DNA of 64,000 nucleotides, taken from contig OZ336895.1 in the NCBI GenBank assembly GCA_965287045.1, positions 31,806,001 to 31,870,000 of the forward strand, written 5' to 3'. The notes under the pieces are model-generated. The model had not been told where the DNA came from. It made no database searches and saw nothing but the letters and a program-made list of their open reading frames with translations. Origin of the DNA: Carcharhinus amblyrhynchos. Taxonomy: Eukaryota. Numbering within the stretch: the first letter of the stretch is position 1; the number at the start of each line of letters is the position of its first letter. Positions 1-64,000 of the stretch are shown one piece after another. A program made the translations under genes and the position numbers.

Positions 1-585
1 CTGAGTTTCTGTAAGAAGTCCACAGTGTTGCAACAAAAGCTGGGGGTTCTTTGTACAATGGGTTTCAGGATGTCCTCAGCATAGCTGGAGAGGTTCTCGC
101 ACAAGGTCCCATTGCCCGATATGATGGGACAGCCAGATGTGTTTGCCTTGTGTATCTTCAGGAGGCAGAATCACTGAGCAGAAACTGATAGCCAAGTTCT
201 GCACACATGAAGATGGCCTCAACCTGGATCTTGAATTCATGTCACACTACCTGTAATCTCCATGACTTGCTTGGGCTTGCAAAATCTCACTAACTGTCCT
301 GGCTGGACACAGTACACGTCTCTTTAACCTGTGCTTAACCCTCTCTCCACTCACATTGTTTGTACCTTTCAGATTTGATTACCTGTCAAGACTCACATTC
401 CAACAATTGTTCTGTAAATAGAGTTTATGTCTTTATATACCCTGTTTGTGAACAGAACTCCCACTTACCCGACAAAGGAGCAGCACTCCAAAAGCTAATG
501 GCTTTTGCTACCAAATAAACCTGTTGGATTTTGACCTGGTATTGTGAGACTTCTTACTGTTCAACGCCAGCATCCTACAACATCA
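1..585. mobile_element. Penelope-like retroelement relic with internal inversion
   Basis: 1-168 minus reads LLKIHKANTSGCPIISGNGTLCENLSSYAEDILKPIVQRTPSF (PLE RT). 170-256 plus reads ITEQKLIAKFCTHEDGLNLDLEFMSHYL* (GIY-YIG C-terminus). A 3' repeat follows that is also present at 33241-33390. Confidence 0.85.
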
Positions 586-1213
586 GCCTACAATGTGCCT
601 TTAGTGGCTCTTCAGAGCTAACTAGTTTCCCTGATGTGGATTTTCTTGGTACTTGCGTGCAAGCTCATTTTGTTTGAGGGTCAACAGATGGATATAGCTT
701 CAATCATTTTAGAAAGTCTTTGTCCAGTTTTCAAAATTTTAGAAGTAGCCATATTTTACATAATGGCATATTTTACAAAAAGAATATAGTGTAGTGTGTT
801 AGTCCCCTCACAGTAATATTGAATTAAACTAAAAGGCTTTACTAAAAGAATACAAGTATCACGATGAAGGCAATTGAGATTGAGTCTTAAATTTTGCGAA
901 ATGTTTCGAACAGTGCACAGTCCTTACATTTATAATCCTGCAAACCTACATCTGTTGATAATGCAGCAAAGGCTGGTAGAATAAATAGCTTATTTATTGC
1001 TGTTTATTTTCCACCTTTACAATTGATTTCTTTGTTGCATGAACGCATTATCGAGGCAGTATGAGTTGATTATAAGAAAGTTTCACTGTAATTGACTTTC
1101 TTTTCAATTTCAAATGAAATATGGTCATCGCGCTCAACTCTGACCAGTTTGCTGAGCACTAATGTGATCCATTTCTCATTCGCTTACGAGCTGATAGCCC
1201 TTATTTATTTCAG

Positions 1214-1304
1214 ATGGATACACTCGAGTCTCTTGGATCTAGCATCAGCGGTATGGCAAGATGTCCTTATGATCCTAAACAGGCCAACGTCGCCCTCTTT
1301 GCCG
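1214..1304 (+). CDS. SEMA6B: Semaphorin-6B internal exon (Sema domain), 91 bp
   Basis: tttcag acceptor and G|gtaaga donor. Translates [30 protein letters not shown], matching the class-6 motif [18 protein letters not shown]. Ends in phase 1. Confidence 0.93.
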
Positions 1305-1364
1305 GTAAGACCAGAAACATGAACATCTATTAGTTAAAACTGCAATTATGTCAAATTATTTCTT

Positions 1365-1562
1365 AAGTTTATTTATTCGTGATAAATAAGTTGGCTTACA
1401 TTAACACGGCAATGGAGTTACTGTGAAAATCCCCGAGTTGCCACACTTGTCACTGAGAGAGAATTGAGCATGGCCAGTGCATCTAACCTGCACGTCTTTT
1501 GGACTGTGGGAGAAAACCGGAGCATCCGGATGAAACCCACACGGACACAGGGAGAGCGTGCA
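1365..1562 (-). mobile_element. V-SINE, tail type B, 5'-truncated
   Basis: V-domain remnant (gggtttcatccggatgctccggttt) plus tail ...ttttcacagtaactccattgccgtgttaatgtaagcc. Confidence 0.8.
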
Positions 1563-1659
1563 GGGATAAGGATGGGCAAGATGGGTGTATAGAAGTCTGA
1601 ACATGATTCAAGGCATTGATGGACTGAAAGCCAAAACTGAGGGTGATGCGTGAAAGGGG

Positions 1660-2460
1660 ATTGATAGAAAAATATCCCAAGGTGCTCCTCAGAGGCCTGA
1701 TCAGAAAGAAAAATTAACACCTGATCCAAAGAAGGTATTAGCAAGGTGACGAAACATTTGGTCAAAGAGGTGACTTTAAAGATTATCTTAAAGCAAGTGA
1801 GGGAGATGTAGAGTAGAGGTTTGGGAAAGTATGAGGTAGCTGAGTGTTTGACTGCCAATGGATAGACTGAAGGGAGTGGAATGTTCACAGGACCAAATTT
1901 AGAGCAGTGGAAAGTTCTGGAACTGTTATAGGGCTGATGGACTTTTACATAATTATGGAAAGGTGAAGCAACTAAGAGATTTAAAACATGAGGAAGAGAA
2001 TTTTAAATTGAGAAAGATAGAACAATCTCCCTTGTAGACACAGGTGATGAGTAAGAGGGACATGATCATAAAATTCCTACAATGCAGAAGTGCCATTCGG
2101 CCCATCGAGCCTATATCGACAACAATCCCACCCAGGCCCTATCCTGGTAACCCTACATATTTACCTTGCTAATCCCCCGACACTAAGGGGCAATTTAGCA
2201 TGGCCAAGCAGCCTAACCTGCACATCTTGGGAGTGTGGGAGGAAACCCACGCGGACACAGGGAGAACATGCAAACTCCACACAGACAGTCACCCGAGGCT
2301 AGAATTGAACCCAGGTCCTTGGCGCTGTGAGGCACCTGTGCTAACCACTGTGTCACCGTGCCACCCATAAATAGGCAGATGAGTTCGGATGAGCTGAATT
2401 TTATGGAAGATGGGAAGCCAACCAAATGATCATTAGGATAATTGAACCTTGCAAATCTGA
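1660..2460 (-). mobile_element. Old L2-like LINE 3' fragment split by a SINE
   Basis: ttggtcaaagagg...tcttaaag block is the reverse complement of the L2-type tail seen at about 32650-32800. Degenerate. Confidence 0.55.
2066..2367 (-). mobile_element. HE1-like V-SINE, tail type A (CR1-like)
   Basis: tRNA-derived head with A/B boxes, V-domain, and tail ...cgatgggccgaatggc..ttctgca.tgtagg. Confidence 0.9.
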
Positions 2461-2976
2461 GTGTCAAATCTTTGATCTGTCCCTCTCTATTCCTCCCATT
2501 TAGCAAAGATTATTTTGACTATCAGGAATTGAAGTTATCTGGAAAGGTTAGAAATTCTGGAAACACTTAAAAACACTCTAAATGATCTTTTTGGAATATG
2601 ATTGCATTCTTTATGAGATGTTTCCAAGTAAATTGTTGACAATAAAGGTGATAAAGATTTCAATTAGAAAAAGACTTTGAAATTGGGATGGTAGAAATAA
2701 TGAGGGAAGCAGAACTTTGAGATCTAAAGTGGCTGATAATGCTGAATCCTTGCAACATTGCCCATGTCATCACTGTTCAGGCGCTCCACACGCATGGCAA
2801 TGCGATGGAAATCAGGTGAGGTCAGGCAATCCACTGCCCCTTTCCCATGCGACACAGTTGAAAATTGCCCCAATTTAGTCTGATTCAGCTTCGTTGATTA
2901 TTAAATGTTCTTGTTCAATGTAGAAGGTGCTTTTTGATCAAAAAACTGAAGAGTTATCGATTTTCTCGCACTGTAG

Positions 2977-3096
2977 ATAATAAGCTATTTACTGGGACAG
3001 TAACGGATTTCCTAGCAATTGATGCTGTCATCTATCGAAGTTTGGGTGAGAGTCCAACCCTCCGAACAGTCAAACATGACTCCAAGTGGTTCAAGG
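2977..3096 (+). CDS. SEMA6B: Semaphorin-6B internal exon, 120 bp
   Basis: ctgtag acceptor, gtaagt donor, phase 1 to 1. (D)[39 protein letters not shown]; KWFK is 6B-like. Confidence 0.95.
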
Positions 3097-3351
3097 GTAA
3101 GTCATCCACTACTGGAGTACTCAATACCGAGATGCCGATCACTTTGTAACCTTGCAGCTCTTGGATTTACTGTAGGTTCTTACAGCCAACATTAAAACAA
3201 AAAAATTTGTAAAAATTAAAGCTTTAAAATGACACGACACAGTCTGATTGTTTAGTAAAACTGGGCTTCCCTCTGACTCAGCTTCCAGGAAGGGAGAAAT
3301 GACAGTGAAAGAAGGGACTGTAAGACTGTAATTAGAATCGTACTTGAGAGT

Positions 3352-3690
3352 GGGGGCAGTGGCATAGTGGTATTGTCGCTGGACCAGTAATCCAGAGACC
3401 CAGGGTAATGCTATGGGGGCCCAGGTTTGAATCCCACCATGGCAGATGGTGAAATTTGAATTAAATAAAAATCTGGAATTAAAAGTCTAATGATGATCGT
3501 GAAACCATTGTTGATTGTCGGAAAAACCCATCTAGTTCTAATGTCCTTTAGGGAAGGAAATCTGCCATCCTTACCTGGTCTGGCCTACCTGTGACTCCAG
3601 AGCCACAGCAATGTGGTTGACTCTTAAATGCTGTCAGGGATGGTCAATAATATCTGGCCCAGGCAACAACGCCAACAACCCATGGACAAG
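3352..3690 (+). mobile_element. tRNA-derived SINE family 3 (core possibly Meta-domain/MER131-like; name tentative)
   Basis: A box tggcatagtgg, B box ggtttgaatcc, core aaaacccatct...tttagggaaggaaatctgcc..ccttacctggtctggcctac. Related copies at about 20125, 40208, 49970 and 60774. Confidence 0.8.
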
Positions 3691-3929
3691 TAACAGAAAA
3701 TGATGATATTTACAACATTTTCAGTACCTCTCAGTATCGTGGAACTACCCCACCATTTCCAACTATCTGTCAATCTCAATATTTGAGGTTTAAACCTGAA
3801 TGAAATAAGAACGAGATTCACGGAGCTCACAAACGCTTACAGAAACAGCTCTGAACAGGTTAAGGGAAACAATATGAAAAAATTAACAAGAATTGGCAGG
3901 AGGAATGGTACAAGTCATAAAGAAAGAAT

Positions 3930-4510
3930 AAATTACAGCACAGGAACAGGCCCTTCAGCCCTCCAAGTCTGCACTGACCACGCTGCCTGACTGAACTTAA
4001 ACCCCTTGCCTTTCAGGGGAACATATCCCTCTATTCCCATCCTATTCATGTATTTGTCAAGACGCCCCTTAAAAGTCACTATCGTATCTGCTTCCACTGC
4101 CTCCCCCGGCAGCAATTTCTAGGCACCCACCACCCTCTGTGAAAAAAAAACTTGCCTCGTACATCTCCTTTAAAACTTGCTCCTCGCCCCTCAAACCTGT
4201 GCCCACTAGTAATTGACTCTTCCACCCTGGGAAAAAGCTTCTGACCATCCACTCTGTCCATGCCCCTGATAATCTTGTAGACTTCTATCAGGTCGCCCCT
4301 CAACCTCCGTCGTTCCAATGAGAACAAATCAAGTTTCTCCAACCTCTCCTCGTAGCTAATGCCCTCCATACCAGGCAACATCCTGGTAAATCTTTCCTGT
4401 GCCCTCTCCAGAGCCTCCACATCCTTCTGGTAGTGTGGCGACCAAAGTTGAACAATAAGTGTGGCCTAACTAAGGTTCTATAAAGCTGCAACATGGCTTG
4501 CCAATTTTTA
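3930..4510 (-). mobile_element. CR1 LINE 3' fragment
   Basis: ALERAQERFTRMLPGMEGISYEERLEKLDLFSLERRRLRGDLIEVYKI is the CR1 ORF2 C-terminus. Confidence 0.92.
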
Positions 4511-4873
4511 ATTTTTTTAAAACTGAATATAAAGTTGCTCAGGCGGGCTGAGGAGATCAATGGGTTTGATTGTTTTATCCTTGCCATAGGGAACATGGAA
4601 TAGAGTATAGTCACTGATAGTGGTATTATACTAAAAATACAGTTAATCCTGTACATGGGTCCTGAACTGTGGCGGATCATTATATGTTTTTTAATAAATG
4701 TTTAATGCATCTCTCATCAACCTAATGTTTTGCCACATTATGCAGTGTTTATTACAGTGTTGGGGATAACCTTAGCCACTCCAGTGTCTCAGGGGATAAT
4801 GAGTTATACTGAGCCATACAGATGAGAAAGATCCTAGGTTTAATCCCTGAACTGTACTGAATTAGATCAATTC

Positions 4874-5214
4874 ATAGAATCATAGAATTCTACAGTGAGA
4901 AAAAGGCCCTTCGGCCCATCGAGTCTACACCAACCGCAATACCACCCAGGTCATACCTCCATATCCCTACATATTTTACCTGTTAATCCCTCTAACCTAC
5001 GCACCTCAGGACACTAAGGGGCAATTTTATCATGGTCAATCAACCTAACCCGCACATCTTTGGACTGTGGGAGAAAACCAGAGCACCTGGAGGAAACCCA
5101 CGCAGACACGAGCAGAATGTGCAAACTCCACACAGACAGTGACCTGAGCCAGGAATCGAACCCAGATCCCTGGAGCTGTGAAGCAGCAGTGCTAACCACT
5201 GTGCTACCGTGCCA
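4874..5214 (-). mobile_element. HE1-like V-SINE, type A
   Basis: Full head, V-domain, and (attctatg)n tail. Confidence 0.92.
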
Positions 5215-5532
5215 CCCAACCAGCCAGATCATCAGTCATGTTATTAGAATGGGGCTTAACATGACTGGCCCAGGGAAGGAAAATCTATTCAGTGGATCAA
5301 CTTTTTCACACCTGATCACATCCAATGAGCCTGTACTGGAAAAAAGTATGTATGCTTCAATTAGGTGGGTTTAGCTTTGGTTATTATTGCCAATACAGAT
5401 AAATAGCCTGCTGACACAATGGTCCAGTTTCTTACAAGAGAATATATTCACTTGTACTGGGGAACCATCACCCAAACTACTCTTGGCTCTTTTTCCAGCA
5501 TCAGTTTTTTCCAGGAGTACGATGATCCACAC

Positions 5533-5834
5533 TGTGGCACAATAGTTAGCACTGCTGCCTTACGGCACCAGGGACCTGGGTTCAATTCTGGCCTCGGGTA
5601 ACTGTCTGTGTGGAGTTTGCACATTCTCTCCGTGTCTGCGTGGGTTTCCTCCTGGTGCTCTGGTTTCCCCTCTCAGTGCAAAGATGTGCGGGTTAGGTTG
5701 ATTGGCCGTCCCCTTAGAGTCAAGGGGACTAGCAGGGTAAATAGAGGGGGTTAAGGGGATAGGGCCTGGCTGGGATTGTGGTCGGTGTGGGCTCGATGGG
5801 CCAAATGGCCTCCTTCTGCACTGTAGGGATTCTA
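5533..5834 (+). mobile_element. HE1-like V-SINE, type A
   Basis: Full copy, inverted relative to the copy at 4874-5214. Confidence 0.92.
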
Positions 5835-6357
5835 ATTCAATTCGTCACTTAAACATTTTGTACACGGGTTTGCGCCAGTTCCTCCATGGGAAATGTACAG
5901 CTTTTCTGAATAAATGTGACTGGATAATAAAATTAATAACTTTTGACCTGCTCACAGTTCCCATGGTGATTTCCTCAACATTTTTATACTTTACTTTGAA
6001 AGGATTTTCTCTTTGGCTGATCCTCAGGTTTTTTTTTCAACATCTGTACTTTCCATTGAAAAATCTGATGCATATTAGCAAATACCAACAATGTGGCTTC
6101 ATAACAATCAACGCAAAGTTGTATATTAATGTAGCTTCTCTTCATTGCACCTAATTATGTTTGTGCAATTTGTGATGATTAAAGTGAATTATAATGAAAA
6201 CTGAGTCAATACAATTGCAATAAAATATTCATTACATTGAAAGGTGTTCATCCAGTTTACAATTACATCTTTTTCTGTAATGGGTTAATAAGTAATTCAC
6301 ACAATGTTGTACTTGGTGCCAATGGGCTTAGCTAAAGCCTACCTACTTTTCTTCCAG

Positions 6358-6446
6358 AGCCATACTTTATCCATGCTGTCGAATACGGCCGTCATGTCTT
6401 CTTCTTTTTCCGAGAAATCGCCATGGAATTTAACTACCTGGAAAAG
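6358..6446 (+). CDS. SEMA6B: Semaphorin-6B internal exon, 89 bp
   Basis: cttccag acceptor, gtaact donor. (E)[29 protein letters not shown]; [12 protein letters not shown] is as I recall it in human SEMA6B. Confidence 0.95.
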
Positions 6447-6854
6447 GTAACTGGGAATTTTGGGTAGGTGTGAATAATGTGCAAAGTGAAAGCTGTGTAA
6501 TTTTTTTAAAAAATCAAATTGGCAACAGTGCTTTGTCCCTGGAAAATTAAGTGGTCACTTTCTGCCCTTTTTGCGGCTTTCTTTCCCTTATCTGCCCCAC
6601 CGTTCGAGGATTGAGCGCAGCCCAGTGCAGCGTGAAACACATAAGGACAATGCAAAGAAAGGACCATTTTAGCCTCCATTTCCACAAAGCACAGCATCAT
6701 TAGGTTGTCCCAAGGCAAGAAGTTGAAACTGTGATCTTCCTCCATAATTATTTAACACTAAATCTATCCTCATAACCCTTGTTTCACTTCCAACCAAAAC
6801 ATCCGATCATTCAACTCCAGTTCATTGGCTTATCGCCAACTAACATCGCTGAAA

Positions 6855-8984
6855 GACTGCGGCACGCACCGACTGCGGCACACACTGACAGCGGCACGCA
6901 CTGGCTGCGGCACACACTGACAGCGGCACGCACTGGCTGCGGCACACACTGACAGCGGCACGCACCGGCTGCGGCACGCACCGACTGCAGCACGCACCGG
7001 CTGCGGCACGCACCGACAACGGCACACACCGACTGCGGCACACACCGGCTGCGGCACACACCAACAACAGCACGCACCGGCTGCGGCACATACCGACAAC
7101 GGCACGCACCGGCTGCGGCACACACCGACAACGGCACACACCGACTGCGGCACGCACCGGCTGCGGCACACACCAACAACAGCACGCACCGGCTGCGGCA
7201 CATACCGACAACGGCACGCACCGACTGCGGCACACACCGACAACGGCACACACCGACTGCGGCACGCACCGGCTGCGGCACACACCAACAACAGCACGCA
7301 CCGGCTGCGGCACGCACCGAGTGCAGCACACACCGGCTGCGGCACACACCGACAACGGCACACACCGACAACGGCACGCACCGGCTGCGGCACGCACCGA
7401 CAACGGCACACACCGACAACGGCACGCACCGGCTGCGGCACACACCGGCTGCGGCACGCACCGACAGCGGCACGCACCGACAGCGGCACGCACCGACAGC
7501 GGCACGCACCGGCTGCGGCACACACCGACAACGGCACACACCGACTGCGGCACGCACCGGCTGCGGCACACACCAACAACAGCACGCACCGGCTGCGGCA
7601 CACACCAACAACAGCACGCACCGGCTGCGGCACACACCGACAACAGCACGCACCGACTGCGGCACACACCGACAACGGCACGCACCGGCTGCGGCACACA
7701 CCGACAACAGCACGCACCGGCTGCGGCACATACCGACAACGGCACGCACCGACTGCGGCACACACCGACAACGGCACACACCGACTGCGGCACGCACCGG
7801 CTGCGGCACACACCAACAACAGCACGCACCGGCTGCGGCACATACCGACAACGGCACGCACCGACTGCGGCACACACCGACAACGGCACGCACCGGCTGC
7901 GGCACACACCGACAACGGCACGCACCGGCTGCGGCACACACCAACAACAGCACGCACCGGCTGCGGCACACACCGATAACAGCACGCACCGGCTGCGGCA
8001 CACACCGACTGCGGCACACACCGACAACGGCACGCACCGGCTGCGGCACACACCGGCTGCGGCACACACCAACAACAGCATGCACTGGCTGCGGCACGCA
8101 CCGACTGCAGCACGCACCGGCTGCGGCACGCACCGACAGCGGCACGCACCGACAGCGGCACGCACCGGCTGCGGCACGCACCGACAGCGGCACGCACCGG
8201 CAGCGGCACACACCGACTGCGGCACGCACCGACAGCGGCACGCACCGACAGCGGCACGCACCGGCAGCGGCACACACCGACAGCGGCACGCACCGGCAGC
8301 GGCACACACCGACTGCGGCACGCACCGACAGCGGCACGCACCGACAGCGGCACGCACCGATACACTGACTCCAGCACACACCGACTGCGGCACGCACCGA
8401 CAGCGGCACGCACCGACAGCGGCACGCACCGATACACTGACTCCAGCACACACCGACTGCGGCACGCACCGACAGCGGCACGCACCGACTGCGGCACACA
8501 CCGACTGCGGCACGCACCGACAGCGGCACGCACCGACAGCGGCACGCACCGGCAGCGGCACGCACCGACAGCGGCACGCACCGACTGCGGCACGCACCGA
8601 CAGTGGCACGCACCGACAGCGGCACGCACCGGCAGCGGCACGCACCGGCTGCGGCACACACCGACTGCGGCACGCACCGACAGCGGCACGCACCGGCAGC
8701 GGCACACACCGACTGCGGCACGCACCGACAGCGGCACGCACCGGCAGCGGCACGCACCGACTGCGGCACGCACCGACTGCGGCACGCACCGATACACTGA
8801 CTCCAGCACACACCGACTGCGACACACACCGGCTGCGGCACGCACCGACTGCGGCACGCACCAACTGCGGCACGCACCGATACACTGACTCCAGCACACA
8901 CCAACAGCGGCACACACCGACAGCGGCACGCACCGATACACTGACTCCAGCACACACCGACTGCGGCACGCACCAATTGCGGCA
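6855..8984. repeat. CpG-rich minisatellite, 16-bp unit (about 130 units) plus five 24-bp variant units
   Basis: Units such as gactgcggcacgcacc, ggctgcggcacacacc, gacaacggcacacacc, gacagcggcacgcacc and aacaacagcacgcacc. 24-mer gatacactgactccagcacacacc at about 8359, 8431, 8791, 8879 and 8935. Confidence 0.97.
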
Positions 8985-9293
8985 GAATAGACATGTCAGC
9001 CCGTCTGCCTTCCCCAGGAAGCCTGGCGTCTGGAGGCAGGCTCTTAATTGGTGCATTCTGCCAAAGAGCAACCACAAAGCTCACACCTCAAGGAGTTGGA
9101 TTCCAAATCCAAAACTGGTCATGTCATTGCAATAGATCTGAGCAGTTCCTGTCCATGGTGCAGCATGCAGCAACTGATCTATACACCATGATAGATGTGG
9201 CTTAACATGCTGAGAGGGGACAGTCGGAAATTAAGGCATTCTGGACTTCCGACTCATTGAATGATCGGTGGAGAAATACTGTTCCCTCAACAG

Positions 9294-9604
9294 TTTAGTT
9301 TAGTTTATTTATTAGTGTCACAAGTAGGCCTACATTAACACTGCAATGAAGTTACTGTGAAAATCCCCTAATTGCCACACTCGGCACCTGTTTGGGGACA
9401 CTGAGGGAGAATTTAACATGGTCAATGCACCTAACCAGCACATCTTCTGGACAGTGGAAGAAAACCAGAGCGCCCAGAGGAAACCCACATGGACACGGGG
9501 AGAACATGCAGACTCTACACAGACAGTGACCCTAACAGGGAATCAAACCTGGGTACCTGGCGCTGTGAGACAGCAGTGTGAACCACTGTGCCACCATGCC
9601 ATCC
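9294..9604 (-). mobile_element. V-SINE, type B
   Basis: Head and V-domain plus tail ...cttgtgacactaataaataaac. Confidence 0.9.
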
Positions 9605-11016
9605 TACTAACAGCGTACCTAATGAATAGCTGAGCAGATGCAGATTAACAAAGGTTCCAGTTGAATTCTGCAATCTATGCTGATGTTGGTGATCTAAGGC
9701 AAAACTGCTTTAAGGAGATAATTGCATTGACTCTATAGCCCTGAGTTTGGGAGATGGACATTCTCCAAGGCTCCTGCTCCTGATCATTGTCCAACAACCT
9801 TCTCCTTGAAGTGCAGATGTTGGGCATTGAGTAACAATCAGGTCTGCCTCAGCTATGATCCTTACCATGTTGAATAGCTTGACCTTGGTGTCCAAACTTA
9901 AATATAAAGAATGACCACTTCAGTAAAGTGCCAAGGAGCACCAGCACCCTCTACAATGTATTAGATCTTTCAGGGGAAGTGGATTACTCAATCTGCTAAT
10001 CTAATGAAACACTCATCCTCACATTAAATATTAATAGAGCATGGAACAAAAAGAGGCCATTCAGCCCATCAATCCCACTGTTCCATAAAGCATCAACAAT
10101 CGACTCTCTCATTGACCTTACCCCAATTATAAAATCCCCTTCTATAGTTCACGCATCTTCACTATTCATGATGCACTAGTTTTCTGCCAAAGACCAGATC
10201 CCTCTCCACTAGTTATGAAAAACCATCTCGTCCTCTGGAGTATTTAGTTTTCCCATTCTATATCTATATGGTATCTATATCCCTTCCCAGTCTGATCATC
10301 GATATGATGTTGTTTAAATACATTAATTGTTTCAACTTCAGTTGGTTTTCACTTGATCCTAATTCAGATCCTAATCCACATAACTGCAAAGTATAATTCA
10401 ATTCTACCTGGCACGTAATTGGTTGAAACTTTTTTTTACTGCGGAGATATGATTCATTATGTACTCTACATGTACACATTCTGTGTTAGTTACACTTTCC
10501 TGTGTAGTTGACATGAGTGTTAAATATGAAGAAAGGACTGGCCATAGCTTGTGAAGTGTGGAAGTGGCCTCGTATGGATGGGAAATGCAGTGTGCAACGT
10601 AGAAGCTGTTCCACCCAGACAAGGAAGGTAATCCCTGTCCATGGTCAGTTCCCCACTCTCAGCCAAAAAAGGGGTACTTGTTGGTCTCAGTGGTGCTGGG
10701 GTGGAGGGCAAGAAGTGTTGAAATTCAACCAGGGTTCATGCACCTGAACATTATTCATTATTCCTGTCAGCAAAATGAAGACAAGACCAAGGTTACCTGT
10801 GGTACTCACCACTGTGGGATAGCCACTGGCATTCACTATGCAGGCTGACTTGAGGAACTGCCACTTTAGTACTTTAACTAGCTGAGGGTCCCCATTAGGA
10901 GTGTAACCCAACATGCCTGCGGGAGAGGAAGGGAGACAATGGGAAGGTGACAGCCCCTGGAGGGTACCTGACTGGCAGATGAAAATTTCACCAACGTTTC
11001 TCTCTCCTGCTTGTAG

Positions 11017-11234
11017 GTGGTCCTCTCCAGAGTTGCTCGCGTCTGCAAGAATGACATGGGGGGTTCCCAGCGGGTGCTGGAGAAGCAGTGGACATCCTTC
11101 CTGAAAGCACGCTTGAACTGCTCAGTGCCTGGAGACTCCCACTTCTACTTCAATGTCCTCCAGGCAGTTACAGACATCATCCGGATCAACGGGCACACGA
11201 TTGTGCTGGCCATATTCTCCACCCCCTACAATAG
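11017..11234 (+). CDS. SEMA6B: Semaphorin-6B internal exon, 218 bp
   Basis: ttgtag acceptor, AG|gtaaat donor. [52 protein letters not shown]...FSTPYN. Ends in phase 2. Confidence 0.96.
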
Positions 11235-11995
11235 GTAAATGCATTTTCCAATAACAAAATGCACATTCCGCCTTTTCAGATTTTGCGAGTAAACTACTTA
11301 ATGAGTTATTTGAGTGATAATAGCTCTGGTGAAGTAGCATTCACTCTAGCCTAATAAAACATGTCTTTTATACATATGAGATATTGACCAGGCTTCCTCT
11401 GGAATTCAAAGTGCAGTTCTAATTTTGTAAAGATATAACAGCGCCCTTGAAGGGGTGCAGAGGAGAACAATCAAGATGATTGAGAATAGGAAGAATTGCA
11501 GTAAAGAGGGAAGGTTAAAGAAGTCGGGTCTGCTTTCTTTGAACATGAGAGTGACTGACCGGCCTTTTTTCAAGATTTAGAAGGAAACAGGTTAAAAACC
11601 GATTGGAGAAAATGGTTCACGGTGGCATAACAGGTTCAAATACCACAGGACACCTGTTACAAATCAGTAGTTTGGATGTAGAGGGAAGACAGAAATGTAA
11701 TCTTGTAGATTCAAGTTACTCTGGGAGACCTTTGAAGAGAACAACACCAATGATGCTAATGGCCAAATATATGTGTTCGTACTTTGAGGAGGGATTAAGT
11801 AATGTGTTGAGAAACCAGGTTTGTGACTTAAAAATCATCCAATATAAAGACAGTTATTTTTGGTTTGATGATCTGAAAATGTTCATTTAACATTGATATT
11901 TATGTTTTTGAACTGTATTTAATTGCAACATATTTTGATGTCCAGAAATACCTCCCATCTCATCTCCTAACTCCCCAAAATCTGTCCTCATCTCT

Positions 11996-12450
11996 GGGAC
12001 ACAAGTCAGGAGTGTGATGGAATGCACGCCACCTGCCTGGAGGAACTGCAACAGTACTCAAGAAGCTCAACACCATCCAGGACATAACAGCCCCCTTTGA
12101 TTGACACCCCATCCACCTCTGACACACAGTGGCAGCAGTGTGTGCCATCTACTGCAGGAATTCCCCAAAGTTTCTTCAACAGCACCTTCCAACCCAGTGA
12201 TGCTCTACCACCTAGAAAGACCAGGGCAGTAGACACGTAGGAATATCTCTACCTGCAAGTTCCCTTTCAAGCCACACACCATCCTGACTTGGAAAGATGG
12301 CGCCATTCATTCATCATCGCTGGGTCAAAATCCTGGAACGTCCACTTTAACACCTGTCTCACCTGTTCAGGAATGTGGCTCAGCACCACTTTCTTGAGAG
12401 CAATTAGGGATGCCAGTAATGCCCACATCCCATGAATGAATGAAAAAAAG
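11996..12450 (+). mobile_element. Second CR1-group LINE, 3' fragment
   Basis: acaagtcaggagtgtgatggaat...caacaccatccaggac block shared with 50480-50968. Tail ...cccatgaatgaatgaaaaaaa. Confidence 0.75.
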
Positions 12451-13671
12451 TGTGGTCTGAACCCAGATCCTGAAGCTGAAAAGTTTGCCAAAATCTTGCT
12501 GCCGTTCACTATGGCGGGATCTTAACTTCCTGCCATGGCGCACACCTCGCTGGTGAGGGAAGTGTTTAATGGGAAACCCCATTGACAACACAGGACCATG
12601 AGATCCCATCACCAGCGAGCAGCATGCCACCTCCCGCTGACACAGACAGAGAGAAAAACCCAAACCGTTATAATTAGCTCGCTACGCAACTCCGTGTTTC
12701 CTTCATTTTGCTTTTGACAAAAGGAATCAGAAAACAACACAGCAAAGCACAGCATCTAAATTGGGTATTCAGTGACTGGTACCTTGTAGAACACAGTTCT
12801 GACAGTTAAACTCAATAAGGTGGTTATGGTGTTATTTTGTTAATTCTCTGTGGTATTGCTTACTGAGTCATTCCACATCAAGTGAGCCAGTTTAAGCTAC
12901 CTGTTTAAAATCAGATCTTCGTTCCTGTAAACAAAGCAATTTTCAAAATGGATTTGTGCAAAAATGTACCATCTCTGGGTCAAATCAATGACTGTCAACA
13001 ATGAATATGCTCCACAGATGAAACTAAATGAACTGAATCAAAGGGAATAATGATTGCAAAATGACTACTGTGGTCTGCACATTGTTCCCCAGTCATTCAT
13101 ATGTTGAAACAAGTCTTTATTTCTGTAGTAACCCATTTTGAAAATGGATTTGAAAATGGGAATAAATAGCATGTTTAAATTCACAGTGAATGCAGGGTCA
13201 GTACCTTTGATTTTGGCGACAGCTTTATGTGATCCAGCCTTTTTTGCAAAGTGCATAATATGCAGACGTGGGGCTTTGTAATGTAGAAAGAGATATTCAA
13301 CAAGGACCGTCTCTGGGACAAGTATTATTCATAACTCAGCATCATTCATGTGAATGATTTGGCCCTTGGAACAAGGAACTCAGGGTAAAAATTGGCAGCT
13401 GATATCAAAGGGTGATGCAGTTGGAGATACAAAAACTGCAGCGTGTGGAAAGGCATGAGAAATGTGCGAGCTGGCCTGTTAAACTGCAGCTGAACTTCCC
13501 TTAAATACAAATGTGAGGCTGGTTAGGAAATTAGAAACATAACCTACACCTTAGGAAATAAGAAAGTGAATGGAGCAGAAGTATGAAGAGATCTCAGAGA
13601 TATGTAGTGAACCAATCATTAAAAGCAGTTAAAATGCAATTTATTTCTAGAGTAATGGAATTCAAAAGAAA

Positions 13672-13935
13672 AGTTTATTTTATTAATGTCACAAGTAGGC
13701 TTATATTAACACTGCAATGAAGTTACTGTGAAAGTCCGCTAGTCACCACACTCTGACACCTGTTTGGGTACATTGAAGGAGAATTTAGCATAGACAGTGC
13801 ACCTAACCAGCATGTCTTTTGGACTATGGGAGGAAATCACAGCACCTGGGGGAAACCCACACAGACACAGGGAGAGTGTGCGGATTCCAGCCAGACAGTG
13901 ACCCAAGCCCTGTCCCTGGCACTCTGAGGCAGCGG
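13672..13935 (-). mobile_element. V-SINE, type B
   Basis: Same type B tail, degraded head. Confidence 0.85.
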
Positions 13936-14296
13936 GGCTGACAAAAACAATTTTTATGCGAAACTTGCGTCGGAGCCTTGTCTGGCCAGCTGAAGAACTA
14001 CACCATCTCCGTGTCATAAAAAGGGTATCGGATGCTGGAGAAAGCATTTACATTGTAAAAGTTATTTACAAGCATGACACCAGATCTGAGAGGATGCAGC
14101 TGCCAGGGAAAATTGAACAGGTTGGGGTTGACTCTTTAGAAAGGGGGAGATTTAGAGCTGATAAGAGTTCGTTCAAATTATGAATGGGTTGGGCTGATTC
14201 TAAAAATGGATGTGAGGAGGAGAGAGGAGGATTTTTTACAGGCAAGGGGAGACCAATTTGGGTGCGTGCATGTGGAAAAAAATTACCTTCAGGCAC

Positions 14297-14594
14297 TGAT
14301 CCCTACAGTGCAGAAGGAGGTCATTTGGCCCATCAAGTTTGCACTGACCACAATCCCATCCAGACCATATCCCCATAACCCCGTGCAGTTATCCAAGCTA
14401 GTCCCTCTGACAGTAAGGAGAAGTTTAGCGTGGCCAATCCACCTAACCCACAATCTTTGGACTGTGGGAGGAAACTGGAGCATCTAGAGCAAACCCTCGC
14501 AGACACAGGGAGAATATGCAGACTCCACACAGACAGTGACCCAAGCCGGGAATCGAACCTGTTGCTGTGAGGCAGCAGTGCTAACCACTGTGCC
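14297..14594 (-). mobile_element. HE1-like V-SINE, type A
   Basis: Head, V-domain and CR1-like tail. Confidence 0.9.
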
Positions 14595-14595
14595 A

Positions 14596-15085
14596 ACCTT
14601 GCTGCCCTGGCCCATTGGAGGCAAGTGGGAAGCCCCCATATAGTTGTCAGGTATGGCTCTACTCAGGCAATCAAGTTCCATTTTAACGGAAGATTCCGGA
14701 TTTCACGGACAGCCCACCTGTTTCCCAAGCTGTGTGGAACTTGCCAGCGTCAGCAAGGTGAGTCTACATCGGGGAGTGCTATCTCGATGAAATCACTAGG
14801 CTGGGCGGGCTTCTGTTCAGCTGGAATTGAAGAGCTCCCCCCATGGCCCAGGTGAGAGGTTACTGCTCAGAGGGCACTGTCACTGCTTACTGGCTGGTTG
14901 CCACCTACTCAGAAGTCACTCTGGCACTTTATTCAGCTTTGGCTGCACATTCCTGCTGGCAGTCTTCACCGATACATGGAGCAGAGAGGAACAGCAACAC
15001 CAGCAGCATCAAGGGCAGCACCCGCTGCCTTTGCCCATCAGAGGGTCCACAGACGGAGGAATACTTCTGTCAATCAATTCTGAGC
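14596..15085 (+). mobile_element. Possible PIF/Harbinger relic with decayed transposase N-terminus
   Basis: HQRVHRRRNTSVNQF resembles the RVYR-R motif at the start of vertebrate Harbinger transposases. GC-rich subterminal-like sequence lies upstream. Confidence 0.4.
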
Positions 15086-16044
15086 ACTAGGACTACAGGA
15101 GACTCAGTCTTTTACAGCAGAGTGTTCCCAACATCTGCAGCCTCCTTCCCAGTGGCTCTGATGGGCACATGTTGCCAGTGACTGTATACCAATTCCAAGC
15201 TAGTTAATGAGGTGTGAAAGTAAACACTGATACTTTTATTGATAATAGGTTTATTTACAGAATGCAGCATTATGTATGTCTGCTTCTTAACAACTAACCC
15301 ACTGTCCCAGCAGCCTCACTATATAGGGTAGAATTTTACTCTTTCCCCACCCCTGGTGGGTTCTGAGGTGGGCGAAGAGGAGGGAGGGAGTGTAAACTTG
15401 TATGGATGGAATTCAGCCCAGGATCCTGCCCACCTGACAAAGGTGCTATTTCATAGTAGGGCTTCAGATGGAAAACCTGTTCTTTCATTTATTCAGACCC
15501 ATAAGTGGCCACTTTAAGTACTTTTTACCTGCCCAACCTCAATTTCTTGGCTGGCAGATGCCACTTGGAGCAGGGCGGGTAAGTGAAAGAGAAACAATTC
15601 TCCATCTTGGGTGGGAAGTGGGCAGGGGTGAGAATTCATCTCAATTTGAGGGCCCCTTCAGATTTGGGGCAGCATCCCCTCCAGGACCTGGGAACTCTGA
15701 GCCACCCTCCCACCCTGGCCTACCCCAGATGCCATAATTGTTCCCACCCCTACCTCAAGTGAACCCCCAACCCTCCAGGGCTTCCCCTATCCTCCCATCC
15801 TGGGAATCTACCTCACGTACGTCCTGGGACTTAAGGCAGCGTGCTACCCTACCTCTCCTGGCTACTGCAACGCTGCGCCTGGACTGGAAGGGATCAGTGA
15901 GCCAATCAAATGGCGGCCGGGTAGTCAGAGCACCTGCCCATTGCCAATCAGAGCTCAGTCGAGTGTGTTATGGGCAATGGGCTTCTGGGAGTCACGGGAG
16001 CATGTTCTGTGCCAACTCTCAGGATGGCGAGTGCTGACTGCTCT

Positions 16045-17830
16045 CCATACTCCTTTGAGTACACCCATGAAATAAAGTAGACTAATTAACACATCAACCA
16101 ATTAAACAATTTGATAGCACCTTAAAGGGGCACTGTATCTAGTTATACTTTTTTGAGTATACTGATAAAAATAAGTAACAAATTAAATGATTAGCCAAGC
16201 CAGTTAAACAGATTGATGTTCTCTTGAAGGGTACTGCAACAAAAAACAAAAGGAACCTTACCAGATCAAACTAATATGTTATTTTAGGGGCTAATGAGGC
16301 ACTCCAGCCCCCAGGGTGCCCACTGGTCAAAAGAGACCTCGAGCATACCAATACACACTGCCAGACACTCCCTCTCTGGGGACACCTGGCTGCGAATCTA
16401 GCCAAGGAAGAGGAACAGACAGTCGGACTGGACAAATCCCTTGATTGAAGGGGAGCCGGAGGAACAGGAAGAGCCTGCAACTGCTGTAACCACAGCATCC
16501 CTTGGGATGAGGTGCAGCCCCTTTGAAAAACTACAAATGGGCTGTCACCTTGTGCACCCTGTGCATGAAACACTGAGGCTGGAATTTTACCACCTTGCCC
16601 AATCCGGAATCGGGACAGGCTGGGCTCGCAGAACGGAATTCTCCGTTGGCCTCGGGTGGGATTTTCCGAGCCTTGCCCGAGTGAGGTAGTAAGATTCCAG
16701 CCCAAGTCGCACTACAGTTGAACGAATTTAGTTAATTTAATTAACAAATTAAAAAATTAAGTGAATGTGATAGTCCTTTAAAGGAGCCTAATACCAAATA
16801 GATAAGAGTTTAAAGGAAAGTTAAACTAAATCGAAATATCATTTTTGGGGGCTAATGATGCATTCCATCCCCAGTTACGGAAGGCCACAAGCGAACCAGT
16901 GGACAACATGTCTTTCTTCTCCAGGGACACCCAGCCATGAACATAGCAGAGGGACAGACAGACAGTCAGGCTGGACAACTCCCTCGACCGCCCGCTACCT
17001 CAACCTGTAAATGGCCACCTCAGCCAAGCCCAGGTTTGCAGTGAGGCCCTTCCCCCATACTGAGTGGGCACAGATCAGGAGCCTGGGGCAGTGCAGCCGA
17101 AACTTGAGGAATAGGGGCTGCAACTCACGTAGGCTTCGTGTTAGCACGGAACACTTTCATTAAACTAATTAATCTGAGGGGAAAAAAACTAATTACAAAT
17201 TAAATTAAAGTGATAGCCATTTAAGGGGGCACAGTCTCTCTTCTTAAGCATACCAATAATTAGCATATTAAGTAACCAAGCAAATTGACGGTTCCTTAAA
17301 GGGACATCTTCTATTTAAAAGAAAACTTTCCAAAATAACATTGTGAGAGCTAATGTAGTGATCCAGCCCCTAAGGTTGCAGCAGTCACAGAAGTCTCTCT
17401 TTACACTCTTCTCCGTACCTGTAACACAAATGTAATAGTCCCATTGAGATCAAACAAATCGCTAGCCCCCACGGAGCACTGAAACAAAAGAAAGAAAATT
17501 GAAGGAATTGTATCAAGTTAAACTAACATGTCATTTTGGGGGCCAAATCTTAGTTTATACCCATCTGAAATAAAAACAAATGATTAGAGAAAATAAACAA
17601 ATGAAAGCAGGATGTCAGTCCCTGGAGTCTCACTATACACTCTGTCGAGTTGATCAATTAATCAAGCAGCTAACTTTTTTAAAAAGCCCATCTAGGCAAT
17701 AAACCAAGTGATAGCCCCAAAGGGGCACTGTAATGAAGGAAAAGAATGAAAGGAACCATTACCAAATTAAATCAAGATGTCATTTTATGGGGTGAGGAAG
17801 CAGTCCAGGCCTCTGGGGTGCCCACATACG
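16045..17830 (-). mobile_element. Head-to-tail stack of about 7 Tx1 (L1-clade) 3' ends
   Basis: Decayed ORF2 ends GFVQSDCLFLFLG*IRSQVSPERE...DQWAPWGLECLISP and LHCPRLLICAH...LGLAEVAIYR..RAVEGVVQPDC. A 3' UTR motif of the form gatagc.c.ttaaaggggcac recurs seven times. Confidence 0.8.
16577..16703. mobile_element. Harbinger-type MITE
   Basis: TIRs ggctggaattttac ... gtaagattccagcc. Confidence 0.75.
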
Positions 17831-18798
17831 TCTCACTTTATGTATATGCTCTGGATACTTAATTAAAAAATGCTCTTCATCTGTATATCTTAACGAACCA
17901 TTAGCACCACCCACCCCCACCTTCATTAGCCAGATAACTCAGAAACAGGATGCTAATGTTGTGGCTCAGTGTAAACACCATGACAAGGTCCCCTGAAGAA
18001 TTTAACAGATTACTGACCACTGCGGCTCCTGCCATTTCAGCAGGGACCAAGGCCAGACTTTTCCGACCGTTCACCCCAGCGGGATTTTCTCATCCCGGAG
18101 ATTTGGCTTGTCGCCAAATTGTCTCACCTTTGCTGCAGCGGGAGGATGACGCAAACGGGCGGTAAGATCGTGCCTTAAATCTTAAAGATTCTACGTGGGG
18201 GAATTCAGAGCTCGGGGCCATGTGTAGAAGATAATTCCTAATAAGTCCAACGGAGAAATGTCTCTGCTTGTGAGTGGTTAGAATGTGGAACTCGCTGCCA
18301 TGAGAAGTGGCTGAGGCGGGTAGCTGAGATGTTTTGGGAAAGAATAGACAGATACACGCAAGGAAAAAGACATAGAAAGATGTATAGGGATTGGCTAAGA
18401 TAAAGTGAATGAAATGGGACCATGTGAAGCGCAAATGCCAGCACAGATTAATGAGGCCAAATGGCCTATTTCTGTACATTCTATACAGTTCTCCCTAATT
18501 AGTGACATGACAAGATATAAGGAAACTCACTGGCTGTGAGTCTCCAATCTCCTACACTGTCATGACTGCTTTTTGGTTATATCTGCCATTCTAGGTTGCA
18601 AAGATGAGTAAATAGCTGTACAAGACAGGAAGCAAGCAATAATGCTTTAGTTGTGTTTGTCCTCTCCGCACAGTCTTGCTCCTATTCTGAAACGTGTCAC
18701 AGGAAGTTAGCAAGACAAGAACTTACGAGCTAGTTAAAGGCTACCAATGAATAACTCGCACAGGGGTGTTTGGGCATGAAATTGCGCACTGGGCGGAA

Positions 18799-19020
18799 GG
18801 GTGGCACTGTGGTTAGTGCTGCCACCTTACAGCGCCAAGGACCCGGGTTCGATTCCCGGCTTGGGTCACTGTCTGTGTGGAGTTTGCACGTTCTCCCTGT
18901 GTCTGCATGGGTTTCCTCCCACAGTCTGAAAGTGACAAAGTGTGGCAACTAGGGGAATTTCACAGTAACTTCATTGTAGTGTTAATGTAAGCCTTACTTG
19001 GCACTAATAAATAAACTTTA
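18799..19020 (+). mobile_element. V-SINE, type B, internally deleted
   Basis: Intact head (ggttcgattcc B box) and type B tail. Confidence 0.88.
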
Positions 19021-19609
19021 AAAAAAACTTAATAATGAGCCAAATAATAAATATTTGTCCAGGTAGTATCTCGTTAGCCACTGAGATATGGGAAAGGAAG
19101 ATTTGTAGAAGCAAAGAAAGACTTCCTCTTCGTCCATTGTCCTTTTCCCACTGCCAACCCCAGTTCAGAATTCTCTACTGCTGATCAATCTTTCTGCTGT
19201 CCTAAATATATTTGCTTCCTTCAAATTTTTATTTAACCAGCACCGCACCCCCTCCCCCCCGATAGTTTGAATCAATTGACATCAACAGCCACATTCTCTA
19301 TAATCATATCCTTTTGCATAGAAAAAGCTTAGCAAAACCTCCCTGGTTATGTGGGTGCACTGAGAAAATTTCCTTCGGTTGCCATTTTGATTGGCAAACT
19401 GCAAGAGCTACCGACAAAATTAGTCATGAGCCATGTTCACTTGTTTGTTAACTCCGCCATCGCTACGTTAGAAGGCTAGAGTCACAGATCAAACCATCTC
19501 TGAAATGTTGCTACATCGTGTTGCCAGCCTGTAGATGAATTGCTGAACTGAGATTCCATCTCCCTGTTGTGTGAAGGTGAAAGCTCTTGTGGCATTATCC
19601 GTACTAGAA

Positions 19610-20093
19610 AGCATCTTATTAAACTAGAAGGAGTCCAGAAATGATTTACTAGGATGCTACCAGGACTTGATGGTTTGAGTTATAATGAGAGGCTGGATAC
19701 ATTGGGACTTTTTTCTTTGGGGTGTAGGAGGCTTAGGGGTGATTTTATAGAGTTCTATAAAATAATGAAAGGCATAAACAAGGTAGCGAGTCAACATATT
19801 TTCCTAAAGGTAGAGGAGTTTAAAATTAGAGGGCATAGGTTTAAGGTGAGAGGGGAGGGATACAAAAAGATCAAGGGGCAATTTTTTCACTCAGAGGGTG
19901 ATGAGTGTCTGGAATGAGCTGCCAGAGGCAGGTTGGCTTTTAAAAAGTCTTTAGGCAATTACATTGGAAGATGGGTATCGAGGGATATGGGCCAAATGCA
20001 AACAATTGGGACCAGCTTAGTGGTTAAAAACTGGGTGACATAGACAAGTTGGGCCAAAGGGCCTGTTTCCATGCTGTAAACCCCTATGACTCT
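19610..20093 (+). mobile_element. CR1 LINE 3' fragment
   Basis: MLPGLDGLSYNERLDTLGLFSLGCRRLRGDFIEFYKIMKG plus 3' UTR. Confidence 0.9.
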
Positions 20094-20124
20094 GTGCCTG
20101 ATTCCTATTGACTGCTTCCTCGCT

Positions 20125-20470
20125 TTTTTTTCACTTATTCTTTGGGTGTCACTGACAAGGTCAGCATTTATTGCCCTTGTCTAATTGCCTTTCAATTGAA
20201 TGGCTGGCTGGGACATTTCAGAGGACAATTAAGAGCCAGAAATATTGCTGTAGGTCTGGAGTCACATGTAGGCCAGACCAGGTATTGACAGCAGATTTTC
20301 TCCCCTATACAGCTTTGGTGAACCAGATGGTTTTTACCACAATTGATGATAATTTTATTGCCACCATTAATTCCAGACAAATAAATTTAGTTTAAATTCC
20401 ACCATTGCGGCATAGGAACAAGTGTTTCCAGCACAATAGCCTGGATTTCTTGTCCGACCACATTATCACT
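20125..20470 (-). mobile_element. SINE family 3
   Basis: Reverse complement of the family 3 core and tail. Confidence 0.75.
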
Positions 20471-21084
20471 ATGCCCCCAGGGTTCAACCCCAGCCATATC
20501 CTATCAATGGATCTCAATCTTCATTGAAATTTTTGGAGCTAAAATATGCCCATCCCCGCCTCAAAATTTAGAATCTAATTAAATCCTCTGTGTTTCATTC
20601 GTTTGTATCAGACACTTCACCATGTAGTGATCTCACATTATGCATTCCATTGGGATGCAACTGTTAAGTTTCCATAACCTGGGAACTATTAGCACCTTTA
20701 AATTGATGAGTGGAAAATTGTGTGCTATTTTAAAAGTTCACGTTTGCCAATTGTCCAGCAAAGATTTAATTTGGTGCTTTTAGAAAAATAGTCCAAAGAG
20801 CAAATTAAATCCTCGATGAAAATTGTCTATGATCTTAGATTTATTAAAAACAATTAACATTGTGTTTTAATGAAGCTCAACAACTTCCACTTACAATAGA
20901 ATTCAGTCTTAATTAACACGATTTGACGATAGACCTTCAAGTGATAGGGTGTCTAAAGGGAATACATTTTGTTGAAAGGTCCTTCAATCTCTGTCTAAAA
21001 TAGTTTATTTAAATATTGCTCAAGACAAATTCCTTTGCCAATGGAGCCCTTTTGGATCCAACTCCCTCTCAAACCATCCTTTTA

Positions 21085-21374
21085 AAAGTTAAAGTTTTAT
21101 TTTATTGGCAGGCTCACATTAACACCGCAATGAAGTTACTGTGATAATCCCCCAGTCGCCTGTTCGGGGACACTGAGGGAGAATTTAGCATGGCCAATGC
21201 AACTAAGCAGCATGTCTTTCTGACTGTGGGAGGAAACCGGAACACCCGGAGGAAACCCACACAGACACAGGGAGAATGTGTAGACTCCACACAGGCAGTG
21301 ACCCAAGTCAGAAGTCAAAGCCGGATCCTTGGTGCTGCAAGGCTGCAGTGCTACCCACTGTGCCACCGTGCCAT
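21085..21374 (-). mobile_element. V-SINE, type B
   Basis: Head, V-domain and type B tail. Confidence 0.88.
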
Positions 21375-21886
21375 CTTAATCCTAGTGACCTCACTGGTTG
21401 GAAGAAGGACTCCCAGAAGGAGTCCCACCCATTTTAATAGGAGCAAACAAATCCCATGAGAGCACACGAATATTAAAGATTCTGCAGGAGACCCTAACCT
21501 TAATGCAGAGAAAATCAAGCTACGGTTTTCTCACCCTTTCTTGTTGCCCACCCCATTTCCAGCCTTAAGTCTAGGTGTGGCCGGACACTGAATGTGTCAG
21601 TTCCCTGGACAATCCTCCTTCAAGGTTGCATTTTGTGTCAGCTGGTGCAGGTACCTGGTTGATCCTCTTCAAAGTCCTTACCTTAAAATGAAAACGGCTT
21701 CTTAGATGTGTTTTGGGTCTTCAATGGTTTGGTGTGTAAATGTATTGATCACATCGCACTCTATCACAGTGGCTAAGGTGCAATGTTTGTTTGTTGCTAT
21801 CAGTAAAACTGACCACAGGTAGTGCATGATTTATGGCACTGCAGCCGGCTTCATCAATCCTGGGGTTAGAAGAGAAAAATTCACAG

Positions 21887-22223
21887 AGTCATAGAATTCC
21901 TACTGTGCAGAAGGAGGCCGTTTGGCCCATCAAGTCTGCACTGATCCTCCGACAGAGCATCTTACCCCAGGCCCTATCCCCATAACCCCAGTTATTTATC
22001 CCGCTAAGACCTTAATCTGCACATTTTAGGACGCTGAGGAGCAATTTATCATGGCCAGTCCACCTATCCTGCTCATCTTTGGGCTGTAGGAGGAAACTAG
22101 AGCACTCAGAGGAAATCCAAGCAGACATGGGGAAAACTTCCAAACTCCACGCAATCACCCAAGGTCAGAATCGAACCCGGTCCCTGGCACTGTGAGGCAG
22201 CACTGCTAACCACTGTGCTGCCC
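21887..22223 (-). mobile_element. HE1-like V-SINE, type A
   Basis: Full copy, with an extra tail fragment at about 22270-22325. Confidence 0.88.
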
Positions 22224-24997
22224 CAGAGTCAAAATTGACCAGAGTTTCTATTCAATAATAGTGTAGAATAATAGAATTCCTACAGTGCAGAAGGAGGCCA
22301 TTCGGCCCATTGAGTCTGCACTGAACAGTGTGGAAAGTATGCATACATGAGCTACTGAAGTGAAAAGCTTCAACCTAGGCTGCGATGGTACTGCCTAATT
22401 TAAAGACTGATGTATGAAGAATAGTCACTGGGACAAAATATCAGAGTACTCGTTGCCTGAAAACACAACCTACAAATGGAGCCAGTGTCTTCTCAATATA
22501 CAGGTGAGAGACAAGAGGAGAGATGCAGTCATAGCTCCTGAGAATCTTTCTTGAATGACCATGGCAGTTCTACAGCCTGTGCATGCTTGATGAGTACTGA
22601 CCTTCACAGTGACCGTACGGTGTATAAAATTAACTTGGCTTGCAATGAAATGTCTTAACTCAGAGCAAGGTAGCATTTCATTAATACAGAACAGTATTGA
22701 TTTCCAACCTGTTATATGGAGCAGAACTTTACAATCTCACAAGGACCTTTGGACTAGACAGTGGGAGTAAGTTCCCAGCTTTCCCACTAAGTTTTCATGT
22801 TTGGCAAAGTTAATCCAGCAAATTATTCAAGATTCAACTCTCATGACTTGTTATTCAGAGCTGGGAATCTCATAGGAAATGTGGTTGACAGCTGAAGGAT
22901 AAGAGAGATTTGGAATAAGTTACCTGAAATTGTTAATAAAGCAACAGCATGAAACCAGGCAGAAGGAAACTCAGGCAATTCTTCTGTTAACCATGGAGAA
23001 GGAGAATGCCCGCTTCCCCTGAATGATTTACCTGCAACTTAAGAACCTTTGAAAAACAAAATCTCTGAGATGCTTGTGTGCAGTTGAACAGAGCAAAAAG
23101 TTCACAGGATTTGATAAGGAGGCAGATTAGTCGGATTGAGATCAATGAAATAAAGAATATGCTTTAGGCATTATGACCTTTTCCTGTCCCCATGCACCTC
23201 ACCAAATCGCATACACTCTTGATATCCAATAAACGATGTGTTTGACCCCATTCCCCTGCATTGACTGAAAATAGATGCTTTTCCTGGCATATCTTCCATT
23301 ATCAAACTGTATAGAAGTATCTATGACCCTCTTACGAATCTATTGTGTGCAGAAAGCAAGGGAAATGGATTGTTAAAGGATTTCACAAATACCGTATAAT
23401 TTTCACTTTGTTGTGTTACGTATTGATTTTTTAAAAGTTATTATAAGGTTCTGCCCCCACCAAACCCACACCCCCCCACCCCGGCTCCATAAAGTACCTG
23501 TAGAAAACTTATAGCTCAATATTCATTTGAAATTTATCTTTCCTTCACCTTTGAATTGTTACTCCACGGGCAGGGTTTTGAATCGGGATCCTGAAATGAA
23601 GGTCATGACCCCACACTGTGTGACAATCCATCACCAGCAGTGATTTTCCCTGAATTAGTTAATCAGTGCTCAAAGAGGCAAATGTAACTTAGTAGGGGTT
23701 TGGTGGTGGTGGTGGTGTTGTTGCGGGAGGGGTGGGGGGTGGGTGGATGGTGTGTGTGGTTGGAGGGGTGTGCGTGCGGTTGGGGAGGGGCGGGCTGAGT
23801 GGACATTCAAGCTGGCCTCGGGTAGTGGGATCTAGGTAATGGGACATGTGTTGGCATAGCAGGGTGTGAGCAGCCATGGGGGTGGGTGGGGCAAAATGGG
23901 TTGGCATGGCTGGGGCATGCGGCCTGTGGAGGTTTGAAGGGTGAGAGCTCGAGAAATAATGTGTTTTATTATTATTTTTATTAATTTAAACATAGTGCCA
24001 GAGCACAGATGCAGGTCTTCCAACCAGTCCATCTCCACGCCTAGCAGCCTCTGCAGTCGTTCCAGGGTTGGCCACTCTGACCCCTTATTTTAGCCCACTG
24101 CTCCCTCCCCACCATCACACCGCCAACCTCCTGACTGAAAACCCCACCCATGGGTGGCCATTTTTAAAAGTCAGGCTCGCCAAGCTTGGAAATGTCCCAA
24201 CTATGCGAGCCCGACCCAGGGACGAGGCTCAGGGCCTCTGTTTTCCTTCCTCTACACAGATGCTGCCCAGGCTGCTGACTCCTTTTCCAACATTGTCTGC
24301 TTTTTGTGTCTCAAATAATTGTGGGGATATCCACATTTTTAGTCAAATTGTTGACTGAGACAGGAAGAAAGGTGGGCACAACGCCAGCTTTTCCCGCCAA
24401 TTGTTAAGATCTTTGAAAAAGAGAAGGTGCTTGAGATGGATCCCACTGCATCCCACCAACAGGTGAGCCCACCCCGTCGGCAACCTTGGATTTCCAAAGC
24501 AAGCCTTCTCAGCTGTACCCCTCCCCCTCCTCCCTGGCACTGCCCAAGCTCTGCCTGGTTCATGTTAATCCAGACCTGTTTCAAACCTTGCCAAAGTGAT
24601 GTCATGCCGTCTGAGAGGGGGGGAGGATTTCCCTGTGTGGTGGGTTGTACAGTGGGAAAACCCATTAATAAGATTTAAATGTATTTAAATGAGGTTCCTG
24701 GGTGGGAGCAGTTGCATCCTGAAATCACACTGGCAAAATTCTTGGTTTTTGCCTCTTGTGGGATTTTGCACCCACTTTGCCATTTGCCCCCAGGGCAAGC
24801 ATGCACGCAAAATCCTGGCCACTATACCCCTAAATAAAACATTCACACGCTCAGCATGACAGTTTGGAAACATGACTGAAATAAGAATGAAACAAGATAA
24901 TGCTTGTACAAACTAATCATCCAAAAATACTTCATTTCCATTTATGTAAACTCTACAGCAAGAAATGGTCACTTTGGCGCCCATAGTCTTAAGAACC

Positions 24998-25290
24998 GGC
25001 TGGCACAGAGGTTAGCATTGCTGCCTCATAGCACCAAGGAGCTGAGTTCGATTCCAATGGGTCACTGTCTGTGCGGAGTCTGCACGTTCTCCCCGTGTCT
25101 GCGTAGGGTTTCCTTCGGATGCTCTGGTTTTCTCCCACAGTCTGAAAGACGTGCTGGTTAGGTGCATTGGCCATGCTGAATTCTCCCTCAGCGTACCCGA
25201 ACCGGCACCGGAATGTGGTGACTAGGGGATTTTCACAGTAACTTCATTGCAGGGTTAATGTAAGCTTAGCCGTGACACTAACAAGCAAAC
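24998..25290 (+). mobile_element. V-SINE, type B
   Basis: Head, V-domain and type B tail; many CpGs retained. Confidence 0.9.
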
Positions 25291-25299
25291 TGACCTTAA

Positions 25300-25585
25300 A
25301 TCAAGGGCTCCATTTCCCTGATTAAGTGGATGCAAAAGATCCCTTAACATTGTTCTGAAGAAGAGTAGGGGAGTTCTCCTCAGTGTCCTAATTAGTATTC
25401 ACCCTCAATCCATGTAGCTGGTAACTATCACATTGTCATCAGTGGGAACTTGCTGTGTGCGAGTTAACTGCAGAGCTTCCTGCATTACAACAGCGACCAC
25501 ATTTTGAAAATACTTGATTAACTACGAAGTCTTTTGAATAGGCCAGTGATTGCAAAAAGCACTGCATAAATGCAATTCTTTTTTT
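25300..25585 (+). mobile_element. Deu-domain SINE (SacSINE1/AmnSINE1-like), 3' part
   Basis: aaaagatccc...gaagaagagtaggggagttctcc...gtgggaacttgctgtgtgc...cattacaacag...ataaatgcaa. Confidence 0.75.
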
Positions 25586-26305
25586 CCCCTGATATGACTA
25601 AATCGTCATTAATTAATCCATTTCAGAGATGCTGCTTTTAAGTGGCTGTCACACTGGCAATAATAAAAACAAGAAAGCAGCTTACGAAAAGCATCAAGGT
25701 GCTTTATGCTAAATGCGAATGTTAATATGTGAATTTGAGTCTTTTTTTCTTCCGTTTCCAGCTGTTAGATGCAGGCTGTGCATGCAAACTTACCCTGAGC
25801 TCCTTAACCCTGGAACTGTGAAGTGCCAACCTATTCTCCCAGCTGTGGTAATGATCCCAGTGTGCAGATCACTGGGCACGCAAATTATTTATAAGACGCT
25901 GGCTGGAAGAAAGAAGATCTCAGTTACACAGTTTGTACAGTAATACTAGGAAAAGATATGCATGTCAACACAGATCATGATATCTACATCTGCCACTGAT
26001 CCATGTTATTTATAATATTCCATATTGCAACTTGCCGTTCTGAGTTTAACTCCACAATTATTCCTTTCTAAAGTACGCAGCAGTTATTTAAAATTATAAC
26101 TGCCCTGTCAACATGGATTGCTCTCCAGTTACCCACAACATTCCTCAATCAATCCATGGACTTTCTATGTTGGCTGGGTGCTTACCCTGCCTTACTGCAT
26201 CCGATCCAGAATAAAAAGTGGGCCAGCAGCAATTACTTATATCTGCGTCTTTTTATTACTACTTCTGAAGATACAGGCGGTGCCTTTTATTTTGATTTGA
26301 TATGT

Positions 26306-26940
26306 TTTTTCATTTGATTTTATTTGATTTATTGTTGTCACATGTATTAGTACGCAGTGAAAAGTATTGTTTCTCATGCACCATAGAGGCAAAGCATACC
26401 ATACATTGAGAAGGAAAGGAGAGAGTGCAGACTGTAGTGTTACAGTCATAGCTAGGGTGTAGAGAAAGATCAACTTAATTCGAGGTAGGTCCATTCAACA
26501 GTTTCATGGCAGCAGAGAAGAAGCTGTTCTTGAGTCGGTTGGTACATGACCTTAGACTTTTGTACCTTTTTCCCAACAGAAGAAGGTGGAAGAGAGAATG
26601 TCCAGGGTGCGTGGGGTCCTTAATTATGCTGGCTGCTTTGCTGAGGCAGTGGGAAGTGTAGACAGAGTCAATGGATGAGAGGCTGGTTTGCATGATGGAT
26701 TGGGCTACATTCACAGTCTTTTGAAGTTTCTTACGGCCTGAGGCAGAGCAGGAGCCGTACCAAGCTGCGATACAACCAGAAAGAATACTTTTTATGGCGC
26801 ATCTGTGGAAGGTGGACATGGCAAATTTCCTTAATATTCTGAGAATGTAGAGGCATTGGTGGGCTTTCGTAACTATAGTGTCGGCATGGGGGGACTAGGA
26901 TAGGTTGTTGGTGATCTGAACACCTAAAAAACGTGAAGCT
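26306..26940 (-). mobile_element. Rex1/Babar LINE 3' fragment
   Basis: FHRCAIKSILSGCIAAWYGSC...IIKDPTHPGHSLFHLL..GKRY...TNRLKNSFF, with (tcaaa)n tail. Confidence 0.88.
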
Positions 26941-27787
26941 TTTAAGACTGTTCTTCACTACTTTTCGAGGTGTGATTGAAGGCAACTCTTAAATATGAAG
27001 GAGGTGTTACAGTTTGTTTTTTCTAGTTGTGTTTTCAGATTCATCAGCCCCTTCCCCAAGTGGACTTTGTGTCCCTCAAGATGGAGGTCTTCCCAGCAGC
27101 GAGCACAATCACAAAGCCCAGAAATCTCAACTGAGAGTCCTGTCCTTATTCTGTTTTCCAACAGCAGGAACCTCTCATGCTCCACCGTGTGAAATAACCA
27201 GCGCCCCGCCCCCCACCACCACCCTTTACAGACAACAGACTGTAAAAATACTCTGACCAAATCCAGGCTTTGAACCAACAAATGGTTCGATCTATCATGG
27301 CCTGAATTTTCATCCATCGGGCACGGGAATACACGTTCTCGGCTATGATCATCCCAGCGCGTGGTTTCATGCTAGCTGCCCAGTTAACTGGCTGCCAGTG
27401 TGAAACATCAGCTGGGAAGGGCTCAGTGCTGCCAGGGGCACTGGACGAGGGTAAAGAGAGGCTGCAGGCTGGTACTTCTACTGCTCTCCCTCAGGGTGAC
27501 AGCCGCTGAGGAATTGTCTCAGGAAGTTGCAGACCTGTTTAAAAAAATAAATAAATTGAGATGGATAAACTATGGAAAGAGTTTCAATAGGCCGCGCATT
27601 CAAACACAAGCCTCAGCCAGCAGATCCTCTTTGTAATTTCATGGTAGTACCTTGACCCAGGATCGAGGTTGCAACTAAAACGTAAAGGCTGCCTGGCCAA
27701 TTTCCCACCCACCAGCCGTAAAAGCAGATGGGCCATGTAAAATTGCATTTGTTTGGCATCCTAATGCATTTGTTGCACTCGCAACGA

Positions 27788-28101
27788 GGGCAGCACAGTG
27801 GTTAGCACTGCTGCCTCAGAGCACCAGGCACCTGGGTTCAATTTCGGCCTTGGGTCACTGTCTGTGCAGACTTTGCACATTCTCTCCGTGTCTGCATGGC
27901 TTTCCTCCAGGTGCACCGGTTTCCTCCCACAGCCCAAAGATCTGTGGGTTGGATTGACTGGCGGTGCTAAATTGACCCTAGTGTCGGGGGATTAACAAGG
28001 TAAATGAGGGTTACAGGAATAGGGCTTGGGTGAGATTGTGGCCGATGCAGAGTCAGTGGGCCGAATGGCCTCCTTCTGTGCTGTAGGGATTCTATGATTC
28101 T
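27788..28101 (+). mobile_element. HE1-like V-SINE, type A
   Basis: Full copy with attctatgattcta tail. Confidence 0.9.
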
Positions 28102-28505
28102 AATTCTCCTGCCAACCAAAGTATTCCGCAAGTGTGCACTGAGATTGGGAGACATAGCTGACATTTTCCCCTGCGGGGTTTTGGTTTGGGCACACACACG
28201 CCCAAGCAACGTATAGTTCTGGCCTACAAGTTAGGTGAACAAAAAGGTCACAGTTTCACATAATGTGATTTGTTTTCCCTTCACACTTCTTCTCTACATT
28301 TAACAAAGACTCGTTAACTTTATGAATGTGTAGTAATTTTTATCTCACTACAATAGCCATGTTTCAGCAAAATGGAGAAGACAAAAAGGTTAAAAAGAAA
28401 AGTAACACCCACTTGCCAACTGAGTCTCACCCAAGGCAATTTTGGGTCTTGATTCAGATCGCCATGAAACAGGCGGAAACCTCATTAACATATTCAAATC
28501 AGGAT

Positions 28506-28925
28506 CTCCTTATGTCGTATGAGGAATGGTTGAGGACTCTGGGCCTGTAGTCGCTGGAGTTTGGAAGGATGAGGGGGGATCTTATTGAAACTTACAGGCC
28601 AGGCCTGGATAGAGTGGACGTGGAGACGATATTTCCACTAGTAGGAAAAACTAGAACCAGAGGGCACAACTTCACACTAAAGGGGCGATCCTTTAAAACA
28701 GAGATGAGGGGGAATTTCTTCAGCCAGAGAGTGGTGAATCTGTGGAACTCTTTGCCGTAGGAGGCTGTAGAGGTCAGGTCGTTGGGTGTCTTTAAGACAG
28801 ACATAGATAGGTTCTTGATTGAGGCAAGAGAATGGGGATGAAAAATAATTAGCTATGATTGAATGGCAGGGCAGACTCGATGGGCCGAGTGGCCCAATTC
28901 TGCTGCTATGGCTTATGGTGTTATG
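28506..28925 (+). mobile_element. CR1 LINE 3' fragment
   Basis: MRGDLIETY...TRTRGHNF...FFSQRVVNLWNSLP. Confidence 0.9.
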
Positions 28926-30583
28926 TGATTAAGATCTTCATCCAGTGTGTCTCCTGTACCACCACACACAAAGCAGTCAAACCAGAGATCCTTAAAGGAT
29001 TGGAGCATTTAATTGCAAGGAGCTTTTTACAAGAATTTTGTTGAACTCAGAAGAGCATTTTTATCCTTGTATCAATGGCCTGATTGTCTGTGTCCCACAC
29101 CAACAGCAGATTGCCTTCCCTAACACCACCAACTTTCCCTTCAGCAAATAACGTCTGCGTTAATTATATAGGAAAGCACCCAATTTAGCCACCAGCACAG
29201 ACAACTCATCAGTTTCCTCAGAGGAACGGATCTGGCCTCACGCTGATGCCATTAGTTGGATGAAGCAGAAGGCTGAATCACCCACTGCTTGGCACACGTT
29301 AACAAGATCGTCACCCTGCTCGCTAACCTTTCGCTTATCTCTTTTAACCTGGAGCTAGCCTAGCCTTGCTCATCGAGCTGCCACAGGACTTCAAAACCGG
29401 AAAGCCTTGCCCACTGCTGAGTTTGATCTGCCCTGGGTGATTGACTGCACTGTTTCCATTCTTTCACTGTGAAGTGTACGGATTTGAAAGATGAAGTCTC
29501 TGTGTGTCAAACTGTCAAATTACAGAAGACTCCAGCTAACTGCGTTTCACTACTGGTCTCAACAACAGCCGTCAAGCAAGTCTCTTCCAACTTGGTAGTC
29601 TATCCCTCAGTGTGTTTAACCAATCCAGGAGGCTGCTTGAATAGAATAACATCTTCAACAGATTAAACTCTTTTGACCGAGGTGGCTTCTGAATTGTGGC
29701 AGGGGTTCAAAGTCTTAGGATAAGGTGTCAACTTTCAGGGAAGAGATGAGGAGACATTTCCTCATTCATAAGCTTGTAAATCTTTGGAATTCTCGACTCT
29801 CAGAGGGCTGTAGGAGCTCATTTGTTAAGTACACTGAAGAAAGATATTGATAGATTTTTAGACTCTAACTTGGACTGCAGTGATTCAAGAAGGCGGCTCA
29901 CCATCACCTTCTCAAGGACAATTAAGGATGGGCAATAAATGCTGGCCAGCCAGCAACACCCATGTCCCACAAATTAATAATAAAAAGGGGTAACAAAGTA
30001 TCCTCCACTGCTGGAATTCTCTGCCCATTGAAGCAGTGGAGGCAACCTCGTTAAATGTGTTTAAGTCACTGGTAGATAGATTTCTGATCAATAAGGGAAT
30101 TAAGGGTTATGGGGAGCAGGCGGGTAAGTGGAACTGAACCACTATCAGATCAGCCATGATCTTATTGAATGGTGGGGCAGGCTCGAGGGGCTAGATGGCC
30201 GACTCCTGCTCCTATTTCTTATGTGGGGACTGGAGGGAGAGTGGAGTTGAGGTTAGAAGATCAGGCTTGAGGGGCCGAATGGCCTCTTCTTTCTGTTTCT
30301 TAGGTGCATAAACCGTTTGCCACCACAACGGAAATTCTGAGACTTTGGGTAGGATTTTCCAGTCACGCTCAACTCAAAACTGGAAAATCCCGCCACAGGT
30401 CAATGGACCTTTGCATGGTCCTGTTCTACCCACTATGATTCCCATGGCGGGCAGGGCTTGAGAATTCGGCCAAATGGGTGCGATTCTCTGGCCTCACTGC
30501 GGCATGTTTCTCTGCAGTGGGAAGTGGTGGGATCATCTGGTCCCAATGGGATTTTCCATTGATTCCATCATTCGCCAGTGGGA

Positions 30584-31295
30584 AACATAAGAACATAAGA
30601 ACATAAGAAATAGGAGCAGGAGTAGGCCATCTGGCCCTTCGAGCCTGCCCCGCCATTCAATAAGATCATGGCTGATCTGTCGTGGCTCAGTTCCACTTTC
30701 CCGCCCTCTCCCCATAACCCTTAATCCCCTCTCTTATCAAAAACCCATCAACCCGCTTCTTAAAAATATTTAGCGAGGCAGCCTCCACCACTTCAACGGG
30801 CAGAGAATTCCAGAGATTCACCACCCTTTGAGTGAAGAAGTTCCTCCTCAACTCCGTTCTGAACCGCCCCCCCTTTATCTTGAGGCTGTGCCCCCTAGTC
30901 CTACTGTCTTTTTTGAGCGGGAAGAGTCTTTCCACCTCTATCCTATCCATCCCATTCATCATCTTATACGTCTCAATGAGATCTCCCCTCATTCTTCTAA
31001 ACTCTAACGAGTACAAGCCTAGTTTATTCAGCCTCTCCTCATAGCTCAACCCCCTCAACTCCGGTATCAGCCTAGTAAACCTCCTCTGCACTCCCTCCAA
31101 GGCCAAAATATCCTTGCGCAGGTGCGGCGCCCAAAACTGCACACAGTACTCCAGCTGCGGCCTCACCAATGCCCTATACAGCTGCAGCAAGACCTCCCTA
31201 CTTTTATATTCAATCCCCCTCGCTATGAAGGCCAGCATCCCATTCGCCTTCCTGACCACCTGCTGCACCTGCAGGCTGGGTTTTTGCGACTCATG
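30584..31295 (-). mobile_element. Young CR1 3' fragment inserted in a MITE (about 30476-31370)
   Basis: Open ORF2 C-terminus (ORF 30687-31316), (gttcttat)n tail, and possible gaaac TSD. Nearly identical to 59703-60417. Confidence 0.95.
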
Positions 31296-31691
31296 AAACC
31301 TGTGGCAGGAGTGCACCGTCGGTGAGACCAGAAGGTCCTAGCTGTGTAAAGAGCCAGAAGATTTTGCCCAGTGGGTTATTTCTTGTCTACTCTGACAATA
31401 CTGTCTGTATTGTTAATGATACTCCCAAATGATAGATATGCTTCCAACCATGATTGTGTGTTCCAGAAATAAACTATGGCCAGAATTCTCCAGTCGTTCA
31501 CACACCCCCACTGCTGCCAGCGAGAAAGCAGAATTTGGTGCTCAGCCAAATCTCTGTTCACTGCAGCGGGACTGGAGAATCCCAGTCCCTGGCGAGGTCG
31601 GAGAGTTCAGCCAACGCCTCATAAAATATTTGACCACCAAACTTATTCAAATTAACACTGGATAAAATCGTGAAAATTAACCTTTCACATC

Positions 31692-31990
31692 GGGTGACAC
31701 AGTGGTTAGCACTGCTGCCTCACAGCGCCAGCAACCCAGGTTCAATTCCCGACTTGGGTCAATGTCTGTGTGGAGTTTGGTCATTCTCCCCGTGTCTGCA
31801 TGGGTTTCCTCCAGGTGCTCCAGTTTCCCCCCACAGTCCGAAGATGTGCAGGTTAGGCTGATTGGCCATGGTAAATTACCTCTATGTCAGGGCATTTAGC
31901 AGAGTAAATGCATGGGATTGTGGGCGGTACAGACCCAATGGGCCAAATGGCCTCCTTCTGTACTGAAGGGATTCTATGATAATTCTATGT
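31692..31990 (+). mobile_element. HE1-like V-SINE, type A
   Basis: Head, V-domain and tail. Confidence 0.88.
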
Positions 31991-32339
31991 TGACATGTTA
32001 GCTCAATATTACAAGGATATTAGTTACCAAAATATAACATCTGCAAAATCCCGTTGTGTCCCAAGGAAAAGCAACTGAGTGGCAAAACTGAAACCAAAAA
32101 ATGCCAGAAACATTCAGCGTTTGTAGCAAGAGAGAGAGACAAAATTAATATTTCAGAATCGGTATTAGCTCTAAAACAGTGATTTCATTCTGACCACATG
32201 CCCATCAGTTAAATGCCAGTTGGCCCCATATATGTCAGTGAGAATTAAGTCTTTACGCAAAGCATAATAGGATCATGTGAAAACTAATGATCGGACATTC
32301 AGCCAGAAAGATAGAGATGATTCCATCAGTCTTAGCGAT

Positions 32340-32615
32340 CAGATTCCCAGTCTGGATCACTGTCTGTGAGGAGTTTGCACATTCTCCTCATGTCTGCATG
32401 GGTTTCCTCCGGGTGCCCCGGTTTCCTCCCACATTCCAAAGTTGTGCAGGTTAGGTGGATTGGCCATGCTAAATTGCCACTTAGTGTCAGGGGGATTAGT
32501 CGGATAAATATGTGGGGTTATTGAGATAGGGCCTGGGTGGATTGTGGTCAGTGTAGACTCGATGGGCCAAATGGCTTCCCTCTGCACCATCGGGATTCTA
32601 TCATTCTGTGATTCC
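32340..32615 (+). mobile_element. HE1-like V-SINE, type A, head-truncated
   Basis: V-domain and tail present. Confidence 0.85.
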
Positions 32616-33240
32616 TGATTTGATCCCAAAGCTGTGCTTAATCCTCCCATTGAACCCTTCTTAATACCAGAATCATTGACTAAACTTTTCCTCACTCCTC
32701 CGGGTAGCTTCTTCTCTGGCTTGATGTCAATTTCTATTGCTATTATGAAGGACCTTGGGATGGTGCCTACATTATAGGTGCTATATAAATACAAGCTGTT
32801 GTTGCTGAATTTGTCAACCTCAGCAATGACATTACTCGGGAATGATATGATAAATAGCTTCAGTGTCGCTGGGTGAGATAAAGAAAAATCAGTCCCGTGT
32901 CCTGTATTTAATCACTGTCCACTGATTCCTGCTGAAAAGTGTGATTCGGTAGTTGTTGAGTTATATCACAAGTTTAATGCATTCCACAAGGACATCACTG
33001 CTCGCGTATGAAGAACAGGCAGTCGGGTGAAATAGCCAGGTGGTGACAGCTATCACCCTCAGGCAAGAAGGGAAGAAAATTTAATAGGAACCAGAGGGAA
33101 TACAATTCAAGACAGTCCAACAAGAGTCATAGCATAGCCGTCAAGGATAGGAACCTGGGAACCTCCCATCAGGCTGAGAGAGTCAAATCAAAATTTGAAA
33201 AAAGACTGAACTTCTTTCTATCTCTCTGCTTCTAGAGAGG

Positions 33241-33390
33241 CAGTAAGAAGTCTCACAACACCAGGTTAAAGTCCAACAGGTTTATTTGGTAGCAAAAGCC
33301 ATAAATAAGCCAAATAAACTTGTTGGACTTTAACCTGGTGTTGTGAAACTTCTTACTGTGTTTACCCCAGTCCAACTGTGGCATCACCAC
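33241..33390. mobile_element. Palindromic Penelope-derived element
   Basis: cagtaagaagtctcacaacaccaggttaaagtccaacaggtttatttgg followed by its reverse complement. Same sequence as 510-560. Confidence 0.85.
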
Positions 33391-35342
33391 ATCATAGAAC
33401 ATAGAACAGTACAGCACAGTACAGGCCCTTCGACCCTCAATGTTGTGCCGAGCTATGTCCAATCCCACTTCTATAAAGGCCCAGGTGTTGTGGTGGTAAA
33501 ATAACAGTGAGGCGATTAACGTTCACTCTTACCAAAGAGTAAAATGGGCTAATACTATCCAGCAACAACACTGTTCAATACATACAAACCAGAGAGTTGC
33601 TGTCTAGTACATACAAACCAGAGACTTATTCCTCCAGAAATTGGACCAAACTCTCCTGGTAACCTGCCAAGAGACTCCGCAACTTACATAATGCCCTTCA
33701 ACATGATATTGAAGTATTTACTCACTAAACACATCAAAAAAACGTTCAATCTGCCCATTCAATTGTGTTCGAAATTTTAGCTGTGTGATAGTTCTCAGTT
33801 ACAGCAAAACAACTTCTCCACCACCGCACATGAACTTTTACGCACAGGGGGGTCTCAATCCTTCAGATTTGAATTATTGTTGGAGATTTTACAATTTTTT
33901 TTCTGTTTTCTTTCTGTCTCTTTTGTCACAACTCTTAATCCAATATTTCTCCCCTTCAGTGAGAGTTATTCAACCTGATTTGTTGAGCGTCTTATCCTGT
34001 TCCCACAGGTCTCAGGTCGATGGGCAACAAGCCCCTTTGCATTTTTAATGGCCGCATCTTCCAAAGCTCACGGAAGCCTGTAATGAATGGTTACCACTGT
34101 GAGTTCACAAAATCGAGGCTCAAATTGCCACATGTGTGCAGACTTATAGAATTGTTGAAAACCAGAAGCTATGGGTTTATGTGCATCGTCCCCACAAGGT
34201 GTGATGAGTGGAGCATTCCACAGAGTCAAATCTACTAAGAGATAGAGACTAATATCACCCAGACTTAGCTCCTTTGTTATTTCATTTATCACATCTTCTG
34301 GCAAAGAGTTTGACCTGGCCTTTCCTGTTCCCTAATGACTCCTAATGTTGCAGTAATGTTGCTAGGAATCAGAAAGTTGCAGTTGCACCTCTACATCATC
34401 ATGGCAGGTCACTGGGCTGTAAGCAGCATATACATCACACGTACATAGTTGCCATGGAAGGGCTGCAATGTCATCAACAGTCTGAAATCCCATTGCTATC
34501 ATAGGTGTACCTTCTTGCAAGACCTCCAGCAACCCAATGCACCAGCCGATATAAGGGGCATTTTCGAGGCACAACTGTTCCTGAGTTTTGATTTCTGAAG
34601 CATAACCTCTGCTCGCTTTAGAGATGCAAAAAGCTTTAAATTAAAGTAAGGTTAAAGGTAACAAAGGAAGTGGGAGTAGGAGTTGGCCATTAGAGTCCTT
34701 GAGCCTGCATTCAGTGAGGTCGTGGCTGATCTGACAGTAGCGTTAACTTCACTTTCCCACCCTGTCCTAAGGGATTCCATAGAAGTCCAGAAAACATGCA
34801 CCTTATTGCTACAAATGAGAGGGAACCCTAGAATTGGCTTTCAAGATGTTTAGCTTGTGGGCCGATGGGCCTGTTTGTGCTGTAGTGTTCTATGTTTCTA
34901 TTTAATATACGGTGGCCTTTAGCACGCACGTTGTTGAGGCATTGGAGCTAATTTGGCCAGTATGTTGGCAGGTCATTTGAATTGCATTTCCGCTCTGTAA
35001 GCATTTTCTGTGCTGGATAAATAATGGCAGCATGATTTGGAATACACAAATCTGCAGACACCGCACGTCTTGCTGGAAGCAGGGCTTTAAAGTCTATTTG
35101 CTGTCAATTGTATGCTGACCTTCCGAGAGATGCACAGTAACTGGGGTTAGGAAGAAGGTTATGAGGAGCTGTGAGAACAATGGCTTTTGGCATCTCCTGT
35201 TCCGACATCACAGCTTCATATGTGACTTGGAGGATTCATGTAACACAGAAACAGAAATTAGGATCAACTGGTTTTTGTTCATATTTATGCTCAACAACAG
35301 TCCCCACTAACCCCCCACCTTCATCTCAGCCTATCAGCTTAC

Positions 35343-35667
35343 TCATAGAATCCCTACAGTGTAGAAAAAGGCCATTTGGCCCATCGAGTCTGCACCAACT
35401 ACAATCCCACCTAGGTCCTATCCCCATAACCCCATGAATTTATCCTAGCTAATCCACCTGACACTAAGGGGCAATATGAGTATGGCCAATCCACCTAACC
35501 CACACATCTTTGGACTGTGGAAAAAAAACTGGAGCACCCAGAGGAAACCCACACAGACACTGGGAGAACATGCAAACTCCACACAGACAGTGACCCAGGC
35601 CAGGAATTGAACCTGGATCCCTAGCACTGTGAGGGAGCAGTGCTAACCAATGTGCCACCATGACACC
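35343..35667 (-). mobile_element. HE1-like V-SINE, type A
   Basis: Full copy. Confidence 0.9.
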
Positions 35668-35716
35668 CTACACATCTACTCCTTTATTTCTCATGTGTGG
35701 ATTTGGCTTCAGCTTT

Positions 35717-36210
35717 ATTTGATTTGATTTGATTTATTATTGTCACCTGTTTTAGTATACAGTGAAAAGTTTCTCGCACACTATACAGACAAAGCATACT
35801 GTTCACAGAGAAGGAAACAAGAGAGTGCAGAATGTAGTGTTACCGTCATAGCTAGGGTGTAGAGAAAGATCAACTTAATGCAAGGTGAGTCCATTCAAAA
35901 GTTTGACAGCAGCAGGGAAGAAGCAGTTCTTGAGTCAGTTGGTATGTGACCTCAGACTTTTGTATCTAGGTGGAAGGGAGAATGTCCGGGGTGCATGGGG
36001 GTCCTGAATTATGCTGGCTGCTTTGCTGAGGCAGCGGGAAGTGTAGACAGAGTCAGTGGATGGAAGGATGGATTGGGCTACATTCACGACATTTTGTAGT
36101 TCCCTGTGACCTTGGGCAGAGCAAGAACCAAATCAAGCTGTGATACAACCAGAAAGAATGGTGCACCTGTAAAATAGAGTCAGAACTGACATGCCAAATT
36201 TCCTTAGTTT
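35717..36210 (-). mobile_element. Rex1/Babar LINE 3' fragment
   Basis: Homologous to 26306-26940, with (tcaaa)n tail. Confidence 0.85.
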
Positions 36211-37307
36211 TCCTTAGTCTTTAACACACGTATGTTGTGATTAATTGTATACGAATCATTTAAGATTCTTGCATCTTGCTCGATTGCTTTTCTTACTTCG
36301 CTTCTCTCCAAAACTTAAAATTTTAAAACCCAAGTTCGGAATCAACAAGCAATTATTTCCAGATTTACTTTGTTTGTCCCCTTTTCATCCTGGATTGTGT
36401 CCGTCACTGTGGATGTCAATCTTTCCCCTTCCAAGAGTTCTGGATTCCTCTTTCTCAAACCCCAATGCTACATTTTTTTCTCCACCCTATTTCTCCACCC
36501 TAACCCCTCCATTGCCAGTCCCGCCACCCATCCATTGCCATCACTGTCCCCCACCCCACCCACCCCATCCCCCCTCCCCACCCCAGGCAACTGGGCCCTC
36601 CACATCCCAATCACATTGGGCGGGATTTTCCATCCCTTCCCATTGGCAGGATCTTCCAATCCTACTGAGGGCAACTCTCTCCTCTCCCCACCCCACCCCC
36701 CCTCCCCGCCCCCGCCCCCCACCATTCTGCCACAAGTTCCCTGTTGACAAAGGTGCAAACAACGGGAAATCTGGTTCCTGCCACCAGCCAAGGCTGGGCC
36801 ACCTCTGCTGCCATAGAACACACTGTGTGGTGTTAGAGGGGTGACGAAGGGGTGGGGAGTTGGGGGGGGTGAGAGGGTTTGGTTGTGGGGGGGGGGGATG
36901 GGGGTGTGATGGCAGAAAATCCCGTCCATTAGGATTTGGAAACACCAGGCTACATATCAAGTGGGCTTTGTGAGCACTGAATTCAGAGGAGCTACAACTT
37001 AACTTTATTTGTGCCTTTATTTCTGACTCCTGTCAGTTTGAATTTTGTAGAGCTAGGCAGTTTGGATGGGGCTAACCTTAGAACTATTGCCCATTGATGG
37101 ATAAATCCTACATCGGAACATATTCATATAATCAGCATTCAATATGTGCAAATCAATATGAATAAGGATTTAAGTGTTTTTTGTGAATATTAGAACTGCC
37201 TGAGAGTTCGTGAATCATTAGTTTGGAAAAATTCTCCCAAAATTCTCATGTACTGAGACATGCAACAGCGTACCTTTATTAGGAATGCAGACTTTTCCCT
37301 TTTTCAG

Positions 37308-37628
37308 AATAGAATCATGGCATTCCTACAGTGCAGAAGCAGGCTATTCTGCCCATTGAGTCTGCACTGATTCTCTCCGAGACAGCATCTTATCCAGACT
37401 CTACCCCCTTAACCCTATATATTTACGCCGTTAATCTCCCTAATCTACACATTTTAGGACACTAAGGTGCAATTTAGCCAATCAACCTAACCGTCACATC
37501 TTTGGAGAGTGGGACAAAACCCACTCAGACAGGGGGAGAATGTGCAAACTCCCCACAGTCACCCAAGGCTGCAATTGAACCCGAGTCCCTGGCGCTGTGA
37601 GGCAGCAACGCTAACCACTGTGCCACCA
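37308..37628 (-). mobile_element. HE1-like V-SINE, type A
   Basis: Full copy. Confidence 0.88.
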
Positions 37629-37982
37629 GGATACTGTTGGTTACGCCTCTGAGATTTTCATTTTGAAATGTATCCCCTCCTTTGGGTCCTGCAGTGAAGC
37701 AGAAATTCCCGGCATTCTTTTACCGCACTAAGTGATCAATGTTCATCTGGCAACATAGCCAGTTTTCAATTGGTAACATTGTGGAGTCAGAGGCAGTGTC
37801 ATTGTGCTCCACTCCAGGTTTGAGCTCTTAATCTAATCAACTGGTGCATATCAAGAGAGCGCTACCTTATTGAAGGTGATGGTTTCCATTTGAGATATTT
37901 CGGGTGAGTATGAAAGATTTTGTGATATGGTTCAAGGCAGAGCAAGGAGTTCTCCCACTGACCCGGCCTGTGTTGTGATAGT

Positions 37983-38108
37983 GGTCCTGATTTTACCAGC
38001 ATGGCTACCCCGAAATGGGGGCGGACGAGGCTTGCAGAACAGTATTCCCCATTGGCCTCGGACACGATCGTACGAGCCTCGGGCGGCCGTGCCAGTAAAA
38101 TCAGGGCC
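37983..38108. mobile_element. Harbinger-type MITE
   Basis: TIRs ggtcctgattttac ... gtaaaatcagggcc; CpG-rich. Confidence 0.8.
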
Positions 38109-39476
38109 AGTGTGTGCATGCCATTGTAATGTAAAGGTGCTCGACAGAGCAAAGGTTAATGTGGGACTGGAATGGCAGGTATGATGTATTGAGCCACATA
38201 GTAGTAGACTCAGAGAGAAAACTCTGGAAGGTGGTTGGATGGCGATGAGTAACCTGGGATCTCTAAATAATTGAAAATGAACTATAAACGGTTTGAACAT
38301 ATGGGTCTCATCATGAGACATTTAAGGAACCCATATTACAACAGCCTACGCTCCTCCTCCGGCCAGTTGGCCGCTATTTGTGAGAACTTGCTGGGCACAA
38401 ATTGACCAGTGCTTTTGTCAATAAGGCAACAGTGAGTATGGTGGTAAATGATTGAATGTGTGGTCTCCTCCAGCAAATGTTTTCTTTCCGTCTTGTTTTC
38501 CTCCTTTCTTGCTTTATTTCCTCCTTGCTTTCTTTCCTCCTTCTGGTGAGCATCATTAGCAGGTTACTCACAGCCTGTGGCCAATTTTAGCAGCTCGGCT
38601 CCTGCTACACTAATTGAGCACAGACTGGGAGCTTCCTGCGTGAAGTGTGGAGGGGCAAGTGCTGTCCACGGACCTGTAACTCAGTCTGAGCCTTAAAGGA
38701 AGGAGAGGTGAAAATTAGAGTGGTGGAAAATAAATTATAAAATGCTAATTAGGTGCACTTTTAAAGCAAGGCAAACAGGGCAAAATATTTTGCAGTGAGG
38801 GGTTGTATCTTGTGGTAACAGTGAATTCGTGTGAGCATTAATTAAGTGTTTTTACATCCTGAACCTCCGCTTTACAATCAACACAATGACAGCATTTCAA
38901 ATATCACTGCAGCTCCCAGTATTCCTACCTTATTAGCTGTTGAACAAGGTAATGGAAGTTTCAACTGATCTTTCTTTATTACAATAGTAATATGTTCAAG
39001 TACATATACCTGTCAAACTTGTTTTATTGGCAGCAAGGTGTGGAGAGAGACAAAGTCATTAAAATTAACGGATTTCAATTAGTGCGACAGTGAGAAACAT
39101 ATTTCGATACAGGAAAGATGTGTACCAACGGGGAAATTAATCAGCCTTGACACCAAGTTTCATTTAAGTCTCTGCATGCCCTTAACTGTCAAGGCAATTC
39201 TTTTTATACCGTGTCTGCTACATTTTTCAGCCCGGCTGTACAGAACCAGCCAGAAGTAATGAGCATTCGGCTGTAACAACTATTTTCTGCAAGGCTAAAT
39301 TATGATTAGGGCAGGGACAAAGTCATTAAAATTATTAAAAAAGAAAATAACAGAGTCTCACAGCCAAACTTCCCTTTTTTTGAACCATAGGAGAGCCAGG
39401 AACTTAGTTGTTATGCCTTTAATGAGACCATCACACAGCAGGCTAAACGAGTGGGAATTTACAATTTTCAAAAAGG

Positions 39477-40762
39477 AAATAAGTCTTGCATTTACATAGG
39501 GCCATTCATGACAACCAGGTGTTTGGTTGCCAGGTGGCAGGGTGGCACAGTGGTTAGCACTGCTCCCTCACAGTGCCAGGGGCACAGCTCCGATTCCCGG
39601 CTTGGGTCACAGTGTGGAGTTTGCACATTCTCCCCGTGTCTGCATGGGTTTCATCTGGGTGCTCCGATTTCCTCCCATAGTCCAAAGGTGTGCAGGTTAG
39701 GTGGATTGGCCATGCTAAGTTGCTCCCCAGTGTCGGGGGACTAGCTAGGGTAAATGCGTGGGGTTATGGGGATAGGGTCTGGGTGGGATTGTGGTCGGTG
39801 CAGACTCAGTGGACCGAATGGCCACCTTCTGCACTGTAGGCACTCTATGATTCTGTAATTTAAAGGGCTTTAAGGCCAATGAATTATTTTTGATGTGTGC
39901 TTACTGTTGTGATGTAGGAAACACAGCAGTTAATTTAAACACAGCAAGCTCCCACAAACAGCAATGTGATAATGACTGGATTTTTAAAAATGTGACTTTG
40001 AGGGATAACTATCGGCAGCACAGTGGGGATAACTCCCCTCTTCTTTCCTGAAACAGTGCCACAGGATCCATCTGAGCAAGAAGGTAAGGGTTCAAGGGTT
40101 AACATCTCAGCCAAAGGAGGGTACCTCCAACAATGCAGCACTCTCTCAGCACGCCACTGGAGTGTCAACCTTGATTTTGTGCTCAAGCCCTGGATTGAAG
40201 GGGGACTTTTTTTTATTCATTCATGGGACTTGGATGTCACTGGCTGGCCAGCATTTACTGCCCATCCCTAGTTGCCTGAGGGCAGTTGAGAGTCAACCAC
40301 ATTGCTGTGGCTGTGGACTCACATGTAGGCCAGACCAGGTAGGGATGGCAGATTTCCTTCTCTATAGGACATTTTAAAAGGCAGTTACTTGGCTAAGATG
40401 GGTATAGAAGGATATGGGCCAAGTGTGGGTAATTGGGATTATCTTAGTGATTAAAAAAAAGGACGTCATGAACAAGTTGGGCTGAAGGGCCTGTATCCAT
40501 GCTGTAAACCTCTATGACTCTAGTGAACCGGATGGGTTTTTCCAACAATCAACAATGGTTTCATGGTCATCAGTAGATCTTTAAGTCCAGATTTTTTTTA
40601 ATTGAAATCAAATTCCAAGATCTGATGGGATTCGAACCCAGCTGTCCAGAACATTAGCTGAGTTTCTGAATTAATAGTCTAGCGATAATAACATGAGGCC
40701 ATTGCCTCCCTAAACTGTGTGACTTAGAGGTGAGAGCGTTACACATTGAACCACAGCTGACA
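39477..40762 (-). mobile_element. Deu-domain SINE interrupted by a V-SINE (39535-39856, +) and a family 3 SINE (40208-40710, -) that itself contains a CR1 tail (40373-40522, +)
   Basis: Deu-SINE pieces are colinear once the inserts are removed (tail 39477-39530, body 39858-40200, head 40715-40762). Confidence 0.75.
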
Positions 40763-41035
40763 GCTGAGGATATATCCCCACCATTCCCAATTATATATCC
40801 TGTACATGAGAGTTCCTACTGGGATTTGATTCCAAATGGGCTGACCAGCTTCCAGTAACATGCACACAAGCTATCATTCACTGAGGATCATCTTATTTGT
40901 ACCTTCCTTCTCTGTATGGAGATCCTCCTCAATGTTTCATCACATGACCTCATGCTTCTAGCCAACCTTGCTGGTCAATGAGACACTTTTTCCCAGTCAC
41001 AAAACAAGCTTATATCTTTTAATGTTCCAAATTGT

Positions 41036-41345
41036 GGTTTAAGTTTATTTATTAGTGTCACAAATAAGCTTACATTAACACTGCAATAAAGTTACTGTGA
41101 AAATCCTCTAGTCGCCAACACTCCAACATCCGTTCGGGTACACAGAGGGCAAATTTAGCATGGCAAATGCACCTAACCAGCACATCTTTTGGCCTGTGGG
41201 AGGAAACCAGGGCACCTGGAGAAAACCCATATAGATATGGGGAGAACGTGCAGACTCCACACAGACAGTGACTGAAGCTGGGAGTCGAACCCAGGTCCAT
41301 GCCGCTATGAGGCAGCAGTGCTAACCACTGTGCCACTGTGCCGTC
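41036..41345 (-). mobile_element. V-SINE, type B
   Basis: Full copy. Confidence 0.9.
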
Positions 41346-44329
41346 CTTTGTCCACAAGTGTCAAGAGATTAATCTTTATGTCATTGGATGGTCCAAAAGA
41401 ATCATGGGGGATTGGAATCCCTACTTGTAACAGGGATCACTGGACAGTATTTAGGGTGGAAGCCACACTAATGTTTTCCATCTGACAGTTACATCTGTGA
41501 ACTTGCAGATGTCTTTTGCCCAGTAACACACGATACAGTATAGTTACCCAAAAAGGCTCGTGATTGTGATTAATGCTACACAATTAAGTTGAACAGATCC
41601 ACACTCCAAAGCCATGTGCCTTAGACCACACAAAATTGCCCCTTAGTGGCAGGGGGAGTAGCAGGGTAAATACATGGGATTACGGGATAGGGTGGGATTG
41701 TTGTTGATGCAGGCTCGATGGGCTGAATGGCCTCCTCTTGCACTGTGAGGATTCTGTGATTCTATGAAAACTTATATCTTGTTCACAAAAGCTGTCATCA
41801 TTGTTCCATGGAACAGGTCAACATTTTTATCATGAGGGTGCATTCTTTCATTGGTTTTCTGCGGTGTCCTGTGGCCAGGCTATGACTGATGTGATTGTAT
41901 TATAAAAATGTCACATTATACCAGCAAATCATCCATGGTATTGCTCATGGTAGGTCAGTTGATAATCTATTTTATAAGAACAGGAACATTATACCATTTA
42001 ACACATCATACATCATTCTGTTGCTAAAGAGGATCGCTGTGTAACCTGACCCATCCATTGTGAGCCTGCAAGGTCTTATTGCTGGGAGTAGGTATATTTT
42101 GAGGTCAATTAAAGGGTATTTTCTGTTGCTGAGCAAAAAGAAGAAATGATTGGTTCCCCTTCCCTTTTTTTTTAGTGTGACACAGAATTTACATATGTGA
42201 CAAAATAAGACATCTGAATTGTGACAGGCGCATCTCAAATCTAGTTTAATATTCACTGTGTACTCATCTTTATTCAAAGTTACTTAATTAAATTATCTCT
42301 GAATTTAAATTGAAGCCTTGCAAAAAATCTTCCCCTTAATATTAAAATTACTTAATTTGCACTGCCTGCTAATTCACTATTTTTTCAAGCAAAGCATGAC
42401 TTTAAATTAGCAGGAAGATACACAAGGTGTGTGTCTGTGTGTGTGTGCATTTTTGTATATGTTTGTGTGTGTCTGCGCATGTTTGTGTGAGACTATGGGG
42501 CCGATTTTACCATCACATCGTGCCTGGGCAATGCCACCCTGGTACCTGGGCAATGCCCACTGGGCAGTGTTGAGGTGGGGGCAGAGTCAGTGGGGGAAGG
42601 GGCCCACTGCCACTCTGCAGCAATCAGCGGAGAGGGAGAGTGACACATACACAATCGTTGGGGGGAGGGTTTCCGCGATCGGCTGGGCGGGGAGGGGGGG
42701 GGGCGTCAACGTTGGCTGTATCTTGGGCTGCGGGCCCCAGCGATTGCTGGGGGGGGGGTAGCGGTTGCTCTTTTAGGCAGCCTACACTAGCAAGGGCCTG
42801 ACAGACACTTTTCTGTCAGACACCTGCTACTGCTAATGCGCATGTGCAGTATCAGAGGCCTGCGCATGTGCACTACTTCCCTCTGCTGGCTTTCAGACAC
42901 GTAAAGCCCCACCCACAGTCTTCTCCAGCGAGCAACAGGCTCAGTGATATTTTTACAGGCAGAGTGCATGGGGGGGGGGGTTGCTGAAAAACACGCCCAA
43001 AAGACATCTGAAACTCTCCCAATTTCAAGTCATGCCCAGCACAAGTCACGCCAGTGTGTTTTTTGTGTATGTTGTGCGTGTGTGTTTTGTTTGTGTGAGG
43101 CTCTGAACATTGTTTGTGTGAGTGTTATTGTATATGTGTGAGTGTTTGCATGTGTGTAGCTCAATTTGCATAGTTTTTACAGCTGATTTTCACTGGAGTC
43201 AATTTAAAAATGGAATTCTCCGGCCCAACCTGCCACTGGGATCATCCAAATCCGCTGAAAGTCAATGGACAGTTGGCTGGGCTGCTGAATCTCCCGCGGT
43301 GGGTCCTACCACGACGGGGCTGGAAAATACCAGCATTGCCTCTGTTATGGAGACTGCCTTTTGTTGTTGTCACACAAAACATTCACACGATCACAAGAAT
43401 GCCCCTGATGATGGAAGCCTTTCAGCCCATTTAATCGCATCCTTTTATAGGTGAACATCCATTTACTGAATTAGGCAACACAAGACATTCTGATGATTCA
43501 CAACTGTTTTATTTTGAAATTATGGGTGGAATTTTCCAGTTGTTCCCATTCCAAAACCAGAAATTCCCACCAGGGGTTGACCGACCGTCGAATGGTCCAT
43601 CAAACTGTCCATCCCGCCCCGGACAGTTCCCACAGTGGGCACAGCCAGAACATTTACCACTATATCACAGCACAAATACTCGTTCCCACTCTTCCCTTCT
43701 GGATCCTCTGCGGATGTCTGTGACGGGGGACCGTGCACAACAACGGGGAGGAGTTCTGCCAAGGTGGATGGTCATGGAAGGGGGAGGGGGTGCGATCATG
43801 CAAGGATGTAAGGTGGGGGGACGTGCAGGGGTGGGTTGCAGAGGGGATCGTGAAGGGGTGGCTTGGGGGGGGCGCATGAAGTGGGTCCGCCAGGGGACTC
43901 ATCGGGAGGGACTTGATTTCCCGATGCCAACATCCTGTATTGGTGTGGGGTGGCTGCGGTGGGGGTAGCAGTAGCAATGCCACCAGTGATGGGGTCTGAT
44001 GTCCATGGGGGGTACTGGGAGGAGGTCTCCTGATTCACTGTCAGATTGAGGTGGCCTGCACAATAATGCTTAACACTCTAGAACCAGTTTCACCAGCTTA
44101 CTCAACCCCCCACCCCCCATCCCCAACCCCAAAGCTCCCAGCTGTCCTAGACATTGACAGAGTGCTGGAAGATTGCAGTGACGAGCTCGCCCAAAAGGCC
44201 AGAATGGAACACTTAGACACTTCTTTGGGATAGCTGCCCCTACATATCTGAAAGTGCCTGATGTTACAGGCAGGTTTATGCACTGTTGCCTGGGGTACTG
44301 TCGAAAGGAATGGCAATATGATAGCTATG

Positions 44330-44615
44330 GTTGGCACAGTGATTAGCACTGCTGCCTCACAGCACCATGGGCTCAGGTTCGATCCCCAGCTTGGGTCACT
44401 GTCTGTGTGGAGCCTGCACATTCTCCCTATGTCTGCATGGGTTTCCTCCAGGTGCTCCGTTTTCCTCCCACAGTCCGAAAGATGTGCTGTGTTGACCATG
44501 CTAAATTCTCCCTCAGTGTACCCAAACAGGCGCCGGAGTGTGGCGACCAGGGGATTTTCATAGTAACTTCATTGCAGTGTTAATGTATGCCTATTGTGAC
44601 ACTAATAAATAAGCT
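44330..44615 (+). mobile_element. V-SINE, type B
   Basis: Full copy. Confidence 0.9.
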
Positions 44616-45074
44616 CTAAGCTTAACTTTAGTGGTTAAGGCTGTGAACACTGGGTCAATTGAAATTTTCAAAATGGAAATGGGCAGACATTATTAGGCAG
44701 AGCTAACTGGGGATATGAATCAAAGACCTTAAGCTACAGCTCAGCCAAGATCTAAATAAATGACATACTTAGAACGTCTCAGTAGCCTTTCCTCTTCCTG
44801 CGTCCCTATGTTGAGCACCCCAGAGGTAATAACCTCCCATCCCACATGGCAAGTTCTGAAGTTGATTTCAACAAAGTAATTTATTTTTGTCACGGCTCCA
44901 GAAAGAAATTAATTATTGGTAATACCCAACCACTCCACTAATGTCCTTTCGGAGAGCAGAACAGCAACCCCACAAGTGACTTCAGTCAGACACACAGTAA
45001 TTGATTGTCACTTGGTAGTACCGTACTTGAATATTGCCGAAAAGAGAGACGTCGCTGAAACTTTTCCTGTTAAA

Positions 45075-45590
45075 ATCATACAGTGCAGAAGAGGCCCTTC
45101 GGCCCATCGAGTCTACACTGACACATTGGAAACATCTGAACTCCCACCATCTACCAGCACTTAGCCCATAGCCCTGAATGTTATGATGTGCCAAGTGCTC
45201 ATCCAGATACTTTTTAAAGGATGTGAGGCAACCTGCATCTACCCTCCTTCCAGGCAGCGCATTCCAGATCGTCACCACCTTCTGGCTAAAAAATGTTTTC
45301 CCTCACAGCCCCCCAAACCTCCTACCCCTCGCCTTGAACCAATGTCCCTTTGTGACTGACCCTTCGACTAAGGGGAACAGCTGCTTCTTTTCCACTCTGT
45401 CCATGTCCCTCATAATTTTGTACATCTTGATCAGGTTGCCCCTCAAGTCTTCACTGCTCCAATGAAAACAACCCAAGCGTACCCAACCTCTCTGTCTCAA
45501 ATGGTCCATTCCAGGCAGCATCCTGATGAATCTCCTCTGCATCCCCTCCAGTGCAATCACATCTTTCTTATAATGTGGTGACCAGAATCT
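45075..45590 (-). mobile_element. CR1 LINE 3' fragment
   Basis: FWSPHYKKDVIALEGMQRRFIRMLPG...; another CR1 tail lies at 45846-46119. Confidence 0.88.
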
Positions 45591-46444
45591 TGCACTCAAC
45601 AGGACAAATGCAAGAGCACCAAATTTCAAATGATCACAACAATTTGAGAAAAGAGTGCTGATCAGTTGGCAACTTGACTCTGATTAGCTGCAATATTGCC
45701 ATGAAGAAAGCAATGGGAATGATAGATTCCCCAAACTCCTGGGCAATTCATGGTGAGAATATTCCTCTTGGTTGCAGAAAATGAAATCACAGTTTAATAA
45801 CTTCAAAGGATACAGGTTGTAGCTTCAAGTTGTAAAGGGTTCATCACATAAGAACTAGGAGCAGGAGTAGGCCCCTCGAGCCTGCTCCACTATTCAATAA
45901 GATCATGCCTGGTCTTTTCGTGGACTCAGCTCCACTTAACCCCCTCCTCGCTGCCCTCATTATAACCCTTAATTCCTTTACTGTTCAAAAATTTATCTAT
46001 CCTTGACTTAAAAACATTCAATGAGGTAGCCTCAACTGCTTCACTGGACAGGGAATTCCATTTGAATGAAGAAGTTCCTCCTCAACTCAATCCTAAATCT
46101 GCTCCCCCTTATTCTGAGGGTATTTATTATTTATTTATTTTATTACCAACGATAAATAGATATACACAAACAAGGCTGTGACAGAACTGAACTCATGACC
46201 ACTCTCCACTCCTCCCTGGCTCCAACTGAGGCTCCTCCCCAAACCAGGACGGGTACCCTTGCCCCCGATGGGCTCGGCTTCCTCCGTTGCCTCTCCATAG
46301 GGTCCAACCTGATCACATGACACTCAGGGATTGCCCCCTTAAAGGGGCCATGTCATCATACACACCATGCAAGCTTGACAGAGATATTGAATGCACCAAA
46401 GCTATCCTGCAGAACAACCACTGTTCTAATCTGATCACTAAGAT

Positions 46445-46640
46445 GCAAGCAAAATACCGTGGATGCTGGAATCCGAAACAAAAACAGAAAATGCTGGAAA
46501 ATCTCAGCAGGTCCAGCAGCATCTGTGGAGAGAGAATAGAGCCAATGTTTTGAGTCAGGCTGACCCTTTGTCAGACTCTCCATTGGCACTATTCTGTCTC
46601 CTCAGTGGTTCTCAGACCTGCTGAGATTTTCCAGCATTCT
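46445..46640. mobile_element. Palindromic Penelope-derived element
   Basis: aatgctggaaaatctcagcaggtc ... gacctgctgagattttccagcatt inverted arms. Confidence 0.8.
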
Positions 46641-47498
46641 CTGATCTGAATTACAACAAGATAATGAACTCAATATACCCTTAGCCCCCGTCCCCTCCTC
46701 CGTCCCAGCAGGCTTCACGGAAAGCTAACTTGGTTTTTTTTGCACACTGGTGCAATTGCAGCATTTGCACGTCCGTGGAAAGCCAAATAAAAGTATGTTA
46801 ACATCTTTAATCTTTTTTTCACAATCAACCCACAGGAACATGATAAAAATTCCTCTCTTGTTGGCTGTTGAGACCCCCAAGTGAATGCGTTTCTGGCAGA
46901 TCTACACTAGTTAGCTGTTGGCTTGAGTCCACAGCGCAAGCTGTGATTTCGTTATAACTGCTCTAGAGAGAGTCAGGTTGTTTCGTTGATGTGCCAAGGG
47001 TTTCCCATCTTCATAAGTCGGGCTTCTCTCTCTCGATGTAACACAACACACAACCTGCTCCCAACAGCACTGTTTACATAATGAGGCTTAATTTGGATTT
47101 CGTCTGAACTAAATATTTAATATCCAAGCTAAATAAGTGCTTTTGAATGTCCAGTCACCCCTCCCCTCTCCCCCCCCCCAGACATTGGTTCCTCAACGCA
47201 TCCATACAGAAATTTGAGTTCATAACAAATTTCAAATTTACACCACTTTTCAGGGTGTCAAATAAATTGTTCCATTCGAAAACAAATTAAATTTACTGGG
47301 ATGATGACACACTGTTGGTATCAGGAAGATGTTCGATTGAATTTCAGGGAAATAATTCCAAACAGATCAAAGTAAGTAGGTTTTATTCAGCCTTTCGAAC
47401 AGTTTCTAACTTACATTCCCACCTGTACAATTTCATGTTAGCTGTAAGGAGGACACAAACAGACTGTAGAGGAATATAGACAGGTTGTATGAGTTACA

Positions 47499-47794
47499 GG
47501 GTGGCACAGTGATTAGCACTGCTGCCTCACAGCGCCAGGAACCCAGGTTTGATTCCTGGCTTGGGTCGCTGTCTGTGTGGAGTTTGCACATTCTCCCCGT
47601 GTCTGCCTGGGTTTCCTCCCATAGTCCAAAGATGCGCAGGTTAGGTGGATTGGCCATGCTAAATTACCCCTTAGTATCTGGGGGACCAGCTGAGTAAATA
47701 CATGTGGTTACAGGGATCGGGTGGGATTGTGGTTGGCGCAGACTCGATGGGCCAAATGGCCGCCTTCTGCACTGGAGGATTCTATGATCCTATG
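47499..47794 (+). mobile_element. HE1-like V-SINE, type A
   Basis: Full copy. Confidence 0.9.
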
Positions 47795-48019
47795 AGTGGG
47801 CAACTAGATGGCAGATTTTGTCTAATGTGAGAATGTGTGAAATTATTCATCAGGGTAGTGAGAATAAAAAAGAATATTTTTTGAAAAGGCGTGAAACCTT
47901 TACAAAGACTTGGAGTACACTTTGTACAAGGAACACAGAAAATTAGCACTCAAATATTGCAAGCAATTAGAATCTAAATGACATGTTGGCCTTTATTGCA
48001 AGGCGATTATAAGAACAAA

Positions 48020-48290
48020 GAAACAAAAACAGAAAATGGTGAAAAATTGCAGTAGGTCTGATGGCAACTGTGGAGAGAGAATAGAGCCAACATTTCAAGC
48101 CTGGATGACCCTTTGTCAGGGGTCTGAATAAGAGTCATCTAGACTCAAAACATTGGCATTCTGACAAAGAGTCATCTAGACTCAAAGCCGTTGGCTCTAA
48201 TCTCTCTCCACAGATGCTGTCAGACCTGTTGAGATTTTCCAACATTGTCTGTTTTTGTTTCAGATTCCAGCATCCGTAGTATTTTGCATT
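48020..48290. mobile_element. Palindromic Penelope-derived element inside an old CR1 (about 47795-48800)
   Basis: Long inverted arms with decayed hammerhead-like cores at the centre. Confidence 0.8.
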
Positions 48291-48955
48291 TACACAAGAA
48301 TAAGGAAGCCTTGCTACAATTGTACAGAGCTTTGATACGGTACCCCTATGGTACTTTGTGCAATTTTAGCCTCCATATCTAAGAAAAGCTATGCTTGTGT
48401 TGGAGGTCATGCTGCAAAGGTTCACCCAATAGATTCCTGGGATAAAAGGGGTCACGGGAGACTGAGTAAATTAAACATATAAACACTCTGGAGCATGGAT
48501 AAAGTGAGAGGTGATCTCACTGAAGGGACTTAACGTGAGAGAGGAATCTAGGTCACAGTCTCAGGATAAGGAGAAAATCATTTAGGAACGAGACAAGGAG
48601 AAATTTCAAATCTTTAGGATTTTTTCCACAGGAGGTTTGTTAAAGCTCCATTGCTGAGTATATTCAAGGTTAAGATAGATAGGATTTTCATTGCTCAGAG
48701 AATAAAGTGACTTGGGGTGCAGGTGAGAGAGTAGAGGTGAGACACAATCATATTGAATGGCAGAGCAGCTTCAAGGGACCACGTCGTCTACTCTTGCTCC
48801 TACTTCTTGTCTTCTTAAGCTATCAGGTCACTGGCCCATTTGGTTCATGTTGGTGTTTATTCTCCATGAGTTTCCTCCCACCTATCTTCATTTAACCCTA
48901 TTAGCATAATGTTCAATTCCTGTCTCCCTCGTGTGTTTAATCAGTTCCTTGTGAG

Positions 48956-49272
48956 GAATCATAGAATCCCTACAGTGCAAAAGCAGGCCATTTGACCCAT
49001 GGAGACTGCAACTACAACAATCCCACCCAGGTTCTATCCCTGTAACCCCATGTAGTTACACTGCTAATCCCTTTGACATTCAGGGTCAATTTAGCACGGC
49101 CAATCCACATAACCCGCATACTTTTGGAGTGTGGGAGGAATCCAGAGCACCCAGAGGAAACCCACGCAGACACGGGGAGAATGTGCAAACTCCACACAGA
49201 CAGTGACCTGAGGCCGGGAATTGAACCTGGGTCCTTGGTGCTGTGAGGCAGCAGTGCTAACCGCTGTGTCAT
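48956..49272 (-). mobile_element. HE1-like V-SINE, type A
   Basis: Full copy. Confidence 0.9.
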
Positions 49273-49464
49273 CAAGAGGGTGCAAGATTTAAACAAAAAC
49301 TTTTATCATTCTTAGTCAGCCAACCTCAGTCTCCAAAAGGTCAAGGAAAGGGCCAGAGTTTTTTTTGGATGAGTTCTCCGTATTTAGCTTCTGAATACAC
49401 AATTGAAGAAGGTTTTTAAGCAGGAATACTGACTCTGCATTTTCCTTTTATTTGTTCAATGAAG

Positions 49465-49596
49465 CATTCCTGGATCTGCCATCTGTGCCTTCGACATGGA
49501 GCAGATTTCCAGCATTTTTGACGGACGTTTCAAGGAGCAGAAATCCCCAGAGTCGATATGGACACCGGTTCCTGAGGAGTTGGTTCCAAAGCCAAG
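49465..49596 (+). CDS. SEMA6B: Semaphorin-6B internal exon, 132 bp
   Basis: Pyrimidine tract plus aag acceptor, AG|gtaaga donor, phase 2 to 2. (S)[43 protein letters not shown](R). Confidence 0.95.
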
Positions 49597-49776
49597 GTAA
49601 GAGAATCCTTCAAGGCCAAGAACACACAACACATTACAAAATGAAATAAATCTGCCTGAAGGTGAGGTGAAAGTAATATGAATGAAATGCTCTCTATATA
49701 TCGTAGGCATTGAGCTGTCAAAATAGTTATCAACACAATTAGACTGATACAACTGAGTGACTTATTCAGCAATTAT

Positions 49777-50465
49777 AGAGGGCAGTTAAGAGTCAACCAC
49801 ATTGCTGTGGCTCTGGAGTCACATGTAGGTCAGACCCAAGTAAGGACGTCAGATTTCCTTCCCTAAAGGACATTGCTGAACCAGATGAGTTTTTAATCCA
49901 CAGTGATCTCATGGTCACCATTACTGAGATTAGCTTTTAATTGGTGGGGCGGGGGGGGGGGGGGGGGGGGGGGCGCGATGGTCTAGAGGTATTATCGTTA
50001 CACGATTAATCTAGAAACTCAGCTAATATCCTGGAGACCTGAGTTCAAATCTGCCGCAGCAGAGGATAGAATTTGAATTTAATTTTTTAAGAATATCTGG
50101 ATTTAAGAATCGACTGATGACTATGAAAACATTGTTGATTGTCAGAAAAACCCATCTGGGTCTGTAATGTCTTTAAGGGAAGGAAATTTGCCACCCTTAT
50201 CTGATCTGGCCTACATGTGACTCCAGAGCCACAGCAATGTGCTTGATTCTCAACTGCCCTCTGAGCAAGGGCAACTAGAGATGGGCAATAAATGCTGGCC
50301 AGCCAGCGACACCTATGTCCCCTGAATGAATAAAAAAATACAGATTTGTAAACTTAATTTAAATCCCACTAATTGCTGTGGTGGGATTTGAACTCACGTC
50401 TCCAGGGCATTCACTTGGATCCCTGGATTACTCATCCAGTGACTTTGCCATTATGCCATCATCTT
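49777..50465. mobile_element. Family 3 SINE (-) with a second family 3 SINE (+, about 49970-50340) nested inside
   Basis: Outer core 49777-49940 and outer head 50341-50465 flank a complete plus-strand copy. A G-run occupies 49942-49973. Confidence 0.8.
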
Positions 50466-50479
50466 TCTCCCAACGCTCC

Positions 50480-50968
50480 ACATGCAGCAAGATCTTGGCA
50501 ACATTCAGGCTTAGGCTGATAAGTGGCAAGTAATACAAGTGCCAGTCATTAACCATCTCAACAAAACAGAATCTCTCCTTGACATTCAATGGCATTACTC
50601 AACATCCTGGGGGTCACTGTTGATGGGAAACTGAGTTGGGCTAGCTACATAATATTGCAGCCACAAGAACAGGTCAGAGGCTGGGAATCCTGTGCCGAGT
50701 ATTTACCTTGTAACATCCCAAAGCCTGTCCACCATCTATAAAGGTACAAGTCAGGCATGGCGTAGAATACTCTCCACTTGCCTGCATGAGTGCAGTTCAA
50801 CAACACACAAGAAGTTCAGCACTATTTAGAACAAAGCATTGTGGGTGTATCTACACCGTACAGATTCCAGTTAAGAAGGCAGCTCATCACCCCCTTCTCA
50901 AGGGCAGTTAACTTTTGGCAATAAGTGCTGGCCTTGCCAGCAACACTCACTTCCTGTGAATGAATAAA
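50480..50968 (+). mobile_element. Second CR1-group LINE, 3' fragment
   Basis: Decayed RT C-terminus (..ADKWQV.., NILGVTVDGKLSW) and tail ggcaataagtgctggcc...gtgaatgaataaaa. Confidence 0.78.
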
Positions 50969-53278
50969 ACAGATAATAACTTGTTTGATCCTGCCCCAGC
51001 AATGCAACTTTGCAGGAACCTCAGAGAGCACTGCCCATTGCATCAGTGTAGCATTTCTATACTTTAGACAATCTGCTGGCTTTGATTAGTGAGATTGGCA
51101 ACTTAAACCTGATTTAGGGCCCAGCATAAGTGTGCAGATAATAGGCCCACATGAAACAATCTCTCCCATGCCTTCTCCATTGTGAGATGGGATTTCAGCC
51201 CCCTCCCCCTACTTCCATGATGCTGGATATGTTTTGTTAGGAGACAGGGTTCATGGCACCTCACAGTAGTTGTTAACTGTGGAAGAAGCCTAGCCTCGAG
51301 TCAGGAATATATTGAAAAGGAATTGTCAATCTGTTGACTTCACATGACATGAATTAATGACGTATAACAAATTCAATATGTTTTTAATTCAGTGATTAAT
51401 GAAAGGGCTTTTTTTAAAAAAGATAAATAATTATTAAATTGATGAATAGTGTGAAAGTGTTCAAATGCATTAGAGTACTTAGTCTGTGGATAAAGTGTTC
51501 TTCCACATTCAACTGTGCTGAGATTAGATTTCATGGTGTTAATTCCCCCCGTGATTTAAATCTTTTCTTTGATTGACAGTCCTTTCATCAGCTCAGTCTT
51601 TGAATCAGTGGAGCTATCTGCTCCATGGCTTTTAGAGGCTTCATAAAATTCAGCTCTAGAAGCTTTGTTGATACTGCTTTAGAATCCCATTATGAATGTT
51701 TGCATGGATTCCAAGCACCACTCATTGTTTAGCTCAGCAGAGTTTATTTATATAGTTGGCAAGGAGACAAAGAGTTTTGTTTTGATTCACAGTTTTGTGA
51801 ACATTTAGTAGGATTAGTTTGTTAAAGAGCTTTTGAATTGTTGTTTGTTTATTTTGATAGTTTTATGAGCACTTAAGAGGATTACCTTTCGAATGTAATT
51901 TCAATGATTGTGTTTGATTGACAGTTTTATGAGCATCTAAGAGGATTAAATTTTTTAAAGATGTTTTTGACTGGCTTTTTTTTTATTTTGACAGTTTTGT
52001 AAGCATCTCAAAGAATTCCCATTGTTATTATAGGGCTCATGAGTTCTGTCCATAGTGGATATTCAGTGAGTGGGAATGAGAAAATGGAGAGGACGTGGGG
52101 AGTATGGAAAAGGCATGGGGGACATGAGGAGCTATGAAGGGTGAGTGAGTGGAGGAGTGAAAGGAAGTGAGAAATAAGGACTAGAACAATTAGCACTCAT
52201 TTACAGAACTGGCCCAATGGCCCAGTGAATAGAGGTGGCCTTGTAACCACCTCAGCCTCCTACCATCTCCATACCCACCTCCAGTCAAATTCCAGACCAC
52301 CATGAGAATATTGTGGGTGGCAGCTGCCAGGCAAGGAGGCTGGATCACAACTTTGAGAATTACCTGACACCCAATCCCCACCTAAGGATAAACCTAAGGG
52401 TAGACTAAGATATCAATTTGGGGTAATGAGTGGAGAAGAAAAGTACCATGGTCCCAGATTTTGTGGCAGGCGTTTGGAGAAAATGAAGAGTTGTTGGTGA
52501 GATGAGGTGATGTTGGGAGAGAACTTCCTAGAGGGATCAAGGGATATGGGGGAAAGGGGGAACAAGGATATTGAATTTGATGATCAGCGATGATCATAAT
52601 GAATGACGGAGCAGGTTCAAAGGGCTGAATGGTCAGTTTCTAGTTTCTATGTTTCTAACTCCAAAAGGCAGGGAGTATTGTACCTGAAAGAACAGGCAAA
52701 AGAGGGAGTAATGCTACATTTTTCTTCATAAAGGCGAAAACTGACATAGTTGTGCATCGAAGGCATTACGTATGCCATGGGTTAACAGCATAATGAGTGA
52801 AAATGCCACAGTGCAATTGTGATAAAATGTCTTTTCATGTGTAGATTTCACTGGCAGATGGCAAAAAGCGATGTTGGCACGACCAGAAGATGAAATAAAT
52901 TGGAGGAAATTAGTTCTGCCAATTAGAATAGAGGAAATTTGGCAGTGAGGGAGTGAGATAATATGTTTTTTTCTGTATGTGTTAGGTAGTGGAACAGTTT
53001 GGCAGTTTAGACGCCCAGGTTGGGATTTCCCACTCACCTCCTGCCGGTTTTCAGATGACTGTTGGGTGGACAAGAACTGGTAATTTCTTGGAATTTTCCT
53101 CAACTTAATGCTCAAACACCCCATCCTCCCATTGGTGCCCTCCGACTCCTGAACTCCATCCATTAACGAAACTGACAGGGGAAAGCAAATGAATTGCAAA
53201 CTAGAGAAATATGCCCTCCAATGTACTTCTCAGGCTGGCACAGATTCGATGGGCTGCAGGGCCTTGTTCTGTGCTATA

Positions 53279-54045
53279 AGGGTGGTGAAGAAGGCGTTTA
53301 GCTCACTGGCTCATCAGTCAGAGCACTGAGTACGGGAGTTGGGTTATTACGTTACGGTTGTATAAGTCGTTGCTAAGGGAGCATTGTGTACAGTTTTGGT
53401 CACCCTGTTATAGGGAAGACATTGATAGACTGTAAAGAGTGCAAAGAAGATTTGCGAGGTTGCTGCCAGAACTAGTGGGCCTGATTGTAGAGAGAGGTTG
53501 ACCAGGCTAGGGCTTAATTCTTCAAAGAATATGGATGGAGTTCAGGGGTCAGAGGGCACCAATGAGGGGGCGGGGAAAGTTCCAAGAAATTACCAATTCT
53601 TGTCCACCCAACATCCATCTGAAAACCGGCAGAAGGTGAGTGGGAAATCCCAACCTGGGTGTCTAAACTACCAAACTGTTCCACTACCTAACACGTATAT
53701 AAAAACAAGAGGTGACCTTATTGAGGTATCTGAAATCATGAGGGGCATAGATAGGATGAACGCACATAATCTTTTTTCTCAGGGAAGGCGAATTTTCAAC
53801 TAGAGGGCATGGGTTTAAGGTGAGAGGGGTAAGATTTAAAAGGGTCAACTTTTTCATTCAGAGGGTGGTGTGTATATGGAATGAGCTGCCAGAGAAAGTG
53901 GTTAAACAGATGCAGTAGCAATGTTTAAAAAACATTTGGATAAGTACGTGGCTGGGAAAGGATTAGAGGAATATGGACCAAACATGGACTATTGGGAATA
54001 GCTGGGAGGGCACCATGATCGGCATGGACCTGTTGGGCCGACAAT
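53279..54045 (+). mobile_element. CR1 3' fragment interrupted by an inverted local duplication (53531-53707)
   Basis: CR1 frame ..ERLTRLGL breaks, then resumes at RGDLIEV. Confidence 0.85.
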
Positions 54046-54202
54046 GATTCTTATCTTCAGGATGTTGTTTATTCCAGATATTCTGTGTTCCAATGAAGGC
54101 AGCAATGGTGAACATGAATGGGTGGTTAGAACATTGTGATGTGTTTGTGAGCAAGCTGTATCTTTTTGTCAACAAATTCATCAGTTTTCTTAGAACAAGA
54201 TG

Positions 54203-54945
54203 CCATAGAGCCATAGAAAATTACAGCTCAGAAACAGGCCTTTTGGCCCCTGTTGTCTGTCCCAAACCACTTTTTGCCTAGTCGCACTGACCTGCACTTG
54301 AACCATATCCCCCCACCCCTCTCATCCATGAACCCGTCCAAGTTTTTCTTAAATGTTAAAAGTGACCCCGCATATACCACTCCATCCGGCAGCTCATTCC
54401 ACACTCTCACCACTCTCTGCGTGACAAATCCCCCCCTAATATTCCCTTTAAACTTTTCTCCTTTCACCCTTAACCCATGCCCTCTGGTTTTTTTTCTCCT
54501 CTAGCCTCAGTGGAAAAAGCCTGCTTGCATTCATTCTATCTATACCCATCAAACTCTTATACACCTCTATCAAATCTCCCCTCATTCTTCCACGCTCCAG
54601 GGAATAAAGTCCTAACCTATTCAATCTCTCTCTGTAACTCAGCTTCTCAAGTCCCGGCAACATCCTTGTGAACCTTCTCTGCACTCTTTCAACCTTATTT
54701 ACATCCTTCCTGTAACTAGGTGACCAAAACTGTACACAATACTCTAAATTCAGCCTCACCAATGCCTTATACAACCTTACCATAACACTCCAACTTTTAT
54801 ACTCGATACTCCAATTTATAAAGGCCAATGTTCCAAAAGCACTCTTTACGACCCTATCCACCTGTGACACCACTTTTAAGGGATTCTGTATTCCCAGATC
54901 CCTCTGTTCAACTGCACTCTTCAGAGTCCTACCATTTACCCTGTA
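54203..54945 (-). mobile_element. CR1 3' fragment
   Basis: EQRDLG...LYKALVRLNLEYCVQFWSPSYRKD...RGDLIEVYK. Confidence 0.92.
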
Positions 54946-55117
54946 ATTTAATTGTGGCATGGGTTAATTAAATGTTATTTTGCTGATAAAAGGGCAACAC
55001 ATAGTGTGAGTGGACCAATAACACATCTTATTTGGTCCAATAGACTGAATTTGCCTAAAGCATCATGAGCAACATACTACCCACTTTTCACTGAGCTCTT
55101 GTTTCTCACACATACAG

Positions 55118-55267
55118 ACCTGGCTGCTGCGCAGGACCCGGAACAAAATACAACTCCTCCAACGGGTTTCCAGATGAGATGTTGAATTTCGTGAAGACCC
55201 ACCCACTGATGGACGATACTGTTCCCTCACTCAGCCACGGACCCTGGATTATAAAGACAACCATCAG
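55118..55267 (+). CDS. SEMA6B: Semaphorin-6B internal exon, 150 bp
   Basis: atacag acceptor, AG|gtgata donor, phase 2 to 2. [49 protein letters not shown]. The gene continues beyond the window. Confidence 0.95.
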
Positions 55268-55741
55268 GTGATACTGAAAGACACAGGCAGCAGAAATGTA
55301 TTTTAGTCATGCTTCTGTGCGGAATGTGTTTACTAGAACCTTCCATTTTGTTGGAGCTGTTCTGCCTGAATTTAACAGTGCTGTATTATTACTGCAGCAA
55401 CCATTGTGACCGGCAGGTGATCCTAATGACACGATTTTAAAAAATGATAGTGAAATTCAGTCCTAGAATGGGCTTGCTGACACACAGCAGCACGTTTCAG
55501 GATGATTTGAGGCTCAAATGAGAGGCAGCACAGGTTCTTGGATAGGGCTCTGGAGGGTCTTGGTGGAGGAGGGATAAAGGAGAAGGAATGTCGAGGGGAA
55601 GGAGTCCAACTGACACTCCCGGCATTCCCTCATCCAGCAGCTGGTTCTGCTCTGCCTGGTCTCATCCTCTCCCACCATTCCTTCCACCAGATGCCTACCA
55701 GATTACCTCAACATCTCTTTCCTCATCTCCATAGGGATAAT

Positions 55742-55948
55742 TGTTCAAGCCTCACGGTTGCTGTAGAGTAAAGAAGTCACAAGTTCTGTTTCTTCATAAA
55801 ATACCTTTATTTCTTTGATCCAACTCCACACATAACAACAGATATTGCCACTTGTGGTCCCCTTATATATCAGTGAGTTCAATTGAATAATTGACGTCAA
55901 CTTAGGACTCAATTGGAAGGTCTGTTAACCCATTCCCCATCCCTAACA
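55742..55948 (-). mobile_element. Solo LTR, 207 bp
   Basis: TGTT...AACA termini, exact 5-bp TSD ATAAT (55737-55741 and 55949-55953), and minus-strand TATA and AATAAA. Confidence 0.85.
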
Positions 55949-57049
55949 ATAATGACTAGTTCCTTTGTACAAGATACCATAATAGGCAATCATTTCATCT
56001 CTTTCTACCCAATATTATCTTATCACAATGGGTGTCTCCTTGATGGTTTCTGGCCATCCTTTCCATCATTATATCCTGCAGCACTCGGAAAGTTGCATCT
56101 TGCTGTGTAGTTTGTTTCATCTGAGTAAGACATCTGAAGTCAGATTTAATGTCTTTGCTGGGTTGATGATTTCCAGAGCATTCCGAGCTGTTGCTTCTTG
56201 TTAAATCTGGAAGAATTCACAGTCTGTACAAGCATCAGCAGTTTCTTCAAAGGGAATGTGGCTCTCGACAACGATTCCCACCTACTTCCCTTACTTGTTC
56301 TCCACATCCCAGTGATGTCTCAGCAAACAAAGGAACATCCTTTGGAGCAGACAGAAGCGGTTAGGGAAGCTGCTTTGAAGTGGCCTGTGGTCAGAATCTA
56401 CCATCACGTAATCTGTCCCAAACAGGTCCCGAGTAAAGTGCTCACAAGCAAAGACACTCTTCTCAATCTGTGTATAGAGGTATTGGGCAGGATTTCCTGG
56501 CTCTCCTGCCAGCAATGTTGTGTTGCGGCTTTCTGGCACCATCAGGAGAATAGAGGCTTTGTTAGGAACGAAAGGTATTTATTGATAAGAGAAACTTGGT
56601 ACAGGAGGTTTGCAGCTCCAGGCAGCCCTGGAACAGAGCTCCAGTCTTTACCTGCTTACTACATGGCTGCTCAATGATTCTGCCTTGGAGAAGACTCCAC
56701 CCTTTGGGGTGATCACTCACTCTCAATTTTCATTGCTTCCCCAAGTCAGGTGACTGACTTCTGCTGTACTGTCTTAAAGAAACAGACACCACATACAGGG
56801 CGTCCCTTTAATGTTCTTAAACAATCTGTAAAGTTGATTTACTCAACCCACTTTCTAAAGAAGCATTGTAAGTTAGATATTTGTAAATCAATGTTCAATG
56901 AAGGGTTTGTGAGGCTTGCATTTTACATAACACTTCTTCTAGAAACCTTCTATGCACAGTTCCAAATATAGTCTTCCATGGGATTCTTCCATACAGGTTT
57001 GCTGCTTTCCAAGTTCCATCCTAAACTGTGTGGTCACCATGGTTGATAA

Positions 57050-58885
57050 ACTTTACTCTCCAGATAGTGCCACTCTCTAACCTTTGTGGATCCTTTTCTC
57101 TGTCAAGCACCTCACTCTACACAGCAGGCAGGTACCATCATCTCAAAACAATACAGTCTTACATCTTGACAGTTCTTGTACAATCTTGTTTTGCAACCTG
57201 TGAAGGAAATGGCCATGGTACTCTATGACTGGTACTTAGGTCATGTGATAAAGTTTCTTCTCTTTCTAGCATTTCTTCTCAATATGTTTTCCATTGACCA
57301 TGTTGGGCCTTGTGCATTTCTATTAGTGTGACCATTTCAGCAATCTGCCATGTATTCTGAGGTTCCTTCTCCTGAATTGCTGCTTTGTCTAGCTCTCTCT
57401 AGCACATCTCCTTCAGCTGAGTGGCTTCATTTACCAATCTCTTCCTTTCATCTTCTGTATCAACCAATCTTCTGCTTAAACATGAGTTGTTCTTTATTCA
57501 ATACATATGCTTTTCTATCCTTTCAGTTTATCTGTTACTGACTGTCTTCCAAGATGAATCCATCATTTCCTCCTATCAACATTTAGTAATCTCTTCCTTC
57601 TCATGCTTTACATTTCGTAGAATCCCTACAGTACAGATGGAGGCCATTCGGCCCATTGAGTCTACACTGACCACAATCTCACCCAGGCCTTATTCCTGTA
57701 ACCTCTCATATTTACCCTGCTAATCCCCCTATATTATGATCAATTTAGCATGACCAATCAACCTAACCTGCACATCTTTGGACTGTGGGAGGAAACCAGA
57801 GCACCCGGAGGGAACCCATGTAGGCAGGGGGAGAACATACAAACTCCATACAGCCATTGACCCAAGCCAGGTATTGAACCCAGAACCCTGGCGCTGTGAG
57901 ACAGCAGCGCAAGCTACTGTGCCACTGTGCCATCCTTTATGTTTTCAGAAAACTGGCACATTCCTATTTGTTGTAGTTGCATCAAACTGTACTTCTACGT
58001 TCAACATTTCTACCTTTTTGTTGTTTTTAATTAAACAATTCTCCTGAATTGCTAACTTGTTCAACAGTTGTGTTTTTTCTTTGGGTTTGCCCATTGCTAA
58101 GTCCTCCTCAGCACCCTTGAATACCGGACAGTTTCTGCCTCTCTGCAGAACGCCAAATTCTCCAGCTCATTTGTGTATTTCACACGACTGGTAATTTGAA
58201 CATTCAACTGGCTCTCTAGAGAATTCCCAATAATGGCTCAGGTGAATGATGGCTCTGCTCTAATTTCTGCTTCAACAGTATGGTGACTCTTGCAGTGGAT
58301 GATACAAAATGTTGTATATCAGCACCGTGGATCAAATCCTTGAAGTGCTTCTCTGAGACAATCAGGTCTCTCATTGATCACAAAACTGATCGCATCCCTT
58401 ACATGGGATTTCCTTGGCTCGTCTCGAGTTCCATGTTATGACCTCTGTTGCTGAGTTCCGCTTATGCTGTTTCTCTTGACCCCTTTTACCTTTTATTCAC
58501 ATCTTCATGCGCTAACTCCAGTTGCTTCACCGCTTGCTGGTTGTACAGTTCCTTATGAGCATGAACAGAAATTTCCTAGCAACTTCCACCTTTCTCATCA
58601 TGCATGTTTTTATTTAGCTTTGATGTAGCTGGGCTGCTTCTCATTCAGCTTACGGGTCATAAACCTTCACCTCATATTCTAGTTGCTGCAGTTCTCAGTG
58701 AAGAGTATCCAATTCTTTTCTTTTCACTCACTCTATTTCTTTTCTGTGGCTTTCCTTATTTTAAAATTGATTGCAGCTTTATCGTTTGCTTATAGTTTAT
58801 TGCTACAGCTTCAAGGAACTTCTCATTTCAATAATATAAGAATGGGATGAAACTCTGTTTTCCTTTCAGCTCTTCACTCAGTCAT
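57050..58885 (-). pseudogene. SMC1B: Processed, rearranged SMC1 (SMC1B-like) cohesin fragment
   Basis: With frameshifts and stops: KSHVRDAISFVINE..LR.KHFKDLIHGA..SSTARVT; SFT*AIIGNSLE..LN...YTNELENL; RNCPVFKGAEEDLAMGKPKEKTQL.EQVSNSGEL; ELQQLEYEVKVYD.RKLNEKQPSYIKAK; RGHNMELETSQ. Weaker hinge remnants HGRLLKWSH and PQRL.VALSG. A versus B paralog assignment is tentative. Confidence 0.85.
57616..57935 (-). mobile_element. HE1-like V-SINE, type A, inserted in the SMC1 cargo
   Basis: Full copy; SMC1 homology resumes on both sides. Confidence 0.88.
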
Positions 58886-59158
58886 TTAGGGGCTTTTGGT
58901 GCCTTTTTTGTGTCTTTTGTTGCCCTCCTAAGATCTTTAATTGCCTACTCTGAGTCTGGCATTGTCTGTTCCTTGAGGTCTTAATTTCCTCCTTTGAGGC
59001 CCTGCATTGCCTGTGACCCCCTTTTTAGAGTTGCCTTCCGTCTGAAGTCTTCTTTGACTTTTCTGACCCTTGTTCTCTTGTTCCTTCTTCTGGTTGTTTA
59101 ATTAAAAGTTGTACTACTTAAAATGTATTACCGCTTTAAGACTGTCAGCATCTTTTAA

Positions 59159-60418
59159 TGAGGATGTGTCTAGGGCGGTGGATAGAGGAGAGCCGGTGGA
59201 TGTGGTCTTTCTAGATTTTCAGAAGGCGTTTGACAAGGTACCTCACAAGAGGTTATTGCAGAAGGTCGAGGGACATGGAGTTGGGGGTAGGGTGTTAGCG
59301 TGGATAGAGGATTGGTTGTCAAATAGGAGGCAGAGAGTGGGGGTCAACGGGTGCTATTCGGATTGGCGGATGGTGACTAGTGGACTGCCCCAGGGGTAGG
59401 TGCTGGGGCCTCAGCTTTTTACCATTTATATAGATGATCTGGAGGAGGGAACTGAGTGTATGGTGTCGAAATTTGCTGATGACACCAAGATTGGGGGAAA
59501 GGCAAATTGTGCGGAGGGTGTGGAGAGTCTGCAGAAGGATCTAGATAGGCTGGGCGAATGGGCCAGGAAATGGCAAATGGAATTTAATGTTGGCAAGTGT
59601 GAGGTGGTCCACTTTGGTAGGAAGAATGGTAGGAAGGACTATTACTTACGGGGCGAAAAACTGCAGCAGGCGGCGGTGCAGAGGGACCTCGGGGTCCTTG
59701 TGCATGAGTCGCAAAAACCCAGCTTGCAGGTGCAGCAGGTGGTCAGGAAGGCGAATGGGATGCTGGCCTTCATAGCGAGGGGGATTGAATATAAAAGTAG
59801 GGAGGACTTGCTGCGGCTGTATAGGGCATTGGTGAGGCCGCAGCTGGAGTACTGTGTGCAGTTTTGGGCGCCGCACCTGCGCAAAGATATTTTGGCCTTG
59901 GAGGGAGTGCAGAGGAGGTTTACTAGGCTGATACCGGAGTTGAGGGGGTTGAGCTATGAGGAGAGGCTGAATAAACTAGGCTTGTACTCGTTAGAGTTTA
60001 GAAGAATGAGGGGAGATCTCATTGAGACGTATAAGATGATGAATGGGATGGATAGGATAGAGGTGGAGAGACTCTTCCCGCTCAAAAAAGACAGTAGGAC
60101 TCGGGGGCACAGCCTCAAGATAAAGGGGGGGCGGTTTAGAATGGAGTTGAGGAGGAACTTCTTCACTCAAAGGGTGGTGAATCTCTGGAATTCTCTGCCC
60201 GTTGAAGTGGTGGAGGCTGCCTCGCTAAATATTTTTAAGACGCGGGTTGATGGGTTTTTTGATAAGAGAGGGGATTAAGGGTTATGGGGAGAGGGCGGGA
60301 ATGTGGAACTGAGCAGCGACAGATCAGCCATGATCTTATTGAATGGCGGGGCAGGCTCGAAGGGCTAGATGGCCTACTCCTGCTCCTATTTCTTATGTTC
60401 TTATGTTCTTATGTTCTT
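59159..60418 (+). mobile_element. Young 5'-truncated CR1 (RT domain plus C-terminus)
   Basis: VDVVFLDFQKAFDKVPH, SGLPQG*VLGP and SKFADDTK. One stop at 59397-59399 and a late frameshift. (gttcttat)n tail; CpGs retained. Confidence 0.96.
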
Positions 60419-60773
60419 TAACTGCCATAGGGGCAGTTTATCGTTCTCTCTGTGCTTTTCCCACACTGTTGTGGTTTTTACAGGAAGCTACCAAGAAGCT
60501 CCTCCTTCGTGGATGCTTTTTTTGGATTGTTAACTTCTCTTTGGTGGAGGATTTTTACAAGAATTTGTGCAGCTTTTAATTTTCTTGGCTGAAGAGTGTG
60601 ATGTGACATTCTTTCTGTTAATCCCACCACAGTGGGAGCTGTCCGTTTCAGAACCATTATTTTCTTTTAACTTTTTAACGTATTTTCTTTTTCAAAGGAC
60701 TGCCTTCATCTGAATATTTTCAGACAATACTGCACCCCTTAGTGCAGGGATGGTTCCCTGCTGGCTTTACAAA

Positions 60774-61120
60774 GGACGCAATGGCCTAGTGGTATTATTG
60801 CTAGACTATTAATCCAGAAACTTAGCTAAGGTTCTGGGGACCCGGGTTCGAATCCCGCCACAGCAGATGGTGGAATTTGAATTCAATAAAAAAAATCTGG
60901 AACTAAAAATCTACTGATGACCGTGAAACCATTGTTGATTGTTGGAAAAACCCATCTGGTTCACTGATATCCTTTAAGAAAGGAAGTCTGCTGTTCTTAC
61001 CTGGTCTGGCCTACATGTGACTCTAGAGCCACAGCAATGTGGTTGACTCTGAACTAGGGACGGGCAATAAATGCTGGCCAGCCAGTGATGCCCATGTCCC
61101 ACGAATGAATTAAAAAAAAA
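60774..61120 (+). mobile_element. SINE family 3
   Basis: A box tggcctagtgg, B box ggttcgaatcc, core, tail and A-rich end. Confidence 0.88.
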
Positions 61121-61640
61121 GGCTTTGTTCAGATTGAGAGGACTACAAATCTCTTCACTTTTCCACACTTTTCACATAAGTTTTTCAGTTCCTGAGACTT
61201 TCATTTTTCTCCTTTTTTACTTCAGAACTTTTCAACTGCGGCCAATATCTTCTTCAAAAAAAAATTTCTTCCAGATTTATCTTTTTTGAGTCTGAAACAA
61301 ATCTTTCTTTTAGCTGGCTATATCTTTCTTTTGTAAAAAGATATCTCCTATCCTTTCTCTTCCTAATTTCCTTTTCCTCGCTCCTGATTCTAACCGCTCT
61401 TCATTCCAATTTTTTTTTTTAAAAATCTTTCAAGAACTCAAAATTTCAAGATTTCAGAAAATATCTTTCAAGATCTCTTTACTTGCCAGTAACACCGGGT
61501 TCAGTGTTTCAACTGCCCCTCCAGGCCAAGCACTGGCTCAACAAGTTTCGCTACGTCTGTTTGCTAAGTCAAGCAGTATCCCTCCTTTCCAACTTTAGTT
61601 AAACCAGATACTCACAGGGAGGCTGTGCCATTCAATAGAT

Positions 61641-61657
61641 TCCCATCCTTGTTGCCA
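61641..61657 (-). promoter_or_regulatory. Primer-binding site, tRNA-Ser(GCT) type
   Basis: Minus strand TGGCAACAAGGATGGGA, 3 nt inside the LTR. Equals TGGCGACGAGGATGGGA after two CpG transitions. Confidence 0.75.
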
Positions 61658-62429
61658 GTATGTTGTGTTGAGGCTTTCTAGCCTCAAGAAGCAGTTTGTG
61701 ACATTGTTAGGAACGTAAGATACTTATTGATAATAGAAACGTGATACAGGAGGTTTATGCAGCATGAAGGCTGCCCCGGGGCAGTGCTCCAGTCTGTACT
61801 TGCTTATTACATGGATGATTCTGCTTGAGATAGGACTCTACCCTCATCACTCATTCTCTCCTTCCATTGGTCCCTCAAGTCAGGTGACTTCTACTATACT
61901 GTCTTAAAGAGACAGCCACCACATACACAACAAGTGAGATCTTCCAGTCCCACTGATGGCAAGGCCCTGCCACGGATTCCCCGGTGATGGAGGGTGCCAA
62001 TAACAGGAAACCCTGTTGACAGCGGTGTGACCTGCCCAATTGCGGGCTGCCTCCGCTCCTCAAAATAAATTCCACCCATTCGTTTTGTGTTAATGCCTTA
62101 GATGCAAACACAGCTGGGTATCCTTGCCACATGAGGGTTCCTGCAAGTCCTGTTAGTCTGGCATCACACTGCAGGGCGACTTCGTCATTAACATTAGAGT
62201 AGCGAATCCTGAACATATTTTGTAGTGAACATGTGTCGAGGTTTGCATACTGATGACAAGCTGGGCAAGAGCCTTGTTAGTTAGTTCACAAGTCCAACAA
62301 ATTGTTACATTGCCTTCACATCCGTTGGTTGCATCTCTGCTACAGCTCGTATTTCATCAGGATGAAGTTCTTTTGCCATCTGAACATGACCTGTGTACTT
62401 GATCTTTGTGATAACTCCCAGGACTTGCA

Positions 62430-62657
62430 TGTGGAATGACTGATTGACTTTCCTGTAGGACTCGCTGAATATGAGCTCCCTGGGGATTGGTAATTAACTA
62501 ACGTATACCAAGCCTTGTATGAAGCAGACCCCTGAGCGGGTCTATAATTGCATTGTCCCAGCTGGAACCTGTTTGTGTTCACCACAGTTTTGTTTTACTT
62601 TATTTTGTGCAATAAAGCACTGTTCCTTTATAGCCAACTCCTGGAGTTACTATAACC
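62430..62657 (+). mobile_element. Probable solo LTR inside the Gypsy RT
   Basis: Starts TGT, contains TATAA and AATAAA, and interrupts RT between NLKL and KYTGHV. Right end and TSD are degenerate. Confidence 0.55.
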
Positions 62658-63429
62658 TTCAGTTTATTCTTAATAAGTTTCAGGTTCATCAGGTAAGCTC
62701 TGTCTAGTCGTCTCACTAGATTCTGATCATGGTCTGCGATGGTTTCTTCCATCATGTTCATGTACTAGCAGATCTTTCAGCATCATATCCACTCCTGGAG
62801 GATCACTGCTGACCTCATGCAGTCTGCATTGATACTCACCCAAGGTGGTAAAAATGCCAAACAGCATGCACAACCAACTATATGTCCCAAATGGCATCCA
62901 GAATGTAGTCCAAACACTCATGCTTTCATCCAACTTCACTTACTAGTGTCCATCCTTCACATCGAGCCTGGTATCCAAAACCTATGCCTTGGAAAGTTGT
63001 GGCAGAATTGGGATAGTGAGGATTCTTCAACGTTTTATTGAGGTCTTTTGGATCTATGCACACTGTCAGCTTTTCCACTCCCTTCTCTCTGAAACCATTC
63101 TGCTAATCGAGACTGTAGGAGTTGTCGCTTTCCTGATTTCTCCAATGGTTTCAAGTTCCTCCATCGTGTCTTTCAAGCTAGACTCGAGGTCAGCTGGAAC
63201 TCCCCTCGGAAGATGTGGAATTCGTCTCACACTCTCATTGTCGTCAAGGTGATTTTTGTCAGAAAGACATCCAAGAGCCATGGAAACATCTTTGTAATTC
63301 TTCAGGATTTGTTCGTCAGTCAATGGCTTTGTGCCGTGTGAATTACTGCGAACCTTGTCTGGTCCTCGGATGGGTTACCAGTCCAAGCTTTTGACTTGTG
63401 GCAGTTGAGACGAGGGTTTCCTTTTTTAA

Positions 63430-63725
63430 AAATTTATTTATTAGTGTCACAAGCAGGTTTACATTAACACTGCAATGAAGTTACTGTGAAAATCCCCTAG
63501 TCGCCACACTCCAGCACCTGTTCGGGTACACTGAGGGAGAATTTAGCCTGACCAATGCACCCAATCAGCACGTCTTTCAGAGAAAATCAGAGCACCCGAA
63601 GGAAACTCACGCAGACACAGGGAGAACATACAAACTCCGCACAGGCAGTGATCCAAGCTGGGAATCAAACCCAGGGATCCTGGTGTTGTGAGGCAGCAGT
63701 GCTAACCACTGCCTCACTGTGCAAT
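63430..63725 (-). mobile_element. V-SINE, type B
   Basis: Head, V-domain and type B tail, inside the Gypsy pol. Confidence 0.88.
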
Positions 63726-64000
63726 CCATTCTATTTTAGTGTCTATCAGGTGGGACTGCATATTTTCTTTCTTCCTCTTGCATTGGACTGTCTGTCTAGT
63801 TTGTCCTCTTGGAGTGTGCCCAGTCCATCACTTAGCCTCAACTTGACCTTTATTTTCAGGTCACCATCTTGAGCAACTTCACACAGAGTGTGTAAAGCCC
63901 ATGATGTTGCAAGTTGCACCAGTGTCTACCTGACACTTCACATTAACTTGATGTTCTCCTTCTGTAGTCATCTTCCAATAGTCACAAACTGTTTCTTTTT

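Follow-up and report, generated by a model that had tools for sequence, protein, structure and literature searches.

A shark LTR retroelement family whose cargoes point to serial one-lap capture of host circular RNAs

The window analysed here is a 64,000-nt stretch of the Carcharhinus amblyrhynchos genome (assembly GCA_965287045.1, contig OZ336895.1, positions 31,806,001 to 31,870,000). On its minus strand lies one copy of a non-autonomous LTR retroelement, in which two diverged LTRs enclose an entire lap of host SMC1B exons together with remnants of SYCP1, SLMAP and RABGAP1 (Table 1). An initial annotation, made from the letters of the window alone, had described two direct repeats with TG...CA ends, and the alignment of 61653-61927 with 56507-56797 (76% identity over 296 nt, E 1e-50) bears this out. 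Its 3′ LTR end at 56516 also stands. However, across family copies the LTR termini read TGTTGTG...CACAACA, that is, TG...CA with a short terminal inverted repeat, so the 5′ LTR of the window copy begins at 61932 and not at 61927. The K2P distance between paired LTRs is 0.17-0.29 among the 10 copies from which two LTRs were recovered (window copy, Table 1). The tRNA-Ser-type primer-binding site (PBS) noticed beside the 5′ LTR was found again, since a PBS motif derived from family copies matches tRNA-Ser(GCT) genes at 3/3 loci scanned, and a purine tract (PPT) precedes the 3′ LTR in many copies.

Table 1. Features of the window copy, listed in the sense direction of the element.
Feature	Position	Strand	Details
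Target site duplication (TSD), 5′ side (tcact)	61933..61937	-	Flank reading
5′ LTR	61661..61932	-	TG...CA, short terminal inverted repeat; 82.9% to 3′ LTR, K2P 0.196
Primer-binding site	61641..61657	-	tRNA-Ser(GCT) type, CpG-decayed; 3 nt from 5′ LTR
5′ internal backbone	58876..61640	-	Ends in purine-rich tandem repeats; split by later SINE-like and LINE insertions
Later SINE-like high-copy insertion	60774..61128	.	Inside 5′ backbone
Later LINE insertion	59160..60415	+	Inside 5′ backbone; 98% to window 30584-31295
SMC1B lap, first part	58414..58875	-	Exon 5 nt 25 to exon 6 end
Back-splice junction, SMC1B exon 6/exon 2	58413..58414	-	GAGCCAA joined to GGAAATCC
SMC1B lap, middle	57933..58413	-	Exons 2 and 3, plus most of exon 4
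Later SINE insertion	57615..57932	.	Near end of SMC1B exon 4
SMC1B lap, end	57568..57614	-	From the end of exon 4 to nt ~30 of exon 5
19-nt parent-element remnant, then SYCP1 lap start	57542..57567	-	SYCP1 from exon A nt 80 on
SLMAP remnant	57508..57541	-	Start of exon a directly after the final ~10 nt of exon b (probable back-splice); remainder deleted in window copy
RABGAP1 remnant	57380..57513	-	From nt 10 of exon R1 through nt 37 of R2; final third of a lap complete elsewhere
SYCP1 remnants	57225..57379	-	From nt 26 of exon H through nt 65 of exon I; then nt 46-85 of exon A (lap end)
3′ backbone	56803..57224	-	Ends in polypurine tract
3′ LTR	56516..56802	-	Pairs with 5′ LTR
TSD, 3′ side (ttgct)	56511..56515	-	Flank reading

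Two independent solo LTRs would give a similar picture, an alternative that had been raised at the outset. It is ruled out by the collapsed empty site of the window copy, which has 455 matches in the genome versus 0 for a reversed control; together with the 5-bp flanks, this indicates a single integration of the whole unit. In other copies the TSDs are partial (3-4 of 5 bases in L017, L033, L039 and L051) or absent (L036). The collapsed site corresponds to a repeat motif that is common in the genome.

Within the unit, the 5′ backbone has no Pfam match and the 3′ backbone no recognisable coding family; neither a chromodomain nor a protease assignment for the latter was supported on testing. A protease-like word in L067 is lost in three related loci and is without a Pfam or PDB match. 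No pol family (RT or integrase) was present in the internal regions scanned, and searches for an autonomous partner, an RT or a cargo-free backbone found none. The later LINE in the 5′ backbone is one that we take to be CR1-like.

The element belongs to a multicopy family in which LTRs and cargo are linked, as had been predicted. At the best 20 cargo loci, element flanks were present in 20/20 and LTR sequence in 17/20 (within the 8.5 kb taken). First-look searches gave 370 candidates for the cargo, 554 for the 3′ region and 706 for the LTR, with 40 of each scored; these figures are not copy numbers, and the family comprises hundreds of copies. DNA contigs of three other organisms also contain the family, plus near-identical pieces of the window insertion, and include records bridging the junction at 58414. 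The window copy is dead through stops and frameshifts, as first reported, and the same is true of all copies seen, every translated copy having one or the other.

The SMC1B-like identity of the cargo, its sense orientation relative to the element and its spliced state were all corroborated. A tblastn search with shark SMC1B against the cargo gave E 2.5e-17, with matches confined to residues 34-371, and the five cargo exons are 73-80% identical to the host SMC1B DNA (87.92-87.94 Mb, G000:C6). The intron positions G100 and Q137 are spanned by the cargo without intron sequence. SMC1A was rejected as the source, having no exon-length DNA match; in a PDB search with the cargo the five best matches were SMC1A (E 0.009-0.05). 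Most copies carry a base giving Asp, as in the SMC1B of other sharks, where this host has Val. One sequencing run, guessed to be RNA, had no depth over the SMC1B lap and is uninformative on expression.

The order of the exons does not fit the linear SMC1B mRNA fragment that the initial annotation had proposed as the captured molecule. Instead, host exons 5-6 are joined exactly, and without introns, to exons 2-3-4-5, giving the cargo order 5, 6, 2, 3, 4, with SMC1B residues 214-371 placed before 38-198. The length is that of one lap of exons 2-6, which total 1004 nt in the host gene. Read as a circle, the template would have been opened inside exon 5, leaving lap ends that overlap by ~6 nt. These ends are shared between copies: the lap starts at exon 5 nt 22-26 in 12/21 copies and never earlier, and ends at exon 5 nt 27-30 in 9/21 and never later. 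Joining of exon 6 to exon 2 fitted better than the three other junction models in 21/21 copies. Because these had been chosen with a junction-containing query, 20 copies chosen by the 3′ region were added; 16/20 match the lap and 10/20 span the junction. None of these 20 loci is a cargo-free parent; the SMC1B lap persists at its 3′ end in L048, L053 and L058, and L043 is a truncated copy. Exons outside the lap are absent from the family, exon 1 and exon 7 each having one candidate in the genome, the host gene only, versus 97 for exon 3. The permuted order, the exact junction and the single-lap length argue for a back-spliced circle of exons 2-6, copied through a single lap, as the template of the SMC1B cargo.

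SMC1B is one of four host cargoes. The sequence downstream of its lap matches the SCP-1 profile (E 4e-8) and solved SYCP1 structures (E 8e-7), and 19 loci chosen by this profile carry element parts with SYCP1, with SMC1B in 0/19. The SYCP1 cargo consists of 11 host exons (925 nt; host gene at G000:C22), which are spread over 151 kb in the host and joined intronless in the cargo. Its lap opens at nt 80 of exon A and, after a full turn, closes at nt 85 of that exon. The exact K/A junction is preserved in 5/19 loci, the other 14 having lost it through internal deletions. A 157-nt piece before the SYCP1 lap gave 362 candidates, with no host exon prominent in the 40 scored.

The RABGAP1 cargo comprises four exons (459 nt). 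Complete laps, from R2:32-38 to R2:36-37, are found in L016, L058, L127 and L133, and the R4/R1 junction is base-exact in L058 and L060, whilst in most copies it has been deleted. For both SYCP1 and RABGAP1, the exon order and lap ends identify the cargoes as single back-spliced laps. The SLMAP cargo consists of two whole exons, and in 28/32 copies the terminal 10 nt of the second exon stand ahead of them. At its junction, however, 6 nt are common to SYCP1 exon A and only 2-3 nt discriminate, so a two-exon back-spliced lap is graded as probable only. Across 18 nt of SLMAP exon b, the copies preserve a state that has since changed in this host. Atlas searches with the RABGAP1 and SLMAP pieces returned unrelated low-value matches only, and both genes were identified by sequence searches. 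As with SMC1B, the flanking exons are not represented in the family: the next exon has one genome candidate for RABGAP1, one for SLMAP and two for SYCP1, the second of these being an ordinary SYCP1 retrocopy. Two of the circles have a length that is not a multiple of three.

Cargo content is nested across the copies, from SYCP1 alone, to SYCP1 with SLMAP (L125), then with SMC1B (L006, L010, L129) and then with RABGAP1 (L127, L133, L058), followed by deletions. This nesting, rather than a tree, suggests the capture order SYCP1, SLMAP, SMC1B, RABGAP1. L126, L128 and L131 would be recombinants between subfamilies, and the window copy presumably represents a late, deletion-bearing type. The suggestion that the family is a carrier of a cohesin fragment is thereby revised, SMC1B being apparently the third of four captures. 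For captures with a known parent state, we could assess what was replaced: at least ~140 nt of element sequence at SMC1B, ~14 nt at SLMAP and several hundred nt of SYCP1 at RABGAP1. As judged by eye, words of 3-7 nt are common to the SLMAP and RABGAP1 switch points, and the SMC1B lap ends are ambiguous in this respect.

The best explanation of these data, and one that we consider highly probable, is serial one-lap capture of host circRNAs by one LTR lineage through RT template switching. A non-autonomous lineage, transposing in trans in germ cells, would repeatedly have had host exonic circular RNAs co-packaged with its own RNA. During minus-strand synthesis, RT would jump from element RNA to the circle at a short microhomology and cross the back-splice junction; having completed one lap, it would meet the entry stretch already degraded by its own RNase H and return to element RNA, the return switch replacing part of the element. 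At least four captures would have occurred in this way (circSYCP1, 925 nt; circSLMAP, two exons, probable; circSMC1B, 1004 nt; circRABGAP1, 459 nt). The chimeric masters would each then have been amplified, later masters shedding parts by deletion and the cargo travelling as a neutral passenger. An RNase H-active RT destroys its template behind it, so a circular donor should be copied little beyond one lap, which would explain why, in unrelated genes, the copied lengths stay within 2-7 nt of one unit. Two of the genes, SMC1B and SYCP1, are meiosis-specific, which would place the activity of the element in germ cells. All four cargoes code for coiled coils and, as with the repeats of the element itself, are rich in purines, and this may favour switching.

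Three other routes deserve consideration, each of them improbable. The circRNAs might first have been copied to small DNA circles, which then entered element DNA by a single crossover at microhomology. Such a crossover would likewise leave a single lap with short duplicated ends, but it should lose nothing, and the replacement of sequence in the SMC1B, SLMAP and RABGAP1 captures argues against it. Nor does it account for four laps that are all in sense orientation and all in one lineage. For these reasons we consider it very unlikely. Marginally less likely again, the templates could have been linear RNAs with repeated exon blocks, produced by tandem exon duplication or trans-splicing. These would carry the same exon-exact non-colinear junction, and such junctions can arise in other ways than back-splicing (Dong et al. 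2016, PMC4897178). However, nothing in a linear RNA would fix the length at one unit plus 2-7 nt across three or four unrelated genes; neighbouring exons are never present in the cargo, and the host stretches fetched contain no duplicated exon block. Least likely of the three is that LINEs, which like SINEs are abundant and present within copies, generated circRNA-derived pseudogenes within an LTR element already in place, which then carried them: no lap end has a poly(A) tail or a long TSD, which argues against LINE activity, target-primed insertion leaves flanking sequence unreplaced, and four insertions into one small region of one lineage would be improbable.

Template switching onto circRNAs brings together two processes that are known separately, LTR-mediated retroposition and circRNA-derived pseudogenes; their joining, with serial one-lap capture, appears to be new. 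Neither the shark family nor such serial capture was found in the literature searched, which included few subscription papers. The closest case is that of the mouse circRFWD2 pseudogenes, with a genomic back-splice junction, 33 high-confidence copies, few 3′ adenosines and flanks enriched in LTR sequence (MMERVK10C-int being marked in Fig. 1D; PMC4897178). The shark family shares with these the genomic junction, the multiple copies and the LTR association. In the main text of that paper, lengths are variable and the mechanism is termed mysterious, whereas the shark cargo lies within an LTR-PBS-PPT-LTR unit as one lap with fixed ends, and four genes were acquired serially. By the features that mark circRNA pseudogenes, the shark laps have an exon-exact non-colinear junction for SMC1B, SYCP1 and RABGAP1 (probably also SLMAP), and contain no out-of-circle sequence and no poly(A) tail.

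In LTR-mediated retroposition, as presented in the main text of Tan et al. (2016, PMC5131818), internal element sequence gives way to the cargo, switch points show microsimilarity (median 6 bp), multi-gene chimeras form, further non-autonomous rounds follow and transcription is mostly sense. The shark family resembles these retrocopies in its internal replacement, multi-gene chimeras, non-autonomous amplification and sense cargo. It differs in its apparently circular donors and in a length set by the circle; the donors in that main text are linear mRNAs of arbitrary length, and 'circular' and 'circRNA' have 0 occurrences there. Maize Bs1 (three genes) and HERV-K/FAM8A1, both cited in the same text, are LTR elements with spliced host sequence for which, unlike the shark family, no back-spliced single-lap cargo is described there.

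The route of circRNA retrotransposition was left open for mouse (PMC4897178), and the shark family would show how circles can be written back into a genome. Independent events, three clear and one probable, with one geometry (one lap, a 2-7 nt overlap, replacement and sense orientation) point to a specific mechanism, and this geometry provides a search rule for other genomes. If the explanation is true, two meiosis genes gave rise to circles in germ cells of the ancestral shark. A more tentative proposal, to which we would give a little less than an even chance, is that circRNAs are the preferred gene-capture donors of this lineage, as stable, endless RNAs that are co-packaged and from which an RNase H-active RT is forced off after one lap; 4/4 identified cargoes, one of them probable, are of this type. 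In that case one-lap permuted cargo could mark LTR capture in general, as a signature so far overlooked, and elements of this kind could serve as fossils of the ancient circRNAs of the germ line. It would be a bolder and speculative extension to suppose that the masters benefited from their meiotic cargo, or that this cargo yields small RNAs against SMC1B and SYCP1. At a practical level, hundreds of decayed SMC1B and SYCP1 look-alikes, together with back-splice junctions present in the genome itself, may confound shark annotation and circRNA calling.

One copy of the element (L001, G000:C26:31.79 Mb) lies ~70 kb from the window in the opposite orientation, and its cargo is 88% identical to that of the window copy, vs 70-82% for the other copies compared. 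Near-identical copies were found at ~25-kb spacing at G000:C9:101.32-101.37 Mb, and in a second cluster at G000:C4:118.72-118.80 Mb; both clusters probably represent local segmental duplications. At the window itself, the LTR element is nested within a small inverted-repeat element, which in turn lies within decayed sequence that appears pol-like from its RNase H-like words; these outer flanks gave no Pfam match.

At the SMC1B exon 4|5 junction (window 57590-57600), exon 5 begins 4 nt late in the element copies, and the missing tetranucleotide has AG as its last two bases. Either the circRNA used an alternative splice acceptor, or the founder suffered a slip.

Nucleotides 61-63 of SYCP1 exon H form a single site that received three distinct MITE-like insertions (loci L015, L062 and L079), which suggests a strong target preference. 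The 157-nt piece upstream of the SYCP1 lap in L079 has a single reading frame that is almost open, and a search with it gave 362 candidates; it may be a fifth cargo or else element sequence. A colinear SYCP1 copy that stands apart from the family is probably an ordinary processed pseudogene.

Features at the SYCP1-related loci and around the window copy
Feature	Location	Strand	Extent
Colinear SYCP1 copy, apart from element family	G000:C11:42126842-42127833		~residues 711-1002
MITE-like insertion, SYCP1 exon H	L015, oriented 5194-5324		
MITE-like insertion, SYCP1 exon H	L062:3599-3738		
MITE-like insertion, SYCP1 exon H	L079, oriented 3421-3552		
Piece upstream of SYCP1 lap	L079:2166-2322	(-)	157 nt
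Small inverted-repeat element	window 61938-62080 and 56480-56510		
Decayed pol-like sequence, outermost	window 55900-56480 and 62080-63500		

In the host SLMAP gene (L151, G000:C3:30539537), exon a ends with a GC donor, and 18 nt of exon b that other sharks and the element copies have are absent. Matches to the tRNA-Ser(GCT) motif, read from the copies' primer-binding site, fall largely (47/53) on a single contig, G000:C43, which is a large tRNA gene cluster.
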